Made by a program: the position numbers and the translations under genes | Notes under the pieces: model-generated | Told to the model about the DNA's origin: nothing | The model's database searches: none | The model's input: only the letters and a program-made list of their open reading frames with translations | In this document: positions 1-64,000 of the stretch, piece after piece | How positions within the stretch are numbered: position 1 is the stretch's first letter | Layout: the number at the start of each line of letters is the position of its first letter | Source of the DNA: a virus | Taxonomy: Duplodnaviria > Caudoviricetes | Reading direction: 5' to 3' (one strand) | Virus record (IMG/VR): IMGVR_UViG_3300033067_001302 | Coordinates: 18,596 to 82,595 of that record | Length of the DNA stretch: 64,000 nucleotides

Positions 1-901
1 TTGGGAAATACTTGATCCTGAGCTTTCCAAGGATTCCGGCGTTGTCGGCGTAGTATTTCTTGATCTCATCCATACGCTCCGCACAATCCAAGGAGTCAAT
101 TCCAAGGAGGTGAGAGTCATAGCGAACTCCAACAGCACGCTCAGCAAGCTCAAAGGTGAAGTGAAGGACGTTCTTTCCTTGAGTCAATGCCTGCGCACCA
201 ACGTGGGTAAGCCAGTGGCTCTTTCCCACGCCAGTTGGGGCAATCACGACATTCAACTCGCCAGAGCCAGTTCCTCCATTGAGAATCTTCTTGGCGTCCA
301 ACGAAGGGCCGTCAATCATATCCCAATTGGAGGAGCGAACACAAATGTTCGTCCTGATCGTGTTGCGAAAGGTAACAGAGTACCTCGCATCAATGTCGTC
401 TTCCAGAGACAGAGCTGGAGCGGTTGCTTGTCCCGAAGAAATAGCCTTCTTGATGATCTCCAGGGAGAGTTCGTACTTATCTTCCGACTTTGCAAGCTCA
501 GCGCACTGAAGAAGGGCACTTGCAAAGGAACGGTGGCGGCAGAATGCCATTGCCGTTTCCTTGACGTACTGCAAGTCACCGTAGTCCTTCTTGATCTTGG
601 TGTTCTTGATGACCCCAATCACCTGCTCAGCCAAGGCAGGGTCATTCACGACCTTGAGTTCGTCCCTCATCACTGTGATGAACAGGTCCAGGGACGGAAA
701 CTCCTTGTACGCCCTGTAGTACGAGAGGTATTTGCTTGCCATCGTACGGAGGTAGGCATACTCGAAATACTCGACATCAAGGATCTCTGCCGCTTGGGCC
801 GCCCAAACCCGATCCGTCAAGAGAGCCTGAACGATCTTCTCCTGAAAAGCACGGTCGAACTTGGCAAATGAGTTCCTGTTGTCTTCACTTGTGGTGGACA
901 T
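1..901 (-). CDS. Replicative DNA helicase (DnaB / T4 gp41-like), 3' end runs off the window
   Basis: Not in the ORF track. Manual translation from ATG at 901 (SD AAGGAG) gives MSTTSEDNRNSFAKFDRAFQEKIVQALL...ILNGGTGSGELNVVIAPTGVGKSHWLTHVG...VLHFTFEL, i.e. Walker A APTGVGKS plus the DnaB H1a motif, with no stop before position 1. Confidence 0.88.
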   Translation of the reverse strand, partial: MSTTSEDNRNSFAKFDRAFQEKIVQALLTDRVWAAQAAEILDVEYFEYAYLRTMASKYLSYYRAYKEFPSLDLFITVMRDELKVVNDPALAEQVIGVIKNTKIKKDYGDLQYVKETAMAFCRHRSFASALLQCAELAKSEDKYELSLEIIKKAISSGQATAPALSLEDDIDARYSVTFRNTIRTNICVRSSNWDMIDGPSLDAKKILNGGTGSGELNVVIAPTGVGKSHWLTHVGAQALTQGKNVLHFTFELAERAVGVRYDSHLLGIDSLDCAERMDEIKKYYADNAGILGKLRIKYFP

Positions 902-1080
902 TCAATTCTCCTTGGTCATTCCAACCCTCTTGAAAGGTAGGGGCTGGAAGAGTTAGCTTACATCAGCAAGATTTGGGATTTACCGCTCTGTTCACTTGGT
1001 TGCGTTTTTTAACATCGGCGAGAAGCGGCACTCACTGCCATCGGTAAGAGGTAAGTACCTCTCGAGCTGGTGAACTTCCT

Positions 1081-2130
1081 TTATCCGATATTCGAATTTT
1101 GAACCGAGTGGATCAATGCCACTTGCATGTCATAAACAAGGGCATCGTAGTTGATGCTGCTCACAATCTTGGAATTCAGCAGGGATTTGATGAATTCCAT
1201 CTTGTTGCAGGTGGGAGAGAAGTTCTCTACAGCGAAGTCAATCTTCTTCATCTGCTCGTAGGACATAGTCGACTCTGTGAGAAACATCAGTTGCCAGTTC
1301 CTCCAAATCATGTCCCCGCAGGAAGCGACGGAACCGTAAGCCTTGAGGGCCTTCTTTTCCATTGACTTGGTCTTGGCAACCTCAACAAGCTCCTGGACGC
1401 TTCGGTCTTTCTCGTTGTCCAGGAGTTCAGGGAAGAGTTTCAAAGCCGTCTTGAAACCAAGTCCTGGGACTCCAGGGATGTTGTCCGAGTCGTCTCCTGT
1501 AAGAGTCCTTACCAAGGCATAGTTCCGAGCCGGGATGTTCACAAATTCATCCTTCCCAACCTTCACCTTCACGATGGGACCACCATGGAGTGATTTGTCC
1601 GCAGGGTTGTAGAGTTGAACATTTGGATCATCCAGGAGTTGGTAGAAATCCCTGTCGGAGGACACAATGACTTTCATTGCGTCGACCGATTTCAGCTTGT
1701 TTTGGATCAGGTAGGCGATCACATCGTCGCATTCGGTATCTGCAACGTAAAGTTGACACACAGGGAGGTGCTTGAGAGCAGCCACAAGGTTCTTGGTCTG
1801 CGTCAACTTGTTCTCCTTGTCGTCCTTGATCCACTTCTTCGAAGGGACTCCATTGGGAGGAAGACCAATGGCCTTGAACTCCGAGCTCACCTTCATCCGG
1901 TTGGCTTTGTACTCAGGGAAAATCTTCCTTCTCCTGGGACATCCCCCGCCTTGCTCCCAAACGACGTATAGGCGCACTGGGTTGAACTGTTGGGTGAGAG
2001 AGTGCAGAGCCTTGATGAACCCAACAACTCCCCCGCATGGGTCCCCTACGGTCGTTACGGCGTCATTCGCCATGAAGTGCCTCACGAAGATGTTCATAGA
2101 ATCGACTATTAAGATTGGCCTTTCGTTCAT
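1081..2130 (-). CDS. 5'-3' exonuclease / flap endonuclease (T4 RNase H, PolI N-terminal-like)
   Basis: LIVDSMN.F.R, TECDDVIA, VSSDRDFYQL and the H3TH motif LTGDDSDNIPGVPGLGFKTA. Likely start is the ATG at 2130, overlapping the upstream stop (TAATG). Confidence 0.88.
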   Translation of the reverse strand: MNERPILIVDSMNIFVRHFMANDAVTTVGDPCGGVVGFIKALHSLTQQFNPVRLYVVWEQGGGCPRRRKIFPEYKANRMKVSSEFKAIGLPPNGVPSKKWIKDDKENKLTQTKNLVAALKHLPVCQLYVADTECDDVIAYLIQNKLKSVDAMKVIVSSDRDFYQLLDDPNVQLYNPADKSLHGGPIVKVKVGKDEFVNIPARNYALVRTLTGDDSDNIPGVPGLGFKTALKLFPELLDNEKDRSVQELVEVAKTKSMEKKALKAYGSVASCGDMIWRNWQLMFLTESTMSYEQMKKIDFAVENFSPTCNKMEFIKSLLNSKIVSSINYDALVYDMQVALIHSVQNSNIG

Positions 2131-2798
2131 TAATTTACCTTCTTTGCAAAAGTGTCTGTCTTGCGATGGCAGTCGTCGCATAGAGTTCGTCCATTGTCAA
2201 ACTCCCACAACTCACAGCATTCCAAAGCATCCTCCAATGTTTTCACTGAATTCTCCTTGAGAATCAAGGCGAACTGTTTAATGTGGTCCGCATTAAGAGT
2301 TCCACCCCGATGATTGCAGAACTTGCAGGTGTAGTTGTCTCGTTCAAACACCTTCTTCCTCCAGTCTTGCATTTTCACACAATCACGAATTTGCTTGTAA
2401 AGAGGAGATTTTCGTTGCTCGGGCGGCAACCATCGAGGGTGATTTGGTCCAATGTACTTGCCACCCCACATACCATTTTTCGCAACAGACATCCTGCGCT
2501 TGGTTTCTTCGGAGAAGACAATACCTTTTCGCTTTTCACTCATCAAAGCCGCATGTTCTGGGCGCACTTTACCAAAAAATGGATGATTTACTCCACTTTT
2601 GGCTTTTGCTTGCTTTTCCTTTGTTCGAGCAGTATGCTTCGTTGATAAACGAGCTTCAATTCCTGCCTTTTGAATCATATTGCACACAGTTTGTGCAGAA
2701 CAGCCAAAGTGATGTGCAATCTCCTTCATTGACCACTGCTCGTCGATATACAGCCGACGCAGCTCTGGTTCTGGAATTATGATTCGCTTCTTCGCCAT
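2130..2798 (-). CDS. HNH homing endonuclease with N-terminal HTH and NUMOD3-like repeats
   Basis: CKFC...LNADHIKQF...DNGRTLCDDCH; NHPFFGK and FSEETKRRMS (NUMOD3-like); N-terminal WSMKEIAHHFGCSAQTV HTH. Confidence 0.78.
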   Translation of the reverse strand: MAKKRIIIPEPELRRLYIDEQWSMKEIAHHFGCSAQTVCNMIQKAGIEARLSTKHTARTKEKQAKAKSGVNHPFFGKVRPEHAALMSEKRKGIVFSEETKRRMSVAKNGMWGGKYIGPNHPRWLPPEQRKSPLYKQIRDCVKMQDWRKKVFERDNYTCKFCNHRGGTLNADHIKQFALILKENSVKTLEDALECCELWEFDNGRTLCDDCHRKTDTFAKKVN

Positions 2799-2907
2799 TG
2801 CACTAACTATGCTCTGACGAAGAGGTTGTATCCATCAATGATAAGGATTGGTCGTTCTTGCATGGAGTTACCTATGCAAGAACTCTCTCACATCTCGCGG
2901 TATTTTT

Positions 2908-3411
2908 TTACCGACCCGTCGAACCAAATCCACCATCCCCACGGGAGGTGTCTTCGACTTCTTCGACTTCAGTCAAGTTAACAGTCCCGATGGAGCTGCG
3001 CGTGGCAATCACCTGGATCACAACCTGAGCAATGCGGTCTCCAGCCTTGAAGGCAATCGGGCATGGATCAAGGTAGTAGCCACCCCAAGAGTCCCTTTCC
3101 AACTTTGGGGGATTGCCATTGTGGAGCAAAACTCCAATCTCTCCTCGGTACGTCTGGTCCACAATGCCACCGATTGGGAAAACTCCCTTCTTGGCAAGAC
3201 CGCTTCGACCGAGGATTTGAAGGAAAACATCCTTGAGTTGGGTGTTTGAGACCGAGGCAAGTTTCAAGCCGGTTTTCACCAACAGGGTTTCCCCGGCCTT
3301 CAACTCAAAATCCTCGACGCAATAGAGGTCAAAACCCGCATCCCCAGGGTTGGCTTGGGTTGGGAGCTGAGCGCTTGGGTGGACCTTCTTGAAGCTGATG
3401 TTAATGCTCAT
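2908..3411 (-). CDS. dut: dUTPase (trimeric type)
   Basis: All five motifs are present: GDAGFDL, GRSGLA, GIVDQTYRGEIGV, GDRIAQ, RGDGGFGSTG. Confidence 0.95.
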   Translation of the reverse strand: MSINISFKKVHPSAQLPTQANPGDAGFDLYCVEDFELKAGETLLVKTGLKLASVSNTQLKDVFLQILGRSGLAKKGVFPIGGIVDQTYRGEIGVLLHNGNPPKLERDSWGGYYLDPCPIAFKAGDRIAQVVIQVIATRSSIGTVNLTEVEEVEDTSRGDGGFGSTGR

Positions 3412-4634
3412 TCGTCGTCTTCCTGCTTTCGCATTTCCTCGTAGGAGTTGGCGTCAACACCCTTGAACGATGGATGCTGGGTATCCTCTCCAGCAACAAG
3501 GGCAGTGGCGCAGAGAGCGTCAACATACTCCTTGTACTCGGGGACATTCAACACCGAAGAACGGAAATCGTCCTTGTAGAACTTCACCTCATGGATAATC
3601 TCTCCGTCCGAGGCATTCACAACGGAGAAGGTCTTCCAGGCTTGAGCGCCTTCAATCTTCAAGCGCTTCCCGTTGTAGATCACGGGGCCGTTAGCCTCAC
3701 AGAACTGCCTGAGAGAGTCAAAGAGTGGCCCATCGTCAACAACTCCCTTTCCGAAGAGGATCGAGAGCTCAGCGGCACGGAAAGGTGGGGCAACCTTGTT
3801 CTTGATGACCTTCACCTCGACGTTGATGCCGTAAACCTTATCCTTTTCTCCCTTGATAGGCTGACCCGTCATCACACGAAGTCGAACAGAGCAAGCGTAG
3901 GGGATGGCAGAGCCACCTGGAGTCGTGGTTGGGTCACCGTACATGACGCCAATCTTCATGCGCTGCTGGTTGATGATCAAGAGAACCACCTTCTCGCTGG
4001 CAATGATATTGCTGATCTTCCGCATACCCTTGGAGAGCACACGGGCCTGGAGACCGATGGAGTTATCTGTGTACTCTCCTTCAAGCTCGGCCTTTGGGGA
4101 GGTGGCAGCAACAGAGTCCCAAATGATCAACATTGGAACGTTCTTGTTGAGGGCACGAGACTTGAGAATGGCCATTTCAATGAACTTGAAGACCTCCTCC
4201 GTGCAGTTGTTCTGAATGAACACGAAGTTCTTCTTCACGTCCAATCCAAGCGACCGGAGGTTCTCAGGAGAGGTTGCATTTTCCGTGTCGATGTAGACCA
4301 CAATACCGCCCATTTCTTGGCAGCTCTTTGCAGCCTGGAATGCAAGGTGGCTCTTTCCACAAGATGGAGGGCCTTGGATCTCAATAATCCTTCCTTCTGG
4401 GAAACCACCACCAGGGCGGTTCGAGATGGCATAGTCCAAGAGGACAGAGCCGGTGCTCACCCAACGCTTGATGTTCGTTGGTGCGGAAACATCACCGAGA
4501 TTCCAAGCAACTTGCTCCTTTGCCTCTCGGTTGATCTGCTTGATCAATTCCGAGGAGTAATCATCGGCGTTGTCCATTGTTGTTGCGGCTGCGGTTGCTG
4601 GAGTCGATTCTTTCACTGTCTTTGCTTTTGCCAT
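3408..4634 (-). CDS. recA: RecA / UvsX recombinase
   Basis: STGSVLLDYAI, GRIIEIQGPPSCGKS (Walker A), IIWDSVAA (Walker B), GLQARVLSKGMRK, INQQRMKIGVMYGDPTTTPGG, KNKVAPPFR. Confidence 0.94.
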   Translation of the reverse strand: MAKAKTVKESTPATAAATTMDNADDYSSELIKQINREAKEQVAWNLGDVSAPTNIKRWVSTGSVLLDYAISNRPGGGFPEGRIIEIQGPPSCGKSHLAFQAAKSCQEMGGIVVYIDTENATSPENLRSLGLDVKKNFVFIQNNCTEEVFKFIEMAILKSRALNKNVPMLIIWDSVAATSPKAELEGEYTDNSIGLQARVLSKGMRKISNIIASEKVVLLIINQQRMKIGVMYGDPTTTPGGSAIPYACSVRLRVMTGQPIKGEKDKVYGINVEVKVIKNKVAPPFRAAELSILFGKGVVDDGPLFDSLRQFCEANGPVIYNGKRLKIEGAQAWKTFSVVNASDGEIIHEVKFYKDDFRSSVLNVPEYKEYVDALCATALVAGEDTQHPSFKGVDANSYEEMRKQEDDE

Positions 4635-4692
4635 TGCTTTGCTTCCTTGATTCTGTGAGCTAATTTCTGGTCGGAACGAATACTTGAATTGC

Positions 4693-5019
4693 CTATTCGT
4701 CCACTTGTTCGCAAAAAACCAGGGTAACCGAGGACGGCGTGGCCTTCCACTTCCAACGAGCCGTGATCATTCCCTTGATCAAGGTTGCCTTCTTCACCAT
4801 ATCGGCAAAGCTGCTCCCATCCATCAAGTAGAAGCCATTTGTTGTAAGGTCCTTCAGATAGAACCTCTCGGCGTTGTAGCTGAGCACACCCATGCTGGCC
4901 TGAAAGGAATGCTCCGAGAGAGCGTGCTCCCGGACAACCTTCTTCTCAAAGCCCGATGGAATGGAGGCGTAGAAAATGCCGTCGACTGTCTCGAAAATCT
5001 TGCTTGGTTTGCTTGACAT
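4693..5019 (-). CDS. Hypothetical protein
   Basis: 108-aa ORF in the operon direction, SD-like AGGGGA upstream. Confidence 0.6.
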   Translation of the reverse strand: MSSKPSKIFETVDGIFYASIPSGFEKKVVREHALSEHSFQASMGVLSYNAERFYLKDLTTNGFYLMDGSSFADMVKKATLIKGMITARWKWKATPSSVTLVFCEQVDE

Positions 5020-5038
5020 TTCTTTCCCCTAGAATGCC

Positions 5039-5076
5039 AAAAACCCCCACCAGTTTTCACCGATGAGGGTTTTTTT
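5039..5076 (-). terminator. Rho-independent terminator after ssb
   Basis: Minus strand AAAAACCCTCATCGG-TGAAAA-CTGGTGGGGGTTTTT: a G-U-containing stem with a U tail. Confidence 0.75.
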
Positions 5077-5092
5077 CTGCCTTTTTTCTGTA

Positions 5093-5908
5093 TCAGAGGC
5101 CGTTGAACTGATCCTCAACCGACTTCAGGGCTTCATCGTCAGAGCCAACTTCTGCGTCGGCAGTTCCAGCGATGCTTCCTGCATCAATGTCGAGGTACTT
5201 GCGGAGCATCTGAGCAAGCTCGTCGTAGCCCTTGACTTGCTTCTTGAAGATTTCAGCAAAGTTCGGCACGGTGGCAACCAGCTTGTCAATCTCCTCTTGC
5301 GTTGCAGCAAGCTTCGAGGTCTTGCCACCAGGACGAACGTCAACGTCGTTCACAGGGTACGACTTGCCGGTTGTCTCATTCGTAAACGTCTTTCCGCTTG
5401 GGGAAACCGTCAACTTGAAGTCACGACCAACCATTGGGTCGTTGAGCTGCTCCTCAGCGTACTCCTCATCAAGGAAGTTCGCATAGAACTTCTTGCAGAG
5501 ATTGCGGCTCACCTCGTAAACCTGTACACCCTTCTCCTTCTCCTCACGAACGAGGATTGGAGCGTAGAAGCGAGGCTGAGGAAGGAGACCACGGATCGTG
5601 TTCCAGGCGTTCTTGTTTCCGCGATCCTTGTTGAGCTCGACAACAAGCTCTGCAACGGGATCGGGAAGACCGAACTGAGCAGGGGCAACAAGACGGAAAG
5701 GGCTCAACTTCTTGTTGTCGTAGTAGTTCAACTCGAAGAACGGCTGTCCGTCAAAGCTCGTTGGCATGCAACGGATGTTGAAAGTGCGTGCCTTTCCATC
5801 CTCGGTCAAGGTTGGCTTCCAAAACGGAAGCGAGGGACCCGCCTTCTTCTTCTTTTCACCGGAGAGCTCAGCGAACTTTTCTGCGAGTGCCTTGATGTTG
5901 ATTGTCAT
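5093..5908 (-). CDS. Single-stranded DNA-binding protein (T4 gp32-like)
   Basis: FWKP...NIRCMP...PDPV.E.V.EL...PRFYAPILVR, GRDFKLT, acidic C-terminal tail; lies in the replication block. Confidence 0.75.
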   Translation of the reverse strand: MTINIKALAEKFAELSGEKKKKAGPSLPFWKPTLTEDGKARTFNIRCMPTSFDGQPFFELNYYDNKKLSPFRLVAPAQFGLPDPVAELVVELNKDRGNKNAWNTIRGLLPQPRFYAPILVREEKEKGVQVYEVSRNLCKKFYANFLDEEYAEEQLNDPMVGRDFKLTVSPSGKTFTNETTGKSYPVNDVDVRPGGKTSKLAATQEEIDKLVATVPNFAEIFKKQVKGYDELAQMLRKYLDIDAGSIAGTADAEVGSDDEALKSVEDQFNGL

Positions 5909-5909
5909 T

Positions 5910-5975
5910 TTGGGTTTTTCCTTTGGGTTTTACTTGGGTTGTGATTGGGTTGAAACTTGGGTTTTACTATTGGGA
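5910..5975 (-). repeat. Five perfect and one partial AACCCAA repeats in the ssb leader
   Basis: Plus-strand TTGGGTT at 5910, 5923, 5934, 5945 and 5957, partial TTGGGA at 5970; spacing 11-13 nt. Confidence 0.9.
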
Positions 5976-6075
5976 CAGCCGTTTTGCTGTCTTTCTAAGT
6001 ATGGCCCAGGAGGGGTGAACTGTTAACCGCCGTGTACGATTTATCTCCAGTGAATTCGCACACTTATACGATTTT

Positions 6076-6705
6076 TCAAAGGGTGACCTTACTCTTGTCA
6101 CGACCTTGGTGACAGGAGATTCCGATAGCTTGACGGAGCATGACAGCGAGGGTTGGCTCGTTGGTCATGGGCATATCAGGGTCGCGATTTGCTTGATCAA
6201 AGTTGTAGATCGCTGTGAACTCACCTTCGCTCAGCACAGCACCGGCTGCTTGAAGCTTGAAGAGGGAGAGCTGCGATACCTTCGTCGAACTGAATACAGG
6301 ATTGACCTCGTAGAAGATACCACGAGAGGCATGCCAGTCGGAATTTTTTGGAAGGTAATACTCGATGCCATCCTTCCCAGCTTTTCCGACATCATGGAAA
6401 AGGGAAACCACCACCATTTCCTCAATTGAAAGCTTGGTCTCAAAGCTCTTGTTCAGGATACTCATGTTCTTGAGCACCTTGAGGGAGTGCTCGACAAGTC
6501 CACCAGGGAAAGCTCCATGGTACTCTCGCCTTGTGGATGCAGGAGCCAACACAAGCTCCGGGGTATCCCCAAGGACTCTGAGAAGAGCTTCCTTTTTCTG
6601 AGATGAGGACTTAACGTTGTCGGCGACGAACTTCTCAAGCTTCTGGAAGTTGCTTACCGCTTTGTCGAACTCTGGTGTTGTCATGTCCGACAAGATAGCT
6701 GGCAA
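6076..6705 (-). CDS. HD-domain phosphohydrolase
   Basis: YHGAFPGGLVEHSLKV ... LFHDVGK, the H...HD pattern. Confidence 0.78.
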   Translation of the reverse strand: MPAILSDMTTPEFDKAVSNFQKLEKFVADNVKSSSQKKEALLRVLGDTPELVLAPASTRREYHGAFPGGLVEHSLKVLKNMSILNKSFETKLSIEEMVVVSLFHDVGKAGKDGIEYYLPKNSDWHASRGIFYEVNPVFSSTKVSQLSLFKLQAAGAVLSEGEFTAIYNFDQANRDPDMPMTNEPTLAVMLRQAIGISCHQGRDKSKVTL

Positions 6706-6730
6706 GAAACTTCGATTTAACCGCTAGAAG

Positions 6731-8002
6731 CTAAAATCGTTCGGCCTTGAGAGGAAAGGTAAAGCCTGGGAAGAGGGGGATACCCTGAGAGCCAACTTTG
6801 CAAAGCTCGGGAAGCCTATCCTCCGCTTCCTCGTGTACGTCGAGCACAATCGAGTCGATCACAAGGAACAAGGGAATGATCATTGTATCCCCTTCAAGGG
6901 CTTCCAGGACCCTCTTGAAGCCGTAGAGAGCTACGTCCACAGCAGTGCTCTGGATGAAGTAGTTCAGGAGCATGTAGTCCTCGGCCTCTCTCGTGTCGAC
7001 ATGACGACCAAAGTGACTCTTGATGAAGGTACGACCGGAAGCTTCATTCTCTTCCTTCAAGCGTTGACGCATTTTTTGCAACCCAAAAAAGTCATCGAGG
7101 AGCTCAATCAACCCATCGGCATCCCTAACTGAGTCCAGCTTGGAAACAACCGTCTCACGGCTTGCTCCGTAGAGCTGACTCAGGACAACTTCCTTCACTG
7201 TGTTCCTCGGGATTTCGGAAATACCCAATTTCTTGGAAATATGAGCATACAGGTCTTCCACAACTGTAGGTGAAGGTGCGAGTGGAGGATAACCAAGAAG
7301 AGAAGAAGAAGGGGGAATAGTAATAGTAGTAGAAGGATCTCCACCAAGAGCCAGGGCAACCCAGGGTTCAAGGGAGCGGTAGTCCAAGGAGATAATCTTC
7401 CCCTTCCTTCCGAACCTTGAGGTAAGCAGGGAACGCTTGTCCTTGGGGAGCGACAAAATCTTTGGACCAGAGACAACCTTGGTTCGTCCGGTCTTTGTTT
7501 CTCTTGAATAGACCACATCCTGAGCGAACCCAAGCTGGTCGGGTTCAAAGGACCGAATGATCTGAGTGGCGTGCTTGTCCTCCCCGAACACCTTCCAAGC
7601 TACCGGATCAATCTTTGCCGGTTGCAGGTGATCAAATACCTCCGAGGTAGCCTTGACGTGTGTCAGGTAATACTCCAAGTCCAGGGAAGAGAAGTTGTCG
7701 ATGAGGTAGTCCCCCAACTCTCTCAGAGCCCCCAGGAAGACCGACTGAGGCATTGTAAGAGCCCAAGGTACCCTTGACACCTCCTGACCAGCCAAAGCCG
7801 TTTGAAGGGCCTTCTTGTGCGAAGCAGGTGGGAACTCTGGAGAGGTCAACCCATGAAGGTGAGCGATCTCCTCGAACTGCTGTGTCCCATAGACCAAGGG
7901 CGTATCGGGGAGCTCCTTGACTTTCAGGATTTTCCGTGTATCAGATTGGCATACAAGGTGTTGAGAGAACCCAACGGCATCTTTGTGGATGTAAATGTCC
8001 AT
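6731..8002 (-). CDS. Family A DNA polymerase, polymerase domain only (no exonuclease domains)
   Basis: TKTGR, motif A LDYRSLEP, motif B RNTVKEVVLSQLYG, NYFIQSTAVD, motif C variant LVIDSIVLDV. Confidence 0.75.
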   Translation of the reverse strand: MDIYIHKDAVGFSQHLVCQSDTRKILKVKELPDTPLVYGTQQFEEIAHLHGLTSPEFPPASHKKALQTALAGQEVSRVPWALTMPQSVFLGALRELGDYLIDNFSSLDLEYYLTHVKATSEVFDHLQPAKIDPVAWKVFGEDKHATQIIRSFEPDQLGFAQDVVYSRETKTGRTKVVSGPKILSLPKDKRSLLTSRFGRKGKIISLDYRSLEPWVALALGGDPSTTITIPPSSSLLGYPPLAPSPTVVEDLYAHISKKLGISEIPRNTVKEVVLSQLYGASRETVVSKLDSVRDADGLIELLDDFFGLQKMRQRLKEENEASGRTFIKSHFGRHVDTREAEDYMLLNYFIQSTAVDVALYGFKRVLEALEGDTMIIPLFLVIDSIVLDVHEEAEDRLPELCKVGSQGIPLFPGFTFPLKAERF

Positions 8003-8041
8003 CCTGAGATGGTAACACAGGACTCAACTAGAATCCAGGGC

Positions 8042-11000
8042 TCATCTCAACCTTGTTGGTGCACCTGTTGGTTGACCTGTTGGGGTGTTGTTTGCGTTTG
8101 CTTGAATATCGTTCAAGATCGTTTGGGCATTCTTGATCGTATCAATCAAGGAACGGTACTTGCCCCAGCCATCGTAAGGTGAGAACTTGGCATCGGTCGT
8201 AAAGACTCCTGCCTCGATCCTGTGGGAGATACCTGTGACGTAGTAGAAGTTGTCGATGGTTGTTCCGGTCTTGAAGTCAACAAAGAACTTCGTACCGTAC
8301 TCCAGGAGAGGGCAACCAAGGGAAGGAATGGAAAGATCACAAGGAATCACCTGGAGAGGAAGTCCTCCAGGAGATTCACCATTTGGTTCCAGGGGGTCTG
8401 AGTGAAAGGAACGAAGGAGGTTGACCGTGGAGAGCTGAGCGTTCTGTTGAGTTGAGAGAGCTGCGTTCTTCACAGCCGTGCCTTGTGCCCCAACAAGGAT
8501 GTAAGGCGAGGTCTTCATCATGAATTCCCGCAACTTTGCTGGTCCGCCGTTAATTCTGTAAATTGGCGGATTGGAGTTGGGGATTTGGGTAATCAACCCA
8601 GCGTTTTGAGCAGCTTGGATGATGGAGTTGGCTTCCATTGCATGGGATTGAGAAACCCCAGGATTGCCTCCTTGTTGGGTTGGGACAGGACGGATGGACC
8701 TGAGTTCATCCTCTCGGTTTGCTTCCAGGAGAGCTGCTTGTGTGTCGTAGGAGGTTGTGTGCTTGTCGAAGATGTGCACGCGAAGGATGGATACTCCAGA
8801 AGCGGTATCGGAGTTTGCGCCTTCTGGCAAAGCTCTTGCTGTCCTTGGGATGCACTCAATGAAGTAATCAAGTTGTGGAAGCTTGAAGCTTCCATCTGGA
8901 GTTCCATTTGGTCCGCTGAGGAGTTGCTCGATCCTGGTTTGGAGGGCAAGGGAATCCGTTGCCGTTGACTGAGCTTCTCCAGAACCAACAGCATTGTCAC
9001 TTGGGGTGGTCCACCATGGTCTTCCAGTTCCGCTTGGATTCCTCAGACCGTAAGATGGGGCTGCTGGGTCTTCAATGATTGTGGAAGAGACAAAACTGAG
9101 GAAGTCCTGGAGGGTCATATCTCCAGCACGGGAGATGTTCTCCATCCTGTATCTTGTGTACTCCCTCAGAAAGTACCTTGTATCCACCTGGAAATTGGCG
9201 ATATTCAGGGTTCTTGCGAATCCAGCATAGGAGTTGAATGGGTAAAAGATCAACTGAACGTCGTCGAACTTCCTGGAAAGAGCAAGTGGTTGTCCAACAA
9301 ATGCAAGGAAAAGAGAACCAAGGGTGACAGAAGGCCGTACTCCAAGCGTCCTGAGCTCTTGGTCTGCTTGATTGATCTCCCTTGCTACATCGCCCGAATA
9401 GGAGATATATCTGCGGCCCGCAGCACGCCCTTCCGGGTAGTTTGCGGTAGGGGTTGCTGAGAACGCCTCAACTCCACCCCTGGACAGCCTAGCGAGCTTC
9501 CTAGCGATGTTTGCTTGGATGGTGGAACGGAGCTGAGTTGTTTGGCCTCTTCGACCATCGGCACCATAAAGGTTATTCAAGGCCCCCAGGAGAGCTCTTG
9601 CGCTTGGGTTCTGTGTGTTCCTTAGAGCAGCTCGGAAGTTGGCAAGTTCAGTCCTGAGTTCTGGGGTCAAGAGGAGCTGGCCGTTGCTGTCGCTTGCTGC
9701 ATCCAAGACCTGAACACCCCTTACCTCGCGGGTGCCAATGGAATTGGACTGGAATACCCTCCTGCGAAGTTCCCCAACTTGTTCAGTAAGGTTCCTAACC
9801 TGACGGATGATGTCAGAAACGCCGGTCTCGTCAGAGGAAATGGTCTCAGTCCTGAAGTCATTCGCCCCTCTCATTGCAAGAGAAAGAGAAATGATGGCTT
9901 GCCCAGCTTCATCAAACTGCATGGAGGTGTTGATGATCCCGTATTTCTCTTTGCACCTCATTCCGTTGAGGAGATTAGCGTACATGTTGTTCGCCGATGG
10001 CGGATCGGGGTGACTCCAGCCGTATTCGATCAAGATTTCCGTATTTCCGTAAAGATCAGGACGAATGAAGTCTGCGACCTCAGCAAGACGCGACTTGTCA
10101 TGGAGAACAAAGTCCATTTTAGCTGTCTTGAAGCACATGAAGCCAGTCGTCGGGACAATCTCGACTGTCAAGCTCTTGAAGGTCATCATCGGCCTGAACT
10201 TGTCCTGAATTGGCACACTTCTTCTGTCGGAGCCGTGAGCGCTCTGGCTCTTGTCCTCGTCGGCATTCACAAATGTTTGCGGAGCTGTGAAGACCTCCAT
10301 CCCCACTGCCGTGTATTCCTGCTGCCTTCCAACGGAGTTTGTTCCCTTGACAACAGACGAGTCAAGCAGGATGCGGCGAGTTCCATTTGCAACCTCCGCT
10401 CCATCAATGAACTTGATCAACCCAGGAGCTTGAATCCTTCCATCAGCATCCGTTGGTGGACGGCTAAATTGGAAGACGACTTCCAGGAATGGAACACACC
10501 TGGAAATCTCAATGCTTGGCAGGGCATTCATGAAGATGGTAACCGCGTTCACATTCCTGTGAATTGGGAGAACCCGAACGTTGTTCACCATGATCGCAGA
10601 CAAGGAAGGGGAAATATCCCTGTTTGGGTGGGACCTGTCGGAGTTGATGGTTGTGGAGCCAAGAATGGCCTGAACGGAATCTTCTGGCCTATTTGTGGAG
10701 CCTTTGATCACACCGGAGCCCTCACCGGCAGCACGGTTTCCAGCACCATCCCCAGGGCCAAATACCACCTTGACCGACTTGTTCAATGACTCGATGACAT
10801 TTTGGATGTTCTGAGCTCCACCACCTTCCAAGAGCAAGCGGTTGATGTTGTCAACAATGTCCTGGCTCGTGTATCCACCGGTTGAGGTGTCAATCAGCAC
10901 CTCAATCATCTTGGTGATCCACTCTGGTGGCGGTGGAATTTCAAAGGAGGAATTAGTATCCTGCCCTTGGATCTGGGAGAGAGCAATAGAGCCCGCAAGA

Positions 11001-11095
11001 TCCCTTACCGTGTAAAGCCCGAAGTATTTCGAGAGCTTACGGATGGATTCCTGAAGTGGGATGGTTGTGGCTGGTTGATTTGCACCGGCTGGCAT
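8042..11095 (-). CDS. Large baseplate hub-like tail protein
   Basis: Position after the LysM-like gene; C-terminal GCPLLEYGTKFFVDFKTGTTIDNFYYVTGISHRIEAGVFTT resembles gp27/gpD-type hub ends. Start placed at MPAG (11095), just past the upstream stop. Confidence 0.55.
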   Translation of the reverse strand: MPAGANQPATTIPLQESIRKLSKYFGLYTVRDLAGSIALSQIQGQDTNSSFEIPPPPEWITKMIEVLIDTSTGGYTSQDIVDNINRLLLEGGGAQNIQNVIESLNKSVKVVFGPGDGAGNRAAGEGSGVIKGSTNRPEDSVQAILGSTTINSDRSHPNRDISPSLSAIMVNNVRVLPIHRNVNAVTIFMNALPSIEISRCVPFLEVVFQFSRPPTDADGRIQAPGLIKFIDGAEVANGTRRILLDSSVVKGTNSVGRQQEYTAVGMEVFTAPQTFVNADEDKSQSAHGSDRRSVPIQDKFRPMMTFKSLTVEIVPTTGFMCFKTAKMDFVLHDKSRLAEVADFIRPDLYGNTEILIEYGWSHPDPPSANNMYANLLNGMRCKEKYGIINTSMQFDEAGQAIISLSLAMRGANDFRTETISSDETGVSDIIRQVRNLTEQVGELRRRVFQSNSIGTREVRGVQVLDAASDSNGQLLLTPELRTELANFRAALRNTQNPSARALLGALNNLYGADGRRGQTTQLRSTIQANIARKLARLSRGGVEAFSATPTANYPEGRAAGRRYISYSGDVAREINQADQELRTLGVRPSVTLGSLFLAFVGQPLALSRKFDDVQLIFYPFNSYAGFARTLNIANFQVDTRYFLREYTRYRMENISRAGDMTLQDFLSFVSSTIIEDPAAPSYGLRNPSGTGRPWWTTPSDNAVGSGEAQSTATDSLALQTRIEQLLSGPNGTPDGSFKLPQLDYFIECIPRTARALPEGANSDTASGVSILRVHIFDKHTTSYDTQAALLEANREDELRSIRPVPTQQGGNPGVSQSHAMEANSIIQAAQNAGLITQIPNSNPPIYRINGGPAKLREFMMKTSPYILVGAQGTAVKNAALSTQQNAQLSTVNLLRSFHSDPLEPNGESPGGLPLQVIPCDLSIPSLGCPLLEYGTKFFVDFKTGTTIDNFYYVTGISHRIEAGVFTTDAKFSPYDGWGKYRSLIDTIKNAQTILNDIQANANNTPTGQPTGAPTRLR

Positions 11096-11097
11096 GG

Positions 11098-11385
11098 TTA
11101 TCCTACATAACGCGAAACGTCGGCAAGGTCGGGAATCTTGATGATGGTTCCAACAGGAACCTGAAGGGCCCACCCAATGTCAGAAGCCGCTGCAATTACC
11201 CACCAGAGTCTACCATCTCCGTAGTACATTCCAGCAAGAATATCCAAGCGGTTGCTCTCCTGGAGGGTGAGTTGCTGGAAGCGAATGTTCCCGGCTGCCA
11301 TGTTTTCTCGAATGACTGGAAGGGCAAAAGAGGTGCCATAGCGGTATCCAATGCCGATGGTCGGGGTTCTGCCGTAGCGCTTCAT
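11098..11385 (-). CDS. LysM-like baseplate wedge protein (gp53 / tail X-like)
   Basis: RLDILAGMYYGDGRLWWVIAAAS...VPVGTIIKIP. Confidence 0.75.
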   Translation of the reverse strand: MKRYGRTPTIGIGYRYGTSFALPVIRENMAAGNIRFQQLTLQESNRLDILAGMYYGDGRLWWVIAAASDIGWALQVPVGTIIKIPDLADVSRYVG

Positions 11386-14300
11386 CTATTATTTCCTACT
11401 CCACCACCACCCGCACCATTTCCAACACCGACACCGTTGGAGGAACGAGGGAAGGTAAGTTGTTGAGCTCTCTTCATGATGGTTTCTTCTCTGTCAACTT
11501 GATGCTTGTCTTCTGGCATTCCATTGACCCATGTCTTCATGCTGTTCCCGATGTTGTAGACCGGAGCTGTCATGAAGCCATCCGAATCGAGACCTGGGTT
11601 GATGTCGTGAATTGGTTCAAAGTCCATGGAGACTTTTACCATCATTGGAGCACGGGAATTGTGCCTTCCTGTTTCCCACCTTGAGTCGCTCCAATCCATG
11701 CGGAGGTTCTTGATGAATCCAGCCAATCCCTTGCCCTTGGTGCTCTCAAAAGCCTTGATAACAGAGTTTCCGTTATCTCCATTTGGGTTGAAGAAGTCGG
11801 AGACCACACCTTGGGTGTTGGTGTTGGTGTCAGGGAGATTCTCCTGGGATGATTGATTGTAGGCAATCCTTGTAATCTCTGTTGGATCTGGTCTGAGGTC
11901 ATACTGAGAACAGCCGAAAATACCATCTTGTCCCGCCGTTCCATTTGGCACGGAGAAGGTATAGAGCTTCAGGGATGGATCGCTTGTGGAGGTTGTTGAT
12001 CCGACAATTCGAACCTTGACTTCCTGGGAGATTACCAATGGAGCTCCTGCTGGAGATGCCTGCGGGCTTACAGTCCTACCACCGGCTGAATCCGAATTGG
12101 TGACCGAAACAAAGGCGTTGATGCCTGCACCAGCACGTCCTCCAGCACCCGTTCTCTGGACCTGTGAAGGCTGCCCAGGGGAACTGGTGAGGTTTCCAAG
12201 GCGAGGGTAGCCAAGGTTCCTGTTGCCCGCCCCTCGGCTTCTCTGCGTTGGCAATGGGGTAAGGATAGCATACTCCCCAACTTGGTATTCTCCTCTGCGA
12301 GACATGCGCTCGGTGACCTGTTCACGGTTGCGGAGAAGGGAAGCATTGTAGGTAATCGTGGTGTTTTGTCCCTGAATGGAGAATTGGTTCGAACCAACAC
12401 CAAAGAGACGTGCAGCACCAAAACGGGTGTAGTTGCTCTTCCAAACATCCCCGAGACGAAGGCGAACCAATGGAGAAGCTCCGGGAAGTTGGGAGAATGG
12501 CTGAATGAACTTGTTGTTCGTTGTGCCAACCTGCCTACCTTGGGTGTACTGCGGGTAGACCATCATGATCAACCTGTTCACCTTGTACCACATAGAGTCA
12601 AAGTCATCCTCGGATGTAGCAACCACACGGAACTCCAAAGAAATCCTCCTTTGGGTGTTCTTGTAGATCATAGCCTTTCCAATTCGACCATAACCGTCAA
12701 CGTCGGTGTACTCCGGCTCAAAGGAGTCGCTCATGCTTTCCATGAAGGCGTGGAAGGTAAGGATTTCATTCGTCCTTACATCGTGGAAATAGAACGGCAT
12801 GTAATCGGCTTCCAGGTACTCTTCAAGAAGCTTCACATCCTCCGCTGAGATTCTATTCCCGGTAACATCGCTTGGCCCCTTGACAATGCTCAGATTGTTC
12901 TTGGACAATGAAGCCCCAAGGGCCTCTGTTGGGTTCCTTGACTGGTCCGTTGATCCAAGGAAAGCTGCTTCTGCCCTGAAGATGCTGTTTGGAATGAGGT
13001 ACATCGACTTGGAGGTCTGAGAACCCCAAGCCAAGGCATTTCTGTAAGGTCCAGGAAGACGGTTGGCCGACTGAAGGGCTGCTGGGTTGAGAGCACCCTC
13101 TCCCCTTGGTCCAAGCTGTCCGTCAACAACGATCTTGTCCACGTCGGAGATGAACTCAATCACCTCGCCGTTCTCATCCAGAGCAAATCCTGCATCAGCG
13201 TGATTCATGGCAATATCGCCAATTGTGGCAAGAATATTGCAAAACTTCAGGAGAAGGGAGTTGTTCAGCTTTTGGATGAGCTCGATCGAGCCAAGTGGGT
13301 TTCCAAGGAGGGTAACATCGTTGACGTTCCTTGGCCTATCAGCTTCATTGGTATTCACCATTCCACCGGCTGCTGCCAAGAGGAAGTCTGTGGTGGAACG
13401 CACGATGGTGCGCATGATCGTGTTGTAGTAGCCGTGGTTCTTTGCGAGTTTTGAGGTGGCATTGGTTGCCGAGGAAAGACCAAAGAACACGTCAACGCCC
13501 TTGGATACACAAAGGAAGTAATCGTGTGAGGTCTGGGCAATCTGGATCTCAAACTCCGTATTCCGGTAAGCGTCAAGCTCCGATGCCTTTCCAAGAAAAG
13601 AACCGAGTCTCTTCCTGCGGTCTCCTCTCGAAGGATTTCCTCCAAGGTTCGATTCCACGGTTGGACGGCGTGCAGAAATGATTGCTGCTGCACTCTTGAT
13701 CAACCCACCAACAGTCAAAGCCAAGAGAGCAGCGGAGGCAACGGAAGCTGTGCTTGTGAGACCAGCAAATGGGGCAAGCCAGTTGTTCACGCTACCGTAG
13801 GACATTACAGGATCACGGATGATGTTGTCCTCCAAGGAAGGCTTCGTGAAGTCCGGGTTTACATCCTTCATGATCTTCGTTGGACTGATCCTGCTAATGT
13901 CGATCTTCTGCCCCATTCGAGCAAGACCTGGAGCTGTGGAAGCGCCTCTTGCTGCCAACTCTTGTGCAATGTTCTCTGGGTCCGTTGGAATGTAGTATTC
14001 CCCGGAAGCCTGGAGCATTGTGAGAACACCAATCTTCTTCAAATCCCTGAGCTTGACAAGGACAGCGGTGTCCCCGTGAGGAGTTGGGAACTTCTTTGGT
14101 CCGTACTTTCCAAACTCTTGCTGGGCGTACCCGATCCCCAGGTTGCTTTCCTCTTCCCTCACAGCACCAGCACCGCTGGAACCTGGAGTTTCCACGGACA
14201 AACCTTCATTCATTTCCAAACCGGAGCGCGGAATAAAGGTTTTGCCAAGCGTAAAGCGATTGTTCTGGAATTGTACTTCCCTGACACGCTTCACAAAGCT

Positions 14301-14777
14301 AGATTGCTCGCCTTGGTCGTTGACTTCCTTGAAAATGTCTGTGGCGCTTGGATCATTTGAAGAGCTCTTACCCTTCTTGATACGAAACTTGCCAGAACTG
14401 CTATCAGTATCCAAGAATCCGCTCTCGGAGAGCTTGTTGAACTCCACCTCAGCAGACTTCCCATCAGGACCAGTCTCATGGAGCCCCTTGGTGAAGTGTT
14501 CCTGTCCGTTAGCTCCTGGGTCTGTCAATGGAGCTGGATTGCCAAGGTCATCCTGGAGAGAAAACTTCCCTTGGGTTGTGCTCAAGGGGAATTGGTTGAC
14601 CGTTTCGTTGGTGACGTTTACGCCGTACTCGACCATTCGACGAAGAACATCTGGACGGATGTCGTCCTTGTCGATTTGAACGGTGTTGTTGGGACCGGTA
14701 TTCTCCAGGTAGGGAACAATTCTGTTCTCCTCCAAGGTTTGCATGAGGTCCCCAAGACGGCGTGAAGTTCTGGACAT
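11382..14777 (-). CDS. Large baseplate / tail-tube initiator protein (gp48/gp54-like domain)
   Basis: MPFYFHDVRTNEILTFHAFMESMSDSFEPEY...YGRIGKAMIYKNTQRRISLEFRV tube-like domain; lies between the tape measure and LysM genes. Confidence 0.55.
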   Translation of the reverse strand: MSRTSRRLGDLMQTLEENRIVPYLENTGPNNTVQIDKDDIRPDVLRRMVEYGVNVTNETVNQFPLSTTQGKFSLQDDLGNPAPLTDPGANGQEHFTKGLHETGPDGKSAEVEFNKLSESGFLDTDSSSGKFRIKKGKSSSNDPSATDIFKEVNDQGEQSSFVKRVREVQFQNNRFTLGKTFIPRSGLEMNEGLSVETPGSSGAGAVREEESNLGIGYAQQEFGKYGPKKFPTPHGDTAVLVKLRDLKKIGVLTMLQASGEYYIPTDPENIAQELAARGASTAPGLARMGQKIDISRISPTKIMKDVNPDFTKPSLEDNIIRDPVMSYGSVNNWLAPFAGLTSTASVASAALLALTVGGLIKSAAAIISARRPTVESNLGGNPSRGDRRKRLGSFLGKASELDAYRNTEFEIQIAQTSHDYFLCVSKGVDVFFGLSSATNATSKLAKNHGYYNTIMRTIVRSTTDFLLAAAGGMVNTNEADRPRNVNDVTLLGNPLGSIELIQKLNNSLLLKFCNILATIGDIAMNHADAGFALDENGEVIEFISDVDKIVVDGQLGPRGEGALNPAALQSANRLPGPYRNALAWGSQTSKSMYLIPNSIFRAEAAFLGSTDQSRNPTEALGASLSKNNLSIVKGPSDVTGNRISAEDVKLLEEYLEADYMPFYFHDVRTNEILTFHAFMESMSDSFEPEYTDVDGYGRIGKAMIYKNTQRRISLEFRVVATSEDDFDSMWYKVNRLIMMVYPQYTQGRQVGTTNNKFIQPFSQLPGASPLVRLRLGDVWKSNYTRFGAARLFGVGSNQFSIQGQNTTITYNASLLRNREQVTERMSRRGEYQVGEYAILTPLPTQRSRGAGNRNLGYPRLGNLTSSPGQPSQVQRTGAGGRAGAGINAFVSVTNSDSAGGRTVSPQASPAGAPLVISQEVKVRIVGSTTSTSDPSLKLYTFSVPNGTAGQDGIFGCSQYDLRPDPTEITRIAYNQSSQENLPDTNTNTQGVVSDFFNPNGDNGNSVIKAFESTKGKGLAGFIKNLRMDWSDSRWETGRHNSRAPMMVKVSMDFEPIHDINPGLDSDGFMTAPVYNIGNSMKTWVNGMPEDKHQVDREETIMKRAQQLTFPRSSNGVGVGNGAGGGGVGNNR

Positions 14778-14785
14778 GCCAGTAA

Positions 14786-14944
14786 CTATTCGCTCTTGGG
14801 TTTTTGCATATTCACAGCGGTTTCAATCGGTTTGAGAACCTTTTCCGTGAATTCCTTCTGAAGATTTGCCAAGCCCTCCAAAACCCTTGCTCTCTCGTCC
14901 TCTGGAATCATCGCAAGGAGCTCTTGAAACTCCTTGGATTCCAT
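14786..14944 (-). CDS. Small hypothetical protein (52 aa, below the ORF-track cutoff)
   Basis: Manual translation MESKEFQELLAMIPEDERARVLEGLANLQKEFTEKVLKPIETAVNMQKPKSE; fills the gap after the tape measure gene. Confidence 0.6.
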   Translation of the reverse strand: MESKEFQELLAMIPEDERARVLEGLANLQKEFTEKVLKPIETAVNMQKPKSE

Positions 14945-14964
14945 GATATTACTATCTGCCATGG

Positions 14965-17900
14965 TTACCTCTCAAGCGAGCCGTGGTTGATGCGTGTTGG
15001 GTGAGGACCCACACGACGAAGCATTCCAAGTTCAAGTGCATCAAGACCGTTATTGTCCAACTTGATCGTGACGTTGACGTTAACCGTGAAGTTTCGGTTC
15101 TGGATTGTGTACTCACCCTGGGAACCAAGGCCAATCGAGTCCCCCAGGTGTTGCAGGCTTTGTTCGATCTCAATTGGCCTGATTCCACGGATAGTCGCCG
15201 AGAGCTGGTTCACATGAGCAACCATATCGGTGACAACTGTGGCAATTCGAGCAAACTGAACCCGCTCAATTTGATTAGCAACGTTGGAGGTCACTGTAGC
15301 GATGTTCTCCACCCTGGAAAGGGATTGGATCATTTGCGGAATCTGGCTAAGCGTGTTGAACACAGCTCGCATTGAATCCAACTTGGCTGAGAATGCTGCT
15401 GGATTGCCAATAACAGCGCCAACAGATTTAAGCTGTGGGACGATTGTCTGAAGAATTGAAATCAAACCCTTGCTACCTTCTCCTCCAGTCAAGGTGAGCA
15501 AGAGAAGGTTCATCGTATGGGTGATATCTCTCAAGGTTGTCATCTGCCCAACGCCCTGATCGCCCGCCGAGCCCTTGAACGACTGGATGAATCTTGGGAT
15601 CTCAGAAACAACTTGGAACAAGCTCTGCATTGCCTGCATTCCCCTTGTAAGACTGGAGGCTTCCTTTACGGAGATTCCAGCGAAAGCAGCGCGCATGTTC
15701 GTCACAAGAACAGGGAGGTCATCCTTCACTCTGGAGAAGAAGGTATTAACCAAGTTCGTCATCTGGAAGATGGTTCCGGCATCGGCAGGAGTTGTTCTTG
15801 CAGCCAACCCAGTATCACCCCCACCTTGTCCTCGTGCAAGTCCGGCAATAATGGACCCAATCGACCCAATAACAGTAAAGATTGGACCGATTGCTGGTGC
15901 AATTGCCTGCAAAGCTTTCACTTGCTCTGGATTCAGGCTTTCAACACTCGATGCGACTGACTTGAGCAGGTCGCCAATCTTCACAAAAAGATCGCTGCCA
16001 GTAATCGTTCGCATTGTATCACGGATAAACGCGCTCATGTGCTGCACTACACCGTGAAATTGAGCTCCTCGATTCATCTCAGCCAAGAGGGAAGCACTTG
16101 GACGCAAAGCCTGTGCCATATCTCCAACCCCTGCCAGGATGCTTGGAATTACCTGAGCGGCCTTTGCCTGTGCTTCGGTAAAGCCACTTGGGAGGTTTGT
16201 GGTCACCGTAGCAACCACCGTCCTCACGAACTGGCTGAGCTTGTTACCAACCTCGCTAACGTAGTCAGTCATCAAACTAATGCGACGAGCAACACTGTCT
16301 CCTTCCAAACCTTGCAGGAAGCTAGGCTCGTTAATGGCTTCAGAAGGTGGTTTCAGGGCATTTGCCAAGCCGGAAACACCGGAAAGAAGGTCTCCGATGA
16401 TCTGGGCAGACTTCACCTGCTGCTCGCTACCTGTCAAACCCTGGACGTTCGTCCTGATGGCGTCGACAATTCGAACAATCTGGCCACCCAGGGCGTTAAT
16501 CAAGTTCTCGACTTGCTTGAGATTTTCCTTTTGCTGAGCCGCTCCTGTCCCACGGATGAAGTCAATGAAGCTCGGGGTTGTAGCCGATACCATCTGAGCA
16601 ACATTGGCTGCAAACTGTCCAACGCCCTTCATTACCTCGACGAAGATTTTAGCTTTATCAGCAAATCCTGGTCCTGGACGGAAATTGTCAATTGCTCTCA
16701 TGATCGCCATTCCCTGGACGGTCATCACAGCAATGCTTGCAGCAATTGTTGCCATACCAGCAGCGATTACCAATGCTCCAACACCACCACCGGCTGTTGC
16801 AGCCAAACCAACAACTCCAGCAATTGCCACCACAGCGGAGGCTGCAAGGAAGAAGGTTCCCATGGCTCCCATTACCAAGACGCTCTTGGTAATCTTGGAG
16901 GTCTCGATGTTGCCAAAGAGCTTGATCAACCCAACCGTTGCATAGGCCATTGCAGCCCCCACAACGCCGATCATTGCCACGCCAATAGCGATCTTACCAA
17001 CCATGCCAGCGTTCAGGTTGATGGCACTGAGAAGCTTCACAGCCCCGGCAATTGCCAACATCGAGGTGGCTGTGGTGATCATCGCACCGGCTGCTGCTGC
17101 AATGGATTGGGTGGTCAGTCTGTTCTCCTGCATTGCCTTAGCGAAGCGGAAGATAGCATACATGATTCCGGCCATACCGACGGTGATGAAGAGGGTGATT
17201 GCAGCCATCTTCACCAAGGCAGCACCCCAATTTACCTTTGAGGTTGAGGCTGCCGTTGCAGCTTGCTCTGCACCCTTGATTACGCCTGCGGCTGCTCCAC
17301 CGGCACCAGCTCCACCGGCTGGTGGAATTGGAAGCTTGGACATTGCCTGGGAAGCTGCACTGACCTGGGTTGCGAACATTCCCTTGACAGAGTTGAAAGC
17401 CTTTGAAATGCCGCCGCTCTGAGCCCAATTCATGAGTCCTGTAGCGAAGGCTCCAGCAATGCTCGTGGAGATAGCTCTTCCGGCCATTCCAACAAATGCC
17501 GGAGCCGCAAGAGCCCCAATCACCTTCATGAAGTTCTCCTTCACCCAGGGTTCAACTTTGACCCAGAGGGCAGAGAACATCTCCTTGGTTGCTTTCCAGA
17601 GTCCCGGACCTGCTTCCTTGATCGCATCGACGATTGGACCAAGGAGTTGAGCAACAAAGCTCTGGGCTCCACTTGCAGCACCACCGGCTCCACCAAGTCC
17701 CTTGCGTCCAGTGATAATGTCGGTTACCTCTCGCAGCCCCTTGGTAAGGGTTGTCATGGCGATCTTGAGCATTCCACCAGCAATGTTGGAGAGGGCGACG
17801 AAGAACTTCTTGAATCCATCGAGGATACGTTGGCTGTTCGGCGAGTTGTTGCCAAACCAGCTAAAAAAGTCGTCCTTGAGATGCTCCAGGAGCTTTGGGA

Positions 17901-19629
17901 GAGCTGTCTTTGGATTGTCGGTCATGTCCTTGAAGAAGACCTTGAAGGTCTCCGTGATTCTTGAGAACATGGCTCTGAACTTGCGCGGCTCAAAGAGGTC
18001 TCCAATTCCCTTGAAAACATCCTTCACCCCAGGGAACATGTCGACGAAGGCTCTACCAACCTTGATTCCTTCGTAATATGCAGTTCTCAGATCAATCCTG
18101 AGCTCCCGCATAATCTTCCTGAACTCGCTGGAACGCTGGATACCAACCGTGAATCCCTGGATGAACCTATCGAAGAATCCACCCTTACCAAAGGACCCCG
18201 ACTTTACCAACCTCTCGATGGAATCAGCCAAAGCCTTCATTGCCTGCGTCTGAGTCAATTGAGACTTCTTTGCGGCATCGGCTTTCTTGGTGACTTGATC
18301 GTAAGTCATGCCCTGGTTCTTCATGGAGAACACAAGGTCAAGAGCGGAGTCCTCAAGGCCAGTTTGCTGGGCCAGCAAGGTCCTTTCCTGGCGGGTCATT
18401 GTCTCAACCGACCTGCCTGCCTGGAAGAATGCTTTCCTCAACTGCTCGACCCTTTCAGCAGGGTTCTGAGCCTTCATCATCTCAAGGGCGTCAACATTCA
18501 GCCCGAATGCCTGGGAGAGTTGAGCTGCACCCTCTGCGGCATCCGTGAAGTTGTCGTACTTCTCAATGACACCCATGACCTTGGAAACTTCAACGCCCAA
18601 ACGGCGGAAGTAGGTCACAGCTTGACCGATTTCCTTGATGGCAATTCCACCAAAGTGCTTGAAGTCAGCCATCAAAGTTCCCATGTCTCTGGAAATCTCC
18701 TTGGCTGAGCCTGCCGTTCCTCCAAACGCCTTGCTTAGTTGCGTGGAATAGTTGGTGATCTGTCGAAGTTCTTCAGTTACGGCTGTTCCAAGGGCATGAG
18801 ACCGTGTTGCAACCGCCTTTTGAGCCTCATCTGTTAGACCAAGGCCCTTGTAGTAGGCTCCAATGGACTCGGCATTCTGAACGAACTGCTTGGAGAGGTT
18901 GGCAAAGAGCGGCCCAAGGTTATGGGCATACTCCTGAAGGTATTTCAACCTTTCGGCGAGGTTTCCAAAAATCCTCGTGACAGAGAGTCCTGTCTGGGCC
19001 AGTTCCCCCTTCATGTTCTTTGCCATGTCAACAATGGCACGACCGGAGGTCTCCCTGAGAGAGCCAAATTCCTTTCGAATGTCCTCCAAAGCCTGAGCCA
19101 AGGCAGTATCCGCACCACCTGCATCGGCCATGGTGATCAACCCCTTCAACATCTTGAAAGGAATAGACAAGATGGCAATGCCAATTTGCCCAAGGGACTC
19201 AACCAAACCAAGACCTGCACTGGCGGCTGTCTTGAGCATGTTGGAGGAGAACTTCAAGCCCTGGACGAATCCGTCAATCGAGGAGGCTGCTACGGAGAAC
19301 CTCTTCACTTGCTTGGTCAGGGTATCCATCCCCTTACCTGTAGCTTGCTCCTTCTCAAGGGCTTCTTTCAGGGAGGAGTTCACCTTGTCGAACACATCTT
19401 GATTGGTGGAACCGAAGTCCTTCGATTTCTGAGATGCTTCTTCAACAGCCCGAGTTGTGTCTTCGACACTTGAGGCAACATCCTTGAAATTTGCCGACTT
19501 CATTGCTGAAACAAGGTTTTGCGTCAAAGACACTTGGTCTTTGAGGAGCTTGGAGGAGCTCTCCAAGAGCTTGTTCTGCTCAGCAATCAGTTCGTTGAGC
19601 TGAAGTTGAATATCAAGGTTGTTAGCCAT
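14965..19629 (-). CDS. Tape measure protein
   Basis: 1554 aa, Ala/Gly-rich and predominantly helical with central hydrophobic segments; lies upstream of the baseplate genes. Confidence 0.78.
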   Translation of the reverse strand: MANNLDIQLQLNELIAEQNKLLESSSKLLKDQVSLTQNLVSAMKSANFKDVASSVEDTTRAVEEASQKSKDFGSTNQDVFDKVNSSLKEALEKEQATGKGMDTLTKQVKRFSVAASSIDGFVQGLKFSSNMLKTAASAGLGLVESLGQIGIAILSIPFKMLKGLITMADAGGADTALAQALEDIRKEFGSLRETSGRAIVDMAKNMKGELAQTGLSVTRIFGNLAERLKYLQEYAHNLGPLFANLSKQFVQNAESIGAYYKGLGLTDEAQKAVATRSHALGTAVTEELRQITNYSTQLSKAFGGTAGSAKEISRDMGTLMADFKHFGGIAIKEIGQAVTYFRRLGVEVSKVMGVIEKYDNFTDAAEGAAQLSQAFGLNVDALEMMKAQNPAERVEQLRKAFFQAGRSVETMTRQERTLLAQQTGLEDSALDLVFSMKNQGMTYDQVTKKADAAKKSQLTQTQAMKALADSIERLVKSGSFGKGGFFDRFIQGFTVGIQRSSEFRKIMRELRIDLRTAYYEGIKVGRAFVDMFPGVKDVFKGIGDLFEPRKFRAMFSRITETFKVFFKDMTDNPKTALPKLLEHLKDDFFSWFGNNSPNSQRILDGFKKFFVALSNIAGGMLKIAMTTLTKGLREVTDIITGRKGLGGAGGAASGAQSFVAQLLGPIVDAIKEAGPGLWKATKEMFSALWVKVEPWVKENFMKVIGALAAPAFVGMAGRAISTSIAGAFATGLMNWAQSGGISKAFNSVKGMFATQVSAASQAMSKLPIPPAGGAGAGGAAAGVIKGAEQAATAASTSKVNWGAALVKMAAITLFITVGMAGIMYAIFRFAKAMQENRLTTQSIAAAAGAMITTATSMLAIAGAVKLLSAINLNAGMVGKIAIGVAMIGVVGAAMAYATVGLIKLFGNIETSKITKSVLVMGAMGTFFLAASAVVAIAGVVGLAATAGGGVGALVIAAGMATIAASIAVMTVQGMAIMRAIDNFRPGPGFADKAKIFVEVMKGVGQFAANVAQMVSATTPSFIDFIRGTGAAQQKENLKQVENLINALGGQIVRIVDAIRTNVQGLTGSEQQVKSAQIIGDLLSGVSGLANALKPPSEAINEPSFLQGLEGDSVARRISLMTDYVSEVGNKLSQFVRTVVATVTTNLPSGFTEAQAKAAQVIPSILAGVGDMAQALRPSASLLAEMNRGAQFHGVVQHMSAFIRDTMRTITGSDLFVKIGDLLKSVASSVESLNPEQVKALQAIAPAIGPIFTVIGSIGSIIAGLARGQGGGDTGLAARTTPADAGTIFQMTNLVNTFFSRVKDDLPVLVTNMRAAFAGISVKEASSLTRGMQAMQSLFQVVSEIPRFIQSFKGSAGDQGVGQMTTLRDITHTMNLLLLTLTGGEGSKGLISILQTIVPQLKSVGAVIGNPAAFSAKLDSMRAVFNTLSQIPQMIQSLSRVENIATVTSNVANQIERVQFARIATVVTDMVAHVNQLSATIRGIRPIEIEQSLQHLGDSIGLGSQGEYTIQNRNFTVNVNVTIKLDNNGLDALELGMLRRVGPHPTRINHGSLER

Positions 19630-19699
19630 CTGCTACTTCGGGAATAATTAGACTCGTGTCCAATTCGCCGGATGTTTTCGGCTAACCGTGGGAAGCAAC

Positions 19700-19966
19700 A
19701 TGTCAGACTACAAACTCTCAGCAACAGGAAAGCTTTTCTTTGCTTCTTTGGTTGCCGCAATGCAAGGCGGCAAATCCTCCATCAAGATCAAAGGGACGCC
19801 GCAGTACATCAAGGCACTTACTGACGTAATCAAGGCTTCAAAAGCCTTCCAGGAAGAAGTGGAAAAACCTGATGCTACGATCGAATCCGTAATTGAAAAG
19901 ATGCGCCTAAAGAACATGGCCGCAGCAGATTTCAAAGTTCAAACAGGATTTCCTTGGCCTTTGTGA
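19700..19966 (+). CDS. Hypothetical protein, divergent from the tape measure gene
   Basis: ATG at 19700 (MSDYKL...FPWPL), typical phage codon usage. Confidence 0.6.
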   Translation: MSDYKLSATGKLFFASLVAAMQGGKSSIKIKGTPQYIKALTDVIKASKAFQEEVEKPDATIESVIEKMRLKNMAAADFKVQTGFPWPL

Positions 19967-20014
19967 GACAAAACCTCCCCTCTGTGTTACACTCCTCTCT
20001 GGAGTCACAAACAC

Positions 20015-20896
20015 ATGAAGTTCAACTACGAAGGTCATTCTCTCAAATCAGGCATCTACAAGCTGGTCAATACTAGCAATGGCCGATTATACATTGGCAG
20101 CGCAAAAGAATTCAAAGAGCGTTGGCAAGCTCATGCACGGCAATTGAAAGCTGGCAAACACTCAAACAAATACCTCCAAAACGACTTCAATAAGTGTGGA
20201 TCGGAGGTGTTTGAGTTTCATGTTGTCGAACTAACTGATGTTTCCAAGGAACAGAGGATGCTTCGAGAGCAACACTATTTGGACCAACTCCACGACAACA
20301 TGGATAATTGTTACAACTTCAAAAAACAAGCACAGTCACCGGAAGGTGAAAAGTTTGGGCGTTCAATGAAGGAGATTTGGGAACGGCCCGAGTATCGTGC
20401 TCGACAATCTGAGATTCAATCTCAACGAACCAAGGAGTTGTGGCAGGACCCCGAGTACCGTGCCAAGCACGAGGAGAAGATTCGAGAGTTCACTCAGACA
20501 GAGGAATACCGAGAAAAGCTTCGGGAATTCACTAAGGCCCGCTGGGCTAATCCTGAGTTCCGAGAGCAGGTGGCGAGCTCCTTTCAGAGTGAAGAGTTCA
20601 AAAAGAAGGTGGGGGACCACTCCAGGACTCTTTGGCAAGATGAAGAGTATAGAGCCAAGCAATCAGAATCCCGTAAAGCAGCATGGGACTCTGATCCTGA
20701 GCGCAAACGGAAGGCATCTGAGCGGCTGAAAGGCCGAATGGCAAAGACCTACACTCTTCGAAGCCCCGAAGGAGAAGTGGTGACTTTCACCAACATGCAG
20801 GCTTTCTGCTTGGAGCGGGGCCTTCAACCTTCTGGCCTGTGCAAGGTTGCAAATGGCAAATGGGCTTCATACAAGGGATGGACCAAACCTAGTTAG
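20015..20896 (+). CDS. GIY-YIG homing endonuclease
   Basis: SGIYKLVNTSNGRLYIGSA..F.ERW..H; repeat linker; C-terminal HTH-like module ending YKGW. Confidence 0.88.
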   Translation: MKFNYEGHSLKSGIYKLVNTSNGRLYIGSAKEFKERWQAHARQLKAGKHSNKYLQNDFNKCGSEVFEFHVVELTDVSKEQRMLREQHYLDQLHDNMDNCYNFKKQAQSPEGEKFGRSMKEIWERPEYRARQSEIQSQRTKELWQDPEYRAKHEEKIREFTQTEEYREKLREFTKARWANPEFREQVASSFQSEEFKKKVGDHSRTLWQDEEYRAKQSESRKAAWDSDPERKRKASERLKGRMAKTYTLRSPEGEVVTFTNMQAFCLERGLQPSGLCKVANGKWASYKGWTKPS

Positions 20897-20906
20897 CTGA
20901 TAGCTC

Positions 20907-21572
20907 ATGACAGTTCAATACTCCCTAGTTTCCAACGAAGACGACGAAGATGGCTTCATTAACCAACTCTATGAGCTTAGTAATGCCGTTGGCATTCACT
21001 TCAATCGAGCAGAAGAGCCATTTGAAGTAGCTCTCGTGGATGGCGAAGTGGTGGGCGGCTCCGTCGTCTCATTGTCGATGGACGAGGTCGGTTTCAGTGT
21101 GGTGATTAACCCTCAGCATCAGGGGCTTGGCATTGGGAAGACACTGATTGCTCATATCCTTAGTCATGCCAGGGAAATGGGTGCTGCATCCGTCTATGCG
21201 GACGTGGTGAATGATACGGTGTTAAGGCCATATTTGGCGAAACTAGGCTTCCACGAAGAAGAGGGTAGAATCATGCGAAAGCAACTCCAGGAAACAAAAA
21301 CAACCATGAAGAAATCGGAACTGATCAAGCTCATCCAAGAGAGCGTATCGAATGCTCTCAAGGAATACGACGAAGGGGACAAGGCTCTCCAAGCGGACGT
21401 TCGCCTCGACCAAGCTGTTAGGGAGGCTGACCAACTTGTGGACTCCCTGAGAGCTCTGGTGAAGGCAATGCAGCGCAAGCAGGACTTTGCCATGCTCTCG
21501 ATGTTCAACAAGTCGCTTGGTGGCTTCGTCCAAAAGGTAGCGACGGCTGTTAGAACCGGAAAGGTTCAGTAA
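20907..21572 (+). CDS. GNAT acetyltransferase fused to a helical domain starting MKKSELIKLIQE
   Basis: Acetyl-CoA motif A VINPQHQGLGIGKTLI; YLAKLGF. Confidence 0.72.
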   Translation: MTVQYSLVSNEDDEDGFINQLYELSNAVGIHFNRAEEPFEVALVDGEVVGGSVVSLSMDEVGFSVVINPQHQGLGIGKTLIAHILSHAREMGAASVYADVVNDTVLRPYLAKLGFHEEEGRIMRKQLQETKTTMKKSELIKLIQESVSNALKEYDEGDKALQADVRLDQAVREADQLVDSLRALVKAMQRKQDFAMLSMFNKSLGGFVQKVATAVRTGKVQ

Positions 21573-21575
21573 CCC

Positions 21576-22121
21576 ATGTTCTCCAAGGTGGCCGAGAAGG
21601 TTCTGAAGCTGGTTCACCCTGACGGCTTCCACAAGAGAATCTCCGTTAAGACCTTCCAGCTTCCCAATGGACTGGAAGAGACTTTCTTTGTTGACTTGGG
21701 GAAGGACTCTGTTCAAGTTCTCTGCATTACCAAACCCGAACCTGGGATTGAACCCGATGTTGTTCTCGTCCAACAGTTTCGACCTGGAACCGAGCAGCTT
21801 GAACTGGAACTCCCAGGTGGCGGCTTGGATACGGGAGAGAACCCACTGGAAGGTGGAATCAGGGAGCTCAGGGAAGAGACCGGATACGTGGGAGATGCCA
21901 CATATCTTGGCAAACTTCCATACTCTCCATACTCAACGGGCTGGCGTCATTGCGTTTTGGTGATCAATGCAAAGAAAGTCGATCACCAATCATTGGACCC
22001 AAATGAGTTCGTTTCCATTCTCAAGATGCCTCTTCGGGACTTCAGAATGAAGATGAAGAATGGAGAAATCCGTGGATGGGATTTGGGCTACATGGGTTTG
22101 GACTATTTGGGCAAACTGTAA
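21576..22121 (+). CDS. NUDIX hydrolase (ADP-ribose pyrophosphatase-like)
   Basis: Nudix box GGGLDTGENPLEGGIRELREETGY, preceded by VLVQQFRP..ELELP. Confidence 0.9.
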   Translation: MFSKVAEKVLKLVHPDGFHKRISVKTFQLPNGLEETFFVDLGKDSVQVLCITKPEPGIEPDVVLVQQFRPGTEQLELELPGGGLDTGENPLEGGIRELREETGYVGDATYLGKLPYSPYSTGWRHCVLVINAKKVDHQSLDPNEFVSILKMPLRDFRMKMKNGEIRGWDLGYMGLDYLGKL

Positions 22122-22167
22122 AGTTGCCAATAATACGGGGCTCAATTACATTGGAAAGGCTTGAGGA

Positions 22168-22842
22168 TCACTTCTTCGGAAGTGTCTTGAGCCCTTCATT
22201 GAGAAGGCGAATGTTCTTCTCAATAGTAGATTCAGCAAGCTTCTCAATGAAGGATTGAGCTGGATAGCTGTGTCCTTCAAAGGTAAAATGACGCTCGGCA
22301 CGAGGGAGAGAGCCTTTCTTCTGTTCTTTGTCTTGCTTGGAACGGTACTCTGAGTATGCCTGCCCAATGGTCATTGGATTAAACTGGCCGAGGTCCATCG
22401 TATCGCCGTTCTTGAAGTGCAGCCGAACCTGTCCGCCTGTTTCTGGACCAGCGTAGACAACAGCATCCTGATCAAAATGCTTTCCAAGACGATTGGCCGT
22501 CTCCAGGTCAATTTTGAATACCATCAATGATGGCTCGACGCTATCGACCAGTTTGTCGGGAGGGCATTGATCGTACGGAACGGAGGTGTCTTGACATTCC
22601 TGCCAGTGTCCACGTAGCTGAATGTAGCCCAGCCCCTTGGCTCGAACGAAGCTTTGTAGGGCCTGGAAGTTCGCCAGATTGGTCTTCTTGTCGTTGGACT
22701 GACGCCAGGAAGTGAGAATTGCAAATCCCTCCTCCTTCGCCTTGTTGACATGGGACATGATCCGGTTTAGTGAACTCTCAAAGAGTTTACTCTTTTCGTT
22801 CTTCAACTTGGCGGCAAGAATGGTTTGCAGGTTATCTTCCAT
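22168..22842 (-). CDS. Conserved-looking phage protein (ESSLNR...FAILTSWR family), function unknown
   Basis: Start re-placed at MEDNLQ (22842); pattern AILTSWR...GLGYIQLRGHW.E...EPSL...LGKHFDQDAV recalled from other phages, not searched. Confidence 0.55.
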   Translation of the reverse strand: MEDNLQTILAAKLKNEKSKLFESSLNRIMSHVNKAKEEGFAILTSWRQSNDKKTNLANFQALQSFVRAKGLGYIQLRGHWQECQDTSVPYDQCPPDKLVDSVEPSLMVFKIDLETANRLGKHFDQDAVVYAGPETGGQVRLHFKNGDTMDLGQFNPMTIGQAYSEYRSKQDKEQKKGSLPRAERHFTFEGHSYPAQSFIEKLAESTIEKNIRLLNEGLKTLPKK

Positions 22843-22907
22843 ATAGATCCTAATAATGGTGAGAAGTTGAACTTGACAAGGTAAGTGTGAAGCTGTTATT
22901 CGAATAG

Positions 22908-23477
22908 TCAAGCCCTGGGAGTTGGTTCCCAACAAGCGCCGCAGCGGGGCTCGTAGAGCCCGTGAGCGCCAACCTCTACAGCTTCACCCGTCTTGGCATA
23001 TGGAAGCTCCCTGTAGGTCCTTCCAGCATCTTCCTTGCAGCAGACGCAGATAGCCTTGAGCTTGGTCACTTCATCTGCCTTAGCAAGGAGAACTGGGACA
23101 GCACCAAACGGCTCCCCGTAGGTGTTCATGTCAAGGCCAGCACAGATCACACGAATCCCATCAGCAAGCAACCCATCAACAACGGGGACGATCCAGCTTG
23201 GATCAAAGAACTGGACCTCGTCAAATGCGACAACCTTCGTGTTGTCCCCAACAACGAACCTTTCCTTGGTGTTGATCGGAACAGGCTTGACTCCGGTAGC
23301 AGACTCAAGGTCTGTCTTCCCGTGGGAGACAATCCTCTCCACGCCATACCTGTAATCCATAGATGGCTTGAAAACTTGGATGTCTTGACCAGAGATGGTG
23401 CAGCGCTTGACTCGACGAATGAGTTCCTCTGTCTTGCCTGCAAACATGGGACCACAAATGACTTCTAGCTTGCTCAT
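22908..23477 (-). CDS. tdk: Thymidine kinase
   Basis: GPMFAGKTEELIRR, VAFDEVQFF, AGLDMNTYGEPFG, KLKAICVCC, YEPRCGAC; start at MSKLEV (23477). Confidence 0.95.
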   Translation of the reverse strand: MSKLEVICGPMFAGKTEELIRRVKRCTISGQDIQVFKPSMDYRYGVERIVSHGKTDLESATGVKPVPINTKERFVVGDNTKVVAFDEVQFFDPSWIVPVVDGLLADGIRVICAGLDMNTYGEPFGAVPVLLAKADEVTKLKAICVCCKEDAGRTYRELPYAKTGEAVEVGAHGLYEPRCGACWEPTPRA

Positions 23478-23518
23478 GGTTATGGAGTATCGCCTTCTGA
23501 AACCAGAATGTTGCTGGT

Positions 23519-24223
23519 TCAACCCTTGCCGTAATACGTCTTGTTGACAGCCTCGGTAAACCCGGAGTCGATAATTACGGCCTTCCCACCAACGATTCCC
23601 CATGAGTCAAGCTTGGCAATATCTCCTGGCTCGTACTTGCAATCACGAATGGCCTTTACAACTCTAGCAAAGAACTGATTTGTCGAGGCTTGAGCGTAGT
23701 TCTGCTGGTCCTGGGGAGTCACATTGGAAGCCTTACCAGCAAATGCACCCTTGAGAGCTGACCAAAACGTCTTCCAAGGAAGTCCGGTGAGCGACCTAAA
23801 GGCATCCTCTGTCATTGGCTGAGCTTCCTCAACCAAGATCCAAAAGCCCGCTGGACTCTGCTCAAATGTCTTCGGAAAGAGAGAAACCACATCTGCCGAG
23901 GAAGCGCAGACAGTAGCCTCAGCTTGGTTCTGCCCAATCCCTCCGTCATTCTTGGCAACCTTCAAGACCTTACCATTCCCCAAACGATAAACGAGCCGCC
24001 CTTGACCCTCACCAAGGAGAGCTCGTCCCAGGGTCTTGTTGACGTACTCCAGGACAGCGTTAAGATCCCCCAGCTTGCGTAGTTCATCGAAGTTGAACGC
24101 TACTTGTGGCGCAGAGCTTCCAGAAGAAGAGGGTTTTCTTACTGGAGCGGTCGAGGCATCAAAGTCCTCACTGAGGTAGAGGTTGATGGCAGCTTCGATG
24201 TACCTATGGAGTGGGGTGGTCAT
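23519..24223 (-). CDS. Protein-kinase-like fold protein 1
   Basis: G-loop LGEGQGRLVY, VLKVAK lysine, QNQAE alphaC glutamate, catalytic-loop-like GDIAKLDSWG, metal-binding IIDSGF. Confidence 0.72.
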   Translation of the reverse strand: MTTPLHRYIEAAINLYLSEDFDASTAPVRKPSSSGSSAPQVAFNFDELRKLGDLNAVLEYVNKTLGRALLGEGQGRLVYRLGNGKVLKVAKNDGGIGQNQAEATVCASSADVVSLFPKTFEQSPAGFWILVEEAQPMTEDAFRSLTGLPWKTFWSALKGAFAGKASNVTPQDQQNYAQASTNQFFARVVKAIRDCKYEPGDIAKLDSWGIVGGKAVIIDSGFTEAVNKTYYGKG

Positions 24224-24254
24224 GTTACCCGTTAATTAGGGCACCCCGCCAGCT

Positions 24255-24593
24255 CTATTTGTCGTTGTAAACGACCTTCAGGACGCCAATCCACTCACCG
24301 TTTGTATCATCCTCGTCCAGGATCACACACTCACGCAAGGGTTTGACCGGAAGAGGGCAATATCCCCATCTCTCCGTGATCTTCATGACCTTGTTGTGGA
24401 CCTCGCTCAGATCAATGAAGCGAATCTTCCACGAAGAGTCATCCCCCCAATAGCAACCACAAAGGAAGCCGAAGGAAGCGAACCTCAACCTCGTTTCCTT
24501 CGGAGGTGGTTCCCCTTCTTCCTCCGGCTCATTGTACTCTGGCTGGTTATCCCAAGTGGCGTGCCAGAGAGGTAACGTTTTGAATTGCGTCAA
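24255..24593 (-). CDS. Hypothetical protein
   Basis: 112-aa ORF with ATGA overlap to the upstream stop. Confidence 0.55.
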   Translation of the reverse strand: MTQFKTLPLWHATWDNQPEYNEPEEEGEPPPKETRLRFASFGFLCGCYWGDDSSWKIRFIDLSEVHNKVMKITERWGYCPLPVKPLRECVILDEDDTNGEWIGVLKVVYNDK

Positions 24594-24862
24594 GTAAACC
24601 TGCGCAGCTTTGCTGGAACCTCTGGCCTCGACTTGTTTGTCAGTGAACGAACGTCGGGTGTGTTGTCGTGCAGTCCCTTGCTCGTTTGACCATTCTGAGC
24701 TTCAGCGGCCTTCTGAATCTCCTCGTTGATTCTCTTGATCAACCACCTGCGATAGATGATCGGGAAGTTGTAGAAGTCCTTCCAGGAAGTCATCCCGAAG
24801 TAGTAACCGAGAGCGAAGAAGGGCTCAAGGATAACCTTGGCTCTATCTTCAGGAGTTAGGCC
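24590..24862 (-). CDS. Frameshift extension of the tail assembly chaperone (GT-like segment)
   Basis: GLTPEDRAKVILEPFFALGYYFGMTSWKDFYNFPIIYRRWLIKRINEE has no credible start of its own and begins at the U7 run of the upstream gene, in its +1 frame. Confidence 0.65.
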   Translation of the reverse strand, partial: GLTPEDRAKVILEPFFALGYYFGMTSWKDFYNFPIIYRRWLIKRINEEIQKAAEAQNGQTSKGLHDNTPDVRSLTNKSRPEVPAKLRRFT

Positions 24863-25706
24863 AAAAAAAGGAGGCTCCCATTGGGACAGCAACCTCCTCG
24901 GTGTGTCCACAATTTGGACACTCGAACTGACAACGCATGTCAATTCCCGGCTCATGCTGTTCCATGTACTTGCGGAGGGCCAGAGAGTCCCTTGCTGGCA
25001 GGTAGGTGATGGTCTTGGCGATCGTGTTGCGATCCTCAACGCCATCAACCGAGAGAACGCAAGAAGTCAGACGGGTTGTGATCACGCTGTCAACAGCAAG
25101 ACCCTTCTTTTTCTTTGCCTCAACAATTGCCGCAATCTCTTCCTCGTCCTTGCCTGTCAAGAAGCGGAACGCCACAACCTTCCCCGAAACAGGGAGCTTG
25201 AAGGCAAACCTGTTCACTCCAGGCTCCACTGGATCAAGTTCAAGTGGCTTGATATCCAGGTCGCTCAAGTTGATTGGGTATTCCGTCTTTTGCTCGCAAG
25301 ATGGACATTGAACAACTGGGGTGTACTCCGGTCCGTATCCTGTAATACGGATTGCAACCATCAAGGCGTTCCTGTCACCGGCAAGGAGATCGTTCACTGA
25401 AACTCCTGGAGTGAGAAGGCACGAACGGATCAACTCGGTGATCACTGTACCCTTCTTGATCAGGGCACGCGACATAAGGATATCTTCCTCTTGAGTTGTC
25501 ATGCCCTTGATATCAATGAACTCCTTGCCGTGCAATGGAGAACCCACGGGATAAACCAATCCTCGGCTTGGCAGAGGCACCTGAGCGCTTGGGATTTGAA
25601 TTTCCTGCATTGGCACAGCGGAAACCTTGTTTCCCTCTGCGGCTTGGCGTGCAGCGAAGATAGCGTTTCTTACTGCCCTGTCATCTTCTGGCGACATTCC
25701 TGACAT
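24849..25706 (-). CDS. Tail assembly chaperone / baseplate hub assembly protein (T4 gp26-like)
   Basis: VPLPSRGLVYP, MTTQEEDIL, LLAGDRNALMVAIRITGYG, two CxxC motifs, ends FFWPNS. Confidence 0.75.
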   Translation of the reverse strand: MSGMSPEDDRAVRNAIFAARQAAEGNKVSAVPMQEIQIPSAQVPLPSRGLVYPVGSPLHGKEFIDIKGMTTQEEDILMSRALIKKGTVITELIRSCLLTPGVSVNDLLAGDRNALMVAIRITGYGPEYTPVVQCPSCEQKTEYPINLSDLDIKPLELDPVEPGVNRFAFKLPVSGKVVAFRFLTGKDEEEIAAIVEAKKKKGLAVDSVITTRLTSCVLSVDGVEDRNTIAKTITYLPARDSLALRKYMEQHEPGIDMRCQFECPNCGHTEEVAVPMGASFFWPNS

Positions 25707-25803
25707 TGTCCTTGAATCCTTTTCTCGTTACGGCGAGCTCTTGCTCTTGGCCGTACATAGTGGTCAGGACAATTTTCGACAGAATTCGCACGTTGGTTAA
25801 CGC

Positions 25804-26262
25804 TCAACGCTTTTGGAAGATTTCCACCAAGGCTCTCATCAAGGAAGAGAATGGAACCCTTGGGAAAACACCAAGGGCTACGATGTACATGGCCAAGGCG
25901 TGAATATCCTTTTTTGGTGTGGTCACACCCTTGAGGATCTTCGCTGCTGTGCTAACAGCCAATGCCTGCCCCTTGGTATCCTGCCCTTGTGTCTGTCTCT
26001 GAGTCTTAGGGTCAGTTAGAACCACTTCTGGTGCAGGGTATTCATCGAGCGTCTGAAGGACAGTTGTCAACTGTGACTTCAGGAGAGCCATCTCGTGTTC
26101 CTGACGGTCTTTTCTGGCGTAAATGTTCAACTTCTTCTTCCCAAGACGCAAGTTGTCGGGGTGAAGCTTGGATTTGCGGTAATACTTGCTTCCCTCAGAG
26201 AGAGCCTTCTTGACCTCTCTCCTTGCGAACTCCAGGATCAGTTCTTCTAGCGCCTTGTTCAT
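25804..26262 (-). CDS. Hypothetical late protein with leader helix
   Basis: MNKALEELILEFARREVKKALSE; TAGTTA motif at 26269-26274. Confidence 0.6.
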   Translation of the reverse strand: MNKALEELILEFARREVKKALSEGSKYYRKSKLHPDNLRLGKKKLNIYARKDRQEHEMALLKSQLTTVLQTLDEYPAPEVVLTDPKTQRQTQGQDTKGQALAVSTAAKILKGVTTPKKDIHALAMYIVALGVFPRVPFSSLMRALVEIFQKR

Positions 26263-26307
26263 CTTTGGTAACTATGGCAGTGAATTCTCTTCCTTGCTAG
26301 AGCTACA

Positions 26308-27240
26308 ATGGAAGCCATGAAGACATTTTTCTCGCTCATGACAGAGCAAAGGAACCGAAAAGAACACGAGGTCAAGTCCGACCTTGACGCCCATTTCAGT
26401 AAGAATCCCAAGGGAATAACCTGCCCGGTCCCAGGTTGTCCTTGCACCTTGACCTTCCTTCGATGGGGTGCATTGTGGGATCACTTCCTGGACAACAACC
26501 ACAAGCGTGACTTCTTCAAGGCATACGAGCAGAAGTACCACCGTCCCTTCTGTGACCCTTCAGGAGAGGGATTCAAGCATGGCGTTCGTTCCTTGATGCT
26601 GGCAATGCTGATTCAGCCAACCTCCTTGGTTTCCCTTCAAGCCATGCTTGTCAGGCGGAAGAAACCGGTCGTGGAAGCCGTTGAGAGGATCAAGAAGGTC
26701 CGCCCAGTACAGGAACAGCAGACCCTCCTTGTCGAGGCTGAGCCGCCAGCAGAAGCCGCCACAAAGCCAACAGAGGGCATCAAGGAACCACCTTCTAGGG
26801 TGGAGACCATTGAGCTTGCGAGGGTCATTGCAGGAAGCCCCACAAAGAAGAGTGCCTTCTCTCGACTCTCGGACATTATCCGGGACAGTAAAGAGATCAA
26901 CGTCGAGTGGAGAGGAGCTGTTTACTCCAAGTACGTGCACATGTTCCATGGTATTCCACCTTGCTTCCACTGCCGATCAGCGGAAGGAAAGCAGATCCAC
27001 CACCAGAACCCACTCTTCCATGAAATCATCCTCATTGCTCTCAACAAGTTGGCAACAACTGCTGATGAGGTCATGAAGGATTACGATAGCATGGAGGCAT
27101 CTATGGGAGGAACTGGCTTGTTCCACCGTGTTCTTGCGGAAGTGGTGAACTACCACAACCAAGAGGGTTGGGTCTTGGCTGTCCCCTACTGCCAAGAATG
27201 CAACCAAGATGCCGAAGCAAAAAGAAGAAAAGGAAGATAA
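26308..27240 (+). CDS. C2H2 zinc finger plus HNH-like domain protein (putative homing endonuclease)
   Basis: CPVPGC...LWDHFLDNNH; CFHC...QIHHQNPLFHEI...PYCQECN; antisense insertion in the tail module. Confidence 0.55.
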   Translation: MEAMKTFFSLMTEQRNRKEHEVKSDLDAHFSKNPKGITCPVPGCPCTLTFLRWGALWDHFLDNNHKRDFFKAYEQKYHRPFCDPSGEGFKHGVRSLMLAMLIQPTSLVSLQAMLVRRKKPVVEAVERIKKVRPVQEQQTLLVEAEPPAEAATKPTEGIKEPPSRVETIELARVIAGSPTKKSAFSRLSDIIRDSKEINVEWRGAVYSKYVHMFHGIPPCFHCRSAEGKQIHHQNPLFHEIILIALNKLATTADEVMKDYDSMEASMGGTGLFHRVLAEVVNYHNQEGWVLAVPYCQECNQDAEAKRRKGR

Positions 27241-27278
27241 GCTTCGAGTTCTGCAAGAGAATGCCCGAAGGCCAGTTC

Positions 27279-27767
27279 TCAGAATTGCAGGACAGCGTTG
27301 TCGTAGCGAAGTGTGAGCGAAATCTCAACGAGGTCCGATCCTTCGTAGGAAAGGTCGTTGAAGTTTGCTTCCGTGATGAATGCACCCTTGATATCCCAAA
27401 GCTGAACAACCGTTCCGACTGGATCAAGGAGCTTCAACTGGATGTCACGCTTGTAGAAGTCGGCATAGCCCTCACGGCCAGTAACCGACTCGTACTTGGC
27501 ACGAATCCACTCCATAACCTGCTGGGCTCCCGAAGGACCAACAGGATCGTGCATTGTCACGGTCATCGTGTTGAAGGTCGTCTTACCTCCAATGTACCGT
27601 GTTTGATTCATGAACGGAATGGCGACCTCTTCCGTTGTGAAAGTTGGGCGAGAAGCCGTCTTCACAAGGAATGCGTCGATTCCTTCAATTGCCAGGATGA
27701 ATTGACGCTTGGCAAGTGGTTGAAACTTGGTGACAAGCATGTCTTCTACGCCGAGTGTGGTAGCCAT
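27279..27767 (-). CDS. Tail tube protein (T4 gp19-like)
   Basis: RPTFTTEEVAIPFMN, YIGGKTTFNTMTVTMHDP, VMEWIR, YKRDIQLKLLDPVG.VVQLW...GAF, ISLTLRYD. Confidence 0.9.
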   Translation of the reverse strand: MATTLGVEDMLVTKFQPLAKRQFILAIEGIDAFLVKTASRPTFTTEEVAIPFMNQTRYIGGKTTFNTMTVTMHDPVGPSGAQQVMEWIRAKYESVTGREGYADFYKRDIQLKLLDPVGTVVQLWDIKGAFITEANFNDLSYEGSDLVEISLTLRYDNAVLQF

Positions 27768-27800
27768 TTGTTCTTACTCTCTTCTCCGATAAGTATTCGC

Positions 27801-28091
27801 TTATCTTTTTTGCTTGCTAATCGACTCGGCGATTCCTCTCACGTCAGCTTCGTCTGCTTTCAGACCGGCTGCCGCCAAGATGCCATCAGCTTGCTCAATG
27901 TGATGAACAGCCTTTTGGATCACCTCGGAAGGAATATCCTTTCCGTGAGCCGACATAATTCGGCCGGTAATCAGCATCAAAAGCTGTGTTGCATCATCAA
28001 GGTCGGAAGCGTCCACGGAACGCTCAAGATTTTCTTTGAGTGCCTTTGCAACCGACTCTTTGACCATCTGTTTCAGGTCTTTGACCTTCAT
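27801..28091 (-). CDS. Small late protein with leader helix
   Basis: Starts MKVKDLKQMVKESVAKALKE; TGATG overlap with the upstream stop. Confidence 0.6.
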   Translation of the reverse strand: MKVKDLKQMVKESVAKALKENLERSVDASDLDDATQLLMLITGRIMSAHGKDIPSEVIQKAVHHIEQADGILAAAGLKADEADVRGIAESISKQKR

Positions 28092-28882
28092 CAAACCCAC
28101 TCCCAACCAAGTACATCCATGATCGAGGAAGCAAGATGTTCTGCATTCTCATCACCGGAATCCAAGAGAGCAGAAAGAACCTTGTGCATACCCTCTCCGG
28201 TATCCATCATTGCCTCTGCTTCGCCTGAATCCATTCCGGCCTTTGCCATTGCAGCTTCGAACGAACGTGCGTCCGAACCACGAAGGGTCATTGACCAACC
28301 ACCATCGGCGTCCAAAGCAGCCTGAAGCTCCTCTGGAGATGGAAGCTGACCAAAGCTGGAGCTTCCTCTCTTTGGATCGCCGTCCGAAACACCCTCCTGG
28401 GTTGGAGCTGTCATCATGGAACCCGATGGCTTGCCTGCTGGAGGCATTGCTCCCCCTGGCATACCCATCTCCTGAAGAGAAGAACGAACAACCTTGCGGA
28501 CAGCCTCAGCAAGTGCTGTCTTGCTGATCTTTGCCTTTGGGGAGGTCTTCTTTTCTTGGATTGCCTTTTGGATTCCACCCTTTACGGCCTCGGAAACCAG
28601 CTTCTTGAGATCGCTCTTTTTCATTTTCTTCTCCATCAAGTCCATTTCGTTGGCTTGGTCGACTGCCTGTGCAATTTGGTTGTATTCCCACCCCTGGAAG
28701 GCTGGGGATGAAGCAAGGAAGTCAACGAAGGCCCTATCTCGCTTTGAGTCAGGAACAACAGCAATGGCGTTCACTGCTGCGTCGTGGTTTTGCGGCAAAT
28801 CAAGCCAATTTACCATGGCTCGGATATCTCCGGGCTTAATGAATTGGACTGGCAGCCTTGTTTCCTTGATCTTACTACTCAT
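28091..28882 (-). CDS. Late protein with internal MKKSDLKKLVSE helix
   Basis: 263-aa ORF between the sheath and tube genes; internal ATG at 28624 with GGAG upstream. Confidence 0.6.
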   Translation of the reverse strand: MSSKIKETRLPVQFIKPGDIRAMVNWLDLPQNHDAAVNAIAVVPDSKRDRAFVDFLASSPAFQGWEYNQIAQAVDQANEMDLMEKKMKKSDLKKLVSEAVKGGIQKAIQEKKTSPKAKISKTALAEAVRKVVRSSLQEMGMPGGAMPPAGKPSGSMMTAPTQEGVSDGDPKRGSSSFGQLPSPEELQAALDADGGWSMTLRGSDARSFEAAMAKAGMDSGEAEAMMDTGEGMHKVLSALLDSGDENAEHLASSIMDVLGWEWV

Positions 28883-28888
28883 CTCTCA

Positions 28889-31888
28889 TCATCCTTGGGA
28901 AAAGTTGCCCCTGTTGGTAATTACGAAGTCCACCGAGAGGAATTCGAGTGTCTTCGTTGGGATGATGAAGACCTTGCCCCTGATCGTCTTGTTTTCCAAG
29001 TCGGCCTGGGTTGTGGTTGAGGTGTCAATTGCGACCTTGAATCCATCAAGTCCCCTCTGGTCCTGAATCTTCTTCAGGATTGGAGTTACCTGCTGGTTAA
29101 ACCTTGCGATTGTGGCCTCACGAGACTGCTCGAAGAGCATCTTGTTTGCGACCTTGCGAACCTCACGGCGCACTGCAATCAAGAGCCTACGAACGTTCAC
29201 GCGATCCATGGAGCTCTGGCGAGCAAGGACAGTCTTCTGGCCCCACACAACCGGTCCTGTGCTTCCTGGGAAGGACACAATTGGGTTGATGTTGACAGCG
29301 TAAAGAGCGTCCATGTTTGCCTTGGACAGGCGAACCACAGGCTCCACAGACGACTCAAGAGCGCCTCTGGTGAAACCGGCAGGAGCGAACCATGGGTAAC
29401 CCACAGCGTCGTTCTTGCTGAATGCCCCAAGAACACCAACCGTTGGAGGAACACGGACCGTATCACGGTTGTATCCATCCTTCATGGTCAGGTCAGGGAA
29501 ATATGCTGCTGCAAACGAGCTGTTCAATCCACGACCCGAGAAGTTCGTAATCGTGTTGTTCACGCTCACACGCTGCGAAGAACCGGAGACAACGAGGTTG
29601 TCAATGTCCCTCTCTTCAATGTCCATGAGGTAAAGAGCGTCGAAACGATCTTCCACGGAGCGGATTGCCAAGTCCGTAACGTAGCGCTGACGAACTCCAG
29701 GCATTGCCAAGAGTTGGATGTCAACTTCCGTCGAATCCTGCATGATCGACAGAGCCTTGGTGAAGGACGAAACCGTAGGACCCGAGGACAAACCACGAGC
29801 TGTGTAGGTCATCTCTTCTGCAAGAGCCTTGTTTGTAAGCTGTGCTGCATCTGCATCGAAGATGCGGACGCCATCAAAGCCACCCTGAAGGGTAAAGGAG
29901 AACTTGGCAAGAGCACGAGCTCCTGGGTCCAGGAGATCCGACACTGTCAGGGCCTTGGTCAAAGCCGTGGTGTTTGTGGCGATTCCACCAGCACGGGTGT
30001 AGGTCCAGTTCTCCGGCTTGGTTCCATCGGCAATTCCGCTTGCGGAAACGTATGGAACAGTCAGGTTCTCCAAGGTGAACAGGTTGTTGTTGAACCTGTC
30101 AGCATCGAGAATTCCGTTTTCTGCTGTGTCAGCAACTCCCTCATTTGCAGAAACAAGGACATTTTGCCAAACAGTCTGGAATGTTGGGAAATACTTCGAG
30201 TACGACTTGATAGAGTCGTTTGCCACGTAGCTGGAGTTTGGATCGGTTGCCGACTCTTGACGCTCGAACTGAACACCCCAGTAGAGGTTCTTGTCCGAAG
30301 TCTGAGTTGGGCTAGTTCCCCTTGTCAACACCAAGCGGAATGGTACAGGTGGCTGCACAAGCTTGTAGAATGGGTTCGACGAGCTGTAACCAGCCGAATC
30401 CGAGAATGCTGGCATTGGAGCCGTTCCCGAGGTGATGAGGTGAGGGTAACCCCTGAAACCCATTGGAAGGGCTGTCTCAGGAGCTTCTCCATTTGTCACG
30501 TCGTCGGAAATCTGGACACGGATGTACTTCGAGCGGATTGGGTAATCACCCGTCTGATTCAACTTCTGCTTCCCAAGGGTTGCGTCGAAGTTGTAGAACA
30601 ACCTTGCGTCACCGATGATCTTGCCGATGTACCTTGGGCTTCCAACGTCGAGGCTCAAAGCTCTCCATGCTTCAAGAACAACCTTGTTGTTGTCCGAGTC
30701 GTTGAAATCTCGAACAAGGAGGTCGAAGGTGCCGAACTGCGTTGTGTCGGAGTTCGATGGCTGGATGTTCTCGATGGAAATCTTCAGCTTGGCATTTGGC
30801 TCTTCGCCGTCGCCGGATGCCCAAACCTGGAAGAGGTTGATTGGACGACCACCGAACTTCTGCGAGATGACCCAGGTCGACTTGGCTGTAGCAAAGCGAT
30901 CCTCGAATCCTTCGAAGTTTGGAGCCGTGGTTGTTCCGCTGTTCCTTGTCTGCGAACCAGTCAAGATGAATGCGCAACGCTCACGGTATCCGTTACCTGC
31001 GGCTGCACCGGATGCTGCAACAACGATTCCAGAACCCGTCACAACAGCGATTGCTGGGTGAATGTCGTGGTGGCTGTAGAGAACGTAACCGGCACGCTCA
31101 AGGAGAAGTGGGTCCTTGTTGAAGGTCTTTGCAAAGTAGTTTGGAGCAGAAGGATCAAACGAAGCCGTGATCACGTTGCTGTAAGCCGAGTCCGTTGCCT
31201 TGTGCCCATTCAGGAACATGACAAACTCTTGCTTGCCGGAACCAAGGTTCACAGCTCCAGAGATGGCTCCCTTGATGTTTGCAGCCGTTGCAGCAGCCGT
31301 CGTAGACGGAGCTGTAGAGGTAGTGTTGTAGGAGCTGGAAAGAGTCAGAACCACGCCAGAAGCAGCCATCAGGACGCCACGGATGACAGGAACTCCCTGC
31401 GCAGACAGTCCAGCATCGGTGAAGACTGTCGAGCCGTTAGACTGCGACATGAATGCTCCCAGAAAGTAAGTCCTTCCGAGAGGTCCTGTGGTGTTTGCAA
31501 AGGCGTTGCTTCCGAGATTTCCTGAAAGCGTTGCTTGTGGCTGCTCATCTCCAACCACGAAACCTGCATTTGTTACCTTGCCAGCGTTGTTGCCCGAAGA
31601 AGTTCTCTTTTGGCCGTCCCCAGCACCAAGGACGCGCATGTAGGTAATTGCTTGTGCATTCCTGAGCCACTCGTTTGCTGCCAGAGGGCCTGCACGGAAA
31701 GTGATTGTAGGTGCTCCGAAGCGCACCACAAAGTCCTTCATTCCAGGGAGGGTTACTGGCACAAAGGCAGGCCCCTTCGATGCAGGAGCAATCACTCCAG
31801 CAGGAATTCCGACTGGTTCATTGGCCGTTGGTCCCGTCAGGTCGATTTCTCGGGTTGTTACGCCAGCGCTCTTAAATCCTTGTGCCAT
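28889..31888 (-). CDS. Tail sheath protein 1 (999 aa)
   Basis: FKSAGVTTREIDL, GYPWFAPAGFTRG, WGQKT, RVNVRRLLI, PTKTLEFLSVDFVI. Confidence 0.93.
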   Translation of the reverse strand: MAQGFKSAGVTTREIDLTGPTANEPVGIPAGVIAPASKGPAFVPVTLPGMKDFVVRFGAPTITFRAGPLAANEWLRNAQAITYMRVLGAGDGQKRTSSGNNAGKVTNAGFVVGDEQPQATLSGNLGSNAFANTTGPLGRTYFLGAFMSQSNGSTVFTDAGLSAQGVPVIRGVLMAASGVVLTLSSSYNTTSTAPSTTAAATAANIKGAISGAVNLGSGKQEFVMFLNGHKATDSAYSNVITASFDPSAPNYFAKTFNKDPLLLERAGYVLYSHHDIHPAIAVVTGSGIVVAASGAAAGNGYRERCAFILTGSQTRNSGTTTAPNFEGFEDRFATAKSTWVISQKFGGRPINLFQVWASGDGEEPNAKLKISIENIQPSNSDTTQFGTFDLLVRDFNDSDNNKVVLEAWRALSLDVGSPRYIGKIIGDARLFYNFDATLGKQKLNQTGDYPIRSKYIRVQISDDVTNGEAPETALPMGFRGYPHLITSGTAPMPAFSDSAGYSSSNPFYKLVQPPVPFRLVLTRGTSPTQTSDKNLYWGVQFERQESATDPNSSYVANDSIKSYSKYFPTFQTVWQNVLVSANEGVADTAENGILDADRFNNNLFTLENLTVPYVSASGIADGTKPENWTYTRAGGIATNTTALTKALTVSDLLDPGARALAKFSFTLQGGFDGVRIFDADAAQLTNKALAEEMTYTARGLSSGPTVSSFTKALSIMQDSTEVDIQLLAMPGVRQRYVTDLAIRSVEDRFDALYLMDIEERDIDNLVVSGSSQRVSVNNTITNFSGRGLNSSFAAAYFPDLTMKDGYNRDTVRVPPTVGVLGAFSKNDAVGYPWFAPAGFTRGALESSVEPVVRLSKANMDALYAVNINPIVSFPGSTGPVVWGQKTVLARQSSMDRVNVRRLLIAVRREVRKVANKMLFEQSREATIARFNQQVTPILKKIQDQRGLDGFKVAIDTSTTTQADLENKTIRGKVFIIPTKTLEFLSVDFVITNRGNFSQG

Positions 31889-31956
31889 GATGCTTTTCCC
31901 TTAGACAGCTATTCCGTAAGTATGCCCGTGTGGACTGTTCAGGTCCCTGTTGTTTG

Positions 31957-34900
31957 TCAGACGAACTGAACGCCACTTGGCGAAACGATGAAGTCAAGCG
32001 CAATGAACTCAACTGCAAGGGTTGGGAGCAAGCGGATTTGAACGTTCATCTGGTTGGAGTCGAGATCGACTTGGGTGTTGTTGCTGTCGTCGCAAATCAC
32101 GACGAAAGCCTGGAGTCCACCCTTTGCCTGGATGCTCGACAAAACAGCGTTGTACTGCTTCACAAGCTCCGTGCGGAGGGAGACTGTCATGTTCTCAAAC
32201 ATGAGCTTGTTTCCGATTTCAACGATGCTCCTCTTGGCCTCAAGGATCATTCTCTTGACATTCGTAGAGGTCAAAGAGGACTTTCCTTGCTTGAGGGTCA
32301 TCTGGCTTGGAATCACGAAACCAGCTTGTGGGTACCTCACGATTGGATTGATTCTTGCCGCAATCAGACGATCGCGCTCTGGCTGGTTCAGCCTTACTGT
32401 GGTTCCCTTGACAAAGCCAAGAGCAGCACGGTTGAATCCGGCAGGAGCAAACCATGGGTAGCCAACCCTGTCGTTGTAACCGAAAGCCGACAAGGTCACA
32501 GCGCTTGCGGGAACAATGACATTTCTGCCATTTGTTGTGTCCTCAATCGTTGTGTTTGGGAAAGCTGCGGTTACTGCATCGTTGTCGATTGCACGAGCAT
32601 CGAACACATCCTTGGTTTCGTCCGAATCAGTGTAACGACCGCTGTCTCCATCGAAGATGCGGGTTCCATTGAAGTCGTAGTAAGGGATGTCCACGATGTA
32701 CATGGACAGGGTGTGCTCAGCCGTCTTCGTAGCAGCATCGTCGGTGACGAATGGTTCACGGATTCCTGGGATCACCAGAATGTTGTGCTGGGAAATCAAA
32801 GGGTCTGTGATGATCTTCACTGCCGTCTGGTAAGAGAAGATCGAAGCGTTGGTCTTTCCTGTTCCCGTAAGGTTCGAGGAGAATCCTGGGGACGTGAAGC
32901 TGCCATTTGCACCACCGCCACTCTCTGTAGAGGTAGCCTTGTCGTTCAAACGAGCAGCGTTCTTGTCCAAGATGTTGACTCCATCAAATCCACCAGCCAT
33001 CACAGTCGTGAACTTGGCGTAATCCGAGAACTGGTTGAACACAGCAGCCGTGGAACCCTTCATCAGAAGAGTTGCCAAGGTCACACGAGCTCCATTTGTG
33101 TCGGTAACGGTGTAATCCGATGGATCGACCGTTCCATTACGGATGTAAGCCGTTTCCTTCATGTGCGTCTCTGCCGAAGCCGTAACGTCAGCGAGAGTGA
33201 TGTTGGAAAGGCACACACGGGCAAGCGTGAACTTGTTGTCGTTGAAGGTGTCGGCCTTGGAGCCGGTCACCAACACGTCGAGCTTCTCAATTCCGTGGAA
33301 CTTCGTCAAAGCACCCACCAAGGCGTTTGGCTCGTTCGAGATGTTTGGGTTCAGGACGTTCACATTGCGCTCACCCTTGACACCCCAGAAGTACCTGGAA
33401 TCCACAACCTCGTTGGCTCCAGGTTGACCCTCAAAGCCAGCAGAAGCAGAAACCTCACCCCTTGTCACCTTGAAGCGGAAAGGAAGTGGAGGAAGCATTG
33501 CCGAGAGCAGACGGTCATCTGTCGTGCCGGAAGCTGCCAGACGGATGAAGGAACCAGAGATTCCACCAACTGGCAAACCATCGTTTCCAGTATGGGAGGT
33601 GTTCAGGAAGCTGAAACCACGGAATCCGAATGGAAGAGCATTTCCAGGAATTGTCTTCCTGGTGACTTGGTCAGACATAACCACACGAATGAGCTTCGAG
33701 CGGTTTGGGTTCTGGCCTTCCTTCACCAAACGGCGGTCCTCTGGGTCGAGGGTATCAAAGGTGTAGGAAACCTTGATATCACCAATGACCTTGGCGATGT
33801 AGTTGTCAGCGTCAGGGTCAAGGCTGACGTTGTTGTACTGCTCGATCACCATTGGCTCAATGTCCGTGTCATCGAAGGCACGAACAAGGACAGTGAAGGT
33901 TCCAAAGAGGTACTTCGGATCGCTCGAAGCTCTCAGGTTGGCAATCGAAATCTTGTATTTTTGGTTGGCGTAAGCACCGTCGTCCAGGGACTCAAAGTAG
34001 AAGAGGTTGTACTCTGTTGCCCCGAAAGGTTGAGAGATGAACCAAGTCGTCTTTGGTGTCGTGAACCTTGTGTCAAAGCGTCCGAAGGCATCCCTGAGAG
34101 TCAGGGAAGTGTCTCCAGAGTTTGCCGAGGTGTTCGAGGAGCCAGAAACCACACCAACGCAGTTGGATGCAGTAGAAACCGTAGCAATCTCGTCGTCCAC
34201 TGCAAAGTCGCAGTAAAGGACGTGGCGCTCTGTCTCAAACTTCTCAGGATCGGTGTTCAGGATCTTGGCAATGTAGTCTGGGCTCGTTGGATTCAGCGAG
34301 GCAGTCATGATCCTCACGCCAGCGTATCCATCGGTGTTTCCGAAAGACGAGCCAGAGGACGAGGAAAGGACAAGCTTGAACTTCTTGTAGGTCACGCTTG
34401 TCGAAGCCGAATCGAGCGTTGCAAAGTCGTCCAAAGCCCCAGAGAAGGTGTCCGAGGCAGACATGATCATCAAGCGGGTATCGTGAGCCGTGAAGACCAT
34501 TCCACGAACCAAGTAAACGTCCGTAGACGAACCAGTCGTGAAGAAGGACGAGTTGTCCGAGAACATTGGAAGTCCGTAGACCTCAGTTCCAGTCACAACG
34601 TGCTTTGCAACGATAAACTGCGTCGAACCCTTGTAACGAAGGTCACCAGCACCCACAGCAGAGCCGCTGATCAAGAAACCTGCATTCTTGACAATTCCCT
34701 TTGTCCTGGTGTTGTCGAACTCGGTCTGGGTGGAGTTAGCTCCACCACCAAGAACGCGAACAAATGTGGCAGCAAAGCGGTTGTCAAGCCACTTCTGCAC
34801 TGCGTATGGGGCAGCAAACTTTGGGTTCAAGTCGCCGAACTTGCTCTGGAAGTCAGCAAAAGAACCAAGGGTAACTGGCACAAAAGCTGGTCCCTTTTGC

Positions 34901-35007
34901 GAAGTACCAACGATTGCAGCCGGAATACCAGAAGGCTCAACCGTCCTGGCAGAGAGGTCGATTTCACGGTCGTAGAACCCTGGGCTCTTGAAAATTTGGT
35001 CGCTCAT
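31957..35007 (-). CDS. Tail sheath protein 2 (1016 aa)
   Basis: FKSPGFYDREIDL, GYPWFAPAGFNR, NVKRMIL, PTLAVEFIALDFIV. Confidence 0.92.
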   Translation of the reverse strand: MSDQIFKSPGFYDREIDLSARTVEPSGIPAAIVGTSQKGPAFVPVTLGSFADFQSKFGDLNPKFAAPYAVQKWLDNRFAATFVRVLGGGANSTQTEFDNTRTKGIVKNAGFLISGSAVGAGDLRYKGSTQFIVAKHVVTGTEVYGLPMFSDNSSFFTTGSSTDVYLVRGMVFTAHDTRLMIMSASDTFSGALDDFATLDSASTSVTYKKFKLVLSSSSGSSFGNTDGYAGVRIMTASLNPTSPDYIAKILNTDPEKFETERHVLYCDFAVDDEIATVSTASNCVGVVSGSSNTSANSGDTSLTLRDAFGRFDTRFTTPKTTWFISQPFGATEYNLFYFESLDDGAYANQKYKISIANLRASSDPKYLFGTFTVLVRAFDDTDIEPMVIEQYNNVSLDPDADNYIAKVIGDIKVSYTFDTLDPEDRRLVKEGQNPNRSKLIRVVMSDQVTRKTIPGNALPFGFRGFSFLNTSHTGNDGLPVGGISGSFIRLAASGTTDDRLLSAMLPPLPFRFKVTRGEVSASAGFEGQPGANEVVDSRYFWGVKGERNVNVLNPNISNEPNALVGALTKFHGIEKLDVLVTGSKADTFNDNKFTLARVCLSNITLADVTASAETHMKETAYIRNGTVDPSDYTVTDTNGARVTLATLLMKGSTAAVFNQFSDYAKFTTVMAGGFDGVNILDKNAARLNDKATSTESGGGANGSFTSPGFSSNLTGTGKTNASIFSYQTAVKIITDPLISQHNILVIPGIREPFVTDDAATKTAEHTLSMYIVDIPYYDFNGTRIFDGDSGRYTDSDETKDVFDARAIDNDAVTAAFPNTTIEDTTNGRNVIVPASAVTLSAFGYNDRVGYPWFAPAGFNRAALGFVKGTTVRLNQPERDRLIAARINPIVRYPQAGFVIPSQMTLKQGKSSLTSTNVKRMILEAKRSIVEIGNKLMFENMTVSLRTELVKQYNAVLSSIQAKGGLQAFVVICDDSNNTQVDLDSNQMNVQIRLLPTLAVEFIALDFIVSPSGVQFV

Positions 35008-35109
35008 TATGTCCCTCGTCTAACTTCTGCCACGGAACGCAGCAATCAGTTCAGATTGTCTTGCGATAATTAGGGTCCAATATCCACGATTCCGACTTGG
35101 AGTCAGGCT

Positions 35110-36330
35110 TCATTTCCCTTGGATTGCGAGGATGAACTCGTCGAGGGTCTCAAACCCATCGGCGTAGTACACTGTTTCGCCTTGCTTTTGGTTGCTTCCC
35201 AGGATGCTGGCCTTTTTTACGGCCATCTTGCCAGTAAGAGGATTGGCTACCTTCTTCTCGACAATGAATCTCTGGTCCGAAGTCAAAGTTTGAGCATCCT
35301 CAACCCTTTCTTCGATATCTGACAGGGCATACGGCTCACCTGGGAGATTGGGTCCTTGGGGGCTTACAACCTTTCCTGTCGGGATCACTGTCTCAAAGGA
35401 GATTTCCACAGCAGAGATTGTTCTCCTGACAGGAACAGGCATTCCAGGCCCGTTGGAGGCCAAGAGGAAGGCTTTCACAGTCATTTGGAAGGTGTAGCGG
35501 ATAACCTTCTTGTCCTCGGTGAACTCTTCAAAGTTGTCAGCCGAGGTAACCTCATCGGAGATTTCGCCAATGAACCAATATCCCTTTGGGGTGTTCAAGC
35601 GAAACATCTTTCCTTGAGGAAGCTGTGCGCTCAAGAGAGTCGTGACCATGTAGTTCATGTGGACAGAGTAAGATGACCAAAAGGTAATCTCATACGTGGC
35701 CGTGTAGAACTGTGGCTGTGGGATAGTGATGACTTCCCAAACGTTGTTGCCAAGCTTCGGATCGAGAAGAGCTCCTTCCCTAACAGCTTCATCAACAATT
35801 GGACCGTTCTGACCTTGGTCTCTGGTGGAACTTGGTCCATTTGGGTTCAAGTCAGTCAAGGCAAGCTTGTTGATAAGGTTCTGGTAGTCCCTATCCTCCG
35901 AAGCAAGCCTTCTCTTGATCACCAAGTCTCCGGTAAACTGATTCATACCCCTGGAGGTTAGATCGTCGGGAGTTTGGGTGATTGACTTCCTGCGAATGGC
36001 AATAGCAGGAAGAATCAACTGGTGATCCTTCTTGGTCCTGATTGGACGAAGCTTCTTGACAAGAGCGAATCTTTCCCCTCCCGCCAGAATGACAAGAGGT
36101 TTGTTGACTTGCTCAACAGAGGACTCCCCATCGGAGATGCTTTGAGCTGCAAACCCAATTTCCCTGTCGAATAGTGCATGGACTGCCACATCCACATCTT
36201 CAATGTCACATGAAGGAATGGTGTAGTCTGTAGGACTTGAGCCCTCGTAACCTGTAGGAAGATGCTCTACCGGGTTTCTTGGGTCACGCTCAATGTTCCA
36301 GCGAGTAGAATTCTTCCCGGATGGTGCCAT
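35110..36330 (-). CDS. Tail terminator / sheath stabilizer (gp15-like)
   Basis: PQPQFYTATYEITFWS, VIRYTFQMTVKAFL; lies between the neck and sheath genes. Confidence 0.6.
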   Translation of the reverse strand: MAPSGKNSTRWNIERDPRNPVEHLPTGYEGSSPTDYTIPSCDIEDVDVAVHALFDREIGFAAQSISDGESSVEQVNKPLVILAGGERFALVKKLRPIRTKKDHQLILPAIAIRRKSITQTPDDLTSRGMNQFTGDLVIKRRLASEDRDYQNLINKLALTDLNPNGPSSTRDQGQNGPIVDEAVREGALLDPKLGNNVWEVITIPQPQFYTATYEITFWSSYSVHMNYMVTTLLSAQLPQGKMFRLNTPKGYWFIGEISDEVTSADNFEEFTEDKKVIRYTFQMTVKAFLLASNGPGMPVPVRRTISAVEISFETVIPTGKVVSPQGPNLPGEPYALSDIEERVEDAQTLTSDQRFIVEKKVANPLTGKMAVKKASILGSNQKQGETVYYADGFETLDEFILAIQGK

Positions 36331-36344
36331 GCTGGTAATTATGC

Positions 36345-37037
36345 CTAAGTAGCATAGTGGGAAGCATAGACATCTTCGGTATACCCGGAATCAAGCAGCA
36401 CCACACGCTGATCCGGCGTCTTGCCCCAGTGGTCTAGAAGTTGCAAGTCAGCAGGGATCAAGTCAGGGCGATTTGCCAGAGCGGTGAAGAGTCTTCCGAT
36501 GAATGGAAGATATTCAATTCCCCGGACTGACATTCCTGGCATTGGATGCCGTGCACGCTTATCAGCTTCAATTTGGGCCTTTACTGTTACATCAAAGGCT
36601 CGTCCAACATCGCCCAACGAGCTGTAGTGACCAAGGAACTTGTACATGAAGTTCCAAGGAACCTGTGTGAGCTGTTCGAACTCCTTTTGATTTTTGAGCG
36701 GACGTACCAGCTCCGACACCATCCAGGCATCGTTTTGTCCCATCTTGTAAATCCTCGTAACCAAAGGAGCCACACCGGGATTCTGAGCTAGTTCGTACTC
36801 TGCTCTGTTCTGAGCGAGGCCCTTCTCATTCTTAGCGATCTTCAAAGCCCTCTTGCTGTCAAGAAGAAAGGCAGCACGAGACGAACCCTCTCCAAGCAAT
36901 GGAAGCTTACCCGCAACGGTAAGGATCATTTGCTCTGGGCTGTCCATCTTGTCGAACATCTCTGGGTTGAACTTTGCCTCTTCAAGCTCTTGAGACTCAA
37001 GAAGCCAGAAGTCCAGGACAGATTTCAGGTTATTCAT
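36345..37037 (-). CDS. Protein-kinase-like fold protein 2
   Basis: LLGEGSSRAAF, ALKIAK, QNRAE, ADLQLLDHWG, VLLDSGY; paralog of 23519..24223. Confidence 0.72.
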   Translation of the reverse strand: MNNLKSVLDFWLLESQELEEAKFNPEMFDKMDSPEQMILTVAGKLPLLGEGSSRAAFLLDSKRALKIAKNEKGLAQNRAEYELAQNPGVAPLVTRIYKMGQNDAWMVSELVRPLKNQKEFEQLTQVPWNFMYKFLGHYSSLGDVGRAFDVTVKAQIEADKRARHPMPGMSVRGIEYLPFIGRLFTALANRPDLIPADLQLLDHWGKTPDQRVVLLDSGYTEDVYASHYAT

Positions 37038-37686
37038 CGTACAGTGTATTCGCTTTCAGGGTTGGGTCTACATCAACTCGCCTTGGACCATCTCCAAGGG
37101 CAGGGGCAGGAAGGTCATCTCCAAGACGTTCACGAACATCACGGATATCACCTGTCGGACCGTCGCTGTTCTCTGCAATTCCCCTCTGCTGCTCAAATGG
37201 AGTTGGCGGGGTCGTCTCTTCAACTGGCTTGAAGAACTTCTGAGGGTTGAACTCTCCTGGACGGGCAAGCTTCCCGATAACCTTGTAGGCAACATCGTGC
37301 TCAACCTGCCCAAAGAAGTTGTTCATGTTCAGGTAAGAGACAATCTCGTAAGCGTTATCGCCATAAGTGAAGAAGTCTCCCTCCGAAAGCTCAAGACCCT
37401 TTTGAGCCAAGTCTCTGGCTTGGAGGAACACCTCAAGTGTGTTCTGTTGCTCAGGTCCAAAGGTGGTCATCTTCGTCTCCCACTGGGGCTGTCCAACCAG
37501 GGCATCGACCTTGATTGGGTTTTCGAAGATTTTCTTCACGGCCTCATTGTACACAGGGTGAATCTTCGTCTTCAGGGTCGAGACAGGCCAGTAGATGATG
37601 GCTTGGCCGACAATGTCCTTGATGAACTCCTTGCCGAGGTCATTGAAGTAGTCGATCTCTTTTTGGGTTACGAACAGCCGTGGCAT
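37030..37686 (-). CDS. Head completion / neck protein (gp14-like)
   Basis: IHPVYNEAVKKIF.NPIKV.ALV, LSEGDFFTYGDNAYEI. Confidence 0.65.
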   Translation of the reverse strand: MPRLFVTQKEIDYFNDLGKEFIKDIVGQAIIYWPVSTLKTKIHPVYNEAVKKIFENPIKVDALVGQPQWETKMTTFGPEQQNTLEVFLQARDLAQKGLELSEGDFFTYGDNAYEIVSYLNMNNFFGQVEHDVAYKVIGKLARPGEFNPQKFFKPVEETTPPTPFEQQRGIAENSDGPTGDIRDVRERLGDDLPAPALGDGPRRVDVDPTLKANTLYDE

Positions 37687-38678
37687 CTTATTTCTCCTAT
37701 ATCTCCCCTTCTCTCCTCTTCCTGGTTATCCTCCACTATGAGAAGAGGTTTCAGGAGAACATTTTCCTTAAATAGAATCCACCCCTTGTGGGATTTGATC
37801 TTGCCGGATAGAAGCGAATAGAGGTTCTGCTTTTGCAAACCGTGCGTTTTAGCAAAAGTAGGAATATGGGAAATATTGCGGTAAACAGTTCCGTCTGGTG
37901 CCTGCACTGAACCATACGTTTTTACGGGCTGAGAGCTATTTCTTTTGACAATATTCTCTCGTCCATGAGCCTGCATCTTCGCTTTGAACTCAGGCTCCAA
38001 GGCAAGTCTGCCTCGGTATGTCTCCGCTCTTTTTCTAACTGATTCCTCGGTATTCAAAGACTTGATTGCGGCTTCTTTGACTTCTGGGTCACTCATCCGG
38101 TTCTTCATCCAAAGAGACATGGTTTCTTGGTGCTCGGGATCATTCCAAATGGTTTGAGCACGCTTGGAGGCCGTTGCTTTACCCTCTTCTGTATTCCAGA
38201 ACCTCTTTGCCTTTTCTGCAAGAGTAGACCGATATACCTCATTCTCCCAAACCTTCTTCATCGAATCACTTTTCTTCGCCTTGGTCTCCTCGGGGGTGTT
38301 GGAATAACAGCTACGTTCCAATGCTTCTGTTTTTTCCTTGAAGTTGTAGCAAACACGGGAGCCATCGGGAAGAAGAGCATGGTAAATGCTACCAATGTAC
38401 TCCTCCTCCCTCTTGTTGCGTTCTTCCTTGGTAGATCCTTCCAGCACCTCTAGGACATGAAACTCAAGGAAATCATCATGACCCAACGCTTCCTTGCACT
38501 TGTTGAAGTCGGCTTGGAGAAATTTGTTCTGGTGTTTGCCCTTCAAAAGTGAGGACGCATGGCTGCGCCACCGACTCTTAAACTCTTTGGCTTGACCAAT
38601 GTATTGGCGACCTGTGTGAATATTGAGAATCCTGTAGATTCCTGAAGCTTTCGAGTGCCCACCGTAGATTAATTTCAT
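37668..38678 (-). CDS. GIY-YIG homing endonuclease
   Basis: SGIYRILNIHTGRQYIGQAKEFKSRW; C-terminal module ending HKGW; start re-placed at MKLIYGG (38678). Confidence 0.85.
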   Translation of the reverse strand: MKLIYGGHSKASGIYRILNIHTGRQYIGQAKEFKSRWRSHASSLLKGKHQNKFLQADFNKCKEALGHDDFLEFHVLEVLEGSTKEERNKREEEYIGSIYHALLPDGSRVCYNFKEKTEALERSCYSNTPEETKAKKSDSMKKVWENEVYRSTLAEKAKRFWNTEEGKATASKRAQTIWNDPEHQETMSLWMKNRMSDPEVKEAAIKSLNTEESVRKRAETYRGRLALEPEFKAKMQAHGRENIVKRNSSQPVKTYGSVQAPDGTVYRNISHIPTFAKTHGLQKQNLYSLLSGKIKSHKGWILFKENVLLKPLLIVEDNQEEERRGDIGEIRCHGCS

Positions 38679-38734
38679 AACTACACCATTCCTTTGAGAG
38701 GTAGCATAGTTCAAAGGGGGACGTTTTGCAGCCC

Positions 38735-39994
38735 CTAAAAACACTTTATAGCATGAGTCGGAGGCATGGGGAGGAAGGAAAGTTGCTTCATCAGGTTCTC
38801 GGCCTTCTGAGCTTCCATCTCTTGGAGCTTGTCGTAGGACAGGGACTCAAGCTGACCCTTGAGTTCCTCGATGAGCTTGGTCTGGTCTTCTCTGGCTTCC
38901 TGAACGAGCTCAGAGCCATCCAGTTCGAGGTCAGCATTTGGAATGGGGATACGCTTGACCTTACGACGGACACGACCCATGATCTCCAGAGCAAGAGCAA
39001 AAGTCATTCTAGCAATCCAGTTCTTTGCCCACTGGTTGAGGGTTGCGTAGTTCACAAGACCGAATGGGATGTTGGCAGGATTGGAAGCTCCTGCTGCCAC
39101 TCCAGAGAAACCAGAGGAACCTGCAAGCCCTGCTGTTCCGCTGAGTGAGCTGCTGACACCGAGGTCGATGAAGGCTCCATTCACCTGGGCTTGGAAGCCC
39201 ACTCGAATCCAAACCTTATTGTTCACCCCTGGGATGATGGAGGTTGGAACGGGAAAGAAACGGATATTCCTGCCGGAAATCTTGTAGGTGTAATGGGATC
39301 TTCTCACCTTGCTTGCCAGCTTGAGCTGACCAGCACGAAGAACATCCTCGTAGAGTGGAAGGATGTGGAAACGGGTATCCGTGTTGAAGGCTCCCATTGG
39401 GATACCGACACCTGCTACGTTTCCAAAGTTCGTACCGAATGAGGAGTTGAAGAGATACTGGATTGGAGCGAAGTGGAACACCTCAAAGACACGCATCTTT
39501 CCACCAGAGCCGGAAAGCATGCCGTACAGAGCATTGCCAGCCTCATCCTTCAGGTCAGTGAAAAGGTCGTAATCCTGCTTCCCGGTTACCATGTCAATCG
39601 AACCGGAAAAGGAGTTCTGAGTCGAACCGAAGCCGATGATGTTGGCATAAGGCTCAGCCAACCTATCAAGGAACTCAAGGTTCGGAGCAACGTAGACGTT
39701 CGTGAGATTGATGGTATTCTGGTTGGTCGTGGAATCCCAAGAACCCGTTGGAGTCCCAAGAAGGCTGGCAAGGTTGCTCTTTGTCTGGTATTCGATAACC
39801 CAAGAGTTGAATCTCCAGGTCGCCTCCTCAAAGCAAGACCAAATTTCCTTCTTCGACAACTCAGTCGAAAGCGTGGTCTCCCCAGCCTTGCGCTTGACGT
39901 AAGTCACCATGGAATCAGCATCCCTTTGGAACGCTGGGTCTGAGTCGAATAGCCCAAACGATGTTGGTCGAGGAGTGGTTACGAACGTTGCCAT
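38735..39994 (-). CDS. Neck / head-tail adaptor protein (gp13-like)
   Basis: ELSKKEIWSCFEEA, WIARMTFALALEIMGRVRRK...IPIPNADLELDGSELVQEAREDQTKLIEEL. Confidence 0.7.
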   Translation of the reverse strand: MATFVTTPRPTSFGLFDSDPAFQRDADSMVTYVKRKAGETTLSTELSKKEIWSCFEEATWRFNSWVIEYQTKSNLASLLGTPTGSWDSTTNQNTINLTNVYVAPNLEFLDRLAEPYANIIGFGSTQNSFSGSIDMVTGKQDYDLFTDLKDEAGNALYGMLSGSGGKMRVFEVFHFAPIQYLFNSSFGTNFGNVAGVGIPMGAFNTDTRFHILPLYEDVLRAGQLKLASKVRRSHYTYKISGRNIRFFPVPTSIIPGVNNKVWIRVGFQAQVNGAFIDLGVSSSLSGTAGLAGSSGFSGVAAGASNPANIPFGLVNYATLNQWAKNWIARMTFALALEIMGRVRRKVKRIPIPNADLELDGSELVQEAREDQTKLIEELKGQLESLSYDKLQEMEAQKAENLMKQLSFLPMPPTHAIKCF

Positions 39995-40030
39995 GAGCCT
40001 ACCCGTTAAGTAGGGCTGGCAAACGTCACA

Positions 40031-40405
40031 TTATTTGATAACGAGGCCCTTCATTCCCTGAATTTGGGTGCTCATCTTGTTCAAGAGGTCGGCCTTCTTC
40101 TTGAAGTTCGTTTCCTTCGCAGCAGCCTGGAGACCTTGGTTGATATTCATGTTGGTTCCCGGAACCATCACGTTGTTTGCCGGGTCGTCGTTCCCAGGTT
40201 TCGTTCCCACTCCCGACTTCGTACCGGTCGTTCCAGTCGTTCCAGAGGTGCCCATGGACGTAGTGGAAGTCCCAGTAGAAAGAGTGCCCTGGGTGACCTC
40301 CGAGAGCTTTGAAAGGTCCTTGAACATCTCCTCTTTCACAGCCTCACGGATGTACTCCATTACCAGCTTCTCGAACGCCTCCATGCTCATGAACTCTTTT
40401 GCCAT
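40031..40405 (-). CDS. Small late protein, Thr/Gly-rich, with leader helix
   Basis: MAKEFMSMEAFEKLVMEYIREAVKEE. Confidence 0.55.
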   Translation of the reverse strand: MAKEFMSMEAFEKLVMEYIREAVKEEMFKDLSKLSEVTQGTLSTGTSTTSMGTSGTTGTTGTKSGVGTKPGNDDPANNVMVPGTNMNINQGLQAAAKETNFKKKADLLNKMSTQIQGMKGLVIK

Positions 40406-40408
40406 GAT

Positions 40409-41017
40409 TCACTTTCCTTTGCGAAGAGCTGCAAGCTCCTCTTTGATCATCTCACGGACCATATCAACGAAGGCTTCCGTGCTCATGAACTTCTTCTTCT
40501 TCTCAGGAGTGCCCTTCTTGGAAGTTGGCTGCTCCTTGTAGTGAGGTTCATCTCCCTTGTTTGCCATGTAGTGCGCCAAGGCATATGGGTTGTCGATCTC
40601 TCCACCCTTACCAGTGTGTCCGTGGGTCTTCATAGCCCTCACAGTGCCGTGCCATCCCTCTGGTGGTGCCTCGGAAAGCATGTCACTCTTGAGCTCCTCA
40701 AAGGCGGCATGGACCACTTCCCAGCTTACCCCGTCAGGTAGGTTGAAGTTCTGCTCCAACTCAGCGGAGACTTGGTTCATGACTTCCTTGTCAATCTTCC
40801 CAGCCTTCTTCAAGAGCTTTTTGGCTGCATCAACCAGAACCCTGGCTTCTGGAGTGTCCTTCATTTCAGGCGGCGATTCATCGGGAGCAAGCAAGGTATC
40901 AAACCAGCTTGGGTCCGTTGCTTGCGATACGCCTTCCCCATATTGGTCGTATCCAGCTTCCTTCATTGTCCTGGTGACGCTCTCCATCACCATCTTCTTC
41001 AGCTCTTTTACCTTCAT
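40409..41017 (-). CDS. Putative head-associated protein with leader helix
   Basis: Start MKVKELKKMVMES (41017), downstream of TAATTA at 41037-41042; DNPYALAHYM motif. Confidence 0.6.
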   Translation of the reverse strand: MKVKELKKMVMESVTRTMKEAGYDQYGEGVSQATDPSWFDTLLAPDESPPEMKDTPEARVLVDAAKKLLKKAGKIDKEVMNQVSAELEQNFNLPDGVSWEVVHAAFEELKSDMLSEAPPEGWHGTVRAMKTHGHTGKGGEIDNPYALAHYMANKGDEPHYKEQPTSKKGTPEKKKKFMSTEAFVDMVREMIKEELAALRKGK

Positions 41018-41075
41018 TTCATACGCCTTTCCGTGGTAATTAGGTTGTACCACGTTAGAAGGCGTTCAGAAGGGT

Positions 41076-41741
41076 TCAGAGGAGGTTCATATCGAGGACC
41101 TTGATGGTGATGCCATCAAGACGAGTGAGGCAAGGAAGAGGCTCCTCAGCGAAGGCCGCGCCGACCTTCCAGTCATCCTCGAAGAGACTTGGGACAACAT
41201 TTCCTTCGACCTTGACCTCAAGCTTTTTCTGGTCTGCAAACTTGGTGCGCGAAACCTTCTTGTCGGTCACGAGTACAAGCTTCGCCACCGATGCAGGAAG
41301 TTCGGAACTTACGTGAACGTAGAACTTCCCATTCAGCACACCAACAAGCTCACCAAAGGCACCCTTCATTGTCTCCTTTGGGCTGTTATTGTTTGCGTAG
41401 TACACAGGACGATACGCAGCAGCGTGCTCAAGGATAGTTGCAAAGTCCGGGGAACACTCCAGAATTTGAGGCATTTGATTCGTACGCTGCCTCACCGTCA
41501 CCGCTGCGTCGTCGATCACATCAACGAGGGTTTCGTACCACGAACGGACGGTCCCAGTAAACATTGGACCCGCACTCGCCACTCCCTTGTTAAGGGCAGA
41601 ATCAGCTCCCGTCAGCTTGTTGACGAACTTGCCCGGGGCTCTGGGCCAGAAGCGCACATTCTTGTCCTCCACAACTGGGGTTGGAGGTGCGATTGGTGCG
41701 GTTGGAACAGTTCTGTATGGATTTGTCAGCTCTTCTGTCAT
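41076..41741 (-). CDS. Truncated major capsid protein paralog B
   Basis: WPRAPGKFVNKLTGA, GPMFTGTVRSWYETL, SPDFATILEH and terminal VLDMNLL align with the capsid protein C-terminal third. Confidence 0.8.
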   Translation of the reverse strand: MTEELTNPYRTVPTAPIAPPTPVVEDKNVRFWPRAPGKFVNKLTGADSALNKGVASAGPMFTGTVRSWYETLVDVIDDAAVTVRQRTNQMPQILECSPDFATILEHAAAYRPVYYANNNSPKETMKGAFGELVGVLNGKFYVHVSSELPASVAKLVLVTDKKVSRTKFADQKKLEVKVEGNVVPSLFEDDWKVGAAFAEEPLPCLTRLDGITIKVLDMNLL

Positions 41742-41770
41742 TGATTCCTCTATTCCAGAGGAATATGGCT

Positions 41771-42565
41771 CTAGAGCACAGGCATGTCCAAAACGATAAT
41801 TTCGTAGTCTGCCAACAAAGCAGGTTGGTCCAAAGCCACGATGTCGAGCTCAGGCACTTCCTTGTGGATGTCCCCAAATTCTGCCTTGAACCTGGAAACC
41901 AACTTCACGTTGATCCTGTTCTCTGGATGCGTGCTGGTGCGCAAGAGAGTGAACCGATCAAACAGGTTGTTCGAAGCAACCCAGCTCGACGGGCTCACCT
42001 GCTCCCAAGCTTTGGCGTATCCCCTGCCGAACAAGTTATTGTCGGTAATGAATGGCGACGTTTCCACGATATTTGCCGTAAAGAGGTTCCTGCGGAACAT
42101 ATCGTTGGAAGCCTGAATAATGAGCTCTTGAAGTGTTCCAAACCAATCCTCCATGGTTCCCGTGAACTCCATGATTGGCTCCATCACCTCTTGTTCTTGA
42201 CGAACAACAACCTCTGTCTTTGGACTCACACCTGGGAGTGGCGTAACAGACAGCTCAGCCATCTTCACGACCTTCTTCAAGGCCACTGCACCCGTGTCCT
42301 TGTTAACGTACCTACCAGGAGCCATGGACCAGTGATACGTTCTCCTGTCGGTAACCACCTTGCGGTGATCTTTCAGATCGGTGAACCCCCCAGCCTTGAA
42401 AGCTGCTTCCAGCTTCGCCACATTCGGGGCCGCTCTCCAGGCAGCAAGGGCTGCTTCAAGTGGTGGAACCACAAATTCCGAACTTGGCTTCTTGGCTGGC
42501 GGTCCTCCGCAACAAGCAGGGGTGCAATACTCTCTTCCGTCTGGTCCGCTAATTCTCTTTTCCAT
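41771..42565 (-). CDS. Truncated major capsid protein paralog A
   Basis: WSMAPGRYVNKDTGA, FTGTMEDWFGTL and terminal VLDMPVL; start at MEKRISG (42565) with GAGG SD. Confidence 0.7.
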   Translation of the reverse strand: MEKRISGPDGREYCTPACCGGPPAKKPSSEFVVPPLEAALAAWRAAPNVAKLEAAFKAGGFTDLKDHRKVVTDRRTYHWSMAPGRYVNKDTGAVALKKVVKMAELSVTPLPGVSPKTEVVVRQEQEVMEPIMEFTGTMEDWFGTLQELIIQASNDMFRRNLFTANIVETSPFITDNNLFGRGYAKAWEQVSPSSWVASNNLFDRFTLLRTSTHPENRINVKLVSRFKAEFGDIHKEVPELDIVALDQPALLADYEIIVLDMPVL

Positions 42566-42608
42566 CTTTTCCTCACGGAAAGGCTGTAAGAGAGAGGCCA
42601 AAATGCAC

Positions 42609-42638
42609 AAAACCCCCGATGCAAAAAGCACCGAGGGT
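42609..42638 (-). terminator. Rho-independent terminator after the major capsid gene
   Basis: Minus strand ACCCTCGGTGC-TTTTT-GCATCGGGGGT-TTT; a GATCC-TTCG-GGATC hairpin lies right at the capsid stop. Confidence 0.75.
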
Positions 42639-42677
42639 CTTGACGCTCCCTCTACCGGGAGCTAAGATCCCGAAGGA

Positions 42678-44591
42678 TCAGATGAGGTTCATATCGAGAA
42701 CCGTAACCGTGGCGTAGAAGTCAGCGCGAACCATCTTCTTGCCGTAGCGTGTCATCACACCCTTGCGAGGAGTGAAGTCTTCCTGTGCGTAGATCACAGG
42801 AGTGAGGATCAAAGGAACGTATGGAGCGTAGATGTAGCCGGACTCCAGGAAGGTGTTACCCTTCAATCCCAAGAGAATCTTGTTTGTTGGGAAGTATGGG
42901 TCCTTGTAGACCACGTACCTGTTGTTCAGCGTACCGATTGCCTCGGCACCGATCGTCATGCTCTCCTTGACTTGGCCGTCCGAGTCAACCTTGTATGCTG
43001 GCTTGTAGGCCACAAGGTGCTCGAAGATGGTTGCCACGTCTGGCGAGGTGATGATGAAGTTTCCGCTTCCACGGAGTGTCTTCCTGTGGATCGTGTTGGC
43101 TGCATCCGTGATGGTCTCCATGAGCGTCTCGTACCACTCACGCACATTTCCGAAGAACTGTGGTCCTGGAGCGAGAACGTTGTTGTGAAGAGCCTCTGCA
43201 CCCGTCTGCTTGTTGACGATACGTCCTGGAGCACGCGACCAGTACAGGTTTGCTGCGCTGGCTTGTGTGAGGAGATCGTTCAAGATTTCACGGTCGATGT
43301 CGAGCGTGATCATTTCGCTGAGGATGTTGGTCAGCTCCACTTCCACGTCGATGGAGTAGAAAGCTGTCAAGTCCTGTGCCATCTCTGGCGACCAACGAGC
43401 GCGGAGCTTACGGGTTGTAGCCGTAACCGACACGCCTTCGATCTTGATGTCAACTTCTGGAATCCTTGGCGAGGAGTCAATTGCGAAGTCCGTTTCGAAC
43501 GATGGAACCGTAAGGGTCGTGCCCTCCGAACCAACCGAAAGTGCGTCGCTGATTGCTGCCGAACCAGAGATGTAAGCCGAAGCTGTACCAGCAGGCTGTG
43601 GAGCCGTTCCTGCGTTGGCGACCTTCAACACAAACATGACGTGGCTTCCGCCAAGTGGGTTTGGTGTGAAGAGACCCGTAGCTGCGTTCCAGTCTCCACG
43701 CTTGTTCAAGGCACGGAGGTTGAGGACGCCAAGACCACCCTGGAAGCTGTCGCCCCAAGCTGTGACCGAGTTGCCGACCGAGCCGAAGCCGGTGATTGCA
43801 ATTTGGTCAAGCGAGTTGAGATCAAGTCCCGAAATCTTGCCTGTAAGCTCGGAGGCCGAGACGAACATGAAGCAGAAATCGAAGCTACCATCGGTGAGAC
43901 CATTCTCAATGTCCGAACGGAAACCAGCGTAGCGGGCGTTGTAGCCTGTCCAGTCAGCCGACGAAGCGACAACTGCCGTGGTTCCTGTGGTCCAGGTCGA
44001 GCCCGAGAGCCAGTAACCAACCGAGTCAGTCGAGCCGGTGATGTTCAAAGCACCCTTGTGAACCTTGGAGAATCCTGTTCCCACGAGGTCGTACTGGCCA
44101 CCAGCAGGAGTTGCACCCGAACGAATCGAGGCTCCAGTTGGAAGGCCGTACACCGAGGTTGCCCTCTTGTAGGTGTCAGCCGTTGCCGAGGTCGAGAGGC
44201 TCAGACCTGCATCACCACCGACGTTCGAGCCGTAGGTGTAATCCAAGTAGAAGAGCAGTCCCGAAGGAAGGCTCATTGGCTGAACCGAAACCACTTCGTT
44301 GGCGACGAGGCCAGCAAAGACCCTACGAACGATAGGGAAGGCAACGTTCGAGAAGCCTGCAATCTGACCCGAGGAAGTCAGAGCAGCGCCACCTGTCGAG
44401 ATGGCGTTGGACTCCTGGATGAGCTGTGCAGTCTGGTTCTCAAGAAGGCGAGAGAGGCTCTCCTTCTGGACGCCGGAAAGACCCTCAAGAAGTCCTGTTG
44501 CAGACCACTTGGACAGGAGCCTTGGAGCGTCGGCTCCAAGCGAACGGCGGTTCACGCCCTCTGCCAATTGCGAAAGTGAGAAAGTTTTCAT
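42678..44591 (-). CDS. Major capsid protein (T4 gp23-like, 637 aa)
   Basis: FPIVRRVF, VSVQPMSLPSGLLFYLD, RKLRARWSPEMAQDL, EITLDIDREIL-like, GYIYAPYVPL, FTPRKGVMTRYG. Confidence 0.95.
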   Translation of the reverse strand: MKTFSLSQLAEGVNRRSLGADAPRLLSKWSATGLLEGLSGVQKESLSRLLENQTAQLIQESNAISTGGAALTSSGQIAGFSNVAFPIVRRVFAGLVANEVVSVQPMSLPSGLLFYLDYTYGSNVGGDAGLSLSTSATADTYKRATSVYGLPTGASIRSGATPAGGQYDLVGTGFSKVHKGALNITGSTDSVGYWLSGSTWTTGTTAVVASSADWTGYNARYAGFRSDIENGLTDGSFDFCFMFVSASELTGKISGLDLNSLDQIAITGFGSVGNSVTAWGDSFQGGLGVLNLRALNKRGDWNAATGLFTPNPLGGSHVMFVLKVANAGTAPQPAGTASAYISGSAAISDALSVGSEGTTLTVPSFETDFAIDSSPRIPEVDIKIEGVSVTATTRKLRARWSPEMAQDLTAFYSIDVEVELTNILSEMITLDIDREILNDLLTQASAANLYWSRAPGRIVNKQTGAEALHNNVLAPGPQFFGNVREWYETLMETITDAANTIHRKTLRGSGNFIITSPDVATIFEHLVAYKPAYKVDSDGQVKESMTIGAEAIGTLNNRYVVYKDPYFPTNKILLGLKGNTFLESGYIYAPYVPLILTPVIYAQEDFTPRKGVMTRYGKKMVRADFYATVTVLDMNLI

Positions 44592-44616
44592 CGTTTACTC
44601 CGATATTCCTTTTTGC

Positions 44617-44622
44617 TAAGTA
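44617..44622 (-). promoter_or_regulatory. Late-promoter-like TANTTA motif upstream of the major capsid gene (representative of about 20 sites)
   Basis: CTACTTAG 25 nt upstream of the ATG; the same hexamer lies upstream of the sheaths, tube, tape measure, neck and others. Confidence 0.65.
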
Positions 44623-44625
44623 GAG

Positions 44626-46764
44626 TTACTTGCGCTTGATTCCAGCAAGTTGCATCAAACGGTTCTTCTCTGCTTCCACCAGGGTTGCTCCCTCGTATGG
44701 GTTGGCAGATTCGTTGAGAGGAGCAGCAGCGGTTACACCTGCCTTCGAAGAGCTTCCTGCCTTCGAAGAAACCTTCTGCATTCCCTCAACCACAACCTTC
44801 ACGCGGTTGTAGATTGCCTTGACTTCCTCAAGCGATGTCCCTCTGTCCAGGTGCTCCGCAATTTTCTGCTTCTGTTCCTTGGTCAGATTTCGGTTATTCA
44901 CGAAAGGCTGGAAATGAACCAGCTTTGCGTTGAACAGCTTTTGATCGGCAAGACTCGAACGGAGAACCTTGTTCTCCTTCACAATCTTGGCCGTAACAGG
45001 ACGCTTCTTGCTCTCAGCAAGTGGTCCCTTGTCCTCTGGCTCGTCATCGTCGCCATCGAGGTCCAAATCCACGTCGTCGCCTTCGTCAGCACCGGCATCA
45101 GCCGATCCAACACCAAGCGAGCTTGGTTCATCCGAAGAAGGCATATCATCGACGACTTCAATCTCGTCGTCATCCCCAAGGCCCGAAAGCTCTGGAACGA
45201 GGTCAGCAAGATCAAAGTTGAAGTTGATCACGGTTCCCTCATCCTCCGACATAACTCCCATTCCAGGAGCGCCAGGAGTTGGGAGAGCGTCGCCACCTTC
45301 CATTGGCATTCCGCATTCCTTCAGTTGCTCCTGAAGTGCGGCAATCTGCTTCTTCAAAGCCTCGGCCTTGATCTTCTTGGTCTGCTCAGCAAGCGCCTTC
45401 GAAGAAACCGCAACGGATTCCTTCTTCATTGGCTTCTCGTCCTTCTCTGGACCCTTGCTCTCGGAAACACCCTGAACATGCGAAGCTGGGTTGGTCTTGC
45501 TTGCGTCCGTGCTCTTGGTTGGGTCAACTTGACCAACCTTCTTGTCAGGGATCGTCGAAGCAGCACCAGCAAGATCCTGCTCGCCATCCTTGGCAGCAAG
45601 CGACTCTCCAGAACCCTCTGCAACAAGAGCTGCAAGCTCCTCTGCAAGAGCAGCCTGTGCCTGTGCCTCAGCCGACTCAGTCTTGAGTGTCACTGTTGGC
45701 TCGGTAACCTTCATGGCGTGCGATCCTGCCTTGTCAGCAGCAGCTTCGTGCGAGTTGTCAACCTTCATCGAGACTTCTGTCTTGTGGACATCAGCGGGAG
45801 ATGTAACGGGACCACCCTTCACCGAATCGCTCTCTGCGAGCAACTTTGCAGCCATTTCCTTGAGAGACTTGCTTGCCATGTCAGTTCCGGTTCCTTCTTC
45901 TGTTCTGTGATAAGTATTAGCCACAACCGCTTCTTTCAGTTTGCGGTGCAAAATCTCCAAACGGGTCTCTTGAATTTGGTTGAGACGAGGAGAAATGAGG
46001 TTTTTGCTGTTCAAGGTTTCCAGGGATTCCAGGAGCTGGAACAGCCTTTCCTGAAGAGCTTCCTTCACCAAGGATGGGACTCCGGTCTTGGAGGAATATG
46101 CTTGGTGAATCTGAGAAGCAGCCTTTCCGAGCTTCTCTGTAAAGAGCTCGTAGGTTTCTTCCATGGTTGGTTCCTCTGCTGGAGGTGCTTCCTCTGCTGG
46201 AGGTGGAGGTGGAGGTGCCATCTCTTGTCCTGCGGAAGGAAGAGCTTCTCCGTCAACTGAAGGCTCAGCAGAGCCACTTGGGTTCACATCGACTGGAGTT
46301 GGTGAAGGCATGCCGCCTGGAATCTCTGCGGGAGCTTCTGCGGAACCGGAACCTTCATCAGGTGTTTCCGATCCGGGCTCAGCCGGAACGAAGAGATCCT
46401 CCAAGTCAATGACCAGCTTTCCATCTGGCCCTGGCATTGGCATGTTCATTACCTCTGCGCCTGCCACCTTAATAGGTGCAGCACCCTGTCCACTTGCTGG
46501 TGGCTCAGGAGACACAGGAGCGGGCATAGAAGCGTCACCGGTAGGATCAGCAGACACTTCTGGCTCGGGAGTCACAGGGGCAGCAGGGTCGGTCCCAGGA
46601 AGCTCTTCTTCGAAGAGTGTGCTGGATTTACCTGCAAGCTGGCTTGCGATAATCTTCCGAATTGCAGGAGTCATCTCCTGAATGAGGGTGTTCTTTGCAT
46701 CCTCTTCAGCAACTTGACGCAACTTCTTTGCCTCAAGCAGCGCTTCTTCGAAAATTGACGACAT
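44626..46764 (-). CDS. Prohead core / scaffold protein (gp22-like)
   Basis: Acidic, Pro-rich low complexity; C-terminal LFNAKL...LTKEQKQKIAEHLDRGTSLEEVKAIY and RLMQLAGI; directly upstream of the capsid gene. Confidence 0.75.
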   Translation of the reverse strand: MSSIFEEALLEAKKLRQVAEEDAKNTLIQEMTPAIRKIIASQLAGKSSTLFEEELPGTDPAAPVTPEPEVSADPTGDASMPAPVSPEPPASGQGAAPIKVAGAEVMNMPMPGPDGKLVIDLEDLFVPAEPGSETPDEGSGSAEAPAEIPGGMPSPTPVDVNPSGSAEPSVDGEALPSAGQEMAPPPPPPAEEAPPAEEPTMEETYELFTEKLGKAASQIHQAYSSKTGVPSLVKEALQERLFQLLESLETLNSKNLISPRLNQIQETRLEILHRKLKEAVVANTYHRTEEGTGTDMASKSLKEMAAKLLAESDSVKGGPVTSPADVHKTEVSMKVDNSHEAAADKAGSHAMKVTEPTVTLKTESAEAQAQAALAEELAALVAEGSGESLAAKDGEQDLAGAASTIPDKKVGQVDPTKSTDASKTNPASHVQGVSESKGPEKDEKPMKKESVAVSSKALAEQTKKIKAEALKKQIAALQEQLKECGMPMEGGDALPTPGAPGMGVMSEDEGTVINFNFDLADLVPELSGLGDDDEIEVVDDMPSSDEPSSLGVGSADAGADEGDDVDLDLDGDDDEPEDKGPLAESKKRPVTAKIVKENKVLRSSLADQKLFNAKLVHFQPFVNNRNLTKEQKQKIAEHLDRGTSLEEVKAIYNRVKVVVEGMQKVSSKAGSSSKAGVTAAAPLNESANPYEGATLVEAEKNRLMQLAGIKRK

Positions 46765-46789
46765 TATGACCTCTTAGGGGTAGGTAGAA

Positions 46790-47284
46790 TCAACGAGGGG
46801 TGGATTTACCAAAAATGAGATTGCCAATCTTCTGACGAGCAATGTTCACCCTGGTATTTGCTGGGTTAGCAAGACCATCACCCACACCTGCACCACCACC
46901 ACCAACATGGATAGAGGCTGCATCCCTGTGAGGGATGTTCGTTGGGTTCAAACCCGGTCCTGGAGACGATGGGTTTGGACCGTATGGGGTTCCAGGAAGA
47001 CCTCCACCACCAGTTGCAACCGTGGCAAGGTCAGGGGAATCCGAGAAGTCGGTCTTGACCAAACCAAAGGTGTGACCGCCGTCATTCAAAGGAGACAGGT
47101 TGACTTCTTCGTACTTGGCAACAACCTTCTCATCTTCGTAAGAGCCGTCATAGGCTGGAGAGCCAGGGAATGACTCACGAAGGGAAGCGTAGTCTGCGCT
47201 ACCAGGGGAAAAAGTACCAAGTCCAGTGGATGCACCACCGGCTTTTGGTTGAGGAGATGTGAGGAGTTGACGGTGGGACGGCAT
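46790..47284 (-). CDS. Gly/Pro-rich head-module protein
   Basis: 164-aa ORF with TATTTA motif at 47305-47310. Confidence 0.55.
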   Translation of the reverse strand: MPSHRQLLTSPQPKAGGASTGLGTFSPGSADYASLRESFPGSPAYDGSYEDEKVVAKYEEVNLSPLNDGGHTFGLVKTDFSDSPDLATVATGGGGLPGTPYGPNPSSPGPGLNPTNIPHRDAASIHVGGGGAGVGDGLANPANTRVNIARQKIGNLIFGKSTPR

Positions 47285-47315
47285 TTGAACTTACCCTTTG
47301 GAGCTAAATATCTCC

Positions 47316-47738
47316 CTACTGGCTTTTCGACTTTCCAGCGAATGCCAAGAGAGCCCAGCGGTCCTTTGCCTCGAACTGTCCAAGCTGAGCTTGATCGAAC
47401 TGACGCTCTTCTGTAGAAACAGCAGCCTCAGTCAGAATTCCTGCACCTGACGTACCAGCCGCCAATTGCTTTTGGAGGGTTGTACGAGCGGTATCAGCAA
47501 TGATCGACTCATACATGGAAGCCTTAGCAGGATCTTTACCTGCCAGGAGACGCGTGGTAAGTTCCACAGCAGCTTGAAGGCGGCTGTTTCCAACACCACC
47601 AGTGCCCTGACCTGCTTGCGGGTTCTTGATTTCGTTCAACTCGCCAGCTTTGGAGGCAAAGGAAAGCTTTCCTTCCTGTGCAAGCTCCAGGAGACACTCC
47701 TTGATGATTGACTTCAGTTCGGAACGGTTCAATTTCAT
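47316..47738 (-). CDS. Head-module protein with leader helix
   Basis: MKLNRSELKSIIKECLLE; ATGA overlap with the protease stop. Confidence 0.6.
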   Translation of the reverse strand: MKLNRSELKSIIKECLLELAQEGKLSFASKAGELNEIKNPQAGQGTGGVGNSRLQAAVELTTRLLAGKDPAKASMYESIIADTARTTLQKQLAAGTSGAGILTEAAVSTEERQFDQAQLGQFEAKDRWALLAFAGKSKSQ

Positions 47739-48358
47739 TTGCGCTTACCCTTCAAAGCAAGAATTTCGTTGGCTGCACGATCAATACGATCCGATTTGCT
47801 CATGATCCGACGAACCTCATCGTCAGAGAAGCTCTTGGCTTCCTTCATCATGAACGCCCCATGAGTGGACGGCTCGGAGACAATGTCCCAGCAAACAAGG
47901 TAAAGGTCCTCTTGAACTACATCGGCTTCAGAGAGCTTTTGGACACTGCCAAGAGCTCGGGAAGAGATTCCAACCTTCACGTCATTCTTCAGGAGACCCT
48001 TGAGGTTTCTTCCTTGATCAAGGTCCTCAAGAACCTCAATCTCTCCCCAGAGGTCATTGCCCTCCCACCAAATATCCGTGATAATGTGGGAAGCGTTCTG
48101 AAGGTTCACGGTTGGTGAATCGGCGTGGTCCAGTTCTCCAGTTGCCCTACGCTCCTTGACCATGGTCATGTAGTTGCGCACTTCTCTTTCCAGGATGTGC
48201 TTTGGGTAAACCCTGCCATTTTGGTTCAAGGCATCTGCACGTTGGATAACACCCCTGACAAGGATGTTCCCATACTTGGAAAGGCGAGGCTTGCCTTCCT
48301 CGTCGGTTGGTTTCTTGTAATCGAACTGGGCGAATTCTTGCAAAAGCAGCTTACTCAT
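47735..48358 (-). CDS. Prohead protease (T4 gp21-like)
   Basis: GVIQRADALNQNGRVYP, GELDHAD, ASHII, VGISSRALGS, CWDIVSEPSTHGA. Confidence 0.93.
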   Translation of the reverse strand: MSKLLLQEFAQFDYKKPTDEEGKPRLSKYGNILVRGVIQRADALNQNGRVYPKHILEREVRNYMTMVKERRATGELDHADSPTVNLQNASHIITDIWWEGNDLWGEIEVLEDLDQGRNLKGLLKNDVKVGISSRALGSVQKLSEADVVQEDLYLVCWDIVSEPSTHGAFMMKEAKSFSDDEVRRIMSKSDRIDRAANEILALKGKRK

Positions 48359-49229
48359 TGGAGAGCTCCTCGTTTAGCTTGGAAATTGACATGTAGAAGG
48401 TGACCAAGGAATCATCGAGATTGCTGGTGTCCTGGTAGGTCTCCTGGAGCATCTGCTTTACCTCGGTCAGCTTGGTCTTTACCTTCTGAGCGTCCTTGTC
48501 CCGGAGGATGGCTGTCTCCAACAACTTGGAGGACTTCTCTTTCAAACCCTCCAGGAGCTTGATCAACTCTTCCTTGGAGGAAACATTGTCCTTCGAGAAG
48601 ACATAGAGGCGAAGAAGCTTCTTCTGCTCCTCGTTGAGCATGGTGCCGAATCTTTGGTTGAACTTCTGAATCATCAGGTTCACAACCAGCCCGTCAACCT
48701 CAGACTCCTGCATGTTCAAGGACTTGCTCTCGGCGACAGGAAGCTTGCTCACCAACCTGTTCAGGAGCTTGTCTTCCAATTGAGCTGCCTCACTGAGGTT
48801 CTCCGTAACGATTCTCCCGCGCCAGTGGTTCAAGAGCACTTGAATGGTCGCGTAATCACGATATTCAACAATCTCCTGGTCAAAGAAGTTGCACTCCCCA
48901 AAGGTTTGGTTGATTTCGTGGAGAAGGGCTGTCTTCTCCAGGTCAATTCTGGCTTGGGATTGAAGCTTGCAGGCTTCCTTAACTTGACCAAGCAAAGAAT
49001 TTGCTGCCTCCCTCGACTCCACACGGGTCTCAAAAAGGTTGGTGAACAACCGAAGCTCACGACTCAGCTCCGTTCCCTTTTGGAAATGACGGGCATAAAG
49101 GGCTTTCGCTTGCTCAATGTCACTGTCCCTCTTCTCAAGGATAGCCTTGGCGATATAACGAGCAAAGAACTCGTTCAGGAGACCGACATTTCGCTTCTTG
49201 TTGTGCTTCAGGGTTGTGGACTTCAACAT
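48351..49229 (-). CDS. Conserved head-module hypothetical protein
   Basis: KHNKKRNVGLLNEFF; likely start MLKS (49229), downstream of TAATTA at 49277-49282. Confidence 0.6.
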   Translation of the reverse strand: MLKSTTLKHNKKRNVGLLNEFFARYIAKAILEKRDSDIEQAKALYARHFQKGTELSRELRLFTNLFETRVESREAANSLLGQVKEACKLQSQARIDLEKTALLHEINQTFGECNFFDQEIVEYRDYATIQVLLNHWRGRIVTENLSEAAQLEDKLLNRLVSKLPVAESKSLNMQESEVDGLVVNLMIQKFNQRFGTMLNEEQKKLLRLYVFSKDNVSSKEELIKLLEGLKEKSSKLLETAILRDKDAQKVKTKLTEVKQMLQETYQDTSNLDDSLVTFYMSISKLNEELSNE

Positions 49230-49316
49230 TTCAGGAGATTCCTTCGAGGTTTGCCCTCGCGCCTTGGTGTTGCCTCTAATTAGCTGGCTCATTTTGGCAA
49301 AAACCAGAACTTGCTT

Positions 49317-51428
49317 TCAAGTCTCTGATTCAGGCTCCTTGATTTCCAAACCGAGCTCTGCCAACACAGCGAAAGTTGGAACATTTTGGCTGTTTGAGGC
49401 TGTTTCCTCAACCAGAATATCGCCGAGGTCGAGTTCCTCTTCTCCAATGATGTCAACAAGCACATCGTCAGTTGGAGCTGGGGCTTCCTTTTCTGTGAGC
49501 ATCTTCTTACGACCCTTAGCTTGATCAAAGCGCTCCAGCATCTTCTTCACATCCCTGGAGAGGTTGCTCCTGACGCCACGAAGATCCTTCCTGATTTGCT
49601 CCGAAAGAGGATCATCCAAAAAGTTCTTGTCGTAGAGATCCCGGAGAGAAGTGTTCTTCCCAGGATTCAACATCGCAGCGAAGTCTGGTTGGTCCGCTTG
49701 GATAGCAAGATCACTCTTCCTTCTTCTTGCATTCCTCTTGTCCATCCTGACTTGAGGATTGACCTTGATTGGAACCTCTCCCTGACTCAGCTTCAAAGCC
49801 ACAGGGGAGACAGTGGAAGGAGCAGCGTCAGGTGGGGCATTGGGCGAAGCAGGAGCCCCAGGAAGGGAAGAATTCACTGGAGGTGAAGGAAGTGACGTGT
49901 CTGCTGTTTGAGAGCCCCCTGGAGGCAGATAGGTCGAACCGTCGAATGGATCAACGGTATTCTCTCCTGTGGTGTCGGCGTCAACAATAGAATCAAGCTC
50001 GACGGCAAAGCGTTTGTCGGCCTTGAGCTTCTCCCTGAGTCCCTTGACTTCGTCCTCGGTAAAGCCAAGAATTTCCTTGTAAAGCCATTCCATTGGAAGG
50101 AATCGAGTTTCGATTTGGTCGACAGCTCCGATAATGTCGATCTTTGTCTTCCAGAGGTCCAACTTCTGTTGAAGGGCAACAGAGGATGGGTTGGAAAGAC
50201 GAAGCTGGAAGTCAATCAAGTCCTCTCCCTCGAAGCCCTTGGCGTAGAGGTGAAGGATTGCGAGCTTGTTCAACTCGGAAATGATGATCTTCTGGTAGAT
50301 TTGGATCGTCCTGGAGAACCTAATGTCCTCTTGGGCCAAGGTTGCCTTGGAAGAGAGCATCTCGTCATAACCAAGATAGGCTTTTGGAACACCCAAGGCA
50401 GCAAAGAGCTGGGATTGGATGATTTCAATGTCTTCCGTGGCTGTTTGGTGCGTTCCGCCTGTAAGGGTATCAATCCTTGTTCCAGAGTTGGCTCCACGAA
50501 CAGGGACGATGTAGTCCTCAAGAACGTCTGTTGGGTTGAACCTCTCATCAAGACGGCCTGTTTCCTTGTCCACTGCCGTCTGTCCCCTGATGGTGGACAT
50601 GATGGTGTTCATGTAGTTTGGAATGTCATTTGGGGCAACAGTTCCAACGTCAACGTAGAACACCCTGCGCTCTGGAGAGCGAACAAGGCGGTAAACCAAC
50701 ATTGCGTCGAGCATCATCACGTACTGACGCCAAATCCTACGAGCTGACTCCAGGACAGAGGTTCCATAGGGAGCGAACTGATCGTTTCCAAGGATACGGA
50801 AGTGGGTAACCTGCCAGTTCTCCAACACCTTCTGTCCATTCTTGTGCCAACGGAAGCGGACAGCGTAAGGGTCATTTGCATCATACCCCTCGTCTCGTTC
50901 CACTTCATTGACATTCAAGGCCATGACGTTGACAACACCGATACCTGGGGCCACCTCGTTGTAGAGGAACAGGTCACCGTACTTCAAGAGGTTCCTGATC
51001 CAAACCCTCAAGTTGAAGTCCACGTTCAGGATGTCGTAGAAGAGCTCAGAAAGAGCTTCCTTGATATCCGGGTTGTCGGAGTAGATGTGGAAGTTCTTTC
51101 CATTCTCGTCCCCAGAGCAAGCTTCGTCAGCCTGAACATCCAAGGCTTTCGACATGACAGGGGTGTACTCCATCTCCGCATACTCCATGTAGCGGGTCAT
51201 TCGGGCCATAATGTCCGAACCACCGAGCATGGAGAATGGGGAGTTGTGGGAAGTTCCCTTGCGGAAAGGGATCATTCCATTCCCTGAACCTGACCTTGCA
51301 GCCAAAACTGCTTGTTTGTCGTAGTAGCCAGAGTCGTCGTAGCCACGAATCTTGCGACGGACAGATGGGCCAGAACGAAAAAGCCTTGTCAGGCGATTGA
51401 AAAAGGAATCATCACGCGGTGCAGCCAT
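49317..51428 (-). CDS. Portal protein (T4 gp20-like) with long C-terminal extension
   Basis: YGTSVLESARRIWRQ, DAMLVYRLVRSPERRVFYVDVG, EDYIVPVRG, IDTLTGG, LGVPKAYL, LAQEDIRFSRTI. Confidence 0.95.
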   Translation of the reverse strand: MAAPRDDSFFNRLTRLFRSGPSVRRKIRGYDDSGYYDKQAVLAARSGSGNGMIPFRKGTSHNSPFSMLGGSDIMARMTRYMEYAEMEYTPVMSKALDVQADEACSGDENGKNFHIYSDNPDIKEALSELFYDILNVDFNLRVWIRNLLKYGDLFLYNEVAPGIGVVNVMALNVNEVERDEGYDANDPYAVRFRWHKNGQKVLENWQVTHFRILGNDQFAPYGTSVLESARRIWRQYVMMLDAMLVYRLVRSPERRVFYVDVGTVAPNDIPNYMNTIMSTIRGQTAVDKETGRLDERFNPTDVLEDYIVPVRGANSGTRIDTLTGGTHQTATEDIEIIQSQLFAALGVPKAYLGYDEMLSSKATLAQEDIRFSRTIQIYQKIIISELNKLAILHLYAKGFEGEDLIDFQLRLSNPSSVALQQKLDLWKTKIDIIGAVDQIETRFLPMEWLYKEILGFTEDEVKGLREKLKADKRFAVELDSIVDADTTGENTVDPFDGSTYLPPGGSQTADTSLPSPPVNSSLPGAPASPNAPPDAAPSTVSPVALKLSQGEVPIKVNPQVRMDKRNARRRKSDLAIQADQPDFAAMLNPGKNTSLRDLYDKNFLDDPLSEQIRKDLRGVRSNLSRDVKKMLERFDQAKGRKKMLTEKEAPAPTDDVLVDIIGEEELDLGDILVEETASNSQNVPTFAVLAELGLEIKEPESET

Positions 51429-51564
51429 GTTATTTCTCTATATTCCCGGCCACAACACGAGTTGTCTGGAAGTATGCCAATTTCTGGACTATCCTATAGA
51501 TGAGCGGCCATTGTGGGAATCCCAGGATGGTCCTAAATAGAGTCGCAGAAAGTGCGACCGTTAA

Positions 51565-51951
51565 GTGCCAATGGAAACCATCCCGCCCTTTTTGAAAGAA
51601 CGCATCAATGAGGTGATTGGGTATATCGGGGATACAACAGCCGATTACCTGATCATCAAGCGCCAATTGATTAACAACTTCCCCACCCCGTCTCGGGCAC
51701 TATTCTCAGCGAGACACCCCTGTACAAAGAAGCACACCTTGAATGACTTCGACAGAGCGGTGATGGAATACTGGGAGCGAGAGACGGGGGTAAAGCTGGA
51801 GCTAGATCCAGCAAAGCTACACGACCCTGGGTGGGAACAAAAGAAAAAGGGGTGGGCGCTGGTCCTACTTAACGAGCAGAGACGAAAGCGCCCCAATGAA
51901 GCAAGATTCAAGAAACAAGCAAGTACGGGAGCTTGTGGAAGCCCTCCTTGA
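51565..51951 (+). CDS. Hypothetical protein
   Basis: 128-aa ORF divergent from the portal gene. Confidence 0.5.
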   Translation: MPMETIPPFLKERINEVIGYIGDTTADYLIIKRQLINNFPTPSRALFSARHPCTKKHTLNDFDRAVMEYWERETGVKLELDPAKLHDPGWEQKKKGWALVLLNEQRRKRPNEARFKKQASTGACGSPP

Positions 51952-52870
51952 AGCCGAAGGAGAGAATGACCTCTACAACACGTTCATTCAGCCATTTGTT
52001 GACGTTGGTATCACAGCCGCCTATGGAATTGAGAGGCTCTCAACCCAGGTGCAAACGGTTGTCAAGGGTTTCCTCTATGGACTGCCAACCCTCTTTGTCC
52101 CGTTCCTGGAGTTTGACTATGAGTCCTTCCGGGAAGATGAAAAGAAGAAGGTCGATGACCTCAAGAAGAAGTACGGGAAGACCCTTCAGGCCAACCTGGA
52201 TGCCATTACATCCAATGATGCCTTTGGTCTAGCCTTCCTTCTTGCTCCAAGCACTATCCTCGCTGCTCAGTTGGCAGCAAAGGTTCCTGCCGCCGCTTTG
52301 AAGATTATTGGAATCTTCCTGGGAGACTCGGCGATCTTTGGGGATGTCCAGAAAGCTATCTCTGGTGTTGCCAATGTGGGGTTCCATGACCCTGGCGGAC
52401 ACAGTGCGGGTGCTTGGGCAACTCAGGGTGGTGGGTATGCTGACGATGGTTGGGTTACAGAGGCCAAGGAAGCTGGAGACAGCTCCGAGATCCTCAAGAT
52501 CCTCAAGGACAAAAAGGTCCAAGCTGCATTCCAGAAAAGCCCTCTGGCTCGACAGATGCGTCAAGATGGGGTGAATGTCATTGTTGACCACGTCAAGCGA
52601 TTCATGAGCGCCAAGTCCTATGACGAGCTCCGAAGGCTGGCAAGGAACGATCAAGGGTTTGCACAGATCGGTCAAGCTCTGAAGCAGTTGAACCAAAGCG
52701 GACAGGTACCTCCCCAGGACAATCCTACTGTTGCCCAAGCTATGGTGCCAAAGCTCAAGGAGACATACAGGGACTTCTGGGTTAAGAAGATGCAAGAGCT
52801 TGCCTCCCAATACCCTGAAGCCCAGGCCGAGCTCCAAGGGGGGATCAAGACCCTCCTTTCTATGAAATAG
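51896..52870 (+). CDS. Hypothetical late protein with leader helix
   Basis: MKQDSRNKQVRELVEALLE; TACTTA at 51866-51871. Confidence 0.65.
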   Translation: MKQDSRNKQVRELVEALLEAEGENDLYNTFIQPFVDVGITAAYGIERLSTQVQTVVKGFLYGLPTLFVPFLEFDYESFREDEKKKVDDLKKKYGKTLQANLDAITSNDAFGLAFLLAPSTILAAQLAAKVPAAALKIIGIFLGDSAIFGDVQKAISGVANVGFHDPGGHSAGAWATQGGGYADDGWVTEAKEAGDSSEILKILKDKKVQAAFQKSPLARQMRQDGVNVIVDHVKRFMSAKSYDELRRLARNDQGFAQIGQALKQLNQSGQVPPQDNPTVAQAMVPKLKETYRDFWVKKMQELASQYPEAQAELQGGIKTLLSMK

Positions 52871-52996
52871 AAGATCCCCTTCTTCTCTCTTCTTGGTAAT
52901 CCTCCACTGTCCGTTTTCGAGGGGTGTAGGGCTATTTTTTTCCTTCGTGGTATACAGCTCCCCGTCTGTCCGTTAGATTGGGCGTCGAGGTACAAC

Positions 52997-53281
52997 ATGG
53001 TACGAAGAGCAGAAGACGAAGGTATGGGCGCAGACACAATGCCGAGCAGCATCACGGACCTGGAGCCAATCATCCAGGAGTTCGTGGAGAAGATGAAGCG
53101 CATCAAGAACGAGCAGGAGCTCCTGAAGCAGGACGAGAAGGACCTGATGGAGGAGTACAAGGACAAGCTCGACATGAAGGCCCTGAAGGCTGCTATGCGT
53201 GTCGTTGCGGTCAAGGAAAAGGTTGACCACAAGGACACCTTCGACACGATGGTCGAAGTCCTGGAACGGATTGACGGATGA
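52997..53281 (+). CDS. Small coiled-coil dsDNA-binding protein (T4 DsbA / GapR-like)
   Basis: IQEFVEKMKRIKNEQELLKQDEKDLMEEYKDKLDMKALKAAMR. Confidence 0.55.
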   Translation: MVRRAEDEGMGADTMPSSITDLEPIIQEFVEKMKRIKNEQELLKQDEKDLMEEYKDKLDMKALKAAMRVVAVKEKVDHKDTFDTMVEVLERIDG

Positions 53282-53547
53282 AGAACATTCGAATCGTTAG
53301 GTTGGTCTACCTCGATTGTCGGGGTCTTGCGCAAGGGGATATTTCCTCGTACGTTGAGGGCGTCCGGGAAACTTTTGGCATGGGTAGTGAGTGTCAAGAA
53401 GATCAGGCGTTTGAAGTCATTTTCATCCCTGTGCGCTCTGAAACGAGAATCGAGCATGTGGTCCTTGACCTTGAACAAGTGAAGATTGCGAAGGTCATGG
53501 AGTATATCGACGTGGAAGAGTTGCGTCGGCAGTATCCCGGCGTATGA
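53278..53547 (+). CDS. Hypothetical protein
   Basis: ATGA-coupled ORF. Confidence 0.55.
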   Translation: MKNIRIVRLVYLDCRGLAQGDISSYVEGVRETFGMGSECQEDQAFEVIFIPVRSETRIEHVVLDLEQVKIAKVMEYIDVEELRRQYPGV

Positions 53548-53643
53548 CGAGTTAGCCGTTATTGGCTAAACAGATTGCTTTCCTTGTGAGAGAAGAATGG
53601 ATCGTGGAGCGTCCGTTTTTCCCGGACTCCAAGTGAGACCACA

Positions 53644-54024
53644 ATGGCACAAGAGAAGTACGAAGTTCCAGAGATTTGCTACGATGAGCCGTTGCCAGGG
53701 CAACCGGCCAACCAGTTCCCTTTCATCCTCTTGAAGGCGGGCAAGAAGATGCCTCCCGTACTCTTCATTGAAGAACGACGGGAAACAGGCGAGGTTGAAC
53801 CAGGACCAAACGGGGAATCCATCGAGATTGTGGACTCCCTGATGCACAAGTTTGTGGACATGGAAATTCTCAAAGAGAAACTTCCTCCGCACTTGAACAA
53901 CATGGTCCGCACTGCCCTTGGAATGAAGCCTCTCGAAGAAGCTACAGTTTCCGGCCAAGCCATTTTGGACAAAGTCATGGCAGCGGTAGAAAAGAACAAG
54001 ACGAAGAAAGGCCCTAAGCAATGA
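53644..54024 (+). CDS. Hypothetical protein
   Basis: 126-aa ORF in the plus-strand operon. Confidence 0.6.
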   Translation: MAQEKYEVPEICYDEPLPGQPANQFPFILLKAGKKMPPVLFIEERRETGEVEPGPNGESIEIVDSLMHKFVDMEILKEKLPPHLNNMVRTALGMKPLEEATVSGQAILDKVMAAVEKNKTKKGPKQ

Positions 54025-54218
54025 GAATGCACGTTTCGGTTGTAAACAAGCTCATGTACCTGTTTCAGAACTACGGTGGACATGAGAGGGATACCAAGCT
54101 CCGCAAAATGCTTGAAGAAGTTGACCTCATGCCGTACGAGAGACAGTCGGGTTCACAGGAAGTGATCTTGGTCCTCACAGAGGATTACATGAAGCAACTT
54201 GCTGGAACTGGACGCTGA
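54021..54218 (+). CDS. Hypothetical protein
   Basis: ATGA-coupled 65-aa ORF. Confidence 0.5.
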   Translation: MRMHVSVVNKLMYLFQNYGGHERDTKLRKMLEEVDLMPYERQSGSQEVILVLTEDYMKQLAGTGR

Positions 54219-54233
54219 AAGCGGTGAACCACA

Positions 54234-54842
54234 ATGGCTGGCAAACGATTTCCGATCGGTAAGATCCTGTATATCCTCTCCAACAAGTCGCAGAAGATCA
54301 TCCCGGCCATTGTCGTTGAAGAGAATCACAAGAAGGTCCGCAGGAGCGACGGGACACTCCACGAGGTGATGAACTACAAGGTCACCTTCGGTCCCAACGA
54401 AACTCAACGTGTGACAGTCGACCTTAACCGCGTAAACGGTGAGGTTTACGAGTCCCTTGATGAGATTCAGAAACTCCTTCGTGGACGACTTGAGAGTTTT
54501 CTTGCGGAGATGATGACTGAGGCAAAGAAGCAGGTTGAACAGTGGTATGGAGTGACTCCCGAGAATGATATCGTTCAGGAGACAAGCTCCATTGAGGGTG
54601 AGGGTGGGAAACTCGACCCCGAAGCTCTCCTTGATGGAAGGGTTGAACCAAACGAACCAGTTCAATCTGGCCCACACCCACTGCAAATCCAAAATGGGCA
54701 GCAACAGACGCAGCTCGTACAACCGCCTCTCCGGGACCACATTCGAAGGATGGTGACCCCTGACGAGGAAGTTCCCGTAGTGGGGGAGAGTCGACGGAAG
54801 ATCAAACTGGAAACCGGCGAAGAAGTGTACGTGGATTGGTAA
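54234..54842 (+). CDS. Hypothetical protein
   Basis: 202-aa ORF preceding groEL. Confidence 0.6.
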   Translation: MAGKRFPIGKILYILSNKSQKIIPAIVVEENHKKVRRSDGTLHEVMNYKVTFGPNETQRVTVDLNRVNGEVYESLDEIQKLLRGRLESFLAEMMTEAKKQVEQWYGVTPENDIVQETSSIEGEGGKLDPEALLDGRVEPNEPVQSGPHPLQIQNGQQQTQLVQPPLRDHIRRMVTPDEEVPVVGESRRKIKLETGEEVYVDW

Positions 54843-54867
54843 TGAGAACAATTCGGGAGACTAATCA

Positions 54868-56619
54868 GTGAACAAGGCAACACAGCAAGCACTTTTGGCA
54901 GCAACCCAGGGTATTCACCAAAGAGTGGTCTTTGGTGATGAAGCAAGAAAGCAGCTCTTTGAAGGGGCAAGCATTCTTGCAAAGGCAGTTGCCTCGACCA
55001 TGGGTCCTTCTGGTCACAACGTGACGATTGACGCTACCATTGGAGCTCCGTTGATCACAAAGGACGGGGTTACGGTAGCTCGGTCAATCAACTTGAAGGA
55101 CAGGCTTCAGTCAATGGGAGCTGAGTTGATCAAGGAGGTTGCTTCAAAGACCAACGACATTGCAGGAGACGGTACAACAACTGCAACGGTTCTGGCTCAT
55201 GCGATGTTCAAGGAGGGAATCAAGATGATTTCCTCTGGCAGGGACTCTGTCCAGGTCAAGCGTGGCATGGATTTGGCAACAGAAGAGGTTCTGAAGGCTC
55301 TCAAGCAGCTTGCAACGCCTGTACGGTCAAAGACCGATATTGTCAACGTTGGTACCATCTCGGCCAATGGAGACACCAACATCGGCGAACTCCTGGCCGA
55401 AGCTATCGAGAAGGTTGGAGAAGACGGAATCATCACAGTCGAACCTGGAAAGTCCACTTCTACGATCCTTGAGGTTGTGGAAGGTTTGCAGTTTGACGGT
55501 GGATACCTTTCCCCTTACTTCGTGACGAACTCCGAGAAGAACACGGTTGAGCTGGAGAATCCATTGATTCTTGCAACGAACCGAAAGATTTCCTCCTTGG
55601 ATGAGCTCTTTCCGATTCTGGAAAAGATCGCCAATGCAGATAGGTCGCTCTTGATCATCGCAGACGATGTTGAGGGGCCTGCGCTTCAGACCTTGATTGT
55701 GAACAGATTGAAGGGAAACCTGATGTGCTGCGCTGTCAAGGCACCATCCTACGGTGACAACCGCACGGATATCCTCGGCGACATTGCCTGTGTTGTCGGT
55801 GGAACCGTACTCGATGCTTCGAGCCCTCTTCAGTTGAAGAACTTGGAGTTGGAGCACCTTGGTTTGGCAGCAAAGGTTGTGGTTACCAGGACTTCTACCA
55901 CAATTGTTGGTTCGCCTGATCCTGAGTTGAAGGAGAAGGTGGAAGAGCGTGTGAGGACCCTACGAGCCGCTTTGGCACAGGATGGGACCTTGGATGACCT
56001 CCGCATTGATCGCTACCGCAAACGCCTTGCAAAGCTTGCTGGTGGCGTGGCAGTGGTCAAGGTTGGAGGGTCTACGGAGACGGAGATTCTCGAACGCAAG
56101 GATCGGGTTGAGGACGCCCACAACGCTACGATTGCTGCTGTCAAGGAAGGCATTGTTCCTGGCGGTGGGTGTGCTCTCTTCTACGCAGCGAAGATTGCTG
56201 AGAAGGAACTCAAGAAGGTCCACGAGCAACGGGGCGATGTTGGTGCTGGCATTGACGTTATCCTGAATGCTTGCCGTTCTCCGCTGTTCACCATCGTCTC
56301 GAACACCGGCAAGTCGCCGGAAGTTGTGGCAAACCAACTTGAGACAGCAATGAACACGTACAATGCAGAGGTTGTTGTCCCAGGTGGTGAACTTTCTGAC
56401 TTCCAGAATGACTTCTTCCCAGGACTGGGAAAGCTTCACTTTGGATACAACGCAGCTACCTGCAAGTTCCAGGATTTGGTTGCTGGCGGGATCATTGACC
56501 CCGTAAAAGTGACGAGATGTGCACTTGAACATGCCTCTTCGGTTGTCGGGCTGATGCTCACATGCGATAGTGTGATTCTCAACGAAAAGGAAGCCCCAAT
56601 GAGTGGGGACGAAGAATAG
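54868..56619 (+). CDS. groEL: Phage chaperonin (GroEL-like)
   Basis: TMGPSGHNV, TKDGVTVA, AGDGTTTATVLA, FDGGYLSPYF, KLAGGVAVVKVG, EGIVPGGG, IIDPVKV. Confidence 0.96.
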   Translation: MNKATQQALLAATQGIHQRVVFGDEARKQLFEGASILAKAVASTMGPSGHNVTIDATIGAPLITKDGVTVARSINLKDRLQSMGAELIKEVASKTNDIAGDGTTTATVLAHAMFKEGIKMISSGRDSVQVKRGMDLATEEVLKALKQLATPVRSKTDIVNVGTISANGDTNIGELLAEAIEKVGEDGIITVEPGKSTSTILEVVEGLQFDGGYLSPYFVTNSEKNTVELENPLILATNRKISSLDELFPILEKIANADRSLLIIADDVEGPALQTLIVNRLKGNLMCCAVKAPSYGDNRTDILGDIACVVGGTVLDASSPLQLKNLELEHLGLAAKVVVTRTSTTIVGSPDPELKEKVEERVRTLRAALAQDGTLDDLRIDRYRKRLAKLAGGVAVVKVGGSTETEILERKDRVEDAHNATIAAVKEGIVPGGGCALFYAAKIAEKELKKVHEQRGDVGAGIDVILNACRSPLFTIVSNTGKSPEVVANQLETAMNTYNAEVVVPGGELSDFQNDFFPGLGKLHFGYNAATCKFQDLVAGGIIDPVKVTRCALEHASSVVGLMLTCDSVILNEKEAPMSGDEE

Positions 56620-56631
56620 TAGGAGAAAAAC

Positions 56632-56853
56632 ATGGATCAAGAAGAGCAGAAGCAAAACCTCGTCCAAGAAATCGCCCAAGTCATCGAGACGCAGACGGGA
56701 GTTCAACTCTCGCCTGATTTCATCGAGGAGTTGCTGGGAGATATTCAGCGTGAGCAGCTCAAGGCGCTTGTTTATCAAGCATTCCTGGCTATCCAGAAGA
56801 GCCGAGCTACTCCATCCCTGGCAGACGTTGCCCCAACATCGGAGATTAGCTGA
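56632..56853 (+). CDS. Hypothetical protein
   Basis: SD AGGAG, 73 aa. Confidence 0.55.
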   Translation: MDQEEQKQNLVQEIAQVIETQTGVQLSPDFIEELLGDIQREQLKALVYQAFLAIQKSRATPSLADVAPTSEIS

Positions 56854-57212
56854 TGGCAATTGGAGACAGGGTCAAGGTGGGGGATGGCTCCACCTGGGAT
56901 GACAGCGTTACTATCATGGTTTACCAACCAAACGTTCGCCCTGACGGGTATTACGTCATGGAGAGCAATGGTGGAGTCCAGCTCACCCGTATTGGTGGAG
57001 TCAAGGGTGGCACTCTTGGTACCGTAGCTGGACCAACAATCCAAGCAAACCGACTTCAGTTGGTTGGAGAAGAGAAGACTCCGACTATGGGTGGTGCTGA
57101 CCTTGTGCACTTGCTCCCAGTTCGGTTTGATTACTACGAGAAAGTGGCCTACATCCCAACAAGGTGCCTTCGGGTAGTTGGTGGTGGTCACGGCATGGAT
57201 ATGCCGCACTGA
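56853..57212 (+). CDS. Hypothetical protein
   Basis: TGATG-coupled 119-aa ORF. Confidence 0.55.
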   Translation: MAIGDRVKVGDGSTWDDSVTIMVYQPNVRPDGYYVMESNGGVQLTRIGGVKGGTLGTVAGPTIQANRLQLVGEEKTPTMGGADLVHLLPVRFDYYEKVAYIPTRCLRVVGGGHGMDMPH

Positions 57213-57215
57213 GGC

Positions 57216-57797
57216 TCAAGCAGAGAGTCTCTGACTGAGAAGGTAGATGTGACTCTCGTGCAAGTCGAGAATGCCCTCTACCATGTTTTCCAAACCGGGG
57301 GTGCGTAGATTGGCCATGTGCATGGTTTGATCCGCACCTTTCCGAGCTTCCGCCAACCTTGTGAGCATGAGGTTGCCCATTTCAATGAAAATGGCCTCGG
57401 CAAGAAGTGAGACCTCGCTTGGAGACTTGCTCTTGTCGCTGACAGTCTTCAGGAAGGTTGTCATGTGGTGCATCTGAGCAAAGTAGTTTGTCAGCTTGAT
57501 TCCGCCCAGGCCAACCAACTTCTCAGCGACTTGATCAATCTCCGGTGCAATGCCCTCGTAGAGCCTCTGGAAGAGAAGGTGGTCGCTGTAGAAGGTTTTC
57601 CCTTGGGACTGCCAGTGGTGGCTCTGGTGGATCATGTAGAGTGCACGAAGGGCTCCGAGGAAGACAGCAAGGTCAACGTACTCCTCGCCCTGGCCATCAA
57701 AGATGGGAACCTCGGCGGCAAAGAGTTTTGCTGCTGTTCCTTCGGCATGAATGGCAATGTCAGGGGAAACGGTCTCGGCTAGGTACTTGGTTTTCAT
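57216..57797 (-). CDS. Dps / ferritin-like protein
   Basis: HQSHHWQSQGKTFYSDHLLFQRLYE...IDQVAEK matches the Dps H..HW...G..F...H..F..LY....D..AE pattern. Confidence 0.78.
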   Translation of the reverse strand: MKTKYLAETVSPDIAIHAEGTAAKLFAAEVPIFDGQGEEYVDLAVFLGALRALYMIHQSHHWQSQGKTFYSDHLLFQRLYEGIAPEIDQVAEKLVGLGGIKLTNYFAQMHHMTTFLKTVSDKSKSPSEVSLLAEAIFIEMGNLMLTRLAEARKGADQTMHMANLRTPGLENMVEGILDLHESHIYLLSQRLSA

Positions 57798-57843
57798 ACG
57801 CCTAAATGGGTTTCGAAGCTATTTAGCCTGTAGGAAGACTGAA

Positions 57844-58293
57844 ATGACATTTCAACCACCAGCTTCAGGACTAAACAACGTTGCCGAGTACATGGCGTCT
57901 CCACTTCCGTGGGTTTCGTCCTCTGTTATTGCCTCTGGTTCGGTTTGGACAATCAATTTCCCGAAGGTTACCAGCGAGATTCATGTGCACAATGCCACCC
58001 CAGGTGCTTCATCTGTGGGAGTGGCATTTACGATGAGCGGGGCTCTTGGCACCAATAGGTTCTTGGTCGGAACCAACCAAACCGCTGGAAGCTCTTACGT
58101 CGGAGAAACCTTCTCGTTCCGTGCAAGGGTCAAGACACTTTACATTGTCGGACTTACAGGAAGCTCGAACGTGTCTGTCTACGCTGGAATGACTATGGTC
58201 AACCCAAGAACATTCCCAATTCTGACAGGGTCCGCCCCTGTGGTCTCCAGCACACAAGAAGATCCGTACTACTCGTACGACGGCTTGGGCTGA
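57844..58293 (+). CDS. Beta-rich putative virion protein
   Basis: ATG at 57844 (MTFQPPASG) downstream of TATTTA at 57820-57825; Ser/Thr/Gly-rich. Confidence 0.55.
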   Translation: MTFQPPASGLNNVAEYMASPLPWVSSSVIASGSVWTINFPKVTSEIHVHNATPGASSVGVAFTMSGALGTNRFLVGTNQTAGSSYVGETFSFRARVKTLYIVGLTGSSNVSVYAGMTMVNPRTFPILTGSAPVVSSTQEDPYYSYDGLG

Positions 58294-58668
58294 TCACTCC
58301 TTTGCAAGAAAGTTCGCAAAGGTCTCAATGACCTTGCGGTGGGAAAGGACGTGGGCCACAACCTTCTTGTTGTGGTAATGACCCACATTGGCCTTTGCCA
58401 GCTCCCAAAAGACATCCGTCCACTTCTCGTAGGCATCCAGGAGTTCAGGGATCGTCACAGGTTTACCTTGACTCTTGAGGTACTCCGTGAACGACTGGAA
58501 GTTGACGTGGTAGACATTGTCACCTTCCTGGGGTGGGGTGGGCTCCTCCAGCTCCTTGATGAGGACAGCGTCGCCCTCCTCAATGGTGTTGCTGATGGAC
58601 TTCACCCGCATCATGATTGTTTCCACGACACTCCTGGGATACTTCTGGAGCGAATCGACCAGTTTCAT
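58294..58668 (-). CDS. Hypothetical protein
   Basis: ATGA-coupled 124-aa ORF. Confidence 0.55.
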   Translation of the reverse strand: MKLVDSLQKYPRSVVETIMMRVKSISNTIEEGDAVLIKELEEPTPPQEGDNVYHVNFQSFTEYLKSQGKPVTIPELLDAYEKWTDVFWELAKANVGHYHNKKVVAHVLSHRKVIETFANFLAKE

Positions 58669-59531
58669 TCTTTTTCCTTCTTGAGCAAGGTCTCCAAGAC
58701 CTTCTGTTCACGAGCACCAACGTCACGAATAACGGTGGCGTAGAGCTCAAAGTCTCCGTACTCCTCATAACGCTTCTCTCCCTTGAGTCCATTGGGAAAG
58801 AGCACGTCCGGGAAGTCATAGTTGGGGTAGCTGAAGTTCCTCTGAGTCTTGTAGTCGTACTTGATGACACGACCGTTTGCAGCCTGCTTGGGATTACCAA
58901 CCTGGACAGGTGCCAGCTCCACAACCATCCACTTCCCGCCGATCAAACGGAATTGACGGTACTTCTCATAAGGAAGAACCTTGACTTCCTTGGCAAGCCG
59001 AGCCTTATTGCTCAAACGTGGCTGACGGCAGAGGAGCTTCGTCTCAGGATGGACGTAGTAGCTGTGCATGGAGTAGGGAGCGGGAAGATCAAGGGCGTTG
59101 TAGTTGCGATGCCAAGAACGATCCGTCGCATAAACATGGCCGTCCTCACCAATGTAGGTCTTCTCGGTCACCGTCCAGTTGAGGTGCTGGACAACGTGCA
59201 ACTGCACGGCACTGTCCATCCTCAAGTGTTCTCTGACCTCAGAGTAAACCTCATCCCAGGGGCGTCCAACGCTCTTCTCCAAGAAACGGAAGAGTGGGGC
59301 CAAGTTCTCGTTCAACGACCTGTGACCATCGTAGCGGCTCTTGATGGGCTCAAATGCCTTGAGGGTGTTGTCTGTGGTGTAAGCGACACCATCCTCATCT
59401 TCTTCATACCCCTCGTGCATGATACGTTGCATCTCAGCACGAGCCACAGCCGCACGGGTTGGCGTTTGTACGGGGGTACGTCCCGAGGCCCTGGGTCTTT
59501 CGACAATCACCTTAAACATGTCTTTTCGCAT
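58665..59531 (-). CDS. Hypothetical protein with MRKDMFKVIVERPR N-terminus
   Basis: 288 aa with SD upstream; the N-terminus and LNENLAPLFRFL...GRPWDEVYSE resemble a bacterial uncharacterised family (recalled, not searched). Confidence 0.6.
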   Translation of the reverse strand: MRKDMFKVIVERPRASGRTPVQTPTRAAVARAEMQRIMHEGYEEDEDGVAYTTDNTLKAFEPIKSRYDGHRSLNENLAPLFRFLEKSVGRPWDEVYSEVREHLRMDSAVQLHVVQHLNWTVTEKTYIGEDGHVYATDRSWHRNYNALDLPAPYSMHSYYVHPETKLLCRQPRLSNKARLAKEVKVLPYEKYRQFRLIGGKWMVVELAPVQVGNPKQAANGRVIKYDYKTQRNFSYPNYDFPDVLFPNGLKGEKRYEEYGDFELYATVIRDVGAREQKVLETLLKKEKE

Positions 59532-59610
59532 GACTTTTCCTTTTCTATCTCCAGCGAGATATGTTCGGGTGAGGGTGGGCGTTCATTTGGCTCTCTTGCA
59601 TGTAGATAGG

Positions 59611-59790
59611 CTAATACTGCTCCTTGATCACGTCAAGGACTTCGTTCAATTCTGTTTCTGCTCTTTTCAGCTCGTCAAGCAGAACAAGCCATCGGTCCTT
59701 CGGCCCTCGTTGTTCCCAGGCTGTCTTGGCTTTCTTCTCTTCCTTGAGCTTCCTGCTCAGGAGTTCCAGTAGGAGCTGCTCTCGTGTCAT
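59611..59790 (-). CDS. Small hypothetical protein (59 aa, below cutoff), overlapped by the HNH gene tail
   Basis: Manual translation MTREQLLLELLSRKLKEEKKAKTAWEQRGPKDRWLVLLDELKRAETELNEVLDVIKEQY. Confidence 0.55.
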   Translation of the reverse strand: MTREQLLLELLSRKLKEEKKAKTAWEQRGPKDRWLVLLDELKRAETELNEVLDVIKEQY

Positions 59791-60307
59791 GGGTCTTCTT
59801 CTGCTTTCTTCCTTTTGACTTCTTGCCCGCCTCTGTTGGTTGCAGGGAGTGGCAAGTGGGGCAAAGGTGTCTCAGGTTCTCTGGACGGTTGTCTCGGTTG
59901 TTTCCGTTGATGTGGTCAATCTGGAGAGGAATCTTCTTCTCTTCTCCAAAACTGAAAATGGATTTGCCGCCACACCCAACACAGTAATCAGTCAACACGC
60001 CCATTGCAACCAGAGTCAGCCTGTGGCCCCTCAGATTGTCGAGAGGAGAGTTCTCCACCAAGATGTGATCGAGAAGCCTCTGGCGTCTATTAGAGCGTTT
60101 CCCGATGGGTGGGGTGCTCCTGGAGGGTTCTGCACTGTGAGCGAAGACAAAGTGGGTGGTGTCCAACCCAAGGTCAGCTATCTTCCTTGCAACCCGCTTC
60201 GTTGATTCACCACCTCGGCAATTCAATCCGAGTGCCTGGGCGACCTTACGAAGACTACGGGAGCTCTTTACCGCTTCAATCAACTCTTCGTCAGAAGATT
60301 GGATCAT
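59675..60307 (-). CDS. HNH endonuclease
   Basis: CVGC...LQIDHINGNNRDNRPENLRHLCPTCHS; N-terminal SLRKVAQALGL HTH-like segment. Confidence 0.88.
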   Translation of the reverse strand: MIQSSDEELIEAVKSSRSLRKVAQALGLNCRGGESTKRVARKIADLGLDTTHFVFAHSAEPSRSTPPIGKRSNRRQRLLDHILVENSPLDNLRGHRLTLVAMGVLTDYCVGCGGKSIFSFGEEKKIPLQIDHINGNNRDNRPENLRHLCPTCHSLQPTEAGKKSKGRKQKKTHDTRAAPTGTPEQEAQGREESQDSLGTTRAEGPMACSA

Positions 60308-60660
60308 ACGCTTAGGTAGCGTTCCACAGCGAAGTCGTCCAGCACTAGGCCGAGGACTCCACCCGTGGAGTTCTTAAACTCCACCAGAATCCCCCTTGGA
60401 GTCTTCGCAATGAACCTACCTACCAACCCACGCTCGGCAATCAAGTGCCCAGGCTCCTCGTAGTAGATGCCACCGTAAGGTGTACCATCCATACGCTGGT
60501 AGACGTTCCTGATCAACTTGACGAGACTTCCACGACTCATCCCATTCCAGTGATATTTCAATTGCATGGAATGTAGTCTGTGAGAAAAGTCAACTGTTGT
60601 AGTGGAGCCAACCGGGAACGATCCGGTAACCTCGACAATGCCATTGTCGCGCTCTCCCAA
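60304..60660 (-). CDS. Hypothetical protein
   Basis: 118-aa ORF; start uncertain. Confidence 0.45.
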   Translation of the reverse strand: MGERDNGIVEVTGSFPVGSTTTVDFSHRLHSMQLKYHWNGMSRGSLVKLIRNVYQRMDGTPYGGIYYEEPGHLIAERGLVGRFIAKTPRGILVEFKNSTGGVLGLVLDDFAVERYLSV

Positions 60661-60847
60661 CTGAGCTATGGCCCCAGGCTAAGGTAACTATTGCTACCTT
60701 AGCTTGCCGCCCAAACAAATCACGTTAGCTTCAGGTTCACATCGAAGGCTCGATCTCTTCGACTCGCGATGGTATCTTGTTCGAGAGCAAAATACCCACT
60801 TAGGCCAATGCTTTACCAAACCAGCGGCTTTGGTTCGAATCTTGCCG

Positions 60848-61030
60848 TCAGCTATGGCTGAGGATAATGTCACCCTGATTCAAGCGACACACCTCAACCG
60901 CAGGGGAACTGTGTCCTTCTTGGGTTTGCAGCCAAACCTCGTAAGCTTCACCGAACTCATCAACCTCGGGGAGGTCCTTGAGGTAGTCCTTGAGCTCTTT
61001 GACTGTCATTCCATTTGGGTTTTTCAGCAT
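60848..61030 (-). CDS. Hypothetical protein
   Basis: Start MLKNPNG (61030), overlapping the upstream stop. Confidence 0.5.
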   Translation of the reverse strand: MLKNPNGMTVKELKDYLKDLPEVDEFGEAYEVWLQTQEGHSSPAVEVCRLNQGDIILSHS

Positions 61031-61389
61031 TTGAATACCTTCCTGAGCCAATCGAACCACTTCCTGTCACGTCTTTTCTTGACCTGCGTTAGAATGGGAA
61101 TTGGAGAAACCCACCTCAAGAATGCCATTTTCTTATCCGCCACAAATCCTAATGCCTGCAATCGCTTGCTTACATCCTGCCAAGGAATAGCCTTGTCTCC
61201 GTGGCGGCAAAAGGATTCATCGTGACCTGGGAACTCCAGGCAAATGTTGATGGCAAGGTGGGAGTTGCATTCCTCGGTCCAGAAATGACCACATGTATCT
61301 GCAACTGCCTGCCTGACAGCTTTGGCAAGCTCAGGTGGTACATTCCCCTCTAGAGGAGGGGAATTGGGGCGAATTGGAATGAAAGTCAT
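61024..61389 (-). CDS. Hypothetical protein
   Basis: Start MTFIPIRP (61389), ATGA-coupled. Confidence 0.5.
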   Translation of the reverse strand: MTFIPIRPNSPPLEGNVPPELAKAVRQAVADTCGHFWTEECNSHLAINICLEFPGHDESFCRHGDKAIPWQDVSKRLQALGFVADKKMAFLRWVSPIPILTQVKKRRDRKWFDWLRKVFKC

Positions 61390-61631
61390 CTTACTCCTTT
61401 GATCAAAGCAAGGAGTTCTCGATCCGTGATCACCTTGCACTTGGCTTGGATCTCAGCGATTCTCCTCTTTGGAATGTCGTAGTGTTGATGTCCTGGGGAG
61501 TTATGGAACCAACACCTCTTGATGCCCAGGATCTCTGCCATCCTATGAAGATTCTCCACTGAGTAAGGGACACAGATCAAGTGCCTTTTGTTGTCGCAGT
61601 AGAAGGTTAGGGTGCTGTTATCTTCTGACAT
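61386..61631 (-). CDS. DUF4031-like small protein
   Basis: NLHRMAEILGIKRCWFH....HYDIPKRR pattern. Confidence 0.55.
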   Translation of the reverse strand: MSEDNSTLTFYCDNKRHLICVPYSVENLHRMAEILGIKRCWFHNSPGHQHYDIPKRRIAEIQAKCKVITDRELLALIKGVR

Positions 61632-61657
61632 TTGACCGCTGCTTGAAGCAGGGATGA

Positions 61658-62011
61658 TGGTGGACGCGGGCGGAATTGAACCGCCGTCCGCGAATACCGC
61701 TGAATCAACTATCCTACGTGACCTTCCTTGCTATTGTACTCCTCCCAAACGCCAACAAGGGGGCCTTTGGGGGAGGTTCTTGTAGTATCTCGGTTCTCCC
61801 TACCACAAGCATCTCGGGGAACCTTGTTCGATTGAATCACTGCTTTGAACGCCCGAACAGAGCTCTCAGGCAGTGTCTCGTGCAATTAAGCAGCGAGAAG
61901 GAGGGCTTCTTCAGCGCCTTGTGTTTTTGGTCAGCTTCTTTAAGGCAGCGCCAACCACCTGCCGTCACGCTATCAATCCTTTGCTATCCACGTCGAAACC
62001 GGGTCGCGCCC
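61658..62011 (-). ncRNA. ssrA: tmRNA (354 nt)
   Basis: 5' GGGCGCGACCCGGTTTCGACG and 3' GGCGGTTCAATTCCGCCCGCGTCCACCA; 7-bp acceptor stem with G3-U70, discriminator A and encoded CCA; tag frame at 61886-61918 encodes GAEEALLLAA-stop. Confidence 0.95.
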
Positions 62012-62019
62012 GTTGATGC

Positions 62020-62025
62020 TAAGTA
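62020..62025 (-). promoter_or_regulatory. TANTTA motif upstream of the tmRNA
   Basis: CTACTTAG; the hexamer ends 8 nt before the mature tmRNA 5' end. Confidence 0.6.
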
Positions 62026-62064
62026 GTCTAAGCTTGCCCTTGAGTTGAGTCAAGGGGAAAAGAG

Positions 62065-62928
62065 TTACGGGTTCGTCCAGAGCAGCTTCTTCATGTTCCC
62101 ATAGAGAACATTGGGGTCATTCTCGGACAAGCCTGACATTTGACCATCATTCAGCTCAACGACGATCCAACGCCCACTTTCTGTGAGAGCAACGTCCATC
62201 ACGAAGAAGCTGACGTTGTCCTTGACTCTGTCAATGGCAGCCTCCAGGAACTCCTGGGGGACCATGGAAGGCGAGGGAACCTCTTGGATGTCTCCCAGGT
62301 GGTTTGACCAATAGAAGCCGCTGGAAACCACCTTTCCGTGGAGCACAAAGAACCTGAACTCCACTGTGATGGGTTGCTCGTAAAGCCCGACGCCAAGCTT
62401 CTTGAGAGGAACATACTCCCGGACGTAGATTTGCTGGCGGGACAGAAGGGAATCATCCATCAACCGCTGGTAAACAGCAATTGCGTCTGCCTTGGTGGGA
62501 GCGAACATGTGGGTGTTCCACTTGTCCTTCTTGCTGTTGGTTTCCCCCTTCACAACCAAAGGCATGTCAGGGAGATACGGGAAGTCTCTCCAGCTCCAGG
62601 TCTTTGGTGTGAGTTCATCCAGGTCAGCAGCGTAGTTCTGGAGGTCGGCAACATACCTGTGCTCCCCATAGGAGTTGATGAGCTTTGCTCCAACCGAGTT
62701 CAAGTCATTCTCCAGCTCGCTGTAATACGGAAGGACAGAGTACCTACCGATCACCAGCGAGTTCCCCGAAACTGACATACGGCTCTTGACCGTCACAAAG
62801 TGTTTCTTTGCGGCAGCCAGCTCGTTTTCATCCATCATACCAGCGCCTTCTCGAAAGAGGATCACTGGATGGCGTGGGCGAGGGAGTCCTGCTGCTCTGT
62901 CATGGATCGGTTGGTATTCTTGAGTCAT
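62065..62928 (-). CDS. ATP-grasp protein (R2K / DUF4343-like)
   Basis: LVVKGETNSKK, EFRFFVLHGKVV, FFVMDVALTESGRWIVVELNDG. Confidence 0.72.
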   Translation of the reverse strand: MTQEYQPIHDRAAGLPRPRHPVILFREGAGMMDENELAAAKKHFVTVKSRMSVSGNSLVIGRYSVLPYYSELENDLNSVGAKLINSYGEHRYVADLQNYAADLDELTPKTWSWRDFPYLPDMPLVVKGETNSKKDKWNTHMFAPTKADAIAVYQRLMDDSLLSRQQIYVREYVPLKKLGVGLYEQPITVEFRFFVLHGKVVSSGFYWSNHLGDIQEVPSPSMVPQEFLEAAIDRVKDNVSFFVMDVALTESGRWIVVELNDGQMSGLSENDPNVLYGNMKKLLWTNP

Positions 62929-62937
62929 GGACCCAAT

Positions 62938-63414
62938 CTACGCAACCTTGGCTGGGTTGTCAATCTTCATCTTCCCGACAAATGGGAATTCGCCGGTCGA
63001 GAAGTAAGCCCGCTTGATCCCGTAGTTGTAGAGGACGTGCTGACACATCTCGCAGGGCTTGCTCATTGCAACGTTTCCGTCAGACTTGATGCGAACAACG
63101 TAGACCTTGGCTCCCTCAAACCGCACCTTCTTCCGCTTCGATACGATTGCATCAATTTCGGCATGAACGGTGCAGGTATGTTCCTTGGTCCTGTAGTGCT
63201 CCGTCAGTGGATTCGTGCCTCGGTAGTTGTACCCAACGGAAAGGATCTTCCCACCTTTGGCGATAACCGCACAATGGTTGTACTCCAGGTGGGGATCAAA
63301 GGTATGTTCCTTTGCAAGGTCGAAAGCTGCTCGGAGGAACTTGTGCATAGCTCCGAGAGCTTTGACACAAAGCTGGGTTGCGTCAACCTTCTTTTTTCGG
63401 TTTTGGGTCGCCAT
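62938..63414 (-). CDS. Zinc-dependent cytidine/dCMP deaminase-like protein
   Basis: HCAVIAKGGKILSVGYN, HAEIDAI, SKPCEMC; start uncertain (63414 or 63435). Confidence 0.8.
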   Translation of the reverse strand: MATQNRKKKVDATQLCVKALGAMHKFLRAAFDLAKEHTFDPHLEYNHCAVIAKGGKILSVGYNYRGTNPLTEHYRTKEHTCTVHAEIDAIVSKRKKVRFEGAKVYVVRIKSDGNVAMSKPCEMCQHVLYNYGIKRAYFSTGEFPFVGKMKIDNPAKVA

Positions 63415-64000
63415 CGAACAACCAAGAGTAAGCATTGTAGGCCGAGACTGCTGGTCTAGCTTGCTGGGCTGACACTCCTGGTTTCATGTTCTGCTGGTTG
63501 AATGGCTTGTTGTAGTAGCCGTTCTGGTGGTTGTACGCCGAACCGTGGCTGACACGCTGGAAGGCCAATGGAGCTTCCCCATCTGGAACCTGTTGGTTGG
63601 AATAACCCGCTGGATTCATTTGGGTGACGTTTTTGCCCCAAGCAGCCAACATGGCGGCATTCAAGGCATTGGTGTCAACATGATTCTCATTTGCCTCGTA
63701 GAGGTAGCAACCAATTGCGATGGACATGATGAGGTCGTCGTTGTACCCCTTCATGGCGGAAGCTTTGTTGGTTGTTGGGTTCCAAACAAAGGTCTTGAGC
63801 TCCTCGGCAAGGCGGGAGGAATAGACCTTCAAACGCCTATTGCGGAGCACCTCTTCAAGCTTGGCAAGCATTGCCTGACGGTTCTTGACTGTGGTGGTAA
63901 TTCCAGGTGTCAAGTTCCGCACATCCTCTTCCGAGTAGGTTTGGTAGACGCTGGACTTGGCGAACTTCTCGTAGTAGATGTTCGGATACTTCAGGTCCCT
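63383..64000 (-). CDS. Terminase large subunit, C-terminal nuclease part (5' end outside the window)
   Basis: YPNIYYE...PGITTTVKNRQAML..LEE...ELKTFVW...AMKGYNDDLIMSIAIG. Confidence 0.88.
   Translation of the reverse strand, partial: RDLKYPNIYYEKFAKSSVYQTYSEEDVRNLTPGITTTVKNRQAMLAKLEEVLRNRRLKVYSSRLAEELKTFVWNPTTNKASAMKGYNDDLIMSIAIGCYLYEANENHVDTNALNAAMLAAWGKNVTQMNPAGYSNQQVPDGEAPLAFQRVSHGSAYNHQNGYYNKPFNQQNMKPGVSAQQARPAVSAYNAYSWLFDGDPKPKKEG

Follow-up and report, generated by a model that had tools for sequence, protein, structure and literature searches.

The window analysed here, a stretch of 64,000 nucleotides of DNA, belongs to an 82.6-kb IMG/VR virus record. This record is only 23% complete according to CheckV, and for this reason the source is assigned to the jumbo phages; it is an uncultured giant phage of the T4-like type. 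The minus strand of the window carries a T4-like head module in which an S77 prohead protease is followed by two small genes, a scaffold-like protein of 712 aa, the major capsid protein (MCP), two short genes here designated A and B, two further small head-region genes, and a gp13-like neck gene. The MCP gene (42678-44591, minus strand) encodes a protein of 637 aa of the T4 gp23 type with a large insertion domain, which matches Pfam Gp23 with an E value of 1.5e-74 and the structures of T4 gp23 with an E value of 1e-26. Among cultured phages, Flavobacterium phage immuto and Microcystis phage Mel-JY01 have the nearest MCPs, with approximately 41-47% identity.

Paralog A (41771-42565, minus strand) encodes 264 aa, with an N-terminal extension of approximately 75 aa that precedes an A-domain core. 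Paralog B (41076-41741, minus strand) encodes 221 aa, in which a 25-aa N-terminal tail leads into the A-domain core and then into a long beta arm that occupies the place of the P-domain sheet. The Shine-Dalgarno sites are strong in both genes, with GAGGA located 8 nt upstream of the ATG in A and GAGGA ahead of the ATG in B. The start of A is the ATG at 42565, and the orthologs P0084 and P0085 are likewise 264 aa long; a longer frame beginning with GTG is disfavoured, given that it would overlap with the hairpin that follows the MCP stop. Within the variable N-terminal extension of A lies a C-x3-CC motif (CTPACC, residues 15-20; 42506-42523, minus strand), which had been pointed out earlier and is indeed present. 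This motif is conserved in P0084 and P0085, although it is missing from L015, a relative at the 93% level. It is replaced in L015-L017, where a homing endonuclease gene lies upstream; in L015, the endonuclease insertion has replaced approximately the first 39 codons of A, with the Cys motif included. A second feature of A is an insert (residues ~96-130; 42176-42280, minus strand) that occurs neither in the MCP nor in B and appears as a 27-aa gap in the BLASTP alignment to the MCP. It is predicted to form a long beta hairpin, with model strands at residues 96-109 and 118-130, and is also found in P0087-P0094.

It is clear that A and B are related to the capsid gene that precedes them. The earlier note had described two truncated MCP paralogs in tandem behind the capsid gene, and all three minus-strand ORFs do exist. 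B aligns with MCP residues 450-568 (44% identity over 122 aa, E 4e-27, BLASTP), A aligns with MCP residues 450-588 (27% identity, E 1e-10), and the two paralogs align with each other (E 8e-9). When 31 small proteins are aligned with 17 MCPs using hhalign, the match covers MCP columns 446-586 with a probability of 100 and an E value of 2.7e-48. Judged by these alignments, the homology of the small proteins to the MCP clade is certain, and the MCP represents the source lineage of a family of small A-domain proteins. Both paralogs start just past the spine helix, keep the elements of the A domain, skip the P-domain sheet (YAPYVPL...TRYG), and finish with the shared C-terminal strand (VLDM...). 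No match to MCP residues 1-445 was found in A or B by BLASTP or in the alignments, and the YAPYVPL...TRYG stretch was not found in either protein, which agrees with what had been said of both regions. A and B do not amount to a complete HK97-type fold, the alignments being limited to MCP residues 446-586 and the C-terminal strand.

At the nucleotide level, the 3' ends of the MCP and B genes are identical at 20 of 21 nt, as previously noticed; the remaining DNA of the MCP and its paralogs has diverged, with the best blastn pieces measuring merely 25-53 nt. A and B gave no Pfam match at E <= 0.1, and Pfam Gp23 (PF07068) matches 3 of the 20 rows of small-protein set A1, one of which is the MCP fragment itself. 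The top sequence-profile match in the PDB, a calpain protease core (E 0.004), was judged to be a chance motif resemblance. The idea that A and B are the two halves of a split gp24 was likewise dropped, given that they align with one and the same segment of the MCP.

Models of both proteins were obtained with AlphaFold (mean pLDDT 78.6 and pTM 0.71 for B; mean pLDDT 76.6 for A). The best structural match of the B model is T4 gp24 (Z 11.1, rmsd 3.2, 117 aligned), and the model compares to residues 315-521 of T4 gp23 with Z 10.8 and rmsd 2.4. The A model matches the capsid of phage S6 (Z 9.6) and T4 gp23 (Z 9.5). The top 50 matches of each structure search are all HK97-fold capsid or encapsulin proteins or the A-domain-only 2PK8, and in BFVD and the ESM Atlas the models nearest to A and B are Gp23 capsid proteins. 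The predictions thus support a fold that corresponds to the axial-domain part of the HK97/T4 capsid protein. With respect to the earlier proposal that the paralogs are A-domain-only, the axial-domain fold itself is predicted, but both models also contain a long two-stranded beta arm in the position expected for the P-domain sheet, and A has the long hairpin insert (96-130) in addition. For this reason, on the predicted structures, the label 'A-domain only' is a good first description, though an approximate one.

The statement that no system with such a layout had been described has to be corrected, given that a class of HK97 proteins consisting only of the A domain exists. These are the Family 4 A-domain encapsulins (DUF1884), free-standing HK97 axial-domain proteins with PF0899/2PK8 as the type structure (Andreas & Giessen 2021, PMC8346489). 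They are cellular proteins of approximately 100 aa from hyperthermophilic archaea and from Rhodothermus and Rubricoccus, are encoded in two-gene operons where the enzyme comes first and the A-domain protein second, include a case with a reported stable complex with GAPDH, and show hardly any sequence similarity to capsid proteins (PMC8346489). Like A and B, they are essentially the HK97 axial domain alone, a small sheet with two helices around it, and for both groups either self-assembly or the binding of a partner has been proposed. A and B could, by analogy, be free A domains that self-assemble or bind a non-capsid partner, such as a neighbouring enzyme, and act as a small scaffold or stabiliser independent of the virion. 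The cores of both models superpose on PF0899/2PK8 (Z 7.7, rmsd 2.6, and 84 of 94 residues for B; Z 6.3 for A), and several members of the family abut enzymes, as the Family 4 proteins do in their operons. In L012 and L108, the small gene adjoins a UDP-glucose dehydrogenase-type gene within sugar-nucleotide clusters; in L110, it overlaps the start of thyX by 4 nt, with a Band_7 gene alongside; in L018, it adjoins a GNAT-like gene and in L021 a kinase-like gene. In these enzyme-adjacent relatives, the small gene lies upstream of the enzyme. Nonetheless, in the tightly packed genomes of phages such adjacency is weak evidence, and L012 and L108, being related, do not count as independent cases.

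The comparison with Family 4 also meets differences that make a function of that kind rather unlikely for A and B. A, B and their relatives are phage-encoded, measure 130-264 aa, and carry extra arms and N-terminal extensions, and the small family, in contrast to the cellular proteins, is clearly homologous in sequence to one Gp23 capsid clade. Its sequence homology is to Gp23 capsid proteins only: Pfam DUF1884 (PF08967) gave no match in A, in B, or in any of the 20 members of set A1, and 2PK8 is not among the PDB sequence-profile matches at E <= 1. Moreover, the neighbours of A and B in the window are the MCP gene and small head-region genes, that is, a phage structural module without enzymes, unlike the enzyme-first two-gene operon of the cellular proteins.

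Database searches returned stand-alone relatives with the same core in approximately 30 clusters, with lengths of 130-260 aa. When a maximum-likelihood tree is built from the shared region, every MCP lies on one side of a single branch and every small protein on the other (SH-aLRT 94). Neither A nor B is the sister of its own MCP; A falls within a diverged subgroup, and B is placed with the insert-bearing P0087-P0094. The two genes are not recent local duplicates of this phage's MCP, given that the family falls outside the MCP clade and that other members lie far from capsid genes. According to the tree, the family is old and rare, and appears to have branched off the capsid lineage before the sampled capsid clade diversified. 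No model for A, B or the family was found in Pfam, PHROGs or NCBIfam, and the family, so far unnamed in phage annotation, is a new one for that purpose. Its minimal member, P0075, gave no match by tblastn in 50,697 phage records. A J-domain fusion (P0076) was discarded as a clue to a chaperone, since it represents part of an MCP from a contig of 1.3 kb and is probably a chimera or miscall, and Gp23-labelled matches of 270-450 aa (P0129, P0034, and others) were not taken as members, since they are truncated calls of full capsid genes.

Proteins with the HK97 fold that build capsids are usually viewed as whole building blocks, and the Family 4 encapsulins are the only described free A-domain proteins, with no traceable sequence link to any virus. 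At the present locus, the link is explicit, given that a full coat gene is adjoined by conserved genes for the excised axial domain of that same coat lineage. This provides a concrete example of how domain-only capsid derivatives arise and persist.

The order MCP-A-B is kept in close relatives. In L015-L017 and L009-L011, a GIY-YIG homing endonuclease gene (484-539 aa) lies between MCP and A, while this window, L019 and L020 have the same order without the endonuclease gene. L021, with an MCP that is 86% identical, has one small paralog only, which belongs to another subtype and is followed by the kinase-like gene. Relatives with MCPs that are 60-86% identical have none, one or two small copies, and for the majority of the clade's MCP loci no small paralog lies within 8 kb; among approximately 600 MCP-type stretches in IMG/VR, small copies amount to a handful. 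The small paralogs were not found in phages immuto and Mel-JY01, nor in the relatives G002 and G003 (257 and 273 kb, 76-82% complete). A and B are accessory genes, and given that the family is rare, any role that they have is dispensable.

Intact orthologs of B were found at 93, 62, 47 and 40% identity, and intact orthologs of A at 59 and 45%. The values of dN/dS (Nei-Gojobori) are 0.13-0.23 for B and 0.23-0.36 for A. On the evidence of these comparisons, A and B are functional genes that are under purifying selection with no decay, and the earlier concern that they might be decaying duplicates is dispelled. When compared with the closest relative, L015, both dS and dN of A and B exceed the values for the MCP and scaffold genes by a factor of 5-8, which fits a mosaic, accessory region. 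The freestanding GIY-YIG endonuclease genes that come and go immediately beside A and B, together with the near-identity of the MCP and B 3' ends, could lead one to regard the two genes as non-functional leftovers of a partial duplication of the 3' end of the capsid gene, for example through homing-endonuclease-driven recombination. This neutral reading is essentially excluded: the frames remain intact down to approximately 40% identity, and dN/dS stays at 0.13-0.36 even where dS is saturated. In addition, all small proteins are parted from the MCPs by a single branch, members of the family occur in unrelated genomic contexts, A and B each have their own ribosome-binding site, and the A-B pair occurs whether the endonuclease gene is there or not.

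A further idea, that the two genes serve as silent cassettes from which the MCP gene is altered by gene conversion, was rejected because each has its own start and ribosome-binding site, because the parts that are not homologous to the MCP are likewise under selection, because B lacks the P-domain stretch and conversion would therefore break the MCP, and because other members are distant from any MCP gene.

With respect to expression, a TACTTA motif (44617-44622, minus strand) is located 26 nt before the MCP start and is a candidate late-promoter element. There are 11 copies of TACTTA in the window versus 5.2 expected, mostly 13-40 nt upstream of start codons, and the motif precedes the MCP gene, the gp13-like gene and further late-looking genes. 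In the motif scan of the window, it was not found before A or B. A scan for terminator-like structures returned a hairpin of 15 pairs with a T-rich tail directly after the MCP stop (42608-42642, minus strand), which resembles a terminator or attenuator placed before A. Given the presence of this hairpin after the MCP and the lack of TACTTA before A and B, the two proteins probably stem from read-through in the capsid transcript and would be made late, in smaller amounts than the MCP.

The conserved core of the family comprises YWSRxPGKFVNKLTG, GPxFTGTVREWYETLVETIID, SPDVATILE, GxLxNRFxVY, and VLDMNII. Across the shared region, its consensus is almost the same as that of the MCP clade, and the positions that do not vary are for the most part common to the two; the elements that the family has in common with the capsid proteins are a stretch (WSRxPGKFVNKxTG), a helix start (FTGTVREWYETL), a helix (SPDVATILE), and a strand (NRF-VY). 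In T4 gp23, the gp24-bypass residues N381, A387 and K420 belong to the A domain, at the intracapsomer interface where neighbouring subunits meet in the core of the capsomer, while A455 is in the P-domain sheet and residues 292-307 form the spine helix (Fang et al., PMC9546572). An alignment of the MCP with T4 gp23 puts N381 and A387 into the SPDVATIFEH helix, with K420 at LNNRY. By this alignment, the SPDVATILE helix and the NRF-VY strand of the family are the predicted counterparts of the gp24-bypass interface elements of T4 gp23; the P-domain sheet that carries A455 in T4 is missing from the small proteins.

Given that the free domains retain the invariant A-domain residues, including the elements of the T4 intracapsomer interface, we propose that A and B may bind through capsomer-type A-domain contacts and may modulate or interfere with capsid assembly. 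This is put forward tentatively, as the reading that we favour, which is quite possible while still falling somewhat short of probable. The partner, timing and effect that we infer are as follows. The partner would be capsid protein that is unassembled or partly assembled or, alternatively, the small protein itself in a ring-like 'facet'. A and B would be made late and below the level of the capsid protein, via read-through of the hairpin, and the outcome would be a capsid assembly that is modulated or hindered, with no fixed position of the small proteins in the shell. In giant T4-like phages, they are testable candidates for proteins that regulate or disturb the formation of capsomers or that help to evade capsid-sensing immunity.

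Several observations weigh against binding of the capsomer type. The conservation of the shared residues could reflect a constraint on the folding of the A domain and not a common partner. In other lineages, members are separated from the capsid gene by tens of kb and have sugar-nucleotide, ThyX and Band_7 genes around them; on one 72.7-kb contig (L125 and L177), the small gene is approximately 60 kb from the MCP gene. Such remote sites do not point to capsid assembly. Moreover, the B protein of the window is altered at two nearly invariant positions of the family (S33P and E67S), paralog A has lost the SPDVATILE-type helix sequence, and the rarity of the family speaks for a dispensable role.

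Host defences that sense capsid proteins exist, for example CapRel and Lit, and A and B could act as decoys or shields against an immunity that senses the A domain of newly made capsid protein, by keeping its sensor occupied or misdirecting it. The accessory, patchy and faster evolving nature of the genes is in line with such a function, and so is their position in a variable slot which, in relatives, also holds homing endonucleases and kinase-like or GNAT-like genes. A further point in favour is a separate mini-ORF, also kept by a relative, in which the genome carries the capsid protein's Gol-region homolog; the Gol region of T4 is what the Lit system senses (PMC3014915). The decoy function is nonetheless unlikely, given that no match to a known anti-defence family was found in Pfam or NCBIfam, that the putative expression below the level of the capsid protein would be unfavourable for a competitive decoy, and that the conserved positions are interface and core residues common with capsid proteins, and not an obvious sensor epitope. 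We know of no precedent for a decoy made of a capsid domain. In a broader form, which is equally doubtful, free A-domain modules could be weapons or shields with which the phage caps the growing capsomers of related phages or satellites in competition with it, its own MCP being altered at a shared motif to resist, or soaks up host sensors of coat protein; a similar shedding of all but the axial domain could be an evolutionary route to the cellular A-domain encapsulins.

SaPIbov5 Ccm is reportedly a complete capsid-fold protein that is encoded by a satellite and redirects assembly. What it has in common with A and B is that an extra HK97-derived protein accompanies the normal capsid protein and might work through co-assembly; A and B, in contrast, are truncated and phage-encoded. 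A second known relative of capsid proteins is T4 gp24, which has nearly the full length of the HK97 fold and builds the pentameric vertices (PMC9546572), and which shares with A and B its derivation from the major capsid gene and its location directly downstream of that gene. In the order protease, scaffold, MCP, A, B, gp13-like, the position of gene 24 is taken by the two paralogs, and no full-length gp24-like paralog was found in the 82.6 kb, which are 23% of the genome, so that a gp24 could be encoded elsewhere. A and B might therefore be thought to replace T4 gp24 as a fixed part of the capsid, be it a vertex, a pore plug or a decoration. We regard this as very unlikely. Unlike T4 gp24, A and B comprise only what follows the spine helix, up to the C-terminus, and are without the spine helix itself, the N-arm, the E-loop and the P-domain sheet, which are needed to tie a capsomer to those next to it. 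They are also dispensable across relatives, in which the number of copies varies from zero to two even at 60-86% MCP identity, with none in the large and the cultured relatives. The vertex or pore-plug role suggested in the earlier note is unlikely given this lack of the genes in large relatives. Inspection by eye of the N-termini of A and B did not show a cleavable T4-type capsid-targeting leader (L/I-x-E).

A minor observation concerns the MCPs themselves. The MCPs of the window and of L021, each with an adjacent small paralog, are sisters, and for this reason the motif variant that they share counts as a single observation and a weak hint. Both read PGRIVNK and FFGNVRE, at the positions where the other sampled MCPs and the small family read PG(K/R)FVNK and FTGTVRE.

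The major capsid proteins (MCPs) of the window phage and of L021, a phage whose MCP is 86% identical, were found to differ from all other sampled MCPs of the clade at otherwise invariant positions in two motifs, with PGRIVNK instead of PGKFVNK, and FFGNVRE instead of FTGTVRE. In the window, these deviating motifs are located at 43206-43304, in the region of MCP residues 430-462 and 476-484, and both phages that have them carry adjacent small paralogs. The small paralog B of the window also departs from its family, with a proline replacing the nearly invariant serine of WSR at residue 33 and a serine replacing the nearly invariant glutamate of VREWYE at residue 67; P0001, the ortholog of B with 93% identity, has the consensus residues at both positions.

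When the profile of the small stand-alone A-domain family was compared with PDB sequences, the top match was the protease core of calpain-1 (E 0.004), which runs through the FWS...G...FTGGVTEWYEL stretch, while T4 gp24 and gp23 ranked below it (E 0.13-0.35). The match to calpain-1 is probably due to chance.

Between the capsid gene and the gp13-like gene lies a slot whose content varies among the window, L021 and the relative L018. The place of the 214-aa gene of the window is occupied by a kinase-like gene of 227 aa in L021 (8694-9377), and by a GNAT-like gene of 310 aa in L018 (1443-2375). The first and second genes 3' of B in the window (40409-41053 and 40031-40405, both on the minus strand) open with similar amphipathic helices, KELKKMVMES and EAFEKLVMEYIRE, and in the gene at 40409-41053 the helix is repeated near the C-terminus, as EAFVDMVREMIKEE.

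Freestanding GIY-YIG homing endonuclease genes vary in presence and absence between near-identical relatives. The 358-aa copy of the window (37668-38744, minus strand) is absent from L016. In L015-L017 and L009-L011, another copy separates A from the MCP gene (L015 5758-7212; L009 3640-5259), at a site where the window has none. On several long contigs, the called capsid genes begin only midway through the insertion domain (P0129, 394 aa, on a 165.7-kb contig; P0034, 316 aa, on a 129.9-kb contig; P0049 and P0114); introns or endonuclease genes could have split these genes, or their start sites could have been miscalled.

Outside the window, the record of the same phage holds a minus-strand mini-ORF of 57 aa (G000:C1 ~5012-5185, corresponding to L003 1432-1605), homologous to MCP residues 86-122 and flanked by an amidotransferase-like gene on one side and DHFR on the other. 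Its MCP-like segment, IVAIQPMNRPAGLVFYLNY, covers Gp23 profile positions 8-45 and corresponds to the Gol region of T4, which binds EF-Tu and is described in a review as the best-conserved portion of gp23 (PMC3014915). The peptide is kept at the same site in the relative G005 (L113 1656-1829), with a nucleotide identity of just 49/84.
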